Source of the DNA: an uncultured Candidatus Saccharibacteria bacterium
Lineage (GTDB): Bacteria > Patescibacteriota > Saccharimonadia > Saccharimonadales > Saccharimonadaceae
Reading direction: 5' to 3'
Assembly: GCA_964556075.1 (NCBI GenBank)
Contig: CAZKUV010000001.1
Location: forward strand, 1-39,585
DNA: 39,585 bases
Under the pieces are notes generated by a model that ran no database searches, was not told the origin of the DNA, and saw only the letters and a program-made list of their open reading frames with translations. This document shows, in pieces, positions 1-39,585 of this stretch. A program made the translations under genes and the position numbers. The stretch's first letter is position 1, and each line of letters opens with the position of its first letter.

Positions 1-504
1 GAACAGCCCAAACTTACCGTCTTTGAATTCCCACGACACCGCGCCCTGTAGCACGTTACCCTGATTAATCGCCTTCGCGACGTAAAATGTCTTTTCCGGA
101 TGGTCCCTATGCGTAAATCGGGCAATAATACCCTTCATTCGCTTGAACTCGTGTTCTTCTTCGCTGAATTCAACGATATCGCTACGCTCATGCTCGATGA
201 GATGGATTAGCGTCTCCGCTCGGCCGACTATCGCGAGCTTGGTATATAGCAACACTCCCTGCTCGGCCTCGCTCATTTCGAACTCACGGACGCTCAGTCC
301 AGTACCAGCTCCGAGATTCACTTCGTTGATAACGTCAAGAAGAAAGAGCGGCTTTACCTGGGCGTCCAGATTGCTCATGAGCGACGTCGAAAACGGCGTG
401 TAGTTTTTATTGAAAAGGAAAAACTCGACGTCGAGCTCGTCCTTAATTGCATCAGTCTGATTTGCCCACAAAAAAATATCCGTCGTTTCTTCCGCTGGTT
501 CCAT
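1..504 (-). CDS. hypothetical protein, N-terminal 168 aa (gene runs off the left edge of the window)
   Basis: Absent from the ORF track because it has no stop inside the window. A reverse-strand ATG at 504-502 opens a frame that stays open to base 1 (MEPAEETTDIFLWANQTDAIKDELDVEFFLFNKNY...FYVAKAINQGNVLQGAVSWEFKDGKFGLF), and an in-frame TAA lies 8 codons upstream of the ATG. I cannot name a family with certainty. Confidence 0.55.
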   Translation of the reverse strand, partial: MEPAEETTDIFLWANQTDAIKDELDVEFFLFNKNYTPFSTSLMSNLDAQVKPLFLLDVINEVNLGAGTGLSVREFEMSEAEQGVLLYTKLAIVGRAETLIHLIEHERSDIVEFSEEEHEFKRMKGIIARFTHRDHPEKTFYVAKAINQGNVLQGAVSWEFKDGKFGLF

Positions 505-581
505 GTTATGTTCCGTGTTAGCTACTAATTACTTCATGTAATTGTATCGTACTTGTCACCTCACCAAAAGACGGATGTATA

Positions 582-1568
582 CTATTTTTCCCAGTCGAAT
601 CCGTGACCGAAGTGCCCGTAGCGAGCGGTCTGCTCGTACATCGGTCGCAGCAAATCGAGCGTCTGGATAATCCCTCGCGGCGTCAGATCATATCCAGTTA
701 CAGGTTCGGGAACCCCATCGATAATCACGGTCGCCTCTAGCGGTTCGGCCACGCCAATGGCATACGCCAGACGCGTATACACCTCCTTGGAGCCCGGCCG
801 TGAACGGAGAAAATCGACGGCGATACGCCGGGCCATGTACGCGGCGCTCCGATCAACTTTGCTTGGATCCTTACCGCTAAACGCTCCACCCCCGACAGGT
901 ATACGCGGTCCGTAGTTATCGACGGCGAGCTTACGCCCGGTTAAACCGGCGTCAGCGTCAAATCCGCCGAGTTGCCAATCCCCTGCCGGGTTTAAAAAGA
1001 GTTGAGGTGAGGAATCGTTCGTCTTTGTATACGTCTGACTTGACGCCCACTCCCTAACCGCCGCTTCGAGCTCGGTCCGAGCCGCGTTCTGGAAACTCGC
1101 AACGATGCTGACTATGTCCCCGTCTCGAACCGTCACCTGGGTCTTGCCGTCAAACGGCCAGCGTGCGAACAAGAACTGGTTTAACGCCCGCGACATGGCG
1201 ACTTCGAGCGGTAACATCTCTGGAGTCTCACTGGTCGCGTACCCCACCATTATCCCCTGGTCTCCCGCTCCGCCGGTATCGACACCGGCAGCTATTTCCG
1301 GACTTTGACTGGCGATATGAACTATCACATCAACGTCCCCGGCGATTCGCCTAACGATAGCCTCGACGTCAACCGATGCTGCTCGCGAAGTAACTTCCCC
1401 GGTCACAAACACTTTGCCGTGACCGCCAGCGACGTCTACCGCGACCCTAGCGAGCGGATCTTCGGTTAGGTGGGCGTCGAGCACCGCGTCCGAAATCTGG
1501 TCGCACAGCTTATCCGGATGTTTCGGACTCACGCTTTCGGCGGTTCGGTATTCATTGGTAACAGACAT
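582..1568 (-). CDS. metK: S-adenosylmethionine synthetase, compact 328-aa form
   Basis: MetK motifs are present: ESVSPKHPDKLCDQISDAVLD, GAGDQGIMVGYA and GGGAFSGKDPSKVDRSAAYMARR. I prefer the ATG at 1568 (MSVTNEY...) over the track start at 1586, because an AGGAG SD (1577-1581) sits 8 nt upstream of it and lies inside the longer ORF. Confidence 0.93.
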   Translation of the reverse strand: MSVTNEYRTAESVSPKHPDKLCDQISDAVLDAHLTEDPLARVAVDVAGGHGKVFVTGEVTSRAASVDVEAIVRRIAGDVDVIVHIASQSPEIAAGVDTGGAGDQGIMVGYATSETPEMLPLEVAMSRALNQFLFARWPFDGKTQVTVRDGDIVSIVASFQNAARTELEAAVREWASSQTYTKTNDSSPQLFLNPAGDWQLGGFDADAGLTGRKLAVDNYGPRIPVGGGAFSGKDPSKVDRSAAYMARRIAVDFLRSRPGSKEVYTRLAYAIGVAEPLEATVIIDGVPEPVTGYDLTPRGIIQTLDLLRPMYEQTARYGHFGHGFDWEK

Positions 1569-1722
1569 ATAAAAAACTCCTTTCATCTGCCCCGAGACTC
1601 AAGGAGTATTGATACGACGACGCATCTTTCCTGAGACTCAGGCTGGAATTGGCACCTTGCGACTCTGGCAGGTTGCCGTCTGGGTCAGCGGGCCAGTCCC
1701 TCGCCAGACTCTTGATACTTAC
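1569..1722 (-). promoter_or_regulatory. SAM-I (S-box) riboswitch in the metK leader
   Basis: The minus-strand RNA reads AAGUAUCAAGAGUCUGGCGAGGGACUGGCCCGCUGACCCAGACGGCAACCUGCCAGAGUCGCAAGGUGCCAAUUCCAGCCUGAGUCUCAGGAAAGAUGCG. This matches the S-box consensus blocks UAUCAAGAG, GAGGGAcUGGCCC, GCAACC, GGUGCCAAUUCC and GAAAGAUG. Downstream, ACUCCUU (1601-1607) pairs with AAGGAGU (1576-1582, the SD) and is followed by a U-run. Confidence 0.85.
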
Positions 1723-1735
1723 TTGTTATGTACTA

Positions 1736-1764
1736 ATGATACCGTGGCTCCTACTCTTTGCCAA
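1736..1764 (-). promoter_or_regulatory. putative sigma70-type promoter for the riboswitch-metK transcript
   Basis: Minus strand: TTGGCA (1764-1759), a 17-nt spacer, then TATCAT (1741-1736). It lies just upstream of the riboswitch P1 helix. Confidence 0.5.
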
Positions 1765-1769
1765 GTTTT

Positions 1770-2301
1770 CTAACTCATGAGGGTATCATACCCATCAGTC
1801 ACTTCCATGGTTCGGTCAATACCAAAGCGTTCAAACACTCCCCATAACTCCTCGGTCACCTGTGCGTAATCGGCGTCCTCTGTGACAAGCATTTCCGCTT
1901 CGACGAAGTCTCCCAACTCTTCGACCCTATCTAGACACAGCTCGATAGCGTCAAATCTGGCCTTCCGACTGGTTTTCGTAACTTCGACGTAGAGACGACA
2001 ATCAAGCTCTTCGATGATGCGGCTCATGTCGCCAGCAGAATCGACAGCAGTTTCGTATTCAATGCTGTCAAGCTACCCGCCTACGGAATGTTTGAAGGTG
2101 AACAGGGTCCGCTCATTCTGCCCGGTAGTTTCGGTTCTGAGTCGTAACCACGGAGCGCTAGGGTCGGTTTAGTGACCCCCTTTTACTCCAGACGACTCAT
2201 GCTGTGATACCGCTTCGGAGCCGGTCGCGCCACTCTGTAGTAACTCGTCTACCATAGAGACGAGGTTTTCGATTCGAGCCTTGATTTTTAATTTCTCTCA
2301 C
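1770..2301 (-). pseudogene. CYTH-domain (class IV adenylyl cyclase / triphosphatase-like) gene, disrupted
   Basis: The 85-aa ORF 1770-2027 is only the C-terminal half of a CYTH fold (LDRVEELGDFVEAEM...GYDTL). The same frame continues upstream through an in-frame TAG (2075-2073) and TAA (2171-2169), giving WLRLRTETTGQNERTLFTFKHSVGG and KIKARIENLVSMVDELLQSG. A GTG at 2301-2299 (GTGA overlap with the rnhA stop) would give MREIK but is 1 nt out of frame across the A5 run at 2289-2285. Confidence 0.75.
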
Positions 2302-2717
2302 AATCGGGCGCCTTCCCTAGCCTTGTTCGCCCACTCGTCCGCCAGAATATTTCCAGCATCGTCGGCGTGCCCACGCACCCAGACGAGCTTCGCATTGCTG
2401 TTTTTATACAGCGAATAGACTTCTTGAACAATATCCAGGTTTTTAATGTCGCCGCCCTTCTTCTTCCACCCGTTCTTTTCCCAGTTAGGCGCCCACACGG
2501 TGATGACATTCACCCAGAACTGACTGTCGGTGTAAATCAGGCATTCTTGACCGGCCGCATAATGAATGGCAGCGATTATCGCCTTGCCTTCCATGCGGAT
2601 ATTGGTCGTGTCGCCTGGCTCGCTGCCAAGCACGACCGGTTGTTCGTTTAAAATCACAGCAAACCCGCCGGGACCGGGATTGGGACTGGCGCTGCCGTCA
2701 GTGTAATAGGTTATCAT
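2298..2717 (-). CDS. rnhA: ribonuclease HI
   Basis: RNase H motifs are present: YTDGSA, TNIRMEGKAIIAAI, YTDSQF and RGHADDAGNILADEWAN. Confidence 0.9.
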   Translation of the reverse strand: MITYYTDGSASPNPGPGGFAVILNEQPVVLGSEPGDTTNIRMEGKAIIAAIHYAAGQECLIYTDSQFWVNVITVWAPNWEKNGWKKKGGDIKNLDIVQEVYSLYKNSNAKLVWVRGHADDAGNILADEWANKAREGARL

Positions 2718-2741
2718 TCCTTTAGTATACAGGTTTTTAAA

Positions 2742-3353
2742 CTAGCGAGCAGGACCGATGTCGTAGAGTGTTTCAGCCAACTCCTGGCAACTCAAGTGAT
2801 CAGTACTGACTCCATTTTGACGAGCTATCAGATATCCTTCGATTACCCGAGCGATTCTCGTGGCGTCGCTCCGCCAGAATCGATCGACCTCGAAGTGGTC
2901 AACCGTGCTCATGACTCGGCTGGCCAGCGTGACGGAACCGAACATCGGACCGACCGACGCAGAGACATTTAAAATGTCCTCGACGCGGATTGAGATGACG
3001 TCCGAAGACCAGATAAAGGCGTGCTTTATTATAGTGACTTTCGTCCTGTCGAGGATAATTTCGTGCGGGAATAAAAATGGCAGGACTGTTTTCGCGCTCG
3101 ATATCACCTCATGGGAATGCGCGACGACCTGCTTTAAATCGTCGATATCATCGACTCGGGTGGGTGAGCGACCAATCCGTTGGCCGAACGCCTGGCGGGC
3201 TGATTGCCCTGCTTCGTTGACCGCTCTCGTTGCGGCCTCCCCTAGCTTTCTGCTTTGGCGAATGAGAGTGTCATAGGTAGCCCGCGTCCGCTGACGCATC
3301 AACGACGTACGGTGTGAACGTTGCTCCGAATTGTCCGTACCGTGACTCGCCAT
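2742..3353 (-). CDS. hypothetical protein with a bacterial PH-like (YdbS/bPH_2-like) C-terminal region
   Basis: The ORF is 203 aa with an AGGGGGG SD 4 nt upstream of the ATG. The segment ILDRTKVTIIKHAFIWSSDVISIRVEDILNVSASVGPMFGSVTL resembles bPH domains (from memory). Confidence 0.65.
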   Translation of the reverse strand: MASHGTDNSEQRSHRTSLMRQRTRATYDTLIRQSRKLGEAATRAVNEAGQSARQAFGQRIGRSPTRVDDIDDLKQVVAHSHEVISSAKTVLPFLFPHEIILDRTKVTIIKHAFIWSSDVISIRVEDILNVSASVGPMFGSVTLASRVMSTVDHFEVDRFWRSDATRIARVIEGYLIARQNGVSTDHLSCQELAETLYDIGPAR

Positions 3354-3424
3354 GGCAACCCCCCTATGGTTAGTCCTGTACCTATTATATGACTGCCCGC
3401 AAGGGGTGGCAAGCCGACCCCTGA

Positions 3425-3928
3425 TTACACGTCCCGGATCGGATGTATCGGTCGAAGCTCCTCCACCTCGTAGATACCTCTCGAATCATGATGGTATTCC
3501 ACGTGGTAGTCGGCCTCGAAATAATCACCGGTGTCGCGGGTTTTATAGCGGAGCGTAGCTTTGCGATGACTATCATCAGTCAGCGCGCTTCCCTTGTATA
3601 TAAGGATTTCCCTCCCTTCACCCGGCATAAGAATCCGATCGGTTTCCGTCGTCACTCCCGCGATGGTGATTTTGTCGAGTTCGATCTCGACTGCCGATCG
3701 ATTGGTCGCCCACACTCTCACTTCCATATGAGGTTCGTCGATATGCGACTTTACATGGGCAATCTCGATCTCGGGAAGAATCTTTCTCCCGGACGTGTCG
3801 ACGGACGCCGCTACTGGAGTCTCCCCGACCGGAGGCATGGTAGTTTCCTGCGACTGGCTTTCGGGCGATTGCGGCTCGAACACCGGCCTTCCCTGTATCA
3901 CCTTGATAAGTCCGCTCCAAAATCCCAT
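3425..3928 (-). CDS. hypothetical protein
   Basis: The ORF is 167 aa with an AAGGAGGG SD upstream. I recognise no family. Confidence 0.6.
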   Translation of the reverse strand: MGFWSGLIKVIQGRPVFEPQSPESQSQETTMPPVGETPVAASVDTSGRKILPEIEIAHVKSHIDEPHMEVRVWATNRSAVEIELDKITIAGVTTETDRILMPGEGREILIYKGSALTDDSHRKATLRYKTRDTGDYFEADYHVEYHHDSRGIYEVEELRPIHPIRDV

Positions 3929-3961
3929 CCTAGCTTAGCCCTCCTTTTTCGAAATTACGCA

Positions 3962-4345
3962 CTAGGCGCCGTTACGTGGAATCGCCATCAGATCGATATC
4001 GAAGACAAGATCGCTATTGGCGGGAATATTCGGCGCCGGGCTGTTTGATCCGTACGCTTGGTCGGCTGGAATAATAAGCCTCCTCGTGCCGCCCACTTTC
4101 ATACCGGGAACCCCATCGGTCCACCCTTTGATGACTTGATTAAGACTAAAGGTAACCGCTTCGCCGAAATCATGGCTGCTTTGGAAAATCTTGCCGTTTT
4201 TGACGAGCGCCCCCGTGTAATGCGCGGTCACCGACGCGCCAGGCTTCACTTCTTCGCCAGTACCAACTTCGATATCTATGATTTCAAGCTGATCGACGCT
4301 GTCTCTCGGCTCAAAGTTTGGCAGTTTGGTTCCTTCGTATTTCAC
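3962..4345 (-). CDS. FKBP-type peptidyl-prolyl cis-trans isomerase
   Basis: FKBP motifs are present: VTAHYTGALVKNGKIFQSS, FSLNQVIKGWTDGVPGMKVGGTRRLIIPADQAYG and LVFDIDL. Confidence 0.9.
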   Translation of the reverse strand: MKYEGTKLPNFEPRDSVDQLEIIDIEVGTGEEVKPGASVTAHYTGALVKNGKIFQSSHDFGEAVTFSLNQVIKGWTDGVPGMKVGGTRRLIIPADQAYGSNSPAPNIPANSDLVFDIDLMAIPRNGA

Positions 4346-4437
4346 CTTTCCCTCCTTATGGTTTTCGTATCGTCAGGAATTTGTCCGTGCTCCGCTCGGC
4401 GCACGAACCCTCCTTAGTTATGCTTCTCGTCCAAACA

Positions 4438-5784
4438 CTACAGCTCCTCGATGGTTACTCGTCGCTGCTCAGTCGTATCACGGTCACGAATCGTCACCGT
4501 GCCGTCGCCTTCGATCGTCTCAAAGTCGACAACGATACAATACGGCGTCCCGATTTCGTCCTGGCGACGGTAGCGCTTCCCGATATTACCGTTATCATCC
4601 CACATCACCGCGCCATACTTCTGCTTGACATGTGCGTAGACTTCTCGCGCCTTCTCAACTAGTTCCGGTTTATTCTTCAGAAGCGGCGACACCGCAAAGC
4701 GGACGGGAGCCAAATGTTCTGGGAACTTCATCACGATGCGCTTCTCGCTATTTACCTCGTCCTCGGTATATGCCGTCGATAAGACCGCCATAATTACACG
4801 CTCGACGCCGAAGCTCGGCTCGATCACGTGCGGCACGAACCGCTCGTTCGTTCCTGTGACGATATATTCCATCGACCTGCCGCTGTGCTCCTGTATATTG
4901 TTCAAATCGAAATCGGTTCTATACGCGATGCCCATCAGCTCCTCGCGTCCGATTGGGTAGTCGAATTCGAAGTCGATAGTACGCTTGCTGTAGTGCGCGC
5001 GGTCCTCTTCGGGTACCTCGAACTCGTGAACACTGCTTTCGGGTAGGCCGAGCGCCCTAAACCACTCCCTACAAAGACCAACCCATTTATCAAACTCGGC
5101 CTCCCAATTGTCGGGACGAATAAAGTACTCGATTTCCATCTGCTCGAACTCGCGCGATCGAAAAACGAAATCGCGCGGCGAAATCTCGTTACGGAACGCC
5201 TTGCCCTGCTGCGCTATACCGAATGGAAGATCGGGATAAAAGCTGTCGACGATATTTCGGTAATTCGTAAAGATACCCTGAGCAGTCTCAGGCCGTAGAT
5301 AACTTACCGAGGAGTCGTCAGCAATCGGACCGACATGAGTACGAAACATCATGTTAAACGTCCGAGACGGGCTCAAAGGATTGCCATCAGGACTTGTAAT
5401 TCCCTTCTCGGCTATCACCGCGTCCATCTGTTCCATAGTCATGCCGTCGGGATCAATACCGTTATCCTTTAAGATATGGTCGGTGCGGTACCGACGCTTG
5501 TTAACCGTATCTTCGCAGAGCGGATCAACGAACGTATCGACGTGACCGCTCGCTTGCCAAACCTTTTGGTTCATCAATATCGCCGAGTCGACGCCGTACA
5601 TGTCATCGCGCCCATCAACGAACATCTGCCACCAGAGGTTCATAATATTCCGTTTGAGAGCAACGCCGAGCGGACCGTAGTCCCAGGTGCCGCTCAGCCC
5701 GCCATAGACGTCACTACCCTGGAAAATAAACCCTCGGCGCTTGGCGAGGCTAACTATTTGGTCCATTCTGGTTTCTTCATTCAT
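4438..5784 (-). CDS. glyQS: glycine--tRNA ligase (dimeric GlyQS type)
   Basis: The N-terminus MDQIVSLAKRRGFIFQGSDVYGGLSGTWDYGPLG and class II motifs fit GlyRS. The track ORF starts at a GTG (5817). I prefer the ATG at 5784 (MNEETRMDQ...), which has a GGAG about 10 nt upstream. Confidence 0.92.
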   Translation of the reverse strand: MNEETRMDQIVSLAKRRGFIFQGSDVYGGLSGTWDYGPLGVALKRNIMNLWWQMFVDGRDDMYGVDSAILMNQKVWQASGHVDTFVDPLCEDTVNKRRYRTDHILKDNGIDPDGMTMEQMDAVIAEKGITSPDGNPLSPSRTFNMMFRTHVGPIADDSSVSYLRPETAQGIFTNYRNIVDSFYPDLPFGIAQQGKAFRNEISPRDFVFRSREFEQMEIEYFIRPDNWEAEFDKWVGLCREWFRALGLPESSVHEFEVPEEDRAHYSKRTIDFEFDYPIGREELMGIAYRTDFDLNNIQEHSGRSMEYIVTGTNERFVPHVIEPSFGVERVIMAVLSTAYTEDEVNSEKRIVMKFPEHLAPVRFAVSPLLKNKPELVEKAREVYAHVKQKYGAVMWDDNGNIGKRYRRQDEIGTPYCIVVDFETIEGDGTVTIRDRDTTEQRRVTIEEL

Positions 5785-5873
5785 GACGGTCTTACTCCAT
5801 AGTCTGTTCGGGAGCACTCAACATCGGTCAATACGGAATCTTTCATTACTACGTTCAATTGTACCAGATTCAG

Positions 5874-6551
5874 CTAAATACTGGCATGCTGCCGAGCGGT
5901 AAGCAGACAAACCGCGAGTATCGGGTCGAGTCCGCTGATTTGGTTGAGCACGCGAATCGGCTTCACGCTGGCAAGCCGGAGCAACTTGACATGGTCCGAA
6001 CCGATGTCCCCAGAGGGCGATGCTCTCAGCCCCTGTTCGCTGACGTCATAGACATAGGTATTATCCGCGGTCAGAGGCGCGCCGGCGACGTCATGACGTA
6101 AGTTCAAAGCGTGACCGAGTAAATCAGCGTATCTCAGATAGAACCACGTTTCGGTGAGACGAAGCGGAATGCCGTTCTCATCAAGCGCGGCCAGCACTTC
6201 GGCGAGCACGTCGAACCATTCTGGCTCATCGATTGTCTCGCTCGCGCGCGCGACCTGTTTGACCGCCTCGTAGGCGAACTGGAGCCGATCATAGTCCTGA
6301 AGGATATGCCGAAAGAATACCTCCAGCCGCGCGGACGTGAGAATACCAAGCTCCCCTTTGCCATCAGCAACGACCACATCGCTAATGGCAAACAACTCAA
6401 TGCCACCAGCCAGTCGGCTTTTCTCTCGACGGACGCCACGCGCGAGCACCGACTTCCTGCCAACAGGAGTCAATAGTTGCAAAACTCGATCCGCCTCACC
6501 GTAGTTGGTACGACGTAGCACGATTGCTTTGGTGCGACTGCTCTTCGTCAT
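5874..6551 (-). CDS. recO: DNA repair protein RecO
   Basis: The N-terminal OB-fold signature AIVLRRTNYGEADRVLQLLTPVGRKSVLARGVRR is present. The start overlaps the upstream stop by 4 nt. Confidence 0.85.
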   Translation of the reverse strand: MTKSSRTKAIVLRRTNYGEADRVLQLLTPVGRKSVLARGVRREKSRLAGGIELFAISDVVVADGKGELGILTSARLEVFFRHILQDYDRLQFAYEAVKQVARASETIDEPEWFDVLAEVLAALDENGIPLRLTETWFYLRYADLLGHALNLRHDVAGAPLTADNTYVYDVSEQGLRASPSGDIGSDHVKLLRLASVKPIRVLNQISGLDPILAVCLLTARQHASI

Positions 6552-6925
6552 ATCAATACCCTCCGGACCGATGCTACGAGATCGACCGGACGCATACGTC
6601 CCTTGTCGAGCACGTCGACGACGCCGTATTGTTTCAGCTGAGCCGTCGGTAGGTCGGCGGCGCTATTGCTGCAGATTATTACGGGCATCGTCCTCAGGTC
6701 GGCGTACGACTGGATTTCGTGAAGCAGCACGAACGCGTTCGGTCCAGGCAGGAATATGTCCAAAATGATGACGTCCGGCAGCGACTCGTCAATCAGTCCC
6801 ATCGCAGCGATGCCGTCAGCTGCGTACCGAACTAGGTAGCCGGCATCTCCCAGTACCCGCTGGTACTGCTCGGCGAACCACTCGTCGTCCTCTATAACCA
6901 ATACGGTCGGTCGTGTTCGTTTCAT
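6548..6925 (-). CDS. response regulator, receiver domain only
   Basis: Receiver motifs VLVIEDDEW, DVIILDIFLPG and PVIICS are present. At 125 aa there is no output domain. Confidence 0.85.
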   Translation of the reverse strand: MKRTRPTVLVIEDDEWFAEQYQRVLGDAGYLVRYAADGIAAMGLIDESLPDVIILDIFLPGPNAFVLLHEIQSYADLRTMPVIICSNSAADLPTAQLKQYGVVDVLDKGRMRPVDLVASVRRVLI

Positions 6926-7680
6926 AGTAGCTTCAATTGCCGCGACGCGAGCAAATCAACATAAAACGTCGCTCCGTCTCGGTGCCGTTTCGCCCCGATT
7001 GACCCGTTCATCGCTTCCGCGAACTGCCCAGCGATATACAGTCCCAGACCGCTGCTGGCCGGTCGGTTTTGGAGCGGCTGAGGCGCCCGTCCGAGTTGCT
7101 GCTTAATCCGGCGCCACATATCCGTCGGGACGGCCGGTCCGTAGTCTCTCACTCCAATCTTGACCCGCTCGCCTTTTTTAAACGAGGACGCGTGAATAAC
7201 CACCGGGGTGTCGCTCCCGGCATAGTGGAGGGCGTTATCGCCGAAATTAAGCAGTATTCTGCGGAGCAGTTCCCGGTTGGCAACAGCTAGCAGCTGCCGT
7301 CGACCAGTCTCTACCCTGAGTTCCTTGTTCTTGGCTGCAAAGAGTGGAGCGAGTTCGTGCGCTACTTCTTCGCAAAGCTGTTTGGGGTTAAGCGGTTCGA
7401 GTTCGAATAGACTGTCTTCCAGGCGGACACTTCTCGTCAAGTCGCTTGTCAGGCGGATAGCGCGCTCCGAAGTGAGGATAATTTGCCTGATGACGCGCTG
7501 CCGCTCCGCGTGGCTTATACTACCTTGCTCGAGACCGAGTGAAAGCTGCCGGATGAGCGCCAGCGGAGCCTTGAGCTCATGCGCGGCAGCCACAACCAAC
7601 GGCATCGCACCGTCAAAATCGTCCCCTACTGTACCGCTCCCCTTCATACGGATTAGTGTAGCATGAGGGCAGCTAACCAC
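6922..7680 (-). CDS. histidine kinase without a recognisable sensor or TM region
   Basis: The H-box AAAHELKAPLALI lies about 30 aa from the N-terminus. The N box is NFGDNALHY, and G boxes are VRDYGPAVP and SGLGLYIAGQ. The track start is a GTG (7680); an ATG at 7647 is an alternative. Confidence 0.82.
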   Translation of the reverse strand: MVSCPHATLIRMKGSGTVGDDFDGAMPLVVAAAHELKAPLALIRQLSLGLEQGSISHAERQRVIRQIILTSERAIRLTSDLTRSVRLEDSLFELEPLNPKQLCEEVAHELAPLFAAKNKELRVETGRRQLLAVANRELLRRILLNFGDNALHYAGSDTPVVIHASSFKKGERVKIGVRDYGPAVPTDMWRRIKQQLGRAPQPLQNRPASSGLGLYIAGQFAEAMNGSIGAKRHRDGATFYVDLLASRQLKLL

Positions 7681-7698
7681 GCGACCGTAAGAGTAATG

Positions 7699-8376
7699 TT
7701 ACGCGTTGAAATCGACGGTCTTGAGGATATTGTCGAAATCTTCCTTGAAAGTTTCAGCTTCGGTGAAGATTGTCATGGTTTTATCGCGAATCTTAAACAG
7801 TACTGCCGATCCGCGAACGTCTTTGCTGATATTGCCATCGAGTCGCGTGCCGTCGTGACCGTTGACGCTGAATGGACTGCTCCTAAGCTCCCCTTTGGTT
7901 ATGGCCGACTTGTACGAGTCCAAACGCTTACCGTAGTCGATCGTCTCAATAGTGATTCTCAGCGCGTAGCGAGAAGATTTCGAACTGATTGGCGGAACGG
8001 TAATCGGATTAAGGTACGCTGAGTAGCGGTTACCGTTCGTCGTGGTGTCCTGATCGACATAGACGCTCCAGGTCTTCGGATACATGAACGTGAGTCCTCC
8101 GAAATCTTCAGGAGCGGCAAATTCTCGGTTCGGCTCCTTCTCCCGCTCTGCAAACTTCTTTTCTTCGAGTTCGGCCTGTTCCTTCTTCGCCTCGGTTACT
8201 GCGGCGTTAATCTGACCGTCGACGTCAGTCTTCTTTTCGTTGTACTGCGTAAACAGCCAAGCCGACAGACCGGTCAGTCCGACGACGATGACCAAAAGAC
8301 AAATAATAACGATGAGCTGCCCGTTGATAGCTCCGCGCTGCATGGAATGTCGATGTCGTTTCATACTAAGCGTCAT
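7699..8376 (-). CDS. hypothetical membrane-anchored protein
   Basis: There is one N-terminal TM helix (LIVIICLLVIVVGLTGLSAWLF), then a charged coiled segment and a beta-rich domain. I cannot name a family. Confidence 0.65.
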   Translation of the reverse strand: MTLSMKRHRHSMQRGAINGQLIVIICLLVIVVGLTGLSAWLFTQYNEKKTDVDGQINAAVTEAKKEQAELEEKKFAEREKEPNREFAAPEDFGGLTFMYPKTWSVYVDQDTTTNGNRYSAYLNPITVPPISSKSSRYALRITIETIDYGKRLDSYKSAITKGELRSSPFSVNGHDGTRLDGNISKDVRGSAVLFKIRDKTMTIFTEAETFKEDFDNILKTVDFNA

Positions 8377-8381
8377 TATAC

Positions 8382-8894
8382 TTATGCTTCCTTTCCCTGT
8401 AAAGGCTCAATTTGATAGAGATAGTACGCACCGAGCTGCCGAAGAGGCGTCCGTCCAGGAACGTCGAATCCGTAGCTCATAAAATACAGCGGTCGGCCGA
8501 GCAGCGAGGCGGTCTCTTCGACTTTAGCGGCCATCCTGACGATATCCTTCGAATCCCCAAAGGTGTACACGATGGTCGTCTCGGGCGGGAGCGTCGCTCT
8601 CCAGAAGTTCTTGAGATAAATCGTCACGCTGGGGTAGTGACGAGACATAAGCCGGGAAAGCACGACCAGCACAGGGTTAATCTCGTACCCCACCGCAGTT
8701 GCTCCGCGTTTGGCCGCCTCGCGGAGCACGACACCATCACCCGACCCAATATCCACGAGCGTGTCGCCCTGCCCCAAAGGAAAGAGTTCGTCAAACCCCT
8801 GAGACAAGTCCTTTTTCTTACTAGGAACGTAGGGCGCGCCGAAAAAGACCACGAAGCCAAAGACCATAAAGATGAGCAGCGCGACCCAGATCAC
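8382..8894 (-). CDS. class I SAM-dependent methyltransferase with N-terminal TM anchor
   Basis: An N-terminal hydrophobic helix is followed by SAM motif I LVDIGSGDGVV and an acidic motif II (VGYEIN). Confidence 0.78.
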   Translation of the reverse strand: MIWVALLIFMVFGFVVFFGAPYVPSKKKDLSQGFDELFPLGQGDTLVDIGSGDGVVLREAAKRGATAVGYEINPVLVVLSRLMSRHYPSVTIYLKNFWRATLPPETTIVYTFGDSKDIVRMAAKVEETASLLGRPLYFMSYGFDVPGRTPLRQLGAYYLYQIEPLQGKEA

Positions 8895-8896
8895 GA

Positions 8897-9106
8897 TTAT
8901 TCTCCGGCTTCGTCAAAGCGCTCGGCAAGGACGGTGATAGTGTTCTTCATTTCAGTCAGGTCACGCTCGATTTCCTCGGCCAGCGCCATCGCTTGTTTGA
9001 ACGTATCAAGCGCGGCCTCGAGCTCGAAGTCGTCGCTCTCGAACCAAGCCATCAGTTCGTCTAGCCGTGCCATTTTCTCGCTAATAGTGCTATTTTTCTC
9101 TGACAT
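8897..9106 (-). CDS. xseB: exodeoxyribonuclease VII small subunit
   Basis: This is a 69-aa helical protein (LDELMAWFESDDFELEAALDTFKQAMALAEE) that overlaps the 3' end of xseA. Confidence 0.85.
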   Translation of the reverse strand: MSEKNSTISEKMARLDELMAWFESDDFELEAALDTFKQAMALAEEIERDLTEMKNTITVLAERFDEAGE

Positions 9107-10193
9107 CTTTTACCTCCGCATGTGCTATCGCATCTCGAGTTTCTATCTCTATTAATTCGCCGATCTTCAGTTCTCCCCTCACCAGGCTATATCCACGCGC
9201 GAGCACTCGGTTCGGATCAAGTTCGGCGAGCAACTTCCGTTTATACTCCAACTGGTTCTCGATACCCCCGTGCTCCGCTCGCATTTTTTCAAGCGCCCGA
9301 CGCACGCGGTCTTGGACTCCGAGCACTCGGTCATCGATGTATCGAAGCAGCGTAGGAGCCAGCGAACGGGATTGGTAACGGACTCGCTGGATGTATTCGT
9401 TTCTGTCAGGGACGACAATCTGCGCGGCGTTGCTCGGCGTCGCCGCCCTTACGTCCGCCGCTAGGTCGGCGAGGCTAACGTCAGTCTCGTGTCCAACGCC
9501 AACTAGAGTCGGGACTCGGCTGGCGGCGATTTCTCGAACCAACAACTCGTCGTTAAAGGCGCTCAGGTCATCGGCGCTTCCACCTCCGCGGATAATAACG
9601 ATGACTTCCGGCAACTCTTCTCTGGTATTAAAGTAGTTCAGCGCCCGAATCATCTGGTCAGGTGCGTCCTTACCCTGAACCTGCACCTGCGCGACATCGA
9701 CTCTAAGTCCACCCCACCTGTCGTTAATTATCTTGATGAAGTCGGCATACCCGGCAGCTTGGGTGCTACTGATGACCGCGATGTGTCGAGGTAGCTCGGG
9801 GAGAGGTCGCTTGCGCTCGGGGGCAAACAGCCCTTCTTTCTCGAGCTTGGCTTTTAGTAAATCGAAACTCCGCTTCAGGCTGCCTTCCCCGCTGAGGCGA
9901 ATCGATTGGACGGTAAGGCTGAACTTGCCCCAGTTGGTTAGTTTCGGGGTGGCCGTCACGATAACCTTCATCCCGTCTTCGATCGGTTGTCGGAGCTGCC
10001 AGACCGTCATGAAACAATTAACGCTGCCGGTATCGTCTTTAAGATCGAAAAAGACGTATTTATTCTGGTTCACCTTAAAACTGGCAACTTCGCCCTCGAC
10101 GGCGATACCGCTTGGTAATGAGTATTCCAGCGTCTGGTTAGTCAGCGCTATAAAATCGCTAACGGCGAGGACTGGTGTCTTTGAACTTTCCAT
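9090..10193 (-). CDS. xseA: exodeoxyribonuclease VII large subunit
   Basis: The N-terminal OB fold reads VSDFIALTNQTLE...VEGEVASFK. The catalytic region reads IAVISSTQAAGYADF and IIRGGGSADDLSAFNDE. Confidence 0.9.
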   Translation of the reverse strand: MESSKTPVLAVSDFIALTNQTLEYSLPSGIAVEGEVASFKVNQNKYVFFDLKDDTGSVNCFMTVWQLRQPIEDGMKVIVTATPKLTNWGKFSLTVQSIRLSGEGSLKRSFDLLKAKLEKEGLFAPERKRPLPELPRHIAVISSTQAAGYADFIKIINDRWGGLRVDVAQVQVQGKDAPDQMIRALNYFNTREELPEVIVIIRGGGSADDLSAFNDELLVREIAASRVPTLVGVGHETDVSLADLAADVRAATPSNAAQIVVPDRNEYIQRVRYQSRSLAPTLLRYIDDRVLGVQDRVRRALEKMRAEHGGIENQLEYKRKLLAELDPNRVLARGYSLVRGELKIGELIEIETRDAIAHAEVKDVREK

Positions 10194-11205
10194 ATTCGAG
10201 TATAGATTTCTGGTAAAACGCGTACCCTAAAACAATCGTACCAAGCAGCAAAATAACGCGGGTGAGCACGATGCCGGCTATCGCCTCTCCTCGGTTGAGT
10301 CCGGCAAGCGCCAAGAACCCGATCATGACCGCTTCGTACGCACCGGCTCCCCCTGGCGTTACGACGACCATGCCGGCGACGAGCGCCACTCCGTAGGCGA
10401 TAAGTATCGGCGCCGGGTTAACCGCCAGTCCCATCGACCAGAACGTAATCACAAATAACAGAATCTCCATCCCGATAAACACCACTCCCCATAAAAACGG
10501 TCGGAGCAGCACCCGCCTATCCCTACGGAGCGCCTGGAAATCAAAATGCATATCGGTAAAGAACTTCTCCACTTCGGCGTAGCGAAACACTCGTTTCCTG
10601 CGGCCGAAAGTGAGCTTCTTGACCAGTTTATTTCCCTGCTTTACGACAATGCTCGCCGCCTTCCACATGCGACGCCGGTCACTCAGTACGTACGCGCCGA
10701 TGCCACCAACGGTAACGGCTGCCAACACCAACCCAGAGCTAATCAGGATAATCCAGCGGTTAATTTCGCCATCAATCGTCACCACCAGCACCGCGACAGG
10801 CAGTAACGCGATGTACGCGGCAAACGCCATCCCGAAGCGAACAATTTGCGCCATCGCTGCCCGACCGGCGGCAATGTTGTACTTACCGAGACGCCACGTC
10901 ATATAGGAAATACCGCTCACGCCGCCGCTCGGGAGTACGTGGTTGACGAAGTTCATTTCAAGCGCCATCCGCGCCAGATCGAGCGGCGGAATGTGCTGCG
11001 TGGCGCCTTTGGCTCGCAGGTACGAAAACATCATTTCCCCGCCGACGTAATACGAGAATATCTGACCCGGCACAAGAAGGAGCAGAATCCAGATATTGAC
11101 GCCGCTCAGCAGCAGCCACGCCTGGTATAGCTCGTCTCGGGATGCGAAAATAATCGCCCCCATCAAAAGAACTGTCGCGATGCTCAACCAGACTTTAAGT
11201 GACAT
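10159..11205 (-). CDS. flippase-like / lysylphosphatidylglycerol-synthase TM-region family membrane protein (UPF0104-like)
   Basis: The protein is polytopic, with about 8 hydrophobic helices. The layout and the internal basic loop (KKLTFGRRKRVFRY) resemble the UPF0104 family (from memory). Confidence 0.72.
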   Translation of the reverse strand: MSLKVWLSIATVLLMGAIIFASRDELYQAWLLLSGVNIWILLLLVPGQIFSYYVGGEMMFSYLRAKGATQHIPPLDLARMALEMNFVNHVLPSGGVSGISYMTWRLGKYNIAAGRAAMAQIVRFGMAFAAYIALLPVAVLVVTIDGEINRWIILISSGLVLAAVTVGGIGAYVLSDRRRMWKAASIVVKQGNKLVKKLTFGRRKRVFRYAEVEKFFTDMHFDFQALRRDRRVLLRPFLWGVVFIGMEILLFVITFWSMGLAVNPAPILIAYGVALVAGMVVVTPGGAGAYEAVMIGFLALAGLNRGEAIAGIVLTRVILLLGTIVLGYAFYQKSILEYGKFKDTSPRR

Positions 11206-11254
11206 ATCCTACTTAGTATACTTCATACGACCGCAACTCATATATACTTAAGTC

Positions 11255-12481
11255 ATGCATATAGCCATCCTTGGACGCCAGCCGGAGCTGGGCCTAGCCG
11301 AACTCGAACGACTCTACGGAGGTCAGAACGTGCGGTGGTTTTCAGATACCGCCGCGACGGTTAACTCCGACGCGCTCTCTGCCGACCGACTCGGCGGAAC
11401 GGTCAAAGCTGGAAACGTCGTCCTCCATCTCAAAAAAAGCACCTGGCGGCACGCTTCTCAAACCATCGTCTCTACCTACTCAGACAAGTGGAGCGCTCAT
11501 GAAGGCAAGATAACGCTCGGGCTCAGCGTGTACGGTATGGACATCAGCCCGCGCGACGTGCAGAAAGTCGGGCTCAGTATCAAACGGAACCTCAGAAAAA
11601 GCGGCGTTAGTCTGCGCCTCATTCCCAACGCCGAAGCGGCACTCAGTTCAGCGACTTCGCATCATAACAAGCTCGGGCTATCACCCAACAAGGTGGAATT
11701 ACTCGTCGTCCATAGCCAGTCGGAAGGAATCATCGTCGCGGAAAGCAGCGGCGCCCAAAACATCACCGCGCTAGCAAGGCGGGATCAAGGTCGACCGAGG
11801 CGCGACGCCTTCGTCGGGATGCTTCCACCGAAACTAGCCCTGCTCATGGTTAACCTGGCGGCTGGTGAGCGCAAGACGCCGGAAGAGCTACGCTTGCTCG
11901 ATCCATTCTGTGGTACCGGCGTCGTGTTGCAAGAAGCCGCTCTCCGCGGATACAACGTCTACGGAACCGACCTCAACGAGAGAATGATTGACTACACGCG
12001 GGAAAACCTTAAGTGGCTGAGCCGAACGCACCGCGCCGACGTCTCGGTAACGCTCCACCAGGCTGACGCCATGAACGCCACTTGGGAACAACCGATACAC
12101 CTGGTGGCAAGCGAAACCTATCTCGGTCAACCCTTCAGCGCCTTCCCATCGCAAGAAAAGCTCGGCGAGGTGAAACGAAACGTCAGCCAGATTTTCAGTT
12201 CCTTCCTCGCCAACATCGCACCGCAGCTCGAACCAGGCGCCTCACTTTGCCTAGCGATTCCCGCCTGGCACGAGCCAGAAGACGACCGCCATACGGGAAC
12301 AACCACTTTCGAGCGATTACCTGCCGACGGACAGAGTGCCCGCTATAACAACCTTGACGCCATGATCGAGGCTCTTGGCTTTAGGCGACACGACTTTAGC
12401 AACCTCAGGAGTAACGACCTGTTCTACTATCGCCCCGACCAGGTCGTAGCCAGACAGATCCTCGTGCTCGAAAAGAAGTAG
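11255..12481 (+). CDS. putative RNA methyltransferase (UPF0020 / Trm11-like)
   Basis: SAM motif I LDPFCGTGVVLQEA and motif II YGTDLN are present. The usual (D/N)PPY catalytic motif is replaced by SETYLGQP, so substrate and activity are uncertain. Confidence 0.7.
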   Translation: MHIAILGRQPELGLAELERLYGGQNVRWFSDTAATVNSDALSADRLGGTVKAGNVVLHLKKSTWRHASQTIVSTYSDKWSAHEGKITLGLSVYGMDISPRDVQKVGLSIKRNLRKSGVSLRLIPNAEAALSSATSHHNKLGLSPNKVELLVVHSQSEGIIVAESSGAQNITALARRDQGRPRRDAFVGMLPPKLALLMVNLAAGERKTPEELRLLDPFCGTGVVLQEAALRGYNVYGTDLNERMIDYTRENLKWLSRTHRADVSVTLHQADAMNATWEQPIHLVASETYLGQPFSAFPSQEKLGEVKRNVSQIFSSFLANIAPQLEPGASLCLAIPAWHEPEDDRHTGTTTFERLPADGQSARYNNLDAMIEALGFRRHDFSNLRSNDLFYYRPDQVVARQILVLEKK

Positions 12482-12498
12482 GAAACTCGCGCTACCCC

Positions 12499-12527
12499 TT
12501 GACGGTACAGGCATTTTTTCGTACAAT
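12499..12527 (+). promoter_or_regulatory. putative promoter of rpmA
   Basis: TTGACG (12499-12504), a 17-nt spacer, then TACAAT (12522-12527), 40 nt upstream of the ATG. Confidence 0.55.
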
Positions 12528-12567
12528 GGTTTAGATTTTAGGATGTAAAAGGTAAGGAAAGTAAGGA

Positions 12568-12840
12568 ATGGCACATGTAAAGGCTGGTGGAACCAGCAAA
12601 AATATCCACAACAATGCCGGCGCCCGTCTTGGCGTCAAGCGTTTCGGTGGCCAGAAAGTCAGCGCAGGCGAAGTACTCGTGCGCCAGACCGGTGCGACTA
12701 AGATTGCTGGTCCTGGTACCTACATGAGCAAGAACTTCACCATTCACGCTGCCATTGATGGTACGGTATTCTTCGACAAGGTCAAGAAAACTCGTTTTAC
12801 CGGCAAGACCGCTCCACGTACCCGTGTCGGCGTAAAATAG
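12568..12840 (+). CDS. rpmA: 50S ribosomal protein L27
   Basis: MAHVKAGGTSKNIHNNAGARLGVKRFGGQKV is the canonical L27 N-terminus. An AAGGA SD lies upstream. Confidence 0.95.
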   Translation: MAHVKAGGTSKNIHNNAGARLGVKRFGGQKVSAGEVLVRQTGATKIAGPGTYMSKNFTIHAAIDGTVFFDKVKKTRFTGKTAPRTRVGVK

Positions 12841-12874
12841 TCTACCTAACACGAGAGAAGACTATAAGACAAAG

Positions 12875-12906
12875 AAAAACCCGCTTTCATAGAGAAAGCG
12901 GGTTTT
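12875..12906. terminator. bidirectional intrinsic terminator between convergent rpmA and the receiver gene
   Basis: AAAACCCGCUUUC (12876-12888) pairs with GAAAGCGGGUUUU (12894-12906) across a 5-nt loop. A U-tract follows the stem on both strands. Confidence 0.75.
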
Positions 12907-12934
12907 GTACGTTGTACTCAACTACGTTCGGTTG

Positions 12935-13324
12935 TTAGTTCTCGACCGGCATGCCAAGATGGTGCCTAATGCGGTCAACCACGTCGCCGATGACAACCTG
13001 AGACTTAACCAGATAATCGTCGACACCAAGCGCCTCGGCTTTTTCCTTGTCTTTTGGCTGGCTGAGCGCGGTCAGCATGATAACCCTGATATTGTTCGTT
13101 TCGGGCGTGTTTCTCAAGATATCGAGGACATCAAATCCACTGATTTTCGGCATCATGACGTCGAGCAGAATGAGATCGGGCTTAAACTCGATAGCTGCCG
13201 CGAGCGCTTTCTCGCCGTTATTTACTTCGCTGACTTCGAACCCTTCCATCTCAAGACGCGACTTGTAGACAGCTGCAAGCGATTCGTCGTCTTCTACCAA
13301 CAGGATTTTTTTCTTTATTTCCAT
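12935..13324 (-). CDS. response regulator, stand-alone receiver (CheY-like)
   Basis: Receiver motifs ILLVEDDES, DLILLDVMMPKISG and VIMLTA are present. At 129 aa there is no output domain. Confidence 0.88.
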   Translation of the reverse strand: MEIKKKILLVEDDESLAAVYKSRLEMEGFEVSEVNNGEKALAAAIEFKPDLILLDVMMPKISGFDVLDILRNTPETNNIRVIMLTALSQPKDKEKAEALGVDDYLVKSQVVIGDVVDRIRHHLGMPVEN

Positions 13325-13375
13325 ACCTGCCCCTATAGTACTAAGTCTCTCTTAAATACACAAGTGCGCTTACGG

Positions 13376-14617
13376 CTATTTAGAGAGGATATTCACCGCG
13401 GCGTCCATTTGCGGGTCACGACCAGCGTTAGCGTCCTCGAAGCTTAATTCGACATCCCGGTCAGGAGCGATTCCTTCGCTAGTAATGTTTCGACCGTTAG
13501 GAGTGTACCAGCGCGCTACCGTCACTTTGAGCTCGGCTCCGTCGGCGAGTCCGAGTAACTTCTGCACGGTACCCTTCCCAAATGTTTTTTCGCCGACGAT
13601 TGTAGCAAGTCCGTAGTCTTGTAATGCGCCGGCCACGATTTCGCTGGCGCTGGCAGTCGCTTGGTTAACGAGGATAACGGTTGGGATATTCAGGAGCAAC
13701 GGGTTCTTACCTGACTTCAGCTCGTCCACAACCTTGTCGCCGCGTCGCTCCGACACGATAACCTTGTCATTGAGCCACAGTCCGGCTACTTCCTGGGCGG
13801 CCGTCAAAAACCCGCCACCGTTGCCTCTCATATCCACGACGATTCCCTTCACGCCGCTACGCTTGAATTCTTCAGCCGCCTTTCGAGCCGACCGCGCGGT
13901 ATTAGCGTCGAATCGTCGTATCGTCAGATAGCCGATATCTTCCCGGATGTCGCTCTCAACGCTGGCGTTGGTTATTTCCGCCCGGGTAATCGAAAACTCT
14001 TCTTTCTCTCTGCCTCTAAGGATTGTCAGTTTTACCGTCGTACCGACTTCTCCGCGGATTTCTTGGGCGGTCCTGTCCGCGCTCCACCCGCGCGTATCGG
14101 TCGAATTAACCGCTAATATAACGTCACCGGCCATAAGTCCTGCCCTCTCGGCCGGAGTGTCCGCGAGCGTCCGCAAAATCGTCGGCTGGTCGTTTCGCAC
14201 CCCGATTTCGGCTCCAATCCCTCCGCCGATATTGCCGCTAAGATCGCGGTCGAACTGCTTGGCTTCCTCGGCGTTCATATAGACGGTGTAGTCGTCTCCG
14301 ACTGCCGCGACCAGCCCCCTGTTCGCGCCTTCAATCAGCGCGGGGATATCAAGCTCGCCGTCATAATTGGCCGCCAGTTTTTTATACGTTGCCTGAAGCG
14401 AGGATGTGTCAATCTCTTCAGCGATAACACGCACCCCAAACATCGGTCCGACGGCCGAGACGATTTCGTCCTGCCGCGATCCCGCTACGAAAGACACCGC
14501 CGCGACGATGGCCATAGTGAGAATAAACATGTTTCTTGATACGCCACGCCCCGGTTGTGTGGACGTAGCCATGGAATCTGTTACTGCCACGCGTTCTCCC
14601 TCTTCTGTTCGTCTCAA
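13376..14617 (-). CDS. S41 family C-terminal processing peptidase with PDZ domain
   Basis: The PDZ region reads GIGAEIG...PAERAGLMAGDVILAVN. The catalytic region reads ILVNQATASASEIVAG and TFGKGTVQ. The track start is a TTG (14617); an ATG at 14572 is an alternative. Confidence 0.88.
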   Translation of the reverse strand: MRRTEEGERVAVTDSMATSTQPGRGVSRNMFILTMAIVAAVSFVAGSRQDEIVSAVGPMFGVRVIAEEIDTSSLQATYKKLAANYDGELDIPALIEGANRGLVAAVGDDYTVYMNAEEAKQFDRDLSGNIGGGIGAEIGVRNDQPTILRTLADTPAERAGLMAGDVILAVNSTDTRGWSADRTAQEIRGEVGTTVKLTILRGREKEEFSITRAEITNASVESDIREDIGYLTIRRFDANTARSARKAAEEFKRSGVKGIVVDMRGNGGGFLTAAQEVAGLWLNDKVIVSERRGDKVVDELKSGKNPLLLNIPTVILVNQATASASEIVAGALQDYGLATIVGEKTFGKGTVQKLLGLADGAELKVTVARWYTPNGRNITSEGIAPDRDVELSFEDANAGRDPQMDAAVNILSK

Positions 14618-14643
14618 ATTCTTCTTATGTATAAGTATACTTC

Positions 14644-14683
14644 AAAACAGCACCTAGCCGTAACACTAAGTGCTGTATTTTTT
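14644..14683 (-). terminator. putative intrinsic terminator after the CHAP-hydrolase gene
   Basis: ACAGCAC (14647-14653) pairs with GUGCUGU (14671-14677). Runs of A/T flank the stem on both sides, and the loop is long (17 nt). Confidence 0.45.
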
Positions 14684-14700
14684 AGGCTCGCGTCTAGACG

Positions 14701-15870
14701 CTAGAAGTAAATGTAGTAGTCGTACGCGCTCGGGTGTACGTTGTATCGCTCCGAGTAGTGACCCCAACCAAGACCCGGGATATACTCGTTGTACTGGGAA
14801 ATATTTATCGTGCCGTCACTGTTAACGCTTTCAACCCAGACAACGTGGCCATATGTGCCTGCCATTATGACGCCGACCGACTGAGCGCGCGGTACGGTGC
14901 TGACCGGAATACCGGCTGCCCTAGCGTTACCAGGCCACTGGTTGGCGTTACCGACGCCGCCCCAGTACGGCATGTATCCGTTCTTCTGGTAAACCTTCCA
15001 TGCGGTATAACTGACGCACTGACGAGCGTACATGCCCCACGGATCAACAATCGGGTTATAGTAGTCAGAGTTCGCAAGGTAGTTAGGATAGCCTCCTCGG
15101 CTTGGGTCGCCAGGTACCGCCCCGCCACCAACCCCGGCAGCTCGGAGGGCTGCAGCGATGGCAGCCTGCTGTTCCTGTTCAAGCTGACGCTTCTTCGCCA
15201 TGCCTTCTTCGCTAAGTCGCTTGTAGGCGGCTTCTTCGCCTCTCGTAGCATCAAGCAGATTCTGTTGCTCGGCTTGTTTCGCGGCGAGTAAGTTTCGCTG
15301 GTTGGTCTGGTCATCAAGAACCTTCTTTACCTTATCTTTGTCCTCTTCCAGACGTTTCTTGAGCGTTTTAATCTTGTTGATGGTCAGCGAAAGCGAATCT
15401 CGAATAACAGAACGCTTGTTCTGCTTATCCATATAGTCGCTAATGTTTTTGCTGCTGGCCAGCATCTCAAGCGGAGATATGTCGCTGTCGACATACATAT
15501 CCGCCATAATAGTGCCGAGTGCGTCCTGGTTGTCAGCAATCAGCTTCTCATTCTTCTTAATTTCCGCTACCAGCCTGTCATGCTCGGCCTGACTTAAGTC
15601 TATCTGCGCCTGAATGATTGCTTTTTCATTCTCGAGTCGGGCGACCTCGTTCGCTAGCGTGTTCGCTTCCTGCGCCAGCCGAGCGGCTTCGGCGTTATAC
15701 TGATCAATTTGGTTTTGGACCGCCTGGATTTCAGCGTTGTAGTCGCGCGCTCTAATTGGCTGGCTTAAAAAGCCGATAGGAGCGGCCGCGGCCATCAAAA
15801 TAGCGAGAGCTAGAAGTGACCCTCGAAGCTTAAATGAGACTGAAACCGGTGTGGTGGACCGTTTTTTCAT
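14701..15870 (-). CDS. PcsB-like peptidoglycan hydrolase (coiled-coil N-terminus plus C-terminal CHAP domain)
   Basis: A signal/TM segment is followed by a long coiled coil. The CHAP domain has QCVSYTAWKVY (Cys) and YGHVVWVESV (His). I prefer the ATG at 15870 (MKKRSTT...) to the TTG at 15906, which is itself the -35 box of the promoter. Confidence 0.86.
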   Translation of the reverse strand: MKKRSTTPVSVSFKLRGSLLALAILMAAAAPIGFLSQPIRARDYNAEIQAVQNQIDQYNAEAARLAQEANTLANEVARLENEKAIIQAQIDLSQAEHDRLVAEIKKNEKLIADNQDALGTIMADMYVDSDISPLEMLASSKNISDYMDKQNKRSVIRDSLSLTINKIKTLKKRLEEDKDKVKKVLDDQTNQRNLLAAKQAEQQNLLDATRGEEAAYKRLSEEGMAKKRQLEQEQQAAIAAALRAAGVGGGAVPGDPSRGGYPNYLANSDYYNPIVDPWGMYARQCVSYTAWKVYQKNGYMPYWGGVGNANQWPGNARAAGIPVSTVPRAQSVGVIMAGTYGHVVWVESVNSDGTINISQYNEYIPGLGWGHYSERYNVHPSAYDYYIYF

Positions 15871-15877
15871 TGTTTTT

Positions 15878-15906
15878 AGATTAGCACAAGCATTATGCTT
15901 TGTCAA
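15878..15906 (-). promoter_or_regulatory. consensus promoter placing the transcription start at the ATG of the CHAP-hydrolase gene
   Basis: Minus strand: TTGACA (15906-15901), a 17-nt spacer, TAATCT (15883-15878), then 7 nt to ATG 15870. The spacer contains the palindrome AAGCAT-A-ATGCTT. Confidence 0.55.
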
Positions 15907-15947
15907 TAAATCCCCCCCTTTTAACGTTACTAGTGGTACCCAAGTTC

Positions 15948-16949
15948 TTAAATCTTCAAGTACTGCCTTGTAGCGAGAAGCGACGAGATAACTCCGATAA
16001 TCGCGCCGATAAGTATCATACCCAGCAGCGTTACGACGGCATAATCGGTGACGAAACTAACGACGGTTTCTACCTTGACTCCATAGCTCTGCAGCCCATC
16101 CTTGGAGGCATAGAGCACCGACATGCCGATGGCTGTCGCGATAACCGCCGCGATAAAGCCGTAGAATATCGCCTCGACGATAAACGGTCCCCTAATGAAG
16201 CTTCTATCAGCGCCGATAAGCTTCATCATCTGAATCTCGTCCTTTCGACTGAAGATGGCCATGCGGATGGTATTGAAGATAATGAGCGCTGAAATAGCGA
16301 TGAAAACAACCGCCGCCCCGACACCGAACCGCTCGGCAAACACCACCCAGCGACCAATAGTGTTAATCGCCGCGCTGCGCTCACCTTCAAAGCTTGGCGG
16401 ACGATCCGGATCGATTGCCGCTTGAACGTCCTCGTCGCTCCGCACGAATTCTCTGAGCTCGAACGGGTCGTTAATGTCCACAATTTTGACGCGCAAGGTC
16501 CACGGGAACTTGTTCGTCGCTTCGTTAAGCGCCGCGAGGGCGTCAGGGTTCGCCTTTTGCTCCTCGGCGAAGTTCGATCGAGCCTCGCTCGGACTTTCGC
16601 TGGTAACTGCGGTAACGGTTGAAAGCTGATCGATTTTCTCCTCGATCGCCTTCACATCATCTTCGTCGGTTCCGGTCTCGAGGTAAATCAGCATTTCAAT
16701 TTTATCTCTCGCCCCTTCGGCGGTATCCATGAGCACCGTACGAGCGGCTATGGTCGTAAAGATGACAAGCAGCGTGATGGTCATGACCGCGCTGGCGGCA
16801 ATCGTTAACCACGCGTTACGGGTCAGGTTGTTAACGCCGTAGCGTAGCATTCGCATGAATGTCAGCCACCGCCTGCGAGTACTCTTCTGCTGCAGCGCCT
16901 TCACCGGCGGAACGGATTTTGGTTTGTTCGTTTTACTCACCTTCGCCAT
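15948..16949 (-). CDS. ftsX: cell division permease-like protein FtsX
   Basis: The topology is one TM, a large extracytoplasmic loop, then three C-terminal TMs. The gene lies directly downstream of ftsE with a 1-nt overlap. Confidence 0.9.
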   Translation of the reverse strand: MAKVSKTNKPKSVPPVKALQQKSTRRRWLTFMRMLRYGVNNLTRNAWLTIAASAVMTITLLVIFTTIAARTVLMDTAEGARDKIEMLIYLETGTDEDDVKAIEEKIDQLSTVTAVTSESPSEARSNFAEEQKANPDALAALNEATNKFPWTLRVKIVDINDPFELREFVRSDEDVQAAIDPDRPPSFEGERSAAINTIGRWVVFAERFGVGAAVVFIAISALIIFNTIRMAIFSRKDEIQMMKLIGADRSFIRGPFIVEAIFYGFIAAVIATAIGMSVLYASKDGLQSYGVKVETVVSFVTDYAVVTLLGMILIGAIIGVISSLLATRQYLKI

Positions 16950-17635
16950 TACTGCCTATAACTTCCCTGCGCCTGATCGCTTATGATTTTTCCATGTTCC
17001 AGCGTGACAACACGACGCTTTAGTCGGTTGACAATTTCGACGTTATGCGTCGTCAGCAGCACCGTCGTTCCGTATCGATTGATTTTCTCGAGCAAACGGA
17101 CAATGTCCCAGCTATGCTTCGGGTCGAGGTTTCCGGTCGGCTCGTCGGCAATGAGGATTTTCGGCTGACGGACCACCGCTCGGGCGATTGCCACGCGCTG
17201 ACGCTCACCGCCGGACAGTTGGTGCGGGAAATGTTTTTCTTTCCCGTTAAGTCCAACCAGATCGATAACTTTCGGCACCGTGCTATTAATTTCACGGTTC
17301 GTCATGCCGGCAATCTCCAACGCAAACGCGACGTTCTCGAAGACGGTGCGCTGAGGCAGCAACTTGAAGTCCTGGAAGACTACCCCTATTTTTCGCCTGA
17401 GCAACGGAATGTGCTGATCTTTGAGCGAATCGTAATCAATGCCGCCGACCACGATTTTACCGCTGGTCGGTTTTTCTTCCCTGGTTAGAAGTTTGAGCAG
17501 CGTCGACTTGCCCGCCCCGCTCGTACCAACCAGAATGACAAATTCATTCGGGTCAATATGAAGACTGACACGGTTGATTGCCGGCTTACCGTCGCCGCGC
17601 GGATAGGTTTTAGTAACTCTGTCGAGTAGAATCAT
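16949..17635 (-). CDS. ftsE: cell division ATP-binding protein FtsE
   Basis: Walker A is GTSGAGKST, the ABC signature is LSGGERQR, and Walker B is ILIADEPTGNLD. Confidence 0.93.
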   Translation of the reverse strand: MILLDRVTKTYPRGDGKPAINRVSLHIDPNEFVILVGTSGAGKSTLLKLLTREEKPTSGKIVVGGIDYDSLKDQHIPLLRRKIGVVFQDFKLLPQRTVFENVAFALEIAGMTNREINSTVPKVIDLVGLNGKEKHFPHQLSGGERQRVAIARAVVRQPKILIADEPTGNLDPKHSWDIVRLLEKINRYGTTVLLTTHNVEIVNRLKRRVVTLEHGKIISDQAQGSYRQ

Positions 17636-17707
17636 TGCTCCATATAGTATAGCATAAGAACAATTGAAATTTGTCTATAAATCTCGCATGCTATCATAGG
17701 TAAGGCT

Positions 17708-18417
17708 ATGAACATTTATATCTTAATGTCTGGCACGGAACCTGCGAATCCGAGCTGAGTCGCTTTCTGTCCTCCCATCTCGACGACGTCGATGTGTTTT
17801 GTCTTCAGGAAACGAACAAAACAAAGATTGAGCGAATCATCTCTACGCTGTTCGATACTGATCGTTTCCTGGCGTCGCACGTCACGAAATACACCGATAC
17901 CGATCGCTTCTACAGCCTCCATACGATCGTACGTCGGCCGCATCAGATTCTTGCAAGCGACGCGCTGTTTGCCGAAGACGACGCCGACACTGGCCAAGCG
18001 CTAGCGACAACGTTGCGAACAAAACACGGCCGCTCGCTTTCAATCGTCAACATCCACGGTGTCCCGTTTCTGAATGACGACAAACGAGATACCGAAGGCA
18101 GACTCCGACAAACAGAAACGGTTATCAGCTGGGTTCAATCTCGAGGCAACATCCCGGCTGTCGTCTGCGGCGACTTCAACCTCTTGCCAGACACAAAAAG
18201 CATCCAAGACTTTACGTCAGCCGGATTTACCAATCTTATTGACGCTTACGACATTCCTACGACCCGTAATCGCCTGGCCTGGGAGAGGTACCCGGACAAT
18301 ATCCAGCTTTTCGCAGACTACGTCTTTACCTCTCCCGACATTGCCGTTACGGATTTTACGGTTCCGGATATCGAAGTTTCTGATCATCTACCTATGTTGC
18401 TCACAGTTAGCTACTAA
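17708..18417 (+). CDS. endonuclease/exonuclease/phosphatase (EEP) family hydrolase, apparent 5' frameshift
   Basis: The main frame (open from 17704) encodes LNVWHGTCESELSRFLSSHLDDVDVFCLQE...VCGDFN...SDHLPML, a typical EEP protein. The only good start (ATG 17708, 10 nt after TGCTATCAT) is in another frame and stops after 16 codons. The track ORF therefore begins only at GTG 17794. Confidence 0.7.
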
Positions 18418-18497
18418 GGTAACGCACGGCGACACCTCCTTCCCCTCTTGTGGTTACCGATATACGAACAATGCGACATGCCCTAGCCACTTCTACG

Positions 18498-18526
18498 TTG
18501 ACTTTCTTCCAGAATAATTATATTGT
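18498..18526 (+). promoter_or_regulatory. putative promoter of the small membrane-protein gene
   Basis: TTGACT (18498-18503), a 17-nt spacer, then TATTGT (18521-18526). Confidence 0.5.
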
Positions 18527-18579
18527 CTACACATCCCTTTACGGGAGAACATTTCGCGGTCCGATTGAAAGGATTCACC

Positions 18580-18810
18580 ATGAATGCGTCGAGCACGAAG
18601 CCCAGAACCGTTCCCCTCGCGTGGGTGGTATTCAAGATCGCGGTACTCCTGGCACTGCTGTTCTACCTTCTTAGCCTCGAGAAGAAAATCGAGGAAGTAG
18701 ACAGTCCGCCAGCCACCATGACGGAGGTCATTCGTACGCCGACTGTTGTCGGCGCGAATACCGACCTTGGCACGCAGTACTCCGATGGTCTGTTCGCTGT
18801 GAGCGCCTAG
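18580..18810 (+). CDS. small single-pass membrane protein (76 aa), hypothetical
   Basis: ATG 18580 is preceded by a GAAAGGA SD. One hydrophobic helix is present (LAWVVFKIAVLLALLFYLLSL). The longer track ORF (18523) has no SD. Confidence 0.5.
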   Translation: MNASSTKPRTVPLAWVVFKIAVLLALLFYLLSLEKKIEEVDSPPATMTEVIRTPTVVGANTDLGTQYSDGLFAVSA

Positions 18811-18884
18811 TCTCCTTCCAAATTACCGACATCGGATTACGTTCGTGAGCAACGCTTTAATTCTTTCAATTTCCTGCCGTACCT

Positions 18885-18928
18885 GCCCCGTACCGACGTC
18901 GAGCGAATCGCTCCGTCTGGTACGGGGC
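18885..18928. other. long near-perfect stem-loop between convergent genes (possible U-tract-less terminator)
   Basis: GCCCCGUACCGACG...CGUC(U)GGUACGGGGC encloses an inner GAGCG-AAU-CGCUC hairpin, giving about 19 bp in total. Neither strand has a U-run after it. Confidence 0.45.
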
Positions 18929-18938
18929 GATTCGATAT

Positions 18939-20018
18939 CTATCCGACAGCAGACTTTAAATACGCCTCTATAAACCCGTCAATCTTACCGTCGAGTACGC
19001 TCTGCGGATCTTTCTCTTCGTATTTCGTCCGGGTATCCTTAACGAGCGAATACGGATGGAGAACATAATTTCGAATTTGACTTCCCCAATTCGCCGACTC
19101 TCCGGCGCGGAGTTCACCGATATTCTCAGCGTGTTGTTCTAGCTGGAGCTGCGCGAGCTTTGATCTGAGGATCTTCATCGCGGTCTCCTTGTTCTGCAGC
19201 TGGCTGCGCTCGTTCTGAATCGCCACGACGATACCCGTCGGGAGATGCGTAACGCGGACTGCACTGTCTGTCGTATTCACACTTTGGCCGCCATGCCCTC
19301 CTGCCCTATACACATCGATTTTAAGATCCTTGTCGCTAATGTCTACTTCCTCGGGAGTATCGATTTGCGGCAATATTTCAATTAGCGCAAAACTGGTCTG
19401 ACGCAAATTATCCGAATTAAATGGACTGAGTCGAACTAACCGATGCACGCCATGCTCGCTCTTCAGCTTCCCGTAGGCGTACGGTCCGGCGATTTCAATG
19501 ACACTCGACTTAATACCGGCTTCCTCCCCTGGTGAGCGCTCGATGATTCTCGCGTCCATCCCGGATTTTTCTGCCCAGCGCAGATACATCCTTTCAAGCA
19601 TTTCCGTAAAATCCTGCGCATCGGTGCCACCGACTCCCGCGCTCAGACGCAAAATAACATTATGTCCATCATATTCGCCATGAAATAGTAAGTCTGCACT
19701 GAGTTCGTCGAGTCGCTGTTCCAATTGATTAAGCTGCGTTTCAAGTTCGGGCACGAGACTTTCATCACCAATAGCAACGAGCTCGCTTATTTCCTCTGCC
19801 TGCGTTCTCAGCGTTGCCCACGGCTCAACCTGACCGCTTAGGGCAGCGGCCTGCTTACTAAGCGTCTGCGCTCGTTCGGTGTCGGACCAGACATTGCTAT
19901 CCGCTAGCTGCTCGTTTGCTCGACTCAGATGTTCCCGCTTCTCATCGAGTTGTAGCCGATTCCAGGCGGAGTCGATTTCACGTTTGAGCTCATCAATTCT
20001 TTTCTCGAGCGGTTGCAT
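18939..20018 (-). CDS. prfB: peptide chain release factor 2 (single uninterrupted frame)
   Basis: The SPF tripeptide (RLSPFNS) and GGQ (GGHGGQSVNTTDSAVRVTHLPTG) are present. No internal frameshift site is needed. Confidence 0.93.
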   Translation of the reverse strand: MQPLEKRIDELKREIDSAWNRLQLDEKREHLSRANEQLADSNVWSDTERAQTLSKQAAALSGQVEPWATLRTQAEEISELVAIGDESLVPELETQLNQLEQRLDELSADLLFHGEYDGHNVILRLSAGVGGTDAQDFTEMLERMYLRWAEKSGMDARIIERSPGEEAGIKSSVIEIAGPYAYGKLKSEHGVHRLVRLSPFNSDNLRQTSFALIEILPQIDTPEEVDISDKDLKIDVYRAGGHGGQSVNTTDSAVRVTHLPTGIVVAIQNERSQLQNKETAMKILRSKLAQLQLEQHAENIGELRAGESANWGSQIRNYVLHPYSLVKDTRTKYEEKDPQSVLDGKIDGFIEAYLKSAVG

Positions 20019-21301
20019 TACCCGTTCGCCTCCGTGAGTGACTCTACCGCGGCGATAAACTGATTGCCTCGATCGACATAGCTACGGTATTGGTCGAAGC
20101 TAGCGCTGGCTGGACTTAGCATAACGACACCTCCAGAAGGGGTGACCCGGCTGGCTGCGCGGACAACATCTCCCATTCCGCCTTCGACCCGCTCGCATGT
20201 GACGCCAAGCTCGGTACAAAGGTCGTGTATGCCTCGACCGGTTTGCCCGACTGCTATGACAACGGTGCCGGTGTCTCGGCACAGTTCGATAATTTGCCTA
20301 TACGACGCGCCCTTATCCGACCCGCCCAAAATGATAGTTTTCGGTCCGTCAAAAGCGCGAATCGCGGCGATAGCGCTCCCTGGTGTAGTAGCAATGCTGT
20401 CGTCGTAGTAACGAACGCCTGCCACCTCTCGGACAAATTTCAGGCGATGCGGCAGTCCGTCGAAACTCCGTAACCCCTCAGCGATGACGTTCGCATCCTG
20501 CACCCATGACCAGACAGCGGTTATGGCGGCACAGGCATTTTCAGCATTGTGAGTACCCGGCAGTTGTAGTTGATCAATTTCACAGAGCATTTCGTCTTGA
20601 TAGTAAAAATACTCGCCGCGTATGTGCGCCGTCCGATTGGAAGGATACGGCAACAACTGACCGACGGATCGTTTCGCGATACTAGTCGCCGGCTCGTTGG
20701 ACGCGTTATAGATTACTCGATCGGTCGTCATCTGGTACTCGGTGATCCTGGCTTTGGCGTCCACATACTCTTCGAAGCTGTCGTGAACGTCAAGGTGGTC
20801 CGGCTCGATTCCAAGCACGACCGCGACTTGCGGTGACTGCTCTACGTCACAGAGCTGGAAGCTAGAAAGCTCGAACACAACTATATCCTCAGGTTTGACA
20901 GTAGCAAGAACTTCGAGCGCCGGCACTCCGATATTCCCGATGAGATGCACCGACTTGTCCGCCGCTCTTAACATAGACGCGATAAGACTGCTGGTGGTAC
21001 CCTTCCCTTTGGTGCCGGTCACCCCGATGATAGGCGCCTCGCATCTCGAGAAGAATTCTCTCGTCTGGCTCCAGACGCGCTTTGCCCCCGTCAGTTTCTT
21101 CGGGCTGATACCTGGGCTCCGAACCACCATGTCGAAGTCAGCAAGCGCGTCGAACGCTCCCTCGCCCAGCCTCGCTTTAATGCCCTCTGGCAGCTCAAGC
21201 GTGACGCGCTCGTCAAGAATCGTGACGTCATGTCCCTGCGTCGCATAGTAATCGTAGCTATTCCTTCCCTCGGCTCCGTAACCGGCTATCGCAACTTTCA
21301 T
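20018..21301 (-). CDS. murD: UDP-N-acetylmuramoylalanine--D-glutamate ligase
   Basis: A Rossmann-like N-terminus (VAIAGYGAEG), the Mur ligase P-loop GVTGTKGKGTT, and the overall length all fit MurD. Confidence 0.9.
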   Translation of the reverse strand: MKVAIAGYGAEGRNSYDYYATQGHDVTILDERVTLELPEGIKARLGEGAFDALADFDMVVRSPGISPKKLTGAKRVWSQTREFFSRCEAPIIGVTGTKGKGTTSSLIASMLRAADKSVHLIGNIGVPALEVLATVKPEDIVVFELSSFQLCDVEQSPQVAVVLGIEPDHLDVHDSFEEYVDAKARITEYQMTTDRVIYNASNEPATSIAKRSVGQLLPYPSNRTAHIRGEYFYYQDEMLCEIDQLQLPGTHNAENACAAITAVWSWVQDANVIAEGLRSFDGLPHRLKFVREVAGVRYYDDSIATTPGSAIAAIRAFDGPKTIILGGSDKGASYRQIIELCRDTGTVVIAVGQTGRGIHDLCTELGVTCERVEGGMGDVVRAASRVTPSGGVVMLSPASASFDQYRSYVDRGNQFIAAVESLTEANG

Positions 21302-21341
21302 TCTTTTTAGTATACCGCACCCGTCTTAGAGTGCTTGTTAG

Positions 21342-22628
21342 TCACTTTTTGTTAAACAGGGTCACTAACTTATCATGCAGCGCGAGCAGCTCTTCGCGCT
21401 CTCCGCTGCTGACTCCGGCCAGCACCCAAATATCGCTGTCGATAAATTCTTTGGAGGTCGCGATAATGCATTCGAGCGACGTCTTCTTAATGGCGTCAGG
21501 TACCTTGTAATAGTCCTTGACTTGGCCATCGAGGAAGTAGCGCCCGGTATAGAAATTACTGATCTGGGCAACCGTCTGCGCTCCCATCTGGTATCGACCG
21601 AGCGCGTAAGATTTCGCACTATCGATTTCCGATTCCTTGATGCGACCGTTTATGACCGAGCGAACTTCGCGGACCATAATATCAAACAGCTGTGGAGCAG
21701 TATCCAAATTGACCTGTCCACCAAAATCCCAACTGCTGTCATGAAAGCCGACGGATGTGTCGGAGAACATACCGTACGCAAGTCCCTTTCGTCTGGCCGC
21801 GCCGTAAATCCGGGAGTGCATCGTGCCGGTCAGAATATGATCAAGCACTTCCATGGCGCCGGATTCTTCGTCGGTCAGCGTTCGCGGCATGACTATTGAC
21901 CAACCAAATGTCAGGTTGGATGCCTCCTTGCGGCGAATCAACGTCGGTCCAGCCTTATGGAGCTCGTCACGTGGTGCCGGCAGCAACTCTCCATCCGGCA
22001 GCTCCCACGATTCCATGTCGCGGATAATTTTCGCCATGCGACCTTTGAGCTTGCCGGCGATAACGAACCTCATGTTTTTGGTGGTATGCGTCCGTTTGTG
22101 GTGCTCCCGCACATCGTCGAGCGTCACGTTCGGTATCGTCTGGAGCCGCTGCCAGAACGTATATACGTCCTCGCCCAAGCTTTGCTGGATTTTTGGCCAG
22201 AGCACACGGTTGTGATTATTCAGATAGCCAGTCAGCTCGCTCTTGACGTTACCCTTCTCGGCTTCGAGCTCCTCGGCGTTGAACTTCGGATGGCAAATCG
22301 CGAGGCGCTGCAAATCGAAAATCCGCTCCCATTCGAAATCCGCGCAGTCAGCCACATACACCATCGACGTGTCACTGGTGTACGCGTTGTGGTACGCGCC
22401 GTTTTTCGTAAACTCAGCCTCATACTCGTGCTCATTCTTAAACCGCGAATTGGCGCCGAACGCCATATGCTCCATGATGTGAGCGGCTTCGTACACCTCT
22501 TTGTCCCGGACGTAGCGGTTACCCGCTCGGAATTGGAACTGAAAACTCATAACAGTGGCGCCGGGGATGTCGATGAGTAGTCCCCGGGCGCCATTTTTTA
22601 GCCTAACTTCCCTAGCAGTGTGCTGCAT
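21342..22628 (-). CDS. M16 (pitrilysin/insulinase) family zinc peptidase
   Basis: The inverted zinc motif HxxEH (HIMEHMAF) lies near the N-terminus. The 428-aa length is typical of this family. Confidence 0.86.
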   Translation of the reverse strand: MQHTAREVRLKNGARGLLIDIPGATVMSFQFQFRAGNRYVRDKEVYEAAHIMEHMAFGANSRFKNEHEYEAEFTKNGAYHNAYTSDTSMVYVADCADFEWERIFDLQRLAICHPKFNAEELEAEKGNVKSELTGYLNNHNRVLWPKIQQSLGEDVYTFWQRLQTIPNVTLDDVREHHKRTHTTKNMRFVIAGKLKGRMAKIIRDMESWELPDGELLPAPRDELHKAGPTLIRRKEASNLTFGWSIVMPRTLTDEESGAMEVLDHILTGTMHSRIYGAARRKGLAYGMFSDTSVGFHDSSWDFGGQVNLDTAPQLFDIMVREVRSVINGRIKESEIDSAKSYALGRYQMGAQTVAQISNFYTGRYFLDGQVKDYYKVPDAIKKTSLECIIATSKEFIDSDIWVLAGVSSGEREELLALHDKLVTLFNKK

Positions 22629-22652
22629 ATCCTACCTACCTCAACAGTCCTG

Positions 22653-25277
22653 CTACTTGCGGCTCTTCTTGCGATTCTGCCGTGCGGCCTTCTTTTTCTT
22701 GCGATTCGCGTTCTTCTGCTTAGCAGCCTGACTCGCTGACTTCCCCTTTTTCACCTTGAAGTCGTCGTCTCGTGTCTGCTCACCCATCGTAATCTCGTTC
22801 ACCCCGGCTTCAACGGCACGTTCGGCGAGACGGGTCAAATCGGTTTCATGTTCTTCTTCGGTCAGGGCGATAACATCGGTCTTCTGGACGTTCATGATTG
22901 CCCGAGACACTTCGGTACGCAGCGCGGCCTGGAGTCCGTCAAACAGTAACTGCGATTCACTGCGGTACTCGACGAGCGGATCGCGCTGACCGATGCTGCG
23001 CCAGTGGATACCTTCGCGGAGGTGCTGCATGTTCTCAAGATGCTGCATCCAGAGCGAGTCCAAAACCTGGAGATACACTTCGCGCTCTACCTTCTGCATG
23101 ACCTCTTCGCCGAGTTCTTTGGTTTTCTTGGTATAGAATTTGGTGACGGCTTCAATCGCCATATCGCGGCGCTTCTTGTCCGACTTCTCCTCGCCGATGG
23201 CAGCTATCTTCTTGTCGCCAATCGGGAAGACCGCCGCGAACTCATCAGCAAATTGCGGATTATTTTTCGCAGGAAGCGCGACCAGTTCGCTGATTTTCTC
23301 TTTTATGAGTCGCTGGATTTCAGGTTCGATATCCTTGCCTTCGAGAATCTTGCGACGGACCTTGTAGACTACTTTGCGATGTCGGTTAATAACGTTATCG
23401 TACTGAACAACATTTTTACGAGTATCAAAGTTGTACCCTTCGACGCGTTTTTGGGCGGCTTCGAGGGTTTTTGATACGGCCTTGTTCTGAATCGGCTGAT
23501 CCTCTTCGACGCCGAGCTTGCCCATAAGGTTCGCGATGCGTTCGCCCTGGAAAATACGCATCAGGTCATCTTCGGTCGAGACGTAGAATTGAGTCTCACC
23601 TGGGTCGCCCTGACGGCCAGAACGACCGCGCAGCTGGTTGTCGATTCGTCGCGACTCGTGCCGCTCGCTGCCGATAACGACCAGACCGCCAAGCTCGACG
23701 ACGCCCTCGCCCAGCTTGATGTCGGTACCGCGTCCGGCCATGTTAGTCGCAAGCGTAATCGCTCCCTTCTCACCGGCTTTCGCGATAATTGCGGCCTCGC
23801 GCTCGTTATTCTTCGCGTTTAAGATCTCATACGGGAGCCCTTCTTTGTCGAGCCAAGCGGCAATCAGTTCGTTCTTAGCGATCGACGGCGAACCGACTAG
23901 CACCGGACGTCCGGCCTTATGATATTCCTTGATCGCGGCGACCATGGACTTGAGCTTGCCGCGCTCGGTCTTGAAAATGAGATCATCGTGGTCAATCCTA
24001 CGAACAGGACGGTTGGTCGGAATCTGTACCACGTCGAGTCCGTAAATCTGCTGGAACTCCTCGGCCTCGGTATACGCGGTACCGGTCATACCGGAGAGCT
24101 TTTCGTAAAGACGGAAGTAATTCTGGAACGAAATCGTCGCCAGCGTCATGCTTTCTTCGCGTACCTGCACGCCTTCTTTGGCTTCGATTGCCTGGTGCAG
24201 GCCTTCGTTGTATCGGCGACCCTGCATGAGGCGTCCGGTGTGTTCGTCAACGATAATAACCTCTCCATCGCTTGTAACGACGTAGTCCTTATCGCGCTTA
24301 AACAGCGTTTCCGCCTTGAGCGCTTGCTCGAGGTGGAACACGGACTGGATATGATCAGGCGTATAGAGATTCTTGACGCCGAGCATCTTCTCGACCTTTT
24401 CAACGCCATCATCGGTCAGCGATACACTGCGGCGCTTTTCGTCGAGGACGTAATCTTCAGGAGTTAACTGAGCGGCAACTCGAGCGAATTTGTAGTAGTA
24501 GTCTGGATTGTCCCCGGCAGGAGCGGAAATGATTAGCGGGGTGCGAGCTTCGTCGATAAGGATGGAGTCGACCTCGTCCACGATCGCGAAATACAGTTCG
24601 CGCTGACGAAGTAGCTCGTCATCGTTAACCATGTTGTCGCGAAGATAGTCAAAGCCGAATTCGTTGTTGGTACCATAGGTTATATCAGCGGCGTACGCTT
24701 CCTTACGTGTAGCCGGGCGGAGGCGCTGCATCCTCGGATCAGTGTGAGATTCGTTCGTAAAATCCTTATCAAATAGGAACGAGGCGTCGTTAATAATAAC
24801 TCCAGTCGAAAGACCAAGGAAATCATACAGCTCGCCCATCCAACCGGCGTCGCGCTGCGCCAAATAGTCGTTTACCGTCACAAGGTGCACGCCCTTGCCA
24901 AGCAGCGCGTTAAGGTATAGCGGCAAGGTTGCTACCAACGTCTTACCTTCACCTGTCATCATCTCGGCGACGTTGCCCTCGTGGAGCACCATACCGCCAA
25001 TCATCTGCACGTCGAAGTGGCGCATCCCAAGCACTCGTGAGGACGCTTCGCGCACCACCGCGAAGGCGTCGGGCAGGATTGCATCGAGCGTTTCCTTCTT
25101 TTTCCCGTGTAGGCGCTCCCGTAAGACATCGGTCTGGGCACGGAGCTCTTCGTCGCTCATCGCCTTATACTTGTCCTCGAGATCGTTAATGACCTTCACC
25201 CGTTTCTTGAGCGCCTTAAGCGTCCGTACCTGCGGATCCCCGAAAACTTTCGTCAATACTTTTTGTCTACTTACCAT
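22653..25277 (-). CDS. secA: preprotein translocase ATPase SecA
   Basis: MTGEGKTL (Walker A), DEVDSILIDEARTPLIIS and TNMAGRGTDI are present. I prefer ATG 25277 (MVSRQKVLTKVFG), which has a GAGG SD, over GTG 25292. The C-terminus is Lys/Arg-rich and lacks Cys. Confidence 0.94.
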   Translation of the reverse strand: MVSRQKVLTKVFGDPQVRTLKALKKRVKVINDLEDKYKAMSDEELRAQTDVLRERLHGKKKETLDAILPDAFAVVREASSRVLGMRHFDVQMIGGMVLHEGNVAEMMTGEGKTLVATLPLYLNALLGKGVHLVTVNDYLAQRDAGWMGELYDFLGLSTGVIINDASFLFDKDFTNESHTDPRMQRLRPATRKEAYAADITYGTNNEFGFDYLRDNMVNDDELLRQRELYFAIVDEVDSILIDEARTPLIISAPAGDNPDYYYKFARVAAQLTPEDYVLDEKRRSVSLTDDGVEKVEKMLGVKNLYTPDHIQSVFHLEQALKAETLFKRDKDYVVTSDGEVIIVDEHTGRLMQGRRYNEGLHQAIEAKEGVQVREESMTLATISFQNYFRLYEKLSGMTGTAYTEAEEFQQIYGLDVVQIPTNRPVRRIDHDDLIFKTERGKLKSMVAAIKEYHKAGRPVLVGSPSIAKNELIAAWLDKEGLPYEILNAKNNEREAAIIAKAGEKGAITLATNMAGRGTDIKLGEGVVELGGLVVIGSERHESRRIDNQLRGRSGRQGDPGETQFYVSTEDDLMRIFQGERIANLMGKLGVEEDQPIQNKAVSKTLEAAQKRVEGYNFDTRKNVVQYDNVINRHRKVVYKVRRKILEGKDIEPEIQRLIKEKISELVALPAKNNPQFADEFAAVFPIGDKKIAAIGEEKSDKKRRDMAIEAVTKFYTKKTKELGEEVMQKVEREVYLQVLDSLWMQHLENMQHLREGIHWRSIGQRDPLVEYRSESQLLFDGLQAALRTEVSRAIMNVQKTDVIALTEEEHETDLTRLAERAVEAGVNEITMGEQTRDDDFKVKKGKSASQAAKQKNANRKKKKAARQNRKKSRK

Positions 25278-25354
25278 CTCAAATAACCTCACTGGTCTAG
25301 TACTAGAGTTAAAACACTATGTAATAGTATACGCTATACCCTGCCTTATAGCCA

Positions 25355-25394
25355 CACAAAAAATATAAAAAACAAGAGGGTCCTAGATGACCTC
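25355..25394 (-). terminator. intrinsic terminator of serS
   Basis: Minus-strand RNA: GAGGUC-AUCUAG-GACCCUC (one bulge, with the stop codon in the loop), followed by UUGUUUUUUAUAUUUUUU. Confidence 0.6.
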
Positions 25395-26624
25395 GCGACC
25401 ACCCATATACGGACGCAGGACCTCGGGAACGGTCAGTGTACCGTCCTCGTTCTGGTAGTGCTCGATAACCGCGATAAGCGACCGGGCAAGACTTACCGCC
25501 GTACCATTTAAGGTGTGCACGTTCTCAAGGCTACCGTCTGCTCTCCGGACACGGATATTAAGCGCCCTCCCTTGGTAATCCGTGCAGTTGCTGCAACTTG
25601 TCAGCTCGCGGAACGTTCCATCGACTGGCGACCAGTACTCGATATCGTATTTTTTCGCCGCTGGCGCGCCAAGATCGCCCGCCGCGATATTGACGACGCG
25701 ATACGGAACACCGATCGCCTGCCAGAGCTCTTCTTCGACAGCCAAAATCTTTTCGTGCATGTCAAGGCTCTGCTCTGGAAGACAGAAAATATACATTTCG
25801 AGCTTATTGAACTGATGCACCCTAAACAGTCCGCGAGCGTGCTTGCCGTACGTACCGGCTTCTTTGCGGTAGCACGGACTGTAGCCGACATACAGTAGCG
25901 GCAGCTGCTCCTCATTTAGAATTTCGTCGGCATGGTACCCGGTAAGCGGCGCCTCGGCGGTACCAATCAGCGTCAAATCCTCGCCGTCGATGACGTACTC
26001 GTTGCCGCCCTCCCCTTTTGGCGTAAACCCGGCGCCTTCCGCCGTGCGCAAATTAACCATATGAGGAACCGTCAGGTAAGTGAAGCCTTTTTTAAGAACG
26101 GTATCGAGGGCGAATTGAGTAATGGCGTTTTCAAGGAGAGCGAGGTCACCCTTTAGGTAATAAAATTTCGCGCCCGCCACCTTAGCGCCGCGCTCGAAGT
26201 CCACCCAATCACGTCGAGTGGCGAAATCCAGATGGTCGACCGCGCCGGTGCGTTGCTCACCCCACGTTTTAATCTCAACGCTGTCTTCTTCACCGCCGAG
26301 CGGGACGTCGTCAAGAATGACATTCGGCACGCTTCGTAGCAGCTCACCAACTTTCCGCTCGGTGCTGGCGAGATACGTTTCTCGTTCGGCGAGCTCCACT
26401 TTGATTTGTTTGCCTTCGTCAATCAGGCTCTGTTCCGGCTTTCCACCCTTCATCTTAGCGGCGTTAGCGTTCCGCTGCTCGCGCAGCGCGTCAACCTGCT
26501 GCTGGAGGCTGCGACGCTCATCGTCAAGTTCAAGTAGTAAGCGGATGTCGACATCGTACCCCTTGTCCTTTGCGCTCTGCTGTACCTTCTCGGCATTGTC
26601 TCGGATAAATCGGATATCTAACAT
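25383..26624 (-). CDS. serS: serine--tRNA ligase
   Basis: The N-terminus is a coiled coil (MLDIRFIRDN...). The class II core has GTAEAPLTGYH, CYRKEAG and NGTAVSLARSL. Confidence 0.95.
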   Translation of the reverse strand: MLDIRFIRDNAEKVQQSAKDKGYDVDIRLLLELDDERRSLQQQVDALREQRNANAAKMKGGKPEQSLIDEGKQIKVELAERETYLASTERKVGELLRSVPNVILDDVPLGGEEDSVEIKTWGEQRTGAVDHLDFATRRDWVDFERGAKVAGAKFYYLKGDLALLENAITQFALDTVLKKGFTYLTVPHMVNLRTAEGAGFTPKGEGGNEYVIDGEDLTLIGTAEAPLTGYHADEILNEEQLPLLYVGYSPCYRKEAGTYGKHARGLFRVHQFNKLEMYIFCLPEQSLDMHEKILAVEEELWQAIGVPYRVVNIAAGDLGAPAAKKYDIEYWSPVDGTFRELTSCSNCTDYQGRALNIRVRRADGSLENVHTLNGTAVSLARSLIAVIEHYQNEDGTLTVPEVLRPYMGGREVI

Positions 26625-26681
26625 ACTCTAGAGTATAGAGCAAAATGGCGTTTCATCCTACAGGCGGCAAACAGGACTCGT

Positions 26682-27374
26682 CTACTTTTTCGGAGCGGCG
26701 CCTTCGACTGACTCGACCCGTCCGTCTTTGAGTCGAACCACCATATCGCATTTCGCGGCCAGCTCGGTATCGTGCGTGACAATAATCAGCGTCACGCCCT
26801 TATGTCGATTGTAGTCGAATAGCAATGTCTCGATTGTCGCGCCAGTGACGCTGTCCAGGTTCCCTGTTGGTTCGTCGGCGAACAAAATCTTCGGTTCGTT
26901 GACGATGGCACGGGCGATAGCCAGGCGCTGCTTCTGTCCCCCGGACAAATCTTTTGCTCGATGCGTTATCTTATCAGTAAGCTCGACGCTTTCGAGCGCC
27001 TGCTTAATCCTTATCTCGCGCCGATGTTTCGGCAGCTTGGCTATTTCGAGCGGTAGGCTGACGTTATCCGCGACCGTCTCATTTGGTTGTACAAAGAAGC
27101 TTTGGAAAATGAATCCGATTTTCTCCGCTCTGAACCGATCGATATCTTTCTGTTTCAGTGTCAGAATATCTTTCCCGTCGATAATCACCTGTCCTGAGTT
27201 CGGTCGGTCCAGTCCGCTCATGACGTGCATGAGTGTCGATTTCCCGCTGCCGGATTTACCGAGGATGGCGACGCTGGCTCCCCTTGGGATATCCAGACTG
27301 ACGTCGCTTAGCGCGGTAAAGATGTTTTGCTTCTTGCCGTATGTCTTGGTAACATTTCGTACTTCTATCATCAT
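26682..27374 (-). CDS. ABC transporter ATP-binding protein (MacB/LolD-like)
   Basis: Walker A is GKSGSGKST, the signature is LSGGQKQR, and Walker B is ILFADEPTGNLD. Confidence 0.92.
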   Translation of the reverse strand: MMIEVRNVTKTYGKKQNIFTALSDVSLDIPRGASVAILGKSGSGKSTLMHVMSGLDRPNSGQVIIDGKDILTLKQKDIDRFRAEKIGFIFQSFFVQPNETVADNVSLPLEIAKLPKHRREIRIKQALESVELTDKITHRAKDLSGGQKQRLAIARAIVNEPKILFADEPTGNLDSVTGATIETLLFDYNRHKGVTLIIVTHDTELAAKCDMVVRLKDGRVESVEGAAPKK

Positions 27375-27381
27375 GACTCTC

Positions 27382-28659
27382 CTATTCCGTCCTAAGTGCT
27401 TCTATCGGGTCAAGTTTCGCGGCTTTCCTGCTCGGGAACCACCCAGAGACGATAGCTACCAACATGAGTCCGGCGATCAGTACGGCGCTCATCAACCAAT
27501 CCATCTTAAGTAGTTTCGTCCCTTCTTCAAGTGACAAGAAACTCGCGATTAACGGGTTCGATACCGTAACCAACGCGGCCAACCCGACACCAATCAGTCC
27601 GCCCAAAAAGCCAATCCATGCTGCCTCGTAACGGAACAGTCGGCTAATATCCTTGCTCCTCATCCCGAGGGCTTTCATAAGACCGATTTGCTGAGTGCGT
27701 TCGAGTACGCTTATGTACTGCGTATTAATGATGCCGAATACCGAAGCCACTATCGCCAACGCCCCGAATCCCATCAATCCATACTGCGCGACGTTAATCA
27801 TCTGGAGGAGTCGCTCGCGCATATCCTCGAGGCTGTATACCTCGTACCCTTTATTTATAATCTCTTGCTTGATGCTCGCGACATCCCTTCCCGGTTCGAC
27901 TAGCGCCGTCGCGGAGAAGAACCGCCCGGCTGCGTTCGAACCGTATTTGAACTCGTACATGTCCTGGATGTCTTCGGGAGAAACCCGTAGTTCTTCTTGG
28001 TAGTACAGCACCGTATCGGTCTCCCGATTCACGGCAGCGATTGTGACTGGGAAATCCCGCAGTTCGGTCTCTCCGTCCTCGTTCGACCTCGCGATAAAAA
28101 TGTGGAGCGTCTGCCCGACCGCTTCTTCGGGACTGGCAAATCCGAACGATTCAAGATACCCTTCAGGAATGACGGCCTCGCCTCGTTTTGGCATATAATT
28201 CTCAAGTGATCCGGCAGCAAGCTTCATTTCGGTCCTATCTTCCTTAGCGGAGAGCGACGCGACGAGTTTCTTGTGTCCCTCGCCGCGAGTCATATATTCG
28301 CTCTCGACATACAGCATTGGCCGAACCGACTCCACGCCGTCCACTCGAGAAAGCCGTTCTATATCTTTGGTAGTCAGACCAGTCTGCCCGCCAGATGCCT
28401 TCTCGTCCTCATCGACCCCGTATTCCGCCAGGCTGTCGGAGGTCTCTTTCTGCTCGATTTTCGGGTAAACGCTGAGACTATACTTGTCTCCACTGGTATT
28501 AACCATATCCTCGGTGTAGCTGCGACCGCCGTTCCCCGCCGCCATCGCCAGAGCGATAGTAAACGCCCCGACAGCGATCGCTAGACTCGTAAGCACCGTT
28601 CTCATCTTCGCTTGGCGCAAATTCTTACCAGCGCGTCGAATAATATCTGCTGTTCTCAT
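27382..28659 (-). CDS. ABC transporter permease (MacB/FtsX-like fold)
   Basis: The topology is an N-terminal TM, a large extracytoplasmic domain, then three C-terminal TMs. The gene is adjacent to the ATPase. Confidence 0.87.
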   Translation of the reverse strand: MRTADIIRRAGKNLRQAKMRTVLTSLAIAVGAFTIALAMAAGNGGRSYTEDMVNTSGDKYSLSVYPKIEQKETSDSLAEYGVDEDEKASGGQTGLTTKDIERLSRVDGVESVRPMLYVESEYMTRGEGHKKLVASLSAKEDRTEMKLAAGSLENYMPKRGEAVIPEGYLESFGFASPEEAVGQTLHIFIARSNEDGETELRDFPVTIAAVNRETDTVLYYQEELRVSPEDIQDMYEFKYGSNAAGRFFSATALVEPGRDVASIKQEIINKGYEVYSLEDMRERLLQMINVAQYGLMGFGALAIVASVFGIINTQYISVLERTQQIGLMKALGMRSKDISRLFRYEAAWIGFLGGLIGVGLAALVTVSNPLIASFLSLEEGTKLLKMDWLMSAVLIAGLMLVAIVSGWFPSRKAAKLDPIEALRTE

Positions 28660-30324
28660 TTATATGTCCTCCTTGAATTCCGGCTGCAGCTCGCTTCTGA
28701 TTACCACCTGGCCGCAGTCACTTTCGAATGACTCCGCTTTTCGCTCGTTACCGTTATACGTCATCCTTCCACCGGATACCGCTCTGACGCGGACGTACTG
28801 ACTGTACTCTGTGTTGCCTTCAGCGCAAACATCTGGCTGCGAAACAATCAGTGAACGGACGACTCCCGCTGTCACTCTACCGCCATCGGTAGTCAACTCT
28901 CCAATCGCCGCTGACTCGAGCGCCGCGGAAGCATGCGCACCAGCTGTTACCTTGACTCGATCGTACGAGCCATTGAGTCGAAATTCGGCGCTGTCTCCGA
29001 GCCGGATGTCGATCGTACTCTGACTATCGTCATTTTCGTACCTGATGTCTCGAGTAAATTCCTTAACATCGATGCTCTCCACCGCGGGACCATACACGTG
29101 CAGTACCGGCGTGGTCCTGTAGCGCCATGGAAGCCACGCGCCTAGGGACGACTCAGCATCCTCATCGGTGGTCGTAAGCCTAATCAAAAGCGACGTTCCG
29201 TCGTTTACTAGCTCGAATGTCGGCTCGATAGTAGGAAGCGCTTCAAGTTCATAATAGTGCCTGTTAGAGACATGGTATTGAATGAGACCTCCGTACGTAT
29301 CTTCACCGGAATCGAAGATTAGATTCTTCACGGAAGAGAGCGGCACTGGAATATCACCCGTGACAGATTCTTGCATTTCTCGGACACGATCTCGTTCTTC
29401 GGTGTATCCATACATACCCGTCGCGATACCTCCGGAGAATGCTATGAGTCCCGCCGCGATAACAGCGATCACTGCCGTGGCTGTCCGTTTCGTCCACTGC
29501 CGCCTAAATACCGCGTTAGCTAGCAGGAAGCAAAGCGCGGAAAATAGCAGTCCGCTCAGCACGAATAACCCCATCATGCTAAGAAACCACCAGGACTCAG
29601 CTATCCAGCCGCCTTTCAACTGCGAGTAATGGTCGACCAGTCCAAAACGAAGACCGAACATGACGAAGGCGATTGTGATCAATCCGCCAATACCAGCCAC
29701 AATGAGCGCGACTCCCGTGAAGTTGGCGATGAACCGTCGAACCATCTCGGCCGAATGGTTTCGACTCTCTTCTGTGCCTGCTAATTCCTTAATAGATGCC
29801 AACGTTACCGGCTTGCCGCTCATCCGAAGCTTATCTGCCGCCGAAGTAGCCGGCGGGATAATCAGCCAAAGGAGCAGATAAACAACAAGCGCCGTACCAA
29901 AGGAGCCGAGCAAAATAACAATGAACACCAATCGTACCCACAGCGGATCGATACCGAAGAATTTAGCGAATCCTGCCAGAACTCCTCCAATAATCGCGTT
30001 ATCCTTGTCGCGGTAGATTTTTCGCGATTCGCCAAACTCCACATGAGCGACACCGACCGAGTCAGTCACACCGTCCGAAGCGAATTCGCTCGGTTCGCCG
30101 AGCTGTCCACGTACGGCTTCAACGTCGTCCTTGGTAATGACGCCGTCCTCGGGCACGCCTCGCTCGGCAAGCAGTTCGGTAATCCTAATTTCAATATCCG
30201 TCAAAATCTCGGGGTCGTCGGCAAACTGCTCGAGTTCCCTGATATATTGTTCTATCTCTTTCTTCGCGTCGACCTCGATGTCGTAGGCGACTTTCGCGAT
30301 ATGTATGCGTGTTATTTCCTTCAT
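28660..30324 (-). CDS. PspC-domain membrane protein with N-terminal helical (DUF1700/HAAS-like) and C-terminal beta-rich domains
   Basis: The PspC motif is IYRDKDNAIIGGVLAGFAKFFGIDPLWVRLVFIV. The N-terminal helical module ends in LGEPSEFA. Several TMs follow, then a repetitive beta-strand C-terminus. Confidence 0.83.
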   Translation of the reverse strand: MKEITRIHIAKVAYDIEVDAKKEIEQYIRELEQFADDPEILTDIEIRITELLAERGVPEDGVITKDDVEAVRGQLGEPSEFASDGVTDSVGVAHVEFGESRKIYRDKDNAIIGGVLAGFAKFFGIDPLWVRLVFIVILLGSFGTALVVYLLLWLIIPPATSAADKLRMSGKPVTLASIKELAGTEESRNHSAEMVRRFIANFTGVALIVAGIGGLITIAFVMFGLRFGLVDHYSQLKGGWIAESWWFLSMMGLFVLSGLLFSALCFLLANAVFRRQWTKRTATAVIAVIAAGLIAFSGGIATGMYGYTEERDRVREMQESVTGDIPVPLSSVKNLIFDSGEDTYGGLIQYHVSNRHYYELEALPTIEPTFELVNDGTSLLIRLTTTDEDAESSLGAWLPWRYRTTPVLHVYGPAVESIDVKEFTRDIRYENDDSQSTIDIRLGDSAEFRLNGSYDRVKVTAGAHASAALESAAIGELTTDGGRVTAGVVRSLIVSQPDVCAEGNTEYSQYVRVRAVSGGRMTYNGNERKAESFESDCGQVVIRSELQPEFKEDI

Positions 30325-30334
30325 AGCACTCTCC

Positions 30335-30712
30335 TTAGAGTTTCTTTAGCGTAGCGTTAAGTTCTTGAATTTTCTTGGCCGTATGGGCAATGACCCTATC
30401 CCCGAACTCAGTCGTCTTGTAGTACTTTCTCGGTGGACCCTGCTCGCTTTCCTTCCACTCGTGTTCGAGCAGCGCGTCCTTTTGCAATCTGCTGAGAAGA
30501 GGGTAAATCGTCCCCTCCACCACCACCAATTCGGCGTTTCTCAGCTCAGCGATAATATCGCTGGTGTATTTAGGTCCGTGACTGCAGAGTTTCAACACGC
30601 AGAACGCCAAAAACCCTTTTCTCAGTTGGGTGGCGAGCTGCTCGGCGTAGGCTTCCGCCCCTCCGACGGCCGATAGCTCCGCATTAGACCTGGTATCGCT
30701 TTCTGTCACCAT
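30335..30712 (-). CDS. PadR family transcriptional regulator
   Basis: The winged-HTH signature is KGFLAFCVLKLCSHGPKYTSDIIAEL...VEGTIYPLLSRLQKDALLEHEW...PPRKYYKTT. Confidence 0.9.
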   Translation of the reverse strand: MVTESDTRSNAELSAVGGAEAYAEQLATQLRKGFLAFCVLKLCSHGPKYTSDIIAELRNAELVVVEGTIYPLLSRLQKDALLEHEWKESEQGPPRKYYKTTEFGDRVIAHTAKKIQELNATLKKL

Positions 30713-30733
30713 CTAGTCCTTTCAAAATTACAT

Positions 30734-30784
30734 TACCTTGTTTGTGTATAGTTCTATGTTATACAAGGTACTATAAAATGTCAA
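30734..30784 (-). promoter_or_regulatory. putative padR operon promoter with inverted-repeat operator
   Basis: Minus strand: TTGACA (30784-30779), a 17-nt spacer, then TAACAT (30761-30756). A perfect 8-bp inverted repeat, TACCTTGT (30734-30741) and ACAAGGTA (30763-30770), brackets the -10 box and the start site. Confidence 0.5.
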
Positions 30785-30828
30785 GCAGTATGCACACCCT
30801 CCGAACTACTAAGAGAACGCGTCGGTCG

Positions 30829-32580
30829 TTAGCGGAAACCGCCGCCACCACCACCGCCGCCTCCGCCAGAGAACCCTCCCCCGACAGACCCTCCCGTAGA
30901 CGAGCTAACCGCACCGGTACGATGTACCGAAGAAGTGAAGCTAGTTATCGCCGAGCTGAACGCTAAAGCGTTAAACGCCTGGTCGCCACTATACCATTCA
31001 GGGGATACTCCCGCTTGTTGATAGTACCTTCCGAGATGTTTCGCCCACGTTCTTTCTTGACGGAATAGTATGGCGTACGGCAGCAATTTTTCATATAGTT
31101 TGATCAGCTGGGCTGGATTAGTCGGATCATTTATGTCTACTTTCTCGGCGCCCTCCGGACTCTGGAGCATGGCGATTCTCTCCTTCTCCGCTACCTTGAT
31201 ATACGTTTCAAGCCCCTTCACCTGTCGCCTGAGACGCAAGCCTTCGTCGGAGAGCACCCAGAGCGTACGACTATAGTAGTACGCGAGCAAACACGGGAGT
31301 ATCATAAACGGACTGAGCGTCAGAATCGACAGGATAAGCAGATACTTCGCCGCTTTTTTAAACCAGTCGCGTTTTTCCTGGTCGATACCTTTGTATCCGT
31401 AGGTGTGTCGCATCAGCTCCTTGAGCTTCTTCTCGTTATCCTGGAACCGAGAAAACACGCTCGAGTCCCCTTCCAGTTTTTTAAGCGGAAGTCGTTCCCC
31501 TACCTTAGGAGTATGTCCGAATAAATCGGTCAGCAATTCTCTCTCTTCATCGAGAAGACCAGCGAGGTCTTTAACAATTTTGATGTCGTATTCAGTGGCA
31601 CGAAAGAGTGGAACTATCGATTTCGAACGAGTCTGCAATATCTGAATGTACCGCTTCACTGCGAGGTCGGTCAGCTCGGCAGCGATCGTCGATTGCAGAT
31701 TGGGCGATACCGCCGCCGCTGCGGCCACACTGACATTACGCGGCGGGATATACTCAGGAACGATTGTTCCCAGTTCGACGTTTCGGTATTTCCAGCGGTT
31801 CGCTAGATATAGGAACAGCGCCAGCAGGATGATAGACAGGATGAGCAGTAACAGATTAATTACCACCCAAATGGTGAATATCCATTCCCATAACGTCTTG
31901 ACGTAGGGCATAAACGTTCCCGACTCAAACCCCACGGCAAGCGAAACGTTCTCATTATAGCCAAGATTCTCGGCGCTCACCAAAAAACCGGTGCTCGTTT
32001 TCGTCACTGCGCATCGCTGAGTCGACCCAAACACCCCTTGATAGCACGCCACATTACCGTTGAGTGCCGGACGCAGGTTTTCATCTAAGATAAGTTCAAC
32101 CGAAAGTTTCTCAATCCTTGATTCCCACTCGGTACCGTTCGTGTCCCAATAGAACTCATCGGCATTGATTCGAGCAACGTGTTGCGTCACGTCGCGCATA
32201 GAGTACTTCAATTCGAAGACCTGCGTGCCACTGATATAGTCGTCGGTCCCCGTCTGAATAACATACTCATCACCTGACGTATATTCAGCGTAGATTGGTT
32301 CAGCAGAGCCGTTTCTCGTCACCGATTCGAACTCGAGACTTAGGGTATGGTTCTGGTACTTCCTAGGGATTCTTCGTTCTATCCCTTTGTTGGTATGTTG
32401 CGGAAACTCCACCGTAATCCGTTCGGTAACCGAAAGAGTCGATCGCCGCTCGTCATCACGACCCAATCTATAGACAATACTATAGTCGCTGATAAACGGC
32501 CGCGTTTGCGCTCCCGCATGCGCTCCGAAACTAGTCGCGCCGATAACGGCGACAACCAGTCCGATGAGAACCCGTTTCAT
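30829..32580 (-). CDS. DUF2207-family membrane protein with C-terminal poly-Gly tail
   Basis: The layout is a signal peptide, a large extracytoplasmic domain, TM helices, a cytoplasmic region, and then the tail SSTGGSVGGGFSGGGGGGGGGGFR typical of DUF2207 proteins (from memory). Confidence 0.82.
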   Translation of the reverse strand: MKRVLIGLVVAVIGATSFGAHAGAQTRPFISDYSIVYRLGRDDERRSTLSVTERITVEFPQHTNKGIERRIPRKYQNHTLSLEFESVTRNGSAEPIYAEYTSGDEYVIQTGTDDYISGTQVFELKYSMRDVTQHVARINADEFYWDTNGTEWESRIEKLSVELILDENLRPALNGNVACYQGVFGSTQRCAVTKTSTGFLVSAENLGYNENVSLAVGFESGTFMPYVKTLWEWIFTIWVVINLLLLILSIILLALFLYLANRWKYRNVELGTIVPEYIPPRNVSVAAAAAVSPNLQSTIAAELTDLAVKRYIQILQTRSKSIVPLFRATEYDIKIVKDLAGLLDEERELLTDLFGHTPKVGERLPLKKLEGDSSVFSRFQDNEKKLKELMRHTYGYKGIDQEKRDWFKKAAKYLLILSILTLSPFMILPCLLAYYYSRTLWVLSDEGLRLRRQVKGLETYIKVAEKERIAMLQSPEGAEKVDINDPTNPAQLIKLYEKLLPYAILFRQERTWAKHLGRYYQQAGVSPEWYSGDQAFNALAFSSAITSFTSSVHRTGAVSSSTGGSVGGGFSGGGGGGGGGGFR

Positions 32581-32647
32581 ACTTCCAAGTGTATCAGACT
32601 ATGAGCTATTATCGGCTCAAAGATACTTCGTTTCATCTCGCAGCGGT

Positions 32648-33001
32648 TTATAGAGCGCTAGAGTTCGCCGCTTCGATTAGATGTTGGTTTGACGAACTGT
32701 CCATGAGAGCTTCGTCGAGTTCATCCCGTGCCGTTATACTATCCCTGTAGTATTGCCTGTTCTTAGGCTTTAACCACCCGCCTAGATATATCCCCTCTTC
32801 GATCAACATGCGTCTATGCTTTTCAATAAAGCACCTAAGAGACTTTCCGAGGTTCCGAGGAGAAACTATTTCGGTTTCGTCAGACAGCGCCGGAACACAC
32901 CAAGTACCACCTCCAGCCTCTTCCACCGTGTCATCGTAACTATACCTACGCGTATTCCCGCCGTTTCGACGAATAGAAGCTAGAATAGAATCGAGTATCA
33001 T
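32648..33001 (-). CDS. hypothetical protein (117 aa), orphan
   Basis: The ORF is intact, with TATAAT (33015-33010) 8 nt upstream of the ATG. I cannot name a family. Confidence 0.55.
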   Translation of the reverse strand: MILDSILASIRRNGGNTRRYSYDDTVEEAGGGTWCVPALSDETEIVSPRNLGKSLRCFIEKHRRMLIEEGIYLGGWLKPKNRQYYRDSITARDELDEALMDSSSNQHLIEAANSSAL

Positions 33002-33037
33002 TAAAACTAATTATATAGAAGTGCACCACTAGTACTT

Positions 33038-33066
33038 TTGACTTCGAGTAGACTTTCGTTTATTAT
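33038..33066 (+). promoter_or_regulatory. near-consensus promoter of the 115-aa orphan gene / ribozyme transcript
   Basis: TTGACT (33038-33043), a 17-nt spacer, then TATTAT (33061-33066). Confidence 0.6.
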
Positions 33067-33131
33067 GCCCTTGCTCATCCAACGAAGGGTGGGCGCACTT
33101 CTCATCAATCCATCCGTCAAGGAGCGCGAAG

Positions 33132-33479
33132 ATGCCTCAAGACACGCCGTCAGTTGCTATCGCCGTCGCCGAGAACTGTATCGGCAACGCCGGATATATC
33201 AGCTTCGACTTCGATACGGAACTGCACGGACACTTCCTGGACGCCCAAATCTATCCGAAAGAAGGATACGTTAAGCGGCCTCTCGACTCGGATTTACTCG
33301 AGCGAATCGTTCGCCGTCTCATCGGCAGACGCTACCCGATACTCTTTATCGATGTCATGCCGATGCGCCTGCGAGTGCACATGTTCACGAGTATCGACGT
33401 CAACGCAATGCTCCACGACATCGCTTTAGCGGCGAATAGTCTGGGATACCAGGTCAACGTCTATGGGAGCGAGCCATAA
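33132..33479 (+). CDS. hypothetical protein (115 aa), orphan
   Basis: An AAGGAG SD lies 7 nt upstream of the ATG, and a strong promoter lies further upstream. I recognise no family. Confidence 0.65.
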   Translation: MPQDTPSVAIAVAENCIGNAGYISFDFDTELHGHFLDAQIYPKEGYVKRPLDSDLLERIVRRLIGRRYPILFIDVMPMRLRVHMFTSIDVNAMLHDIALAANSLGYQVNVYGSEP

Positions 33480-33502
33480 TCAGACACCTCTCCGATAGGC
33501 AA

Positions 33503-33533
33503 GCCGCAGGCACGAAAATACCGTGCCTGCGGC
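33503..33533 (+). other. GC-rich 12-bp stem-loop between the orphan ORF and the ribozyme
   Basis: GCCGCAGGCACG-AAAAUAC-CGUGCCUGCGGC. Neither strand has a U-tract after it. Confidence 0.55.
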
Positions 33534-33560
33534 CAACGTCCCAATGACGGAATGGACTGA

Positions 33561-33617
33561 TGACGCTTCCATAGATGCGTATCTATGCTGATGAGTCCGA
33601 AAGGACGAAAAGCGTCG
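33561..33617 (+). ncRNA. type III hammerhead self-cleaving ribozyme
   Basis: The RNA reads UGACGCUU-C/CAUAGAU-GCGU-AUCUAUG-CUGAUGA-GUCC-GAAA-GGAC-GAA-AAGCGUCG. All invariant core positions (C3-A9, G12-A14, A15.1:U16.1, H17=C33569) and the G10.1:C11.1 pair are present. Helices I (7 bp) and II (4 bp, GAAA loop) are capped and helix III (7 bp plus a G-U) is open. Confidence 0.87.
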
Positions 33618-35117
33618 CTATAAATTAAGGTCTGGATAAATCGCTTTGGTGGTTTCGTCAATTTCGCTTCTGAGCTGTGGGAACGGAACACCCTCGCGAG
33701 CGGTCACTCCTTCGAAAATCCAAAAGACTCGTTCGCTATTCCCCCAACCGCACGCTGGTGGCATGCCGTATTCAAGCATTTCGACATAATCGATATCAAG
33801 CATCATCGCTTCATCGTCGCCAGCGTCGCGCATGTTTTGCTGTTCGACGAACCGCTCCAGTTGATCGATTGGGTCGTTCAGCTCAGAAAAGCCATTCCCG
33901 AGCTCGCTGCCCGCAATGATCGACTGGAAACGCTCTGTCGCGCGCGGATCATCAGGGTTTTCTTTGCTTAGCGGCGAAATGAACTTCGGCGTGTTAACCA
34001 GCCAGACCGGACCGGCAACCCCGGCTCGCACCTTCTTCCATAGCTTGTCGATACCGCGCGGAATGCTGTCGGTCTTCTCGACTTCGAGGTTATGCTCCTT
34101 CAGTTTGGCGGCGACCTCCTCGATTGTCGTGTCATAGACGTCGATGCCATAGTGTTTCTGAATGACTTCGCGGTAATCCCATATCTCCCACTCGCCCGAC
34201 ATATCAATATCGAATTCCCCGAGCTTGAACTGCAAGGTGCCGAAAGTTTCCCGAAGAACATATTTATACATCTCTTCCATGAATCTCATGCCGTCGCGCC
34301 AGTTCCAATAGGCGGCATACCATTCCATAGCAACATGTTCGGGTAGATGCTCGTCGGTATAGTCTTCATTTCTAAACCGAGGACCAATATCATAGACTTT
34401 CTCGAACCCAGCGCCGATAAGACGCTTGAGCGGGAGTTCGTGACTGATACGCAAATAAAAGTCGTGGTCGAGAGTATCCATGTGAGTGACGAACGGATTG
34501 GCGTCAGCTCCACCGGTAGTATGTTCGAGCACCGGAATGTTGATTTCAATAAACCCGTGCTGGTTGAGGAAGTCCCGCGTCGCCTGCCAGAATTTCGAAC
34601 GGCGCACGAACCGCTCTCGAACGTCAAGATTGACGTTCATGTCGACATAACGACGCCTGAAACGCTCTTCCTTGTCGGTGAGTTTTTCTGGGATTGGGCG
34701 CAGCGCCTTGGTGAGAAGTCTCAGAGTCTTTACTCCGACCGAAATCTCCCCGGTCTGCGTCTTCATGACTTCACCAGTCGCCTCAATGAAATCTCCGCTG
34801 TCCAGTAACGGGAGTTCTCTCATGCCGAGGATACCCCTGCTGCCGTCTAGATCCGCCACTTCTCCGGCTCGCAAAAACAACTGCACTTGACCGCTCATAT
34901 CCCTCACGACGATGAACGCCAGCTTGCCGAACTTCCTAATGCCGACAATGCGTCCGGCGACGGTAACCGTCTGCCCTTCGAGCTCGTCGAAGCGTCCGGT
35001 AATATCGGCGGTATGATGGGTTCGGTTACTATCTGCCGGGTATGGGTTCACGCCCAGCCCGCGCAACTCCTCGAGTTTGCGCAGTCGTTCGTCTCGGTAG
35101 TCTTGTAGAGTAGCCAT
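33618..35117 (-). CDS. lysS: lysine--tRNA ligase (class II)
   Basis: An N-terminal OB anticodon-binding domain is followed by a class II core with IGPRFRNEDYTDEHLPEHVAMEWY and GWGNSERV. Confidence 0.95.
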   Translation of the reverse strand: MATLQDYRDERLRKLEELRGLGVNPYPADSNRTHHTADITGRFDELEGQTVTVAGRIVGIRKFGKLAFIVVRDMSGQVQLFLRAGEVADLDGSRGILGMRELPLLDSGDFIEATGEVMKTQTGEISVGVKTLRLLTKALRPIPEKLTDKEERFRRRYVDMNVNLDVRERFVRRSKFWQATRDFLNQHGFIEINIPVLEHTTGGADANPFVTHMDTLDHDFYLRISHELPLKRLIGAGFEKVYDIGPRFRNEDYTDEHLPEHVAMEWYAAYWNWRDGMRFMEEMYKYVLRETFGTLQFKLGEFDIDMSGEWEIWDYREVIQKHYGIDVYDTTIEEVAAKLKEHNLEVEKTDSIPRGIDKLWKKVRAGVAGPVWLVNTPKFISPLSKENPDDPRATERFQSIIAGSELGNGFSELNDPIDQLERFVEQQNMRDAGDDEAMMLDIDYVEMLEYGMPPACGWGNSERVFWIFEGVTAREGVPFPQLRSEIDETTKAIYPDLNL

Positions 35118-35162
35118 ATCTGTTTTAGTATATCACACCCCTTTAAACGGTATTTTTATTCC

Positions 35163-35528
35163 CTAACAATCCGCCAGCGCCTTGCTACCCATCGCCGATT
35201 GCAGCAACAGCAAATCGCCTGGGGTACCTGGTCCGATATGCTCCGCCGCCTCGGCGCACGCTTCGTCGAACTCCTGTCGCTTCTTCACTACTTCCCACCC
35301 AAGCATTATCAGATATTCTCTATAGAGTTCGATAGTATCGTCGTCCAATTCTCCGTCGCCGCTTTCAATTGCTCGACGTTCCATTTCGGCCAGTTCCTTC
35401 TCAATCTCAAAGATTTCATACTTGTTCTGGACCATTTCATCGAAAGCTAGGTTAGCTTTTTCGGCGCTGAACCTACCCAAAAACGCGTGTTGATAAGGAG
35501 TCAGTTCCGGCTGTCTTCGTATGCTCAT
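35163..35528 (-). CDS. hypothetical acidic helical protein (121 aa)
   Basis: The ORF is intact, with a GAGG SD about 9 nt upstream and a possible own promoter, TTGACG-16-TATGCT. I recognise no family. Confidence 0.6.
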   Translation of the reverse strand: MSIRRQPELTPYQHAFLGRFSAEKANLAFDEMVQNKYEIFEIEKELAEMERRAIESGDGELDDDTIELYREYLIMLGWEVVKKRQEFDEACAEAAEHIGPGTPGDLLLLQSAMGSKALADC

Positions 35529-35614
35529 GGTAACGACCTCGCTTAGTTGCCTTGTTAGTCTAGTAGCATACTATATCTGCCAATCACGTCAAGTCTTCTA
35601 GTTGCTTTTGCGTC

Positions 35615-37420
35615 CTAAAACGACTTGCGGCTACGTTTGGCGATGCCAGCAGATTTCAAGCGTAAATCACGTCGCCCAAGCCCCGTCGGACTGATGAAGC
35701 TGTCATCGAATGAGCGGAAATTCCGAAAGGTCCCGTTACCCTTTCGGTTCGTGACTGCCATCTGGGTATAGGCGCCACCGTCACAAGTAACCAGCATTTC
35801 GCACATCTCGAGATAGCCATCTACCATGTCTTCGGTGGACGATTCGCCAACTAGGCGGGCTACCTCGGAAGCGGCAAACTGACGAAGCTCCTTACAATAC
35901 TCGTCGCGTCCGAACACCGCGACTTCCGTCGCGAGACTCATGCCGTCGCCGGTCAAATTCCGAATAAAGTTTCCCGCCTCTGGATTAAGACCGATGGCTG
36001 CGAAGAACCGTTGCGCGACCAGCTTGTTGTAGCTCTTCTGGCGGTGCTTTTCACCTCGGGCCACGGCGACCGGCTTACCGAGATCGTGCGTCAAAAGCGC
36101 CAACCTCATTGGAGCGAGCAACTCAACCGGCACCCTCTCGGCAAAGTTTTCATCGAAATTCTCAAGGGTCGTTGCCGTATGCTCCTCAAGGGAGTACCCT
36201 TCCCAGTTACCAGCGCTCGCTTCCAGTACTCGATCGAAGCACGGGACCTCTTTAGCGGCATCGATTAAACGAGTCGGGCTGACATACGCGCCCTCGAGGA
36301 GATTAAACAACTTATGCCGCTCGGCTGTCGGACGAGGAAACTTGTCGCCGAGCGCCTTACCAATCGGAAGGAGCGCACGGCCGTCCTCTTGCCTTTGCCT
36401 GTCATACGCTTCAACGGTATTAACCTCACGAAGATTAAACAGTGACACAATCGTAATATCTCGCCTCAGCGTCGCGGACCGTACCCCCGACTCCTGTCCC
36501 ACAATATGGTGTTCTTTAAAAAATCGGGCGATATAATCAATCGATACCGGATACGGCGCAGTATCAGTACCTCCCAGCTCGACGGTAGGCCTATCGTAGC
36601 TTTGTATGGCGTGTCCTGCCTTCCATGGATGATTCCAGACATAGTTTCTGGCGTTAACAACAGACGCAAGCGAGGAAACGTCATCGGGAGCGATCCCGGT
36701 CTCCTGCGAGACCTGGTCGATTATATCGTTGGTTACATAGACCAGACCCTTTTGAGAGAATGTCTTCAGCACAGAATCGATATCCCCTCTTGTAAGGTTG
36801 GTATCGATTGGGAGCGGCGTGCCTTCTGAGAGCGGAAAACGCCGAAACAACGTGCGCATACTCTCGACGTACCGATTCCTCTCCTCTTCCGTCAGCGACC
36901 AGAAAGAAAAGTCCCAGGAGACTATCGACGCGTCGATGTCCCGCGAGATTATCTTGTGCACCTCGGCGTGTGCATACGCGTCCATGAGATACTGACGTCG
37001 CTGCTCCTCGTCCAACTCGTGATACCTTAGGGGTTGGCCGGTCGTTCTCTCGAAATGGCTATGGAACGCGCGGGTCCTCGCAAAGTCTTCGGCGATGGAC
37101 AGATCCGCCGTATACAGCACCGGAACAGCAAAGACATTTCGATTACCGGTAGCGTTGCCGCCGTTTTGAAAATACGGATTAACTTCCCACGAAGATACGC
37201 CATCTTCTGTACGATACCTGCCGTGGTAGGTCTCGATATCAGCGAGTGACTTCAGCACGCCAAGCTCCCGTAGGGTTCCGAGCGCTTCGTATTTTTCCCT
37301 AGACTCAATCGGTCGGGAATGTTCGCTCGCATACCGAACCGCCTCGCTCCCGAACCGTCTGACAGTAGAATCCGGAAGTTTTTCAGACTGAGGAGTGCGT
37401 TCGTGGCGTTCTTTTAGCAT
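35615..37420 (-). CDS. HD-domain protein with a large uncharacterised N-terminal region
   Basis: The HD signature is SLEEHTATTL (H414) ... LALLTHDLGKP (H445-D446). The first 400 aa are unassigned but carry GNRN-x7-LYTAD-x4-AED and GVRSA-x6-ITIVSLFN motifs. Confidence 0.78.
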   Translation of the reverse strand: MLKERHERTPQSEKLPDSTVRRFGSEAVRYASEHSRPIESREKYEALGTLRELGVLKSLADIETYHGRYRTEDGVSSWEVNPYFQNGGNATGNRNVFAVPVLYTADLSIAEDFARTRAFHSHFERTTGQPLRYHELDEEQRRQYLMDAYAHAEVHKIISRDIDASIVSWDFSFWSLTEEERNRYVESMRTLFRRFPLSEGTPLPIDTNLTRGDIDSVLKTFSQKGLVYVTNDIIDQVSQETGIAPDDVSSLASVVNARNYVWNHPWKAGHAIQSYDRPTVELGGTDTAPYPVSIDYIARFFKEHHIVGQESGVRSATLRRDITIVSLFNLREVNTVEAYDRQRQEDGRALLPIGKALGDKFPRPTAERHKLFNLLEGAYVSPTRLIDAAKEVPCFDRVLEASAGNWEGYSLEEHTATTLENFDENFAERVPVELLAPMRLALLTHDLGKPVAVARGEKHRQKSYNKLVAQRFFAAIGLNPEAGNFIRNLTGDGMSLATEVAVFGRDEYCKELRQFAASEVARLVGESSTEDMVDGYLEMCEMLVTCDGGAYTQMAVTNRKGNGTFRNFRSFDDSFISPTGLGRRDLRLKSAGIAKRSRKSF

Positions 37421-37449
37421 GTATGTTTATGTTGAAGATAAGTATTTAG

Positions 37450-37486
37450 ATATTATCATATATTACCTCTTATGTCAATTTTGACA
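37450..37486 (-). promoter_or_regulatory. consensus promoter of the HD-domain gene overlapped by a 14-bp palindrome
   Basis: Minus strand: TTGACA (37478-37473), a 17-nt spacer, then TAATAT (37455-37450). The palindrome TGTCAATTTTGACA (37473-37486) covers the -35 box. No SD precedes ATG 37420. Confidence 0.6.
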
Positions 37487-37500
37487 TCCTGCAGCAACAT

Positions 37501-37525
37501 CAAAACCGGAGGGTATACCTCCGGT
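37501..37525 (-). terminator. intrinsic terminator of greA
   Basis: Minus-strand RNA: ACCGGAGG-UAUAC-CCUCCGGU followed by UUUGAUGUUG. Confidence 0.72.
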
Positions 37526-37547
37526 AGAGATAATCGAGCAGCCGGCA

Positions 37548-38003
37548 TTAGGAAATCTTCACGATTTCGTAGGTCGTCGAACCTTTCGGTGTCGTAATCG
37601 TGACGCTCTCGCCAACCTTTTTGCCCATCAGGGCTTCGCCGATCGGCGATTCGTTGCTAATTTTACCCTCGAGCGGGTCGGCTTCAACCGGACCAACCAG
37701 GGTGTATGTCACCGACTTACCGTCAAACTTGAGTTCGACAGTCGATCCGACGCTAACTCGCGACGTGCTTTTCGCCTTGATAATTTCAGCCTTACCGAGG
37801 ATTTCCTCGATTTCGGCGATGCGAGTTTCGACCAGCGCCTGGTCCTCACGGGCGGTGTCGTAGTCCGCGTTCTCGCTTAGGTCGCCGTAATCACGGGCCT
37901 CGGCGATTTTATCGGCGATTTCACCGCGACGGCTTTTTAAGGTTTCAAGTTCAGCTTCGAGCTCGGCTCGACCAGCTTCAGTAATCTGATACGTTTTCTT
38001 CAT
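37548..38003 (-). CDS. greA: transcription elongation factor GreA
   Basis: The coiled-coil N-terminus has EARDYGDLSENADYDTAREDQ, and a C-terminal globular domain follows. Upstream are TGGTAAAAT (extended -10) and an AAGAGGA SD. Confidence 0.93.
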   Translation of the reverse strand: MKKTYQITEAGRAELEAELETLKSRRGEIADKIAEARDYGDLSENADYDTAREDQALVETRIAEIEEILGKAEIIKAKSTSRVSVGSTVELKFDGKSVTYTLVGPVEADPLEGKISNESPIGEALMGKKVGESVTITTPKGSTTYEIVKIS

Positions 38004-38086
38004 AATTCAATCTGTCCTCTTAGTACTATTTTACCATTTTTCACTGCGCCTTCAGGCGCTGACAAGCTCTATCCTGTACCAGGCAG

Positions 38087-39325
38087 TCATACAAGCTTAG
38101 CAATCAACTCTTCTCGCGTCAATATGACCGTTTCTCCGCTCTTTCTCTCTGTATATTCGTACTGCTGGTTCTCGAGCAATCGGTCACTTACCGTTACGCG
38201 GTGCGGGATGCCGAGGAGCTCGCTGTCCGCGAACTTGGCACCTGGACGCTCGTCGCGATCGTCATACAGTACCTCCACTCCCTTTGTTTTTAATGTTTCG
38301 TACAATCTGTCGGCTTCGGCCGCGCCTTTCTCGCCAATCGAGACGAGATACACGTGATACGGGGCGATGCTTTCCGGCCACACCAACCCTTTGTCGTCAC
38401 TCATCTTTTCGGCGATAACACCCATCGCCCTGGTGATGCCGATACCGTACGAACCGATGTAGAGCGAATGGGTCTTGCCGTCCTCACCTGTATAGTACAG
38501 TCCCATCTCGTCGGTCTTATGGGTGCCGAAGTTGAAGATGTTTCCGGTCTCAGCGGTCTTGACCGGTTCGAGTTCGTCTCGGGTAACCCCGAGCTCCCGT
38601 ACGGCGTCATCGAGAACTTCCTCGTTGATGGCGACGTTCTTTCCTCGGTGAAGATAAATGACGTCCTCTCCCGCGTCACACACCGTCTGGAATTCGTGGC
38701 TAAATTTGGTAAAGGCGCCGCCGCTCGCGAACGTCACGTAGGTGTCATCTCCGATGCCGAGTCGGTCGTACACCCGCTTATACGCTTCAATCGCTTGTTG
38801 GTAGTAGTTGTCAAGGTCCTCTTTGGTGGCGTGGAATGAGTACATGTCCTTCATGATGAATTCTCGTCCGCGCATGATACCGCTTTTCGCTCTGAGTTCG
38901 TTCCTCATCTTCGTCTGGAACTGGTAGAGACTGACCGGCAGATCCTTATAGCTCTGGACGTATTGCTTCATCATCTCAACGATCGGTTCCTCATGACTCC
39001 AGCCCAGGCCTAGTTCCGTGTCATCCTTGAGCTTCGTCTTGAACCAAACGTCGACCACTTCGTCGTCCCAACGGGTGGTCTTTTCCCACACCTCTTTTCG
39101 CTGGAGTGTCGTCATGATTAGCTCGTTGCTATGAATCGCGTTCATTTCTTCCCGGACGATTTGCTTGATATTCTCAACGACTCTGAGTCCGAGCGGGAGA
39201 TAAGCGTAGACCCCGGCCATCTCCTTGTAGACGTAACCGGCGCGAATCAGGAGCTGGGCATTTAAGGCGACCTCGTCACTAGGCGCCTGCTTCAGTGTTT
39301 TCGTGAACAAATGTGAAATTCTCAT
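38087..39325 (-). CDS. proS: proline--tRNA ligase, bacterial-type but lacking the large INS editing domain
   Basis: MRISHLFTKTLKQAPSDEVALNAQLLIRAGYV, SHEEPIV, FRNELRAKSGIMRGREFIMKD and the C-terminal anticodon-binding domain are present. Only about 45 aa occupy the position of the usual ~180-aa insertion. Confidence 0.92.
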   Translation of the reverse strand: MRISHLFTKTLKQAPSDEVALNAQLLIRAGYVYKEMAGVYAYLPLGLRVVENIKQIVREEMNAIHSNELIMTTLQRKEVWEKTTRWDDEVVDVWFKTKLKDDTELGLGWSHEEPIVEMMKQYVQSYKDLPVSLYQFQTKMRNELRAKSGIMRGREFIMKDMYSFHATKEDLDNYYQQAIEAYKRVYDRLGIGDDTYVTFASGGAFTKFSHEFQTVCDAGEDVIYLHRGKNVAINEEVLDDAVRELGVTRDELEPVKTAETGNIFNFGTHKTDEMGLYYTGEDGKTHSLYIGSYGIGITRAMGVIAEKMSDDKGLVWPESIAPYHVYLVSIGEKGAAEADRLYETLKTKGVEVLYDDRDERPGAKFADSELLGIPHRVTVSDRLLENQQYEYTERKSGETVILTREELIAKLV

Positions 39326-39436
39326 ACTATCTCTCCGTTAGGTTGTCCGTTCAGAAAAATCAAGTGAAAAGTAAATTCTACCGGCGAACCGGAGTGCGTG
39401 AACGAGAGACTGGCGACAGCAGTATGTGCCTTTGCA

Positions 39437-39585
39437 TCATGCACCTATTGTACTAGGAAGAATAGGATTTATAAAGAGGAGGTAGTACGCGATGCCATTT
39501 TTGAGCATGTGCAGGAAAATCCCTGCCCAGATGCTCCCGGTTTTCTCGCGTAGTACCACGAGAATAATACCGATTGGCAGTAGGC
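39437..39585 (-). CDS. CPBP-family intramembrane protease, C-terminal 48 aa (gene enters from the right edge)
   Basis: The reverse frame reads LLPIGIILVVLREKTGSIWAGIFLHMLKNGIAYYLLF...GA* with the HxxxN motif. The stop is TGA at 39439-39437. It is absent from the ORF track because it is partial. Confidence 0.68.
   Translation of the reverse strand, partial: LLPIGIILVVLREKTGSIWAGIFLHMLKNGIAYYLLFINPILPSTIGA

Follow-up and report, generated by a model that had tools for sequence, protein, structure and literature searches.

A probable hammerhead-capped gene cassette in an accessory island beside lysS of a compost Saccharibacteria bacterium

The window, that is the whole 39,585-nt stretch of DNA analyzed here, comes from a 0.74-Mb compost Candidatus Saccharibacteria genome (G000). 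Between the start of a DUF2207 gene (32580) and the stop codon of lysS (33618) lies a block of 1,037 nt (32581-33617, with no strand assigned to the block as a whole) that holds two divergent small genes, ORF1 and ORF2, a G+C-rich hairpin and a hammerhead ribozyme. Every sequence feature that the original prediction had listed for this block is present where it was placed, and ORF2 is indeed among the few genes read from the plus strand in a stretch where most lie on the minus strand. Many of 80 relatives have the DUF2207 gene about 37-45 nt after lysS, and in the same-genus genome G001 the gap measures 267 nt. Because lysS sits ~37 nt from the DUF2207 gene in many relatives, the 1,037 nt found here are an insertion into an ancestral junction, as the comparison of synteny proposed earlier was meant to establish. 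None of the lysS loci of the 80 relatives carries a hammerhead. The site of the cassette differs between the two species of one genus: it is lysS-DUF2207 in G000 and rpsB-MBL in G001.

ORF2 (115 aa; 33132-33479, plus strand) has a gene-like coding score of 0.29. It is preceded on the same strand by a sigma-70-type promoter, TTGACT-17-TATTAT (33038-33066; 10/12 matches), and by the Shine-Dalgarno sequence AAGGAG (33119-33124), which lies 7 nt before its ATG. TTGAC-type promoters also stand upstream of homologous cassettes. A word-indexed protein search returned near-identical strains only, and a profile scan of genome contigs with a two-sequence ORF2 alignment gave no relatives. Rather, the undescribed protein family to which ORF2 belongs emerged from a HMMER profile search, which gathered proteins of 100-150 aa in 54 sequence clusters (19 at E<=1e-10) with the motif FDxRLxxRGTDFxVYANTGY...D..LL. 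Every intact member with DNA context has a hammerhead 69-95 nt after its stop codon, which answers in the affirmative the question whether gene and ribozyme co-occur in other genomes. The order of ORF2-family gene and then hammerhead is found in G001, L189, L198, L201, L200, L202 and G151; at the G015 locus the hammerhead is degenerate. Between G000 and G001 the ribozyme is identical at 51 of its 55 positions whereas the proteins are 31% identical, and the homology of the two loci ends at the 3' end of the ribozyme. In a dN/dS comparison, near-identical strains differ in ORF2 by few changes, one nonsynonymous and three synonymous.

AlphaFold2, run without an alignment, returned a moderate model of ORF2 (pLDDT 62.7), in which the protein is predicted to adopt a ferredoxin-like beta-alpha-beta-beta-alpha-beta fold. 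Foldseek against the PDB yielded generic ferredoxin-like matches only (best E 0.014), and a profile search of PDB sequences yielded nothing meaningful. We considered and rejected the HUH transposase TnpA of IS200/IS605 as an identity for ORF2: its Foldseek match (E 0.03-0.07, TM about 0.4) is of the same generic ferredoxin-like kind, there is no Pfam match, and the likeness fails because ORF2 has no HUH motif, its sole candidate 'VHM/VHA' not being H-hydrophobic-H. A scan of IMG/VR viral contigs with the family alignment found no ORF2-family member.

The hammerhead occupies 33562-33616 on the plus strand, and its 3' end falls 1 nt before the lysS stop codon. Stem III (GACGCUU/AAGCGUC, 7 bp) is open, whereas stem I (CAUAGAU-GCGU-AUCUAUG, 7 bp) and stem II (GUCC-GAAA-GGAC, then GAA; 4 bp) are closed by loops. 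The core consists of CUGAUGA (33588-33594), GAA (33607-33609), A33610 paired with U33568, and C33569 as C17, 3' of which cleavage is predicted; it thereby follows the type III pattern C3-U4-G5-A6-N7-G8-A9 ... G12-A13-A14 with an A15.1-U16.1 pair and H17 in full. This core is invariant over 33 relatives. In the alignment of 33 family members, 96.5% of cells are paired and compensatory changes occur in 16 of 18 pairs, a level that none of 500 shuffles reached; controls with slid positions were 30-44% paired. In the predicted fold of the 3' UTR, hairpin and hammerhead are the only structures (z = -5.6). Rfam model RF00008 matches locally, at model positions 7-48, with 29.2 bits (E 8e-4) and does not reach its gathering score of 48.5, which reflects the seed of the model, as no defining nucleotide is missing. 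Judged by its sequence, then, the element is a canonical type III hammerhead that belongs to a genuine ribozyme family and is predicted to cleave itself. We treated the remaining weak Rfam matches nearby (mir-2057, M23 and snoRNA) as chance. When the whole genome was scanned with descriptors of type I and type II hammerheads, one poor type II candidate on contig C26 was the only result.

Between ORF2 and the ribozyme lies a perfect 12-bp G+C-rich hairpin (33503-33533, plus strand), in which 33503-33514 pairs with 33522-33533. It lacks a U-tract: the sequence directly after it is CAACGUCCCAAUG, without a T-run, and we found no intrinsic-terminator-like site between 32400 and 33800. All ORF2-family cassettes have a long hairpin at this position, each with a different sequence. 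After the hairpin comes a 3' arm, UGACGGAAUGGACUGAUGA (33545-33563, plus strand), which overlaps the first 2 nt of hammerhead stem III and is complementary to a leader arm in the 5' UTR of ORF2, UCAUCAAUCCAUCCGUCA (33102-33119, plus strand). Other ORF2-family cassettes keep the leader arm in the form (C)AAUCCAUCCAUC, and leader arms are positioned downstream of the promoters. The two arms have changed in a compensatory manner, with CCGUC/GACGG in the window and CCAUC/GAUGG in other cassettes. Their duplex energies lie between -20 and -38 kcal/mol in nine cassettes, and the pairing is present in both the MFE and the centroid fold of the predicted 497-nt mRNA (z = -4.6). Across the wider set of hammerheads, when the 24 nt before the ribozyme were set against the upstream region of the same locus, 26 of 90 loci (~29%) scored above 95% of cross-locus controls and 15 of 90 above the 99th percentile. 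Leader and 3' arms are at the same time an inverted repeat in the DNA, and a test of the asymmetry between G-U and A-C, dominated by the noise of weak alignments, did not tell RNA-level from DNA-level selection.

ORF1 (117 aa; 32648-33001, minus strand) is a fast-evolving small protein of an uncharacterized Patescibacteria family. A TATAAT box (33010-33015, minus strand) lies 8 nt before its ATG, which implies a leaderless or near-leaderless start; the promoter scan reported no -35 match for it. Its hexamer coding score is borderline (0.18), its AlphaFold2 model (pLDDT 42.7) is too poor for a fold search, so that the suggested structural comparison was confined to ORF2, and near-identical strains differ by few changes, three nonsynonymous and one synonymous. 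An ORF1 homologue adjoins the ORF2-hammerhead unit in L202/L203 (36% identity, E 2e-19) and another occurs in G631 (32% identity, E 1e-7); near the distant homologues there is no hammerhead. The likeness of ORF1 to actinobacterial phage or plasmid proteins, which the original prediction had suggested, was not supported by a tblastn search of 50,697 phage and 72,556 plasmid records, which returned nothing, and the homologues are found in other Patescibacteria instead. Neither ORF1 nor ORF2, nor the small ORF in the genome's second cassette (contig C10), matches Pfam, PHROGs, NCBIfam or PADLOC. The original prediction that neither protein could be assigned to a family is thus right as far as these collections go, but 'orphan' is too strong a term since both proteins have uncharacterized homologues. 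A toxin-antitoxin or defense pair was rejected, as the two genes have no PADLOC, Pfam or NCBIfam match and are divergent rather than co-transcribed.

In a close relative whose lysS C-terminus is 95% identical, homologues of ORF1 and ORF2 and a hammerhead lie together downstream of lysS, yet these lysS-linked homologues are only 36% identical to the copies in the window. Such extreme divergence beside a conserved lysS suggests that ORF1 and ORF2 may serve in conflict or host interaction. It had been proposed that the two genes and the ribozyme form a single module. This holds for ORF2, hairpin and hammerhead, which are one conserved unit, and for ORF1 in the close relative; in most other cassettes (G001, L189, L198, L201), ORF1 stands outside the hammerhead unit. 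ORF1 is best described as a second accessory gene, divergently transcribed, that travels with the lysS-linked subtype of ORF2.

The layout of promoter, leader arm, ORF, U-less hairpin, complementary 3' arm and type III hammerhead, all six parts of which we located in the window, recurs on contig C10 and in G001, L189, L198, L201 and L202. The C10 cassette is headed by the same two hexamers (TTGACT and TATTAT), and its hammerhead was not reported by the Rfam scan at E<=1. A model of the ribozyme, R1, detects one to five copies in 77 of 201 genomes (38%) of the same bacterial family, spread over 45 of 95 genera; in a phylum-wide sample of 401 genomes, it has matches in 29. Upstream of the ribozyme, typically 30-190 nt away, a gene on the same strand ends in 75 of 91 loci. 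Hairpins of at least 10 bp are present in 36 of 93 loci. The genes so capped are very diverse: of 75 proteins encoded upstream, 58 are singletons, some 80% lack a Pfam match, and roughly 20 match PHROGs, including two Tad4-like proteins. Self-contained cassettes of this type are common in the lineage.

RNA contigs from a compost metatranscriptome cover 33132-33507 at a depth of 13-15, the highest in 20 kb, and break at the hairpin, where depth falls about four-fold, from 13 to 3; a contig of depth 3 then runs from 33533 into lysS. These are unstranded assembler contigs, in which depth is a rough measure and breaks at a hairpin are technical. ORF1 and the DUF2207 gene have zero coverage in them. 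Of the divergent pair, transcription of ORF2 was thus detected and that of ORF1 was not. On contig C10, the small ORF is covered by RNA contigs and its neighbors are not. The drop in depth fits termination or trimming at the hairpin without any action of the ribozyme.

Taken together, we consider it probable that lysS and the DUF2207 gene are separated here by an inserted, hypervariable accessory island and that ORF2 within it belongs to a hammerhead-capped expression cassette, in which ribozyme cleavage makes the 3' end of the mRNA and leader-tail pairing closes the message. RNA polymerase would read through the hairpin, upon which the hammerhead would fold and cut after C33569, releasing an ORF2 mRNA with a 2',3'-cyclic-phosphate end. 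As a proposed consequence of the cut, little ORF2 transcription would run on into lysS as antisense RNA. Leader arm and 3' arm would then pair and close the message into a panhandle, and panhandle and hairpin together should shield both ends from exonucleases and so allow high expression. Because a single promoter, small gene, hairpin and ribozyme are joined here with a complementary leader and tail, metatranscriptome support and a strict link between protein family and ribozyme, this reading makes clear, testable predictions. The leader arm, being transcribed before the ribozyme, could also compete with stem III, and 33460-33471 complements the cleavage-site region 33564-33575 at 11 of 12 positions, so that such pairing might regulate or inhibit cleavage.

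The latter pairings are the starting point for a different account, in which the 3' UTR ribozyme is switchable and lowers ORF2: cleavage would remove a protective 3' end, as in the mammalian CLEC2 3' UTR hammerheads, where cleavage lowers expression, and the leader arm or 33460-33471 would compete with stems I and III, tuning cleavage by translation. The alternative pairing at 11 of 12 positions does overlap the cleavage site, and GGGCG in the leader can pair with the 5' strand of stem III. However, ORF2 has the highest RNA depth in 20 kb, the stable hairpin would stay on the 5' product after cleavage, and G001 does not retain the 33460-33471 complement as such, matching at only 6 nt, all of which makes this account highly improbable to us. 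It is easier to imagine, although we still regard it as rather unlikely, that the ribozyme acts chiefly as a co-transcriptional terminator or insulator, with the panhandle secondary. The downstream fragment with its 5'-OH would be degraded, for example by an RNase J-type 5'-exonuclease, and the polymerase dislodged, sparing the convergent, essential lysS from antisense RNA. Precedent comes from Bacillus subtilis, as the 5'-OH products of the glmS ribozyme are substrates of RNase J1, which is able to resolve stalled polymerases. The 3' end of the ribozyme lies 1 nt from the stop codon of lysS, and in 14 of 93 loci a convergent gene has its stop codon no more than 5 nt from where the ribozyme ends. 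Hairpins without U-tracts, the lack of a terminator-like site in this region and a depth downstream of the hairpin that is at the lysS level, not the ORF2 level, point in the same direction. Yet a co-directional gene comes next after about half of the family members, and termination would silence that gene; the conserved complementarity of leader and 3' arm would also be left unexplained. This account overlaps with that of the hammerhead-capped cassette and differs from it in emphasis.

The inverted arms can also be read at the level of DNA, either as the terminal inverted repeats of a small non-autonomous element or as its recombination sites. The element would carry cargo from one intergenic hot spot to another, and the hammerhead would be a passenger on it or else left over from a phage or some other element. 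The different loci within one genus, the very diverse cargo with its singletons and PHROGs matches, and the class A arms, which begin with TG and end with CA, would suit such an element. We judge it very unlikely nevertheless, as promoter and ribozyme, both conserved with the cassette, are located beyond the left and the right arm, respectively, the G-U pairs in the G001 arms fit pairing as RNA, and the helices of the ribozyme covary as RNA. A transposon or MITE with terminal inverted repeats was rejected for this same placement of promoter and ribozyme and since there is neither a flanking direct repeat nor a transposase nearby. The mobile origin originally suggested for the block likewise found no direct support: we detected no transposase, integrase or other recombinase nearby and no target-site duplication, and the ORF2 family is absent from IMG/VR.

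Under the reading of a hammerhead-capped cassette in an accessory island, bacterial hammerheads would gain a concrete, testable job at this locus, and two undescribed, very rapidly evolving small-protein families come to light in a probably hypervariable island that adjoins a housekeeping gene in an episymbiotic bacterium. Tentatively, and with some doubt, we extend this to a wider proposal. Saccharibacteria and, more sparsely, other Patescibacteria may end messages by a dedicated ribozyme route, in which a hammerhead and not a terminator makes the 3' end of strongly promoted, fast-evolving accessory genes, and pairing with a leader arm locks that end into a closed-loop message, a panhandle. 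With promoter and leader at its front and 3' arm and hammerhead at its back, the conserved framework could further act as portable homology by which genomes exchange cargo genes, and ORF1 and ORF2 of the lysS island might be such cargo under conflict, for instance with an actinobacterial host or with phages.

Genomic type III hammerheads of bacteria and prophages flank small non-conserved ORFs and have been suggested to cut transcripts to gene length, their function having been an open question since their genomic discovery in 2010-2011 (Perreault et al. 2011, PMC3088659; de la Pena et al. 2017 review, PMC6155905). The cassette extends this known link. It shares with the known elements the catalytic core, the three-helix junction, an intergenic position beside small non-conserved genes and the suggested role. 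Unlike the known pairs that flank prophage genes, it has a single ribozyme per gene, always 3', and no prophage context; the ribozyme, at 55 nt, is compact and falls short of the Rfam gathering score, a U-less hairpin and a leader-complementary 3' arm come before it, and it is very frequent in one lineage (38% of the genomes of a Saccharibacteria family). In a full-text literature search, no paper combined the terms 'hammerhead ribozyme' and 'Saccharibacteria'. In the mRNAs of icaR (Staphylococcus aureus) and hbs (Bacillus subtilis), part of the 3' UTR base-pairs with the message's own leader, much as the 3' arm is predicted to do here. There a terminator makes the 3' end, and the main effect of the pairing is to repress translation or to guide RNase III, whereas in the cassette the ribozyme would make the 3' end and the arms adjoin the cleavage site. 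With the glmS ribozyme and the co-transcriptional cleavage elements of eukaryotic termination, it would share the self-cleavage of a nascent mRNA, which leaves a 5'-OH downstream fragment open to exonucleases; glmS sits in the 5' UTR and depends on a metabolite, whereas this hammerhead lies in the 3' UTR. Finally, like an intrinsic (Rho-independent) terminator, the cassette places a G+C-rich hairpin just after the stop codon at the end of the transcription unit, but here no U-tract follows, and the ribozyme comes about 28 nt later.

ORF2 (115 aa; 33132–33479, plus strand) is preceded on its strand by the promoter TTGACT-17-TATTAT (33038–33066) and by an AAGGAG Shine-Dalgarno sequence 7 nt upstream of its ATG. 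It is followed by a perfect 12-bp hairpin without a U-run behind it (33503–33533) and by a type III hammerhead (33562–33616) with stem III GACGCUU/AAGCGUC (C17 at 33569), stem I CAUAGAU-GCGU-AUCUAUG, the core CUGAUGA, and stem II GUCC-GAAA-GGAC, then GAA. ORF1 (117 aa; 32648–33001, minus strand) diverges from it, with TATAAT 8 nt ahead of its ATG. All features listed in the original prediction, that is both ORFs, the promoter, the Shine-Dalgarno sequence, the hairpin and the hammerhead, were located. The 141-nt 3′ UTR of ORF2 folds into exactly the hairpin and the hammerhead (z = −5.6). Because the hammerhead scores 29.2 bits with Rfam Hammerhead_3 against a gathering score of 48.5, Rfam-based annotation would overlook it; the sole Rfam family in the window that attains its threshold is a SAM-I riboswitch (RF00162; 1619–1721, minus strand; 69.1 bits, over its gathering score). 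The last ORF2 codons (33460–33471) are complementary at 11/12 positions to the cleavage-site region (33564–33575), and this pairing, which engages the 5′ strands of stems III and I, could compete with the active fold.

The window copy is, judging from covariation, a genuine hammerhead and part of a large family. In G001, a genome of the same genus, the hammerhead matches that of the window at 51/55 positions and shows, in stem III, a compensatory change from G-C to A-U. R1, a covariance model built from these two copies, detected 1–5 copies each in 77/201 genomes belonging to the taxonomic family of the window (45/95 genera) and copies in 29/401 genomes sampled phylum-wide. Across 33 copies, 96.5% of cells are paired and 16 of 18 pairs changed on both sides; none of 500 shuffles matched these values, and slid controls were 30–44% paired.

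ORF2, its hairpin and the hammerhead are a single conserved unit. A word-indexed protein search with ORF2 returned only 99%-identical strains, in which the gene has 1 nonsynonymous and 3 synonymous changes and the hairpin and ribozyme are invariant. The label 'orphan' does not survive: a profile of the window and G001 proteins, searched against 1.8 billion representatives, recovered 54 clusters, nineteen at E≤1e-10, all of 100–150 aa with the common motif FDxRLxxRGTDFxVYANTGY...D..LL. No cluster matched Pfam or PDB, and the family is absent from IMG/VR; it is rare, occurring in 6/201 genomes of the taxonomic family and 3/401 of the order. The AlphaFold2 model (pLDDT 62.7) has a beta-alpha-beta-beta-alpha-beta fold at residues 34–111, for which Foldseek gave generic ferredoxin-like matches only (best E 0.014). 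Every intact family gene for which DNA was obtained (L189, L198/L199, L201, L200, whose locus is cut by a contig end, L202/L203, G151, G001 and the window) has an R1 hammerhead 69–95 nt past its stop, which ties the family to the ribozyme. After the G001 homologue (31% identity) come a 14-bp hairpin, unrelated in sequence, and then the hammerhead. A further genome (G119) has a frameshifted copy with a hammerhead 1.3 kb off, and another (G015) keeps a degenerate hammerhead with a large stem II insertion. This last element (L193 1348–1405, minus strand; insertion ~35 nt) scores only 17.5 bits and is possibly a variant ribozyme or one in decay.

The host genome comprises 738 kb in 66 contigs (completeness estimate 86%), the window being positions 1–39585 of contig C1; compost and manure metagenomes contain the same DNA. 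Its class II lysS (33618–35117, minus strand) is 73–89% identical to lysS from genomes of which most carry the label Candidatus Saccharibacteria or Saccharimonadales. Between the lysS stop and the start of the DUF2207 membrane-protein gene (30829–32580, minus strand) lie 1,037 nt. Since this spacing is ~37–45 nt in many relatives (267 nt in G001) and none of 80 lysS loci of relatives has a hammerhead, the block is, judging from synteny, an accessory insertion, as had been proposed. No mobility machinery is evident at the block, and the proposed mobile origin gains no support.

ORF1 is a linked neighbour in the lysS-island subtype only. It has no homologue among 40 close relatives; its coding score is borderline (0.18 vs 0.29 for ORF2), its frame is clearly the best of six, its structure model is poor, and strains differ by 3 nonsynonymous and 1 synonymous changes. 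Homologues of 129–131 aa in other Patescibacteria families (32% and 29% identity) share the motifs GGxT and YLGxWxNP; the suggested phage or plasmid likeness was not borne out by searches of phage and plasmid records. At L202/L203, where the lysS C-terminus is 95% identical to that of the window, lysS is followed by a Phd-like/Fic pair, then an MmeI_N fragment and a gene of 221 aa; beyond these lie a hammerhead and its ORF2 homologue (36% identity), two small genes and, last, an ORF1 homologue (36% identity, E 2e-19). Two lineages therefore have all three elements, ORF1, ORF2 and the ribozyme, in the same island beside lysS, and these diverge far faster than lysS. Given the Phd/AbrB-like and Fic/Doc pair with the MmeI_N fragment (L202 3051–3921), the site is a hot spot for genes of accessory and conflict type. 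In the rpsB-linked subtype (G001, L189, L198, L201) ORF1 is absent. Of the proposed three-element module, then, ORF2, hairpin and hammerhead stand as one unit, and ORF1 falls outside it in most other cassettes.

In G001 the cassette lies with rpsB on one side and an MBL-fold hydrolase gene on the other, and the same gap holds an ORF2-family–hammerhead cassette in other relatives. In the window's genome this gap (C1:43997–45236, past the window; L188 700–1940) contains genes for a type IV pilin-like protein and a LigT-like 2H phosphoesterase with two HxT motifs. A LigT-family gene also neighbours the cassette in L189 and L198, the latter in the order rpsB(−) / ORF2-family(+) – hammerhead – LigT/2′,5′-RNA-ligase-family(+) ... 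L31. LigT-type enzymes act on 2′,3′-cyclic-phosphate RNA ends, which hammerhead cleavage yields.

Upon lining up the cassettes, we noticed a conserved leader motif, (GCGCAC..)UCAAUCCAUCCAUC, whose reverse complement, GAUGGAUGGAUUGA, lies 0–3 nt ahead of hammerhead stem III. In the window the leader arm is UCAUCAAUCCAUCCGUCA (33102–33119) and the 3′ arm UGACGGAAUGGACUGAUGA (33545–33563), with a compensatory change (CCGUC/GACGG vs CCAUC/GAUGG in other cassettes); the G001 arms include two G-U pairs, and those of L202 are GUCAAUCCAUU and AAUGGAUUGAC. For nine cassettes the duplex energies lie between −20 and −38 kcal/mol. When the predicted mature mRNA was folded (inferred 5′ end near 33073, cut at 33569), the panhandle of leader and 3′ arm appeared in both MFE and centroid structures (z = −4.6). 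Among 90 hammerhead loci, the 24 nt before the ribozyme were compared with the locus's own upstream region and with cross-locus controls: complementarity exceeded 95% of controls at 26 loci (4.5 expected) and 99% at 15 (0.9 expected). A second recurrent class, UGACAAGCAGACAG / CUGUCUGCUUGUCA, has its leader arm ~45–50 nt downstream of a TTGACx-17-TAtAAT promoter. The second good type III hammerhead of the window's genome, located by a descriptor scan (contig C10:8830–8885; L003 1495–1550; minus strand), belongs to a cassette with arms GACAGCAG/CUGCUGUC, promoter hexamers identical to those of ORF2 (TTGACT-17-TATTAT), a long 5′ UTR hairpin, a 73-aa ORF and a 13-bp hairpin, in which 13 nt separate the ribozyme from a convergent stop codon. 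The hexamer score of this ORF is ~0, and it may be foreign or non-coding; an RNA contig covers it and leaves its neighbours uncovered.

RNA evidence comes from unstranded Logan contigs of a compost metatranscriptome, with exact transcript ends beyond contig resolution. Contigs cover ORF2 (33132–33507) at depth 13–15, the maximum within 20 kb, and the assembly breaks at the hairpin; a contig of depth 3.0 runs from 33533 across the ribozyme into lysS (depth 3.3). ORF1 and DUF2207 have no contig in the same metatranscriptome. A second run covers 33227–33405. Transcription of ORF2 thus exceeds that of its neighbours, and little of it carries on into lysS. In a wastewater metatranscriptome, one contig matches the window over the 43-nt hammerhead core (33568–33610) alone, between unrelated flanks, so a relative's hammerhead occurs in RNA there.

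Mechanistically, the locus is best read as a hammerhead-capped cassette: we infer that in vivo the ORF2 message would be cut after C33569 and closed by pairing of its leader with its tail. The arms could instead be inverted repeats acting at the DNA level, and a wobble-asymmetry test was uninformative between the two; the promoter and ribozyme, however, lie outside the arms yet are conserved along with them, which argues against DNA-level repeats. Termination or insulation toward lysS would be a second role, compatible with the capped cassette. The first interpretation of the locus is thus partly upheld, in the ORF2 unit and the accessory insertion, and not in phage or plasmid likeness or mobility machinery.

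In a survey of 93 R1 copies, with genes called by a simple longest-ORF method, the hammerheads are intergenic. In 75/91 loci they have the end of a same-strand gene upstream, usually at 30–190 nt, and a perfect stem of at least 10 bp lies within 110 nt upstream in 36/93. Downstream genes are co-directional and convergent in about equal number; in 14 loci, of which lysS is the window's example, a convergent stop falls at most 5 nt from the hammerhead end. The upstream proteins are very diverse (58/75 singletons), and Pfam-less genes predominate among these 75: only ~13/75 carry a Pfam domain, among them DUF4419, DUF350, GT2, HIT, NUDIX and two Tad4-like proteins (best E to Pfam Tad4 6.5e-24). 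Tad4 inhibits type I Thoeris defence. About 20/75 match PHROGs, mostly families of unknown function; three match one 'virion structural protein' family. A full-text literature search found no paper naming both 'hammerhead ribozyme' and 'Saccharibacteria'. In the literature, bacterial hammerheads have as neighbours small, non-conserved ORFs with no known role (PMC3088659, PMC6155905), a picture that the R1 family matches.

Follow-up and report, generated by a model that had tools for sequence, protein, structure and literature searches.

The stretch of DNA analysed here (the window, 39,585 nucleotides) carries on its plus strand, at 33561-33617, a genuine type III hammerhead ribozyme. The hammerhead is the 3'-terminal part of a self-contained gene cassette that has its own promoter and encodes a small protein, orf115. 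The reading that we favour, with moderate confidence, is that an active ribozyme sets the 3' end of the orf115 mRNA right behind a 5'-3' panhandle. It draws on what could be observed directly in the window and in related loci, namely the motif and its conservation, its covariation, the co-evolution of two complementary boxes, and the alternation of the hammerhead with a U-tract. The parts of the hammerhead are as follows.

33561-33617, plus strand: type III hammerhead (sequence, fold, descriptor search, covariance model, family covariation)
33561-33568 with 33610-33617, plus strand: helix III, UGACGCUU with AAGCGUCG, 8 bp, the outermost pair being U-G
33569, plus strand: cleavage nucleotide C17 (C33569), predicted cut between 33569 and 33570; UU precedes the C, in keeping with the NUH rule
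33570-33576 with 33581-33587, plus strand: helix I as first drawn from the sequence, CAUAGAU/AUCUAUG
33570-33575 with 33582-33587, plus strand: helix I as corrected by family comparison, 6 bp, with loop 1 at 33576-33581
33588-33594, plus strand: hammerhead core CUGAUGA (sequence)
33595-33606, plus strand: helix II, GUCC-GAAA-GGAC (33595-33598 with 33603-33606, loop GAAA; sequence)
33607-33609, plus strand: GAA, followed by A15.1 (A33610), which pairs with U33568 (sequence)

The sequence-only reading of this DNA had listed these parts, and all of its motif coordinates agree with the sequence. Every invariant position is present: C3, U4, G5, A6, N7, G8 and A9, then G12, A13 and A14, the A15.1-U16.1 pair, and an H17 that is not G. 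A correction is indicated for the length of helix I and its loop. One related locus (L089) has U.U as the seventh pair and another (L103) a loop 1 of 5 nt, and the family comparison suggests a helix of 6 bp capped by the 6-nt loop UGCGUA rather than one of 7 bp. The three helices surround the core, I and II being capped and III open, in the sequence, in the minimum free energy (MFE) and centroid folds and in the descriptor match alike. The segment 33555-33622 folds into the hammerhead three-way junction both as MFE and as centroid structure (-20 kcal/mol, z -2.85). A descriptor search of the whole window gave exactly one match, with helices of 7, 4 and 8 bp, and 400 dinucleotide shuffles of the window gave one loose match and none with helices as long as those observed. 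Three metagenome contigs of independent origin (L003, L005 and L008) contain the identical hammerhead sequence, which rules out an assembly artefact. Helix III shares its outer 3 bp (33561-33563) with a conserved 3' box. A second CUGAUGA, at 33557-33563, was considered as a second ribozyme and rejected; it is part of the 3' box and is followed by neither GAAA nor a helix.

The surroundings of the hammerhead comprise the following features.

32581..33617, no strand assigned: lineage-specific insertion between DUF2207 and lysS, about 1 kb, not in relatives (gap comparison)
32648..33001, minus strand: orf117, divergent neighbour and possible partner gene (its homologue lies beside an orf115 homologue)
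33038..33066, plus strand: sigma-70-like promoter TTGACT-17-TATTAT (consensus scan, 10/12 matches)
33073..33131, plus strand: predicted 5'UTR with a 5'-terminal hairpin, putative start 7 nt past the -10 box
33102..33118, plus strand: 5' box UCAUCAAUCCAUCCGUC, conserved in the family, pairs with the 3' box
33119..33124, plus strand: Shine-Dalgarno AAGGAG, immediately past the 5' box, with 7 nt to the ATG (sequence)
33132..33479, plus strand: orf115, small alpha/beta protein (ORF list; AlphaFold2 model)
33503..33533, plus strand: GC-rich hairpin of 12 bp with a 7-nt loop, without U-tract (inverted repeat I2)
33546..33563, plus strand: 3' box GACGGAAUGGACUGAUGA, complement of the 5' box, its last 3 nt overlapping the outer helix III pairs
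33618-35117, minus strand: lysS ORF, stop codon included (ORF list)

The host belongs to the Saccharibacteria (TM7): proteins from 80 species, mostly labelled Candidatus Saccharibacteria or Saccharimonadales (TM7), share 75-89% identity with its LysS. The neighbourhood holds the housekeeping genes proS, greA and lysS, and then genes for a DUF2207 membrane protein, PadR and PspC. As the minus-strand lysS ORF, counted with its stop codon, reaches down to 33618, the hammerhead directly abuts the lysS stop codon. At the 80 related Saccharibacteria lysS loci no hammerhead was found within 4 kb of lysS, and covariation was therefore assessed with the homologues of orf115 instead. In many of these 80 loci the DUF2207 gene lies close behind lysS, with a gap of 38 nt in L012 and of about 268 nt in L009, the closest relative. 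The corresponding gap in the window is 1037 nt and contains orf117 on the minus strand, orf115 on the plus strand, the hairpin and the hammerhead. It follows from the short gaps of the relatives that the hammerhead came with a lineage-specific insertion. The right edge of the insertion is the lysS stop codon; target-site duplications and flanking direct repeats were looked for at its edges and were not found. The product of orf117 had no match in Pfam, NCBIfam or PADLOC. A homologue of it (36-41% identity) also adjoins the orf115 homologue in L089-L094, and is absent from the other family loci.

The gene upstream of the hammerhead had been called an orphan, which it is not. A word-index protein search with orf115 returned the self-match alone. 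Four distant relatives (29-37% identity) came to light in an exhaustive phmmer search, and a profile search enlarged the set to a family of 13 proteins without known domain, one of which is named as from Candidatus Saccharimonadales. No match to orf115 was found in Pfam, NCBIfam, PHROGs, PADLOC or the PDB sequences. Its AlphaFold2 model is a confident small alpha/beta fold (pLDDT 89, pTM 0.83). Searches with this fold against the PDB and viral folds gave nothing at E <= 0.001, the best match being SAV1430/NFU1 N-domain-like (E 4e-3, TM 0.5-0.6).

The contigs for 11 relatives and the window made up the 12 family loci that were compared. A type III hammerhead is present in the gene-strand 3'UTR at eight of them (the window, L089, L095, L099, L103, L345, L347 and L348), and the proteins encoded at these loci are just 22-36% identical to orf115. 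The core is intact in all eight hammerheads, N7 alone varying (U, C or A). The helices differ by changes that preserve pairing. Helix I occurs in two haplotypes, CAUAGA/UCUAUG or UAUAAC/GUUAUA, with three pairs altered on both strands, and helix III in the variants ACGCUU/AAGCGU, ACACUU/AAGUGU and CAGCUU/AAGCUG. In an alignment of seven family hammerheads eight pairs were altered on both sides and 93% of the cells were paired. The covariation score was 0.365 as compared with 0.170 in shuffles, none of 500 shuffles reaching it; as these hammerheads are very similar and have only two helix I haplotypes, the covariation count partly reflects shared ancestry. The search of related genomes for covarying helices, proposed earlier as a check, thus found the changes in helices I and III to be compensatory and not disruptive. 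There is one hammerhead per hammerhead-bearing locus; neither a second hammerhead nor another ribozyme was found in the window or in the family cassettes.

The Rfam model Hammerhead_3 (RF00008, clan CL00010) matches 33568-33610 with 29.2 bits (E 1.5e-4 in a 251-nt scan), in a local alignment that spans model positions 7-48 and leaves out helix III. The covariance-model search, which the sequence-only reading had also proposed, therefore gave a significant match, yet one under the curated cut-off of Rfam. The gathering cut-off of RF00008 is 48.5 bits, an operational threshold and not a biological feature. With 29.2 bits the window hammerhead would be missed by standard annotation, and the gathering-level Rfam scan of the whole window reported a SAM riboswitch only and no hammerhead. 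The same is seen throughout the family: the hammerheads of all eight loci score 29-43 bits against RF00008, all under the gathering cut-off. The loops of the window and family hammerheads are shorter than those of the RF00008 seed consensus. It appears that canonical hammerheads of candidate-phyla-radiation bacteria score below the Rfam cut-off and hence go unannotated.

Hammerheads of the same build are common elsewhere. The core pattern CTGANGAGTCCNNNNGGACGAAA was searched in metagenome and viral contigs, and the matches were classed as type III in at least 127 cases and as type I in at least 109. The 57-nt geometry of the window hammerhead is abundant in these contigs: among the matches listed, 95 distinct sequences have exactly this geometry, of which the pattern had prescribed the core and the helix II stem and nothing else. 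The 95 listed sequences had been chosen to have 5 or more bp in helix I and 3 or more in helix III; among them covariation was seen at 6/6 pairs of helix I and at 7/8 of helix III (covariation 0.711 vs 0.173, 0/500 shuffles). Loop 1 begins with U (U33576 in the window) and loop 2 ends with A (A33602) in 95 of the 95 listed sequences, at positions that were free in the pattern. Full-length natural type III ribozymes have a conserved reverse-Hoogsteen U-A contact between loop 1 and loop 2, and natural type III hammerheads that retain both loops cleave fast at low Mg2+ (PMC6155905). The invariant loop 1 U and loop 2 A would fit such a loop-loop contact. On the strength of the shared geometry and of these invariant bases in the 95 listed sequences we regard the window ribozyme as a canonical full-length type III hammerhead. 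It is probably catalytically competent. Its short capped helices had been thought to resemble minimal laboratory hammerheads. The 95 listed natural sequences, which share its geometry and invariant loop bases, speak against this; laboratory minimal hammerheads were derived from such natural motifs. None of the 240 listed core-pattern loci has an orf115 relative or the 3' box in place. When the box-plus-hammerhead pattern was searched in viral contigs, the 12 matches were all chance occurrences lacking helix II or GAAA, and were discarded.

The order of the elements is shared by every cassette of the family: a strong sigma-70-like promoter, 5'UTR with UCAAUCCAUCC or a close variant, Shine-Dalgarno sequence, ORF, a GC hairpin without U-tract, and the 3' box. 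The family members tested have equivalent promoters (TTGACW-17-TAnnnT), the MFE folds of 8/8 transcripts tested show a 5'-terminal hairpin, and the GC hairpin is found at the equivalent position in every family member. In the window the hairpin at 33503-33533 is followed by CAACGUCCC. The earlier remark that the hairpin behind orf115 has no U-tract was correct, and no terminator-like site (GC hairpin plus U-tract) was found in 32500-34200 on either strand. In the cassettes with a hammerhead, 7-10 nt separate the 3' box (GGAUGGAUUGA or a variant) from the cleavage site. An Rfam scan of the remaining cassette gave no family match.

The 5'UTR box UCAAUCCAUCC is complementary to the 3' box GGAUGGAUUGA. 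In the window the pair is formed by 33102-33118 and 33546-33563, and TCAATCCATCC is present exactly once. The box duplexes have about 13-19 paired positions. Cognate duplexes have a mean energy of -26.4 kcal/mol, compared with -19.3 kcal/mol for boxes swapped between loci, and none of 20,000 permutations was as good (p = 5e-5). A compensatory change, UCAAUCC/GGAUUGA to UCGAUCC/GGAUCGA, is seen in L346, L349 and L350, and the flanking pairs also vary in a compensatory manner between loci (A-U, G-C, U-A). Leader-trailer complementarity thus co-varies between homologues, as is expected of a panhandle. The boxes are paired in the MFE folds of 8/8 predicted transcripts tested; in the 495-nt window transcript (33075 to C33569) they are paired in the MFE and in the centroid structure, with z = -5.2. 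It must be noted that RNAduplex was uninformative on long UTR segments, since shuffles scored equally, thus short anchored segments were used. The complementarity of the boxes could in principle reflect inverted repeats at the DNA level that are kept alike by another process.

At the other 4 of the 12 family loci (L344, L346, L349 and L350) a U-tract directly follows the 3' box instead of the hammerhead, for example GGAUGGAUCGA-UUUUUUCUUUU, and neither a hammerhead nor another Rfam ribozyme was found at these loci. Measured from the box, the expected release point in the U-tract and the cleavage site of the hammerhead are about equally far away. P0008, a protein of a U-tract cassette, shares 52% identity with P0005, whose cassette bears a hammerhead, and this indicates that the swap was recent and occurred within the family; the other three U-tract proteins form their own clade. 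The sequence-only reading had suggested that the ribozyme may set the 3' end of the mRNA, and this suggestion gains comparative support from the U-tract found at the same distance from the 3' box in four cassettes. The sole stem beside the U-tracts of the four loci is the long-range 5'-3' duplex. A terminator with a stem enclosing about 400 nt would be unusual.

We propose the following course of events. Transcription from the promoter at 33038-33066 would pass the hairpin without U-tract and the 3' box into the ribozyme, which would fold in the cell and cut itself after C33569. The predicted products are an mRNA of about 497 nt, ending in a 2',3'-cyclic phosphate 6 nt past the 3' box, and the freed ribozyme body with a 5'-OH. 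The 3' box (33546-33563) would find its partner in the 5' box (33102-33118), which closely precedes the Shine-Dalgarno sequence, and this pairing would close the mature mRNA as a panhandle with a short 3' tail. The job of the hammerhead would be to create a defined 3' end, for which the related cassettes would use a U-tract directly after the same long-range duplex. As to the panhandle, likely options are that it protects both ends of the mRNA or that it controls translation near the Shine-Dalgarno sequence.

Other explanations have to be weighed against this one. It seems rather unlikely to us that the ribozyme acts as a transcript separator or insulator, cutting the orf115 mRNA from downstream co-directional genes or from antisense lysS RNA, a role that has been proposed for prophage hammerheads flanking genes. 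This would agree with the presence of a co-directional gene 40-160 nt past the ribozyme at at least four hammerhead loci (LigT-like in L095, NUDIX in L099, and genes in L345 and L348), with the lack of a terminator between the ribozyme and lysS in the window, and with the proposal that hammerheads process long phage transcripts (PMC3088659). However, each locus has a different downstream gene, in two cases a convergent one, whereas the constant partner is the upstream gene with its 3' box, and the U-tract variants point to 3'-end formation. Moreover, RNA cleavage alone does not halt RNA polymerase, and the production of antisense lysS RNA would therefore continue. The earlier idea that the motif limits antisense transcription into lysS also finds no general basis in gene orientation, which is convergent only in the window and L089 and co-directional in at least L095, L099, L345 and L348.

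A regulated switch is also unlikely. Here the 5'UTR would compete for the 5' strand of helix III and the 3' box, and conditional cleavage, governed for instance by translation or by bound orf115 protein, would tune expression. The overlap of the 3' box with the outer 3 bp of helix III, the position of the 5' box next to the Shine-Dalgarno sequence, and 4-5 nt segments of the 5'UTR that are able to pair with the 5' strand of helix III in several loci all speak for such competition. So does the MFE structure of the uncleaved 551-nt transcript, in which the hammerhead fold is lost and 5'UTR pairing takes its place, a result suggesting that the 5'UTR may compete with helix III. On the other hand, MFE predictions are unreliable for RNAs of 550 nt, and helices I and II are local hairpins that should fold first. 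Nor did the 5'UTR and the 3' tail left after cleavage pair any better in cognate than in swapped combinations (exact permutation p = 0.14).

We find it very unlikely that the cassette gives rise to an RNA circle or mobile RNA, in which the panhandle would join the ends and the cyclic phosphate would be ligated, as in viroid-like agents and retrozymes. The panhandle does juxtapose both mRNA ends, a 2'-5' RNA ligase/LigT-family gene lies directly past the hammerhead in L095, and the cassette occupies differing chromosomal sites, in several loci beside tRNA or conjugation genes. Yet the LigT neighbour occurs at one locus only, the transcript has a primary 5' end and, beyond the duplex, an additional 5' hairpin, and the hammerhead-less relatives use a U-tract. 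Viroid-like and retrozyme elements have two ribozymes or tandem units, whereas each cassette has one hammerhead and no second ribozyme. Least probable of all is an inactive relic or a chance motif without function, for which the Rfam score under the gathering cut-off and the lack of a hammerhead at the orthologous lysS locus of the 80 relatives might be quoted, but which conflicts with the absence of anything comparable in 400 shuffles, with the retention of all core nucleotides in eight loci whose proteins are at 22-36% identity, and with the compensatory nature of the helix changes.

The window ribozyme belongs to a known class, and it is useful to compare it with the type III hammerheads of plant virus satellites and viroids (RF00008, e.g. 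sTRSV and sLTSV). It has the same core, the same helix II (GUCC-tetraloop-GGAC) and an open helix III, and likewise a helix I of 6-7 bp with a short loop starting with U. A 366-nt viral record found with the core pattern (L294) has the same geometry, helix II and GAAA loop as the window. Unlike the satellite and viroid forms, the window ribozyme is single, resides on a bacterial chromosome in the 3'UTR of a protein gene, is not part of a rolling-circle replicon, and scores 29 bits.

Hammerheads of types I, II and III have been described in bacterial intergenic regions and prophages, often by hypothetical genes (Perreault et al. 2011, PMC3088659; PMC6155905), and the function of bacterial hammerheads is regarded as an open question (PMC3088659, PMC6155905). 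Most of them lie beside changing sets of phage genes and therefore give no handle on function. The window type differs from other bacterial and phage hammerheads in being tied to one protein family, in following a conserved 3' box complementary to the 5'UTR, and in alternating with a U-tract. One gene family, a fixed distance from the 3' box and the natural swap with a U-tract together point to the formation of a defined 3' end behind a panhandle. In the literature searched there was no report of hammerheads in Saccharibacteria or Patescibacteria, and the layout of the cassette and the ribozyme/U-tract swap appear to be unreported.

Partial parallels exist in other systems. The 3'UTRs of mammalian Clec2 mRNAs contain a discontinuous type III hammerhead whose cleavage determines the 3' end (PMC6155905). 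The likeness lies in the presence of a type III hammerhead in an mRNA 3'UTR; the Clec2 case differs in being eukaryotic, in its very long helix I insert and its link with polyadenylation, and in having no 5'-3' panhandle. The fold-back pairing of 5' and 3' regions in the orf115 cassette resembles that of the hok-type type I toxin mRNAs, in which the 3' end pairs with the 5' leader by the translation start, so that stability and translation are affected by the kind of 3' end. The hok-type systems, however, involve no ribozyme; their toxins are hydrophobic peptides of short length and have a partner in an antisense RNA, whereas orf115 is, judging by its model, a soluble-looking alpha/beta protein of 115 amino acids, and no antisense partner was seen. 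The glmS system is similar in having a self-cleaving RNA inside a bacterial mRNA that alters the fate of the message; its ribozyme is of another class, is located in the 5'UTR and requires a metabolite, and the message becomes less stable once it is cut.

We put forward, tentatively, a more general possibility, that Saccharibacteria carry families of stand-alone cassettes whose mRNAs are closed by a duplex of 5'UTR and 3'UTR, the 3' end being made behind the duplex either by a hammerhead or by a U-tract that uses the duplex as terminator stem. If this is true, ribozyme cleavage and intrinsic termination are interchangeable devices for 3'-end formation, and bacterial hammerheads acquire a concrete and testable cellular function. 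That the combination of a box pair with a hammerhead is a wider habit of these genomes is suggested by a second set among the core-pattern loci listed (L119, L138, L157, L164, L210, L212 and L220), in which the ORFs are unrelated. Most of these loci have a 5'UTR box, UUGACAAGCAG, that is complementary to a 3' box, CUGCUUGUCAUAU, located directly before a type III hammerhead. L119 could be assigned to the Saccharibacteria by the similarity of its ThrRS (about 80%). The complementarity of the boxes is weak in L164 and L119, and the box variants co-vary in L212 and L157.

At four loci, the surroundings of the orf115-family cassettes (promoter, 5'UTR with its 5' box, ORF, GC hairpin, 3' box, then hammerhead or U-tract) suggest that the cassettes occupy integration hot spots or are carried on mobile islands. 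The cassette lies directly 3' of tRNA-Arg (1040-1116) in locus L344 and directly 3' of tRNA-Trp (594-670) in L346, the upstream flanks of L099 and L348 carry apparent tRNA 3'-end fragments (...CACCCCAGCCA) before the cassette, and in L099 type IV secretion/conjugation genes are also found upstream. The first gene after the hammerhead encodes a 2'-5' RNA ligase/LigT-family protein in L095 (5520-6056) and a NUDIX hydrolase in L099 (5572-6039), each at this one locus only. RNA ends are among the possible substrates of both enzyme families.

The window contains the following further elements:
1619-1721, minus strand, SAM riboswitch preceding the minus-strand ORF at 582-1586 (RF00162, score 69.1 bits, E 2.9e-14)
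32648-33001, minus strand, orf117, divergent from orf115
35163-37420, minus strand, orf121 and orf601, between greA and lysS

A homologue of orf117 (36-41% identity) adjoins the orf115 homologue in the metagenome loci L089-L094, the L089 copy being at 341-724 on the minus strand, and is absent at the remaining orf115-family loci; orf117 may be a partner gene in this sub-branch. Neither orf121 nor orf601 was found in 80 related Saccharibacteria loci around lysS, most of which have greA directly before lysS. By this comparison, lysS is flanked by a second insertion specific to the lineage, the orf121/orf601 segment. The single PADLOC match of orf601, Cas3 HD-domain-like, was weak (E 1.6e-4).

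In the L099 5'UTR (about 4925-4960) approximately eight CCAU repeats lengthen the 5' box (UCCAUCCAUCC...); it is possible that this tract is prone to slippage, or that the 3' box can pair with it in shifted registers. In the sub-family comprising L099, L103, L345, L347 and L348, the loop of the GC hairpin downstream of the ORF is conserved as GAGAUAAYAUCAA; the window's 3'UTR hairpin carries another loop. L009, the closest relative, carries in its lysS-DUF2207 spacer (5551-5600) a 50-nt element that matches the opposite strand of L089 1867-1916, located just 3' of the L089 hammerhead, at 92% identity. This element may be a vestige, or a 3'UTR element common to both loci.

Two of the eight short metagenome contigs with orf115 end no more than 3 nt from the predicted cleavage site, L004 at window position 33572 and L007 at 33568. 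This may be a coincidence.

A second set of loci, with unrelated ORFs, was seen among the matches listed (metagenome loci L119, L138, L157, L164, L210, L212 and L220). Here the 3' box CUGCUUGUCAUAU stands immediately 5' of a type III hammerhead and is complementary to the 5'UTR box UUGACAAGCAG; the box variants co-vary in L212 and L157, and the match between the boxes is weak in L164 and L119. By ThrRS similarity, the host of L119 belongs to Saccharibacteria.

Also among the matches listed, phage contigs L233, L238, L261, L311, L315 and other viral contigs carry at least two type III hammerheads each, with the same geometry as the window's hammerhead, often preceded by an AAGACAC-like conserved motif and followed within 20-40 nt by a start codon. 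These contigs agree with the multi-hammerhead operons known in phages (PMC3088659).
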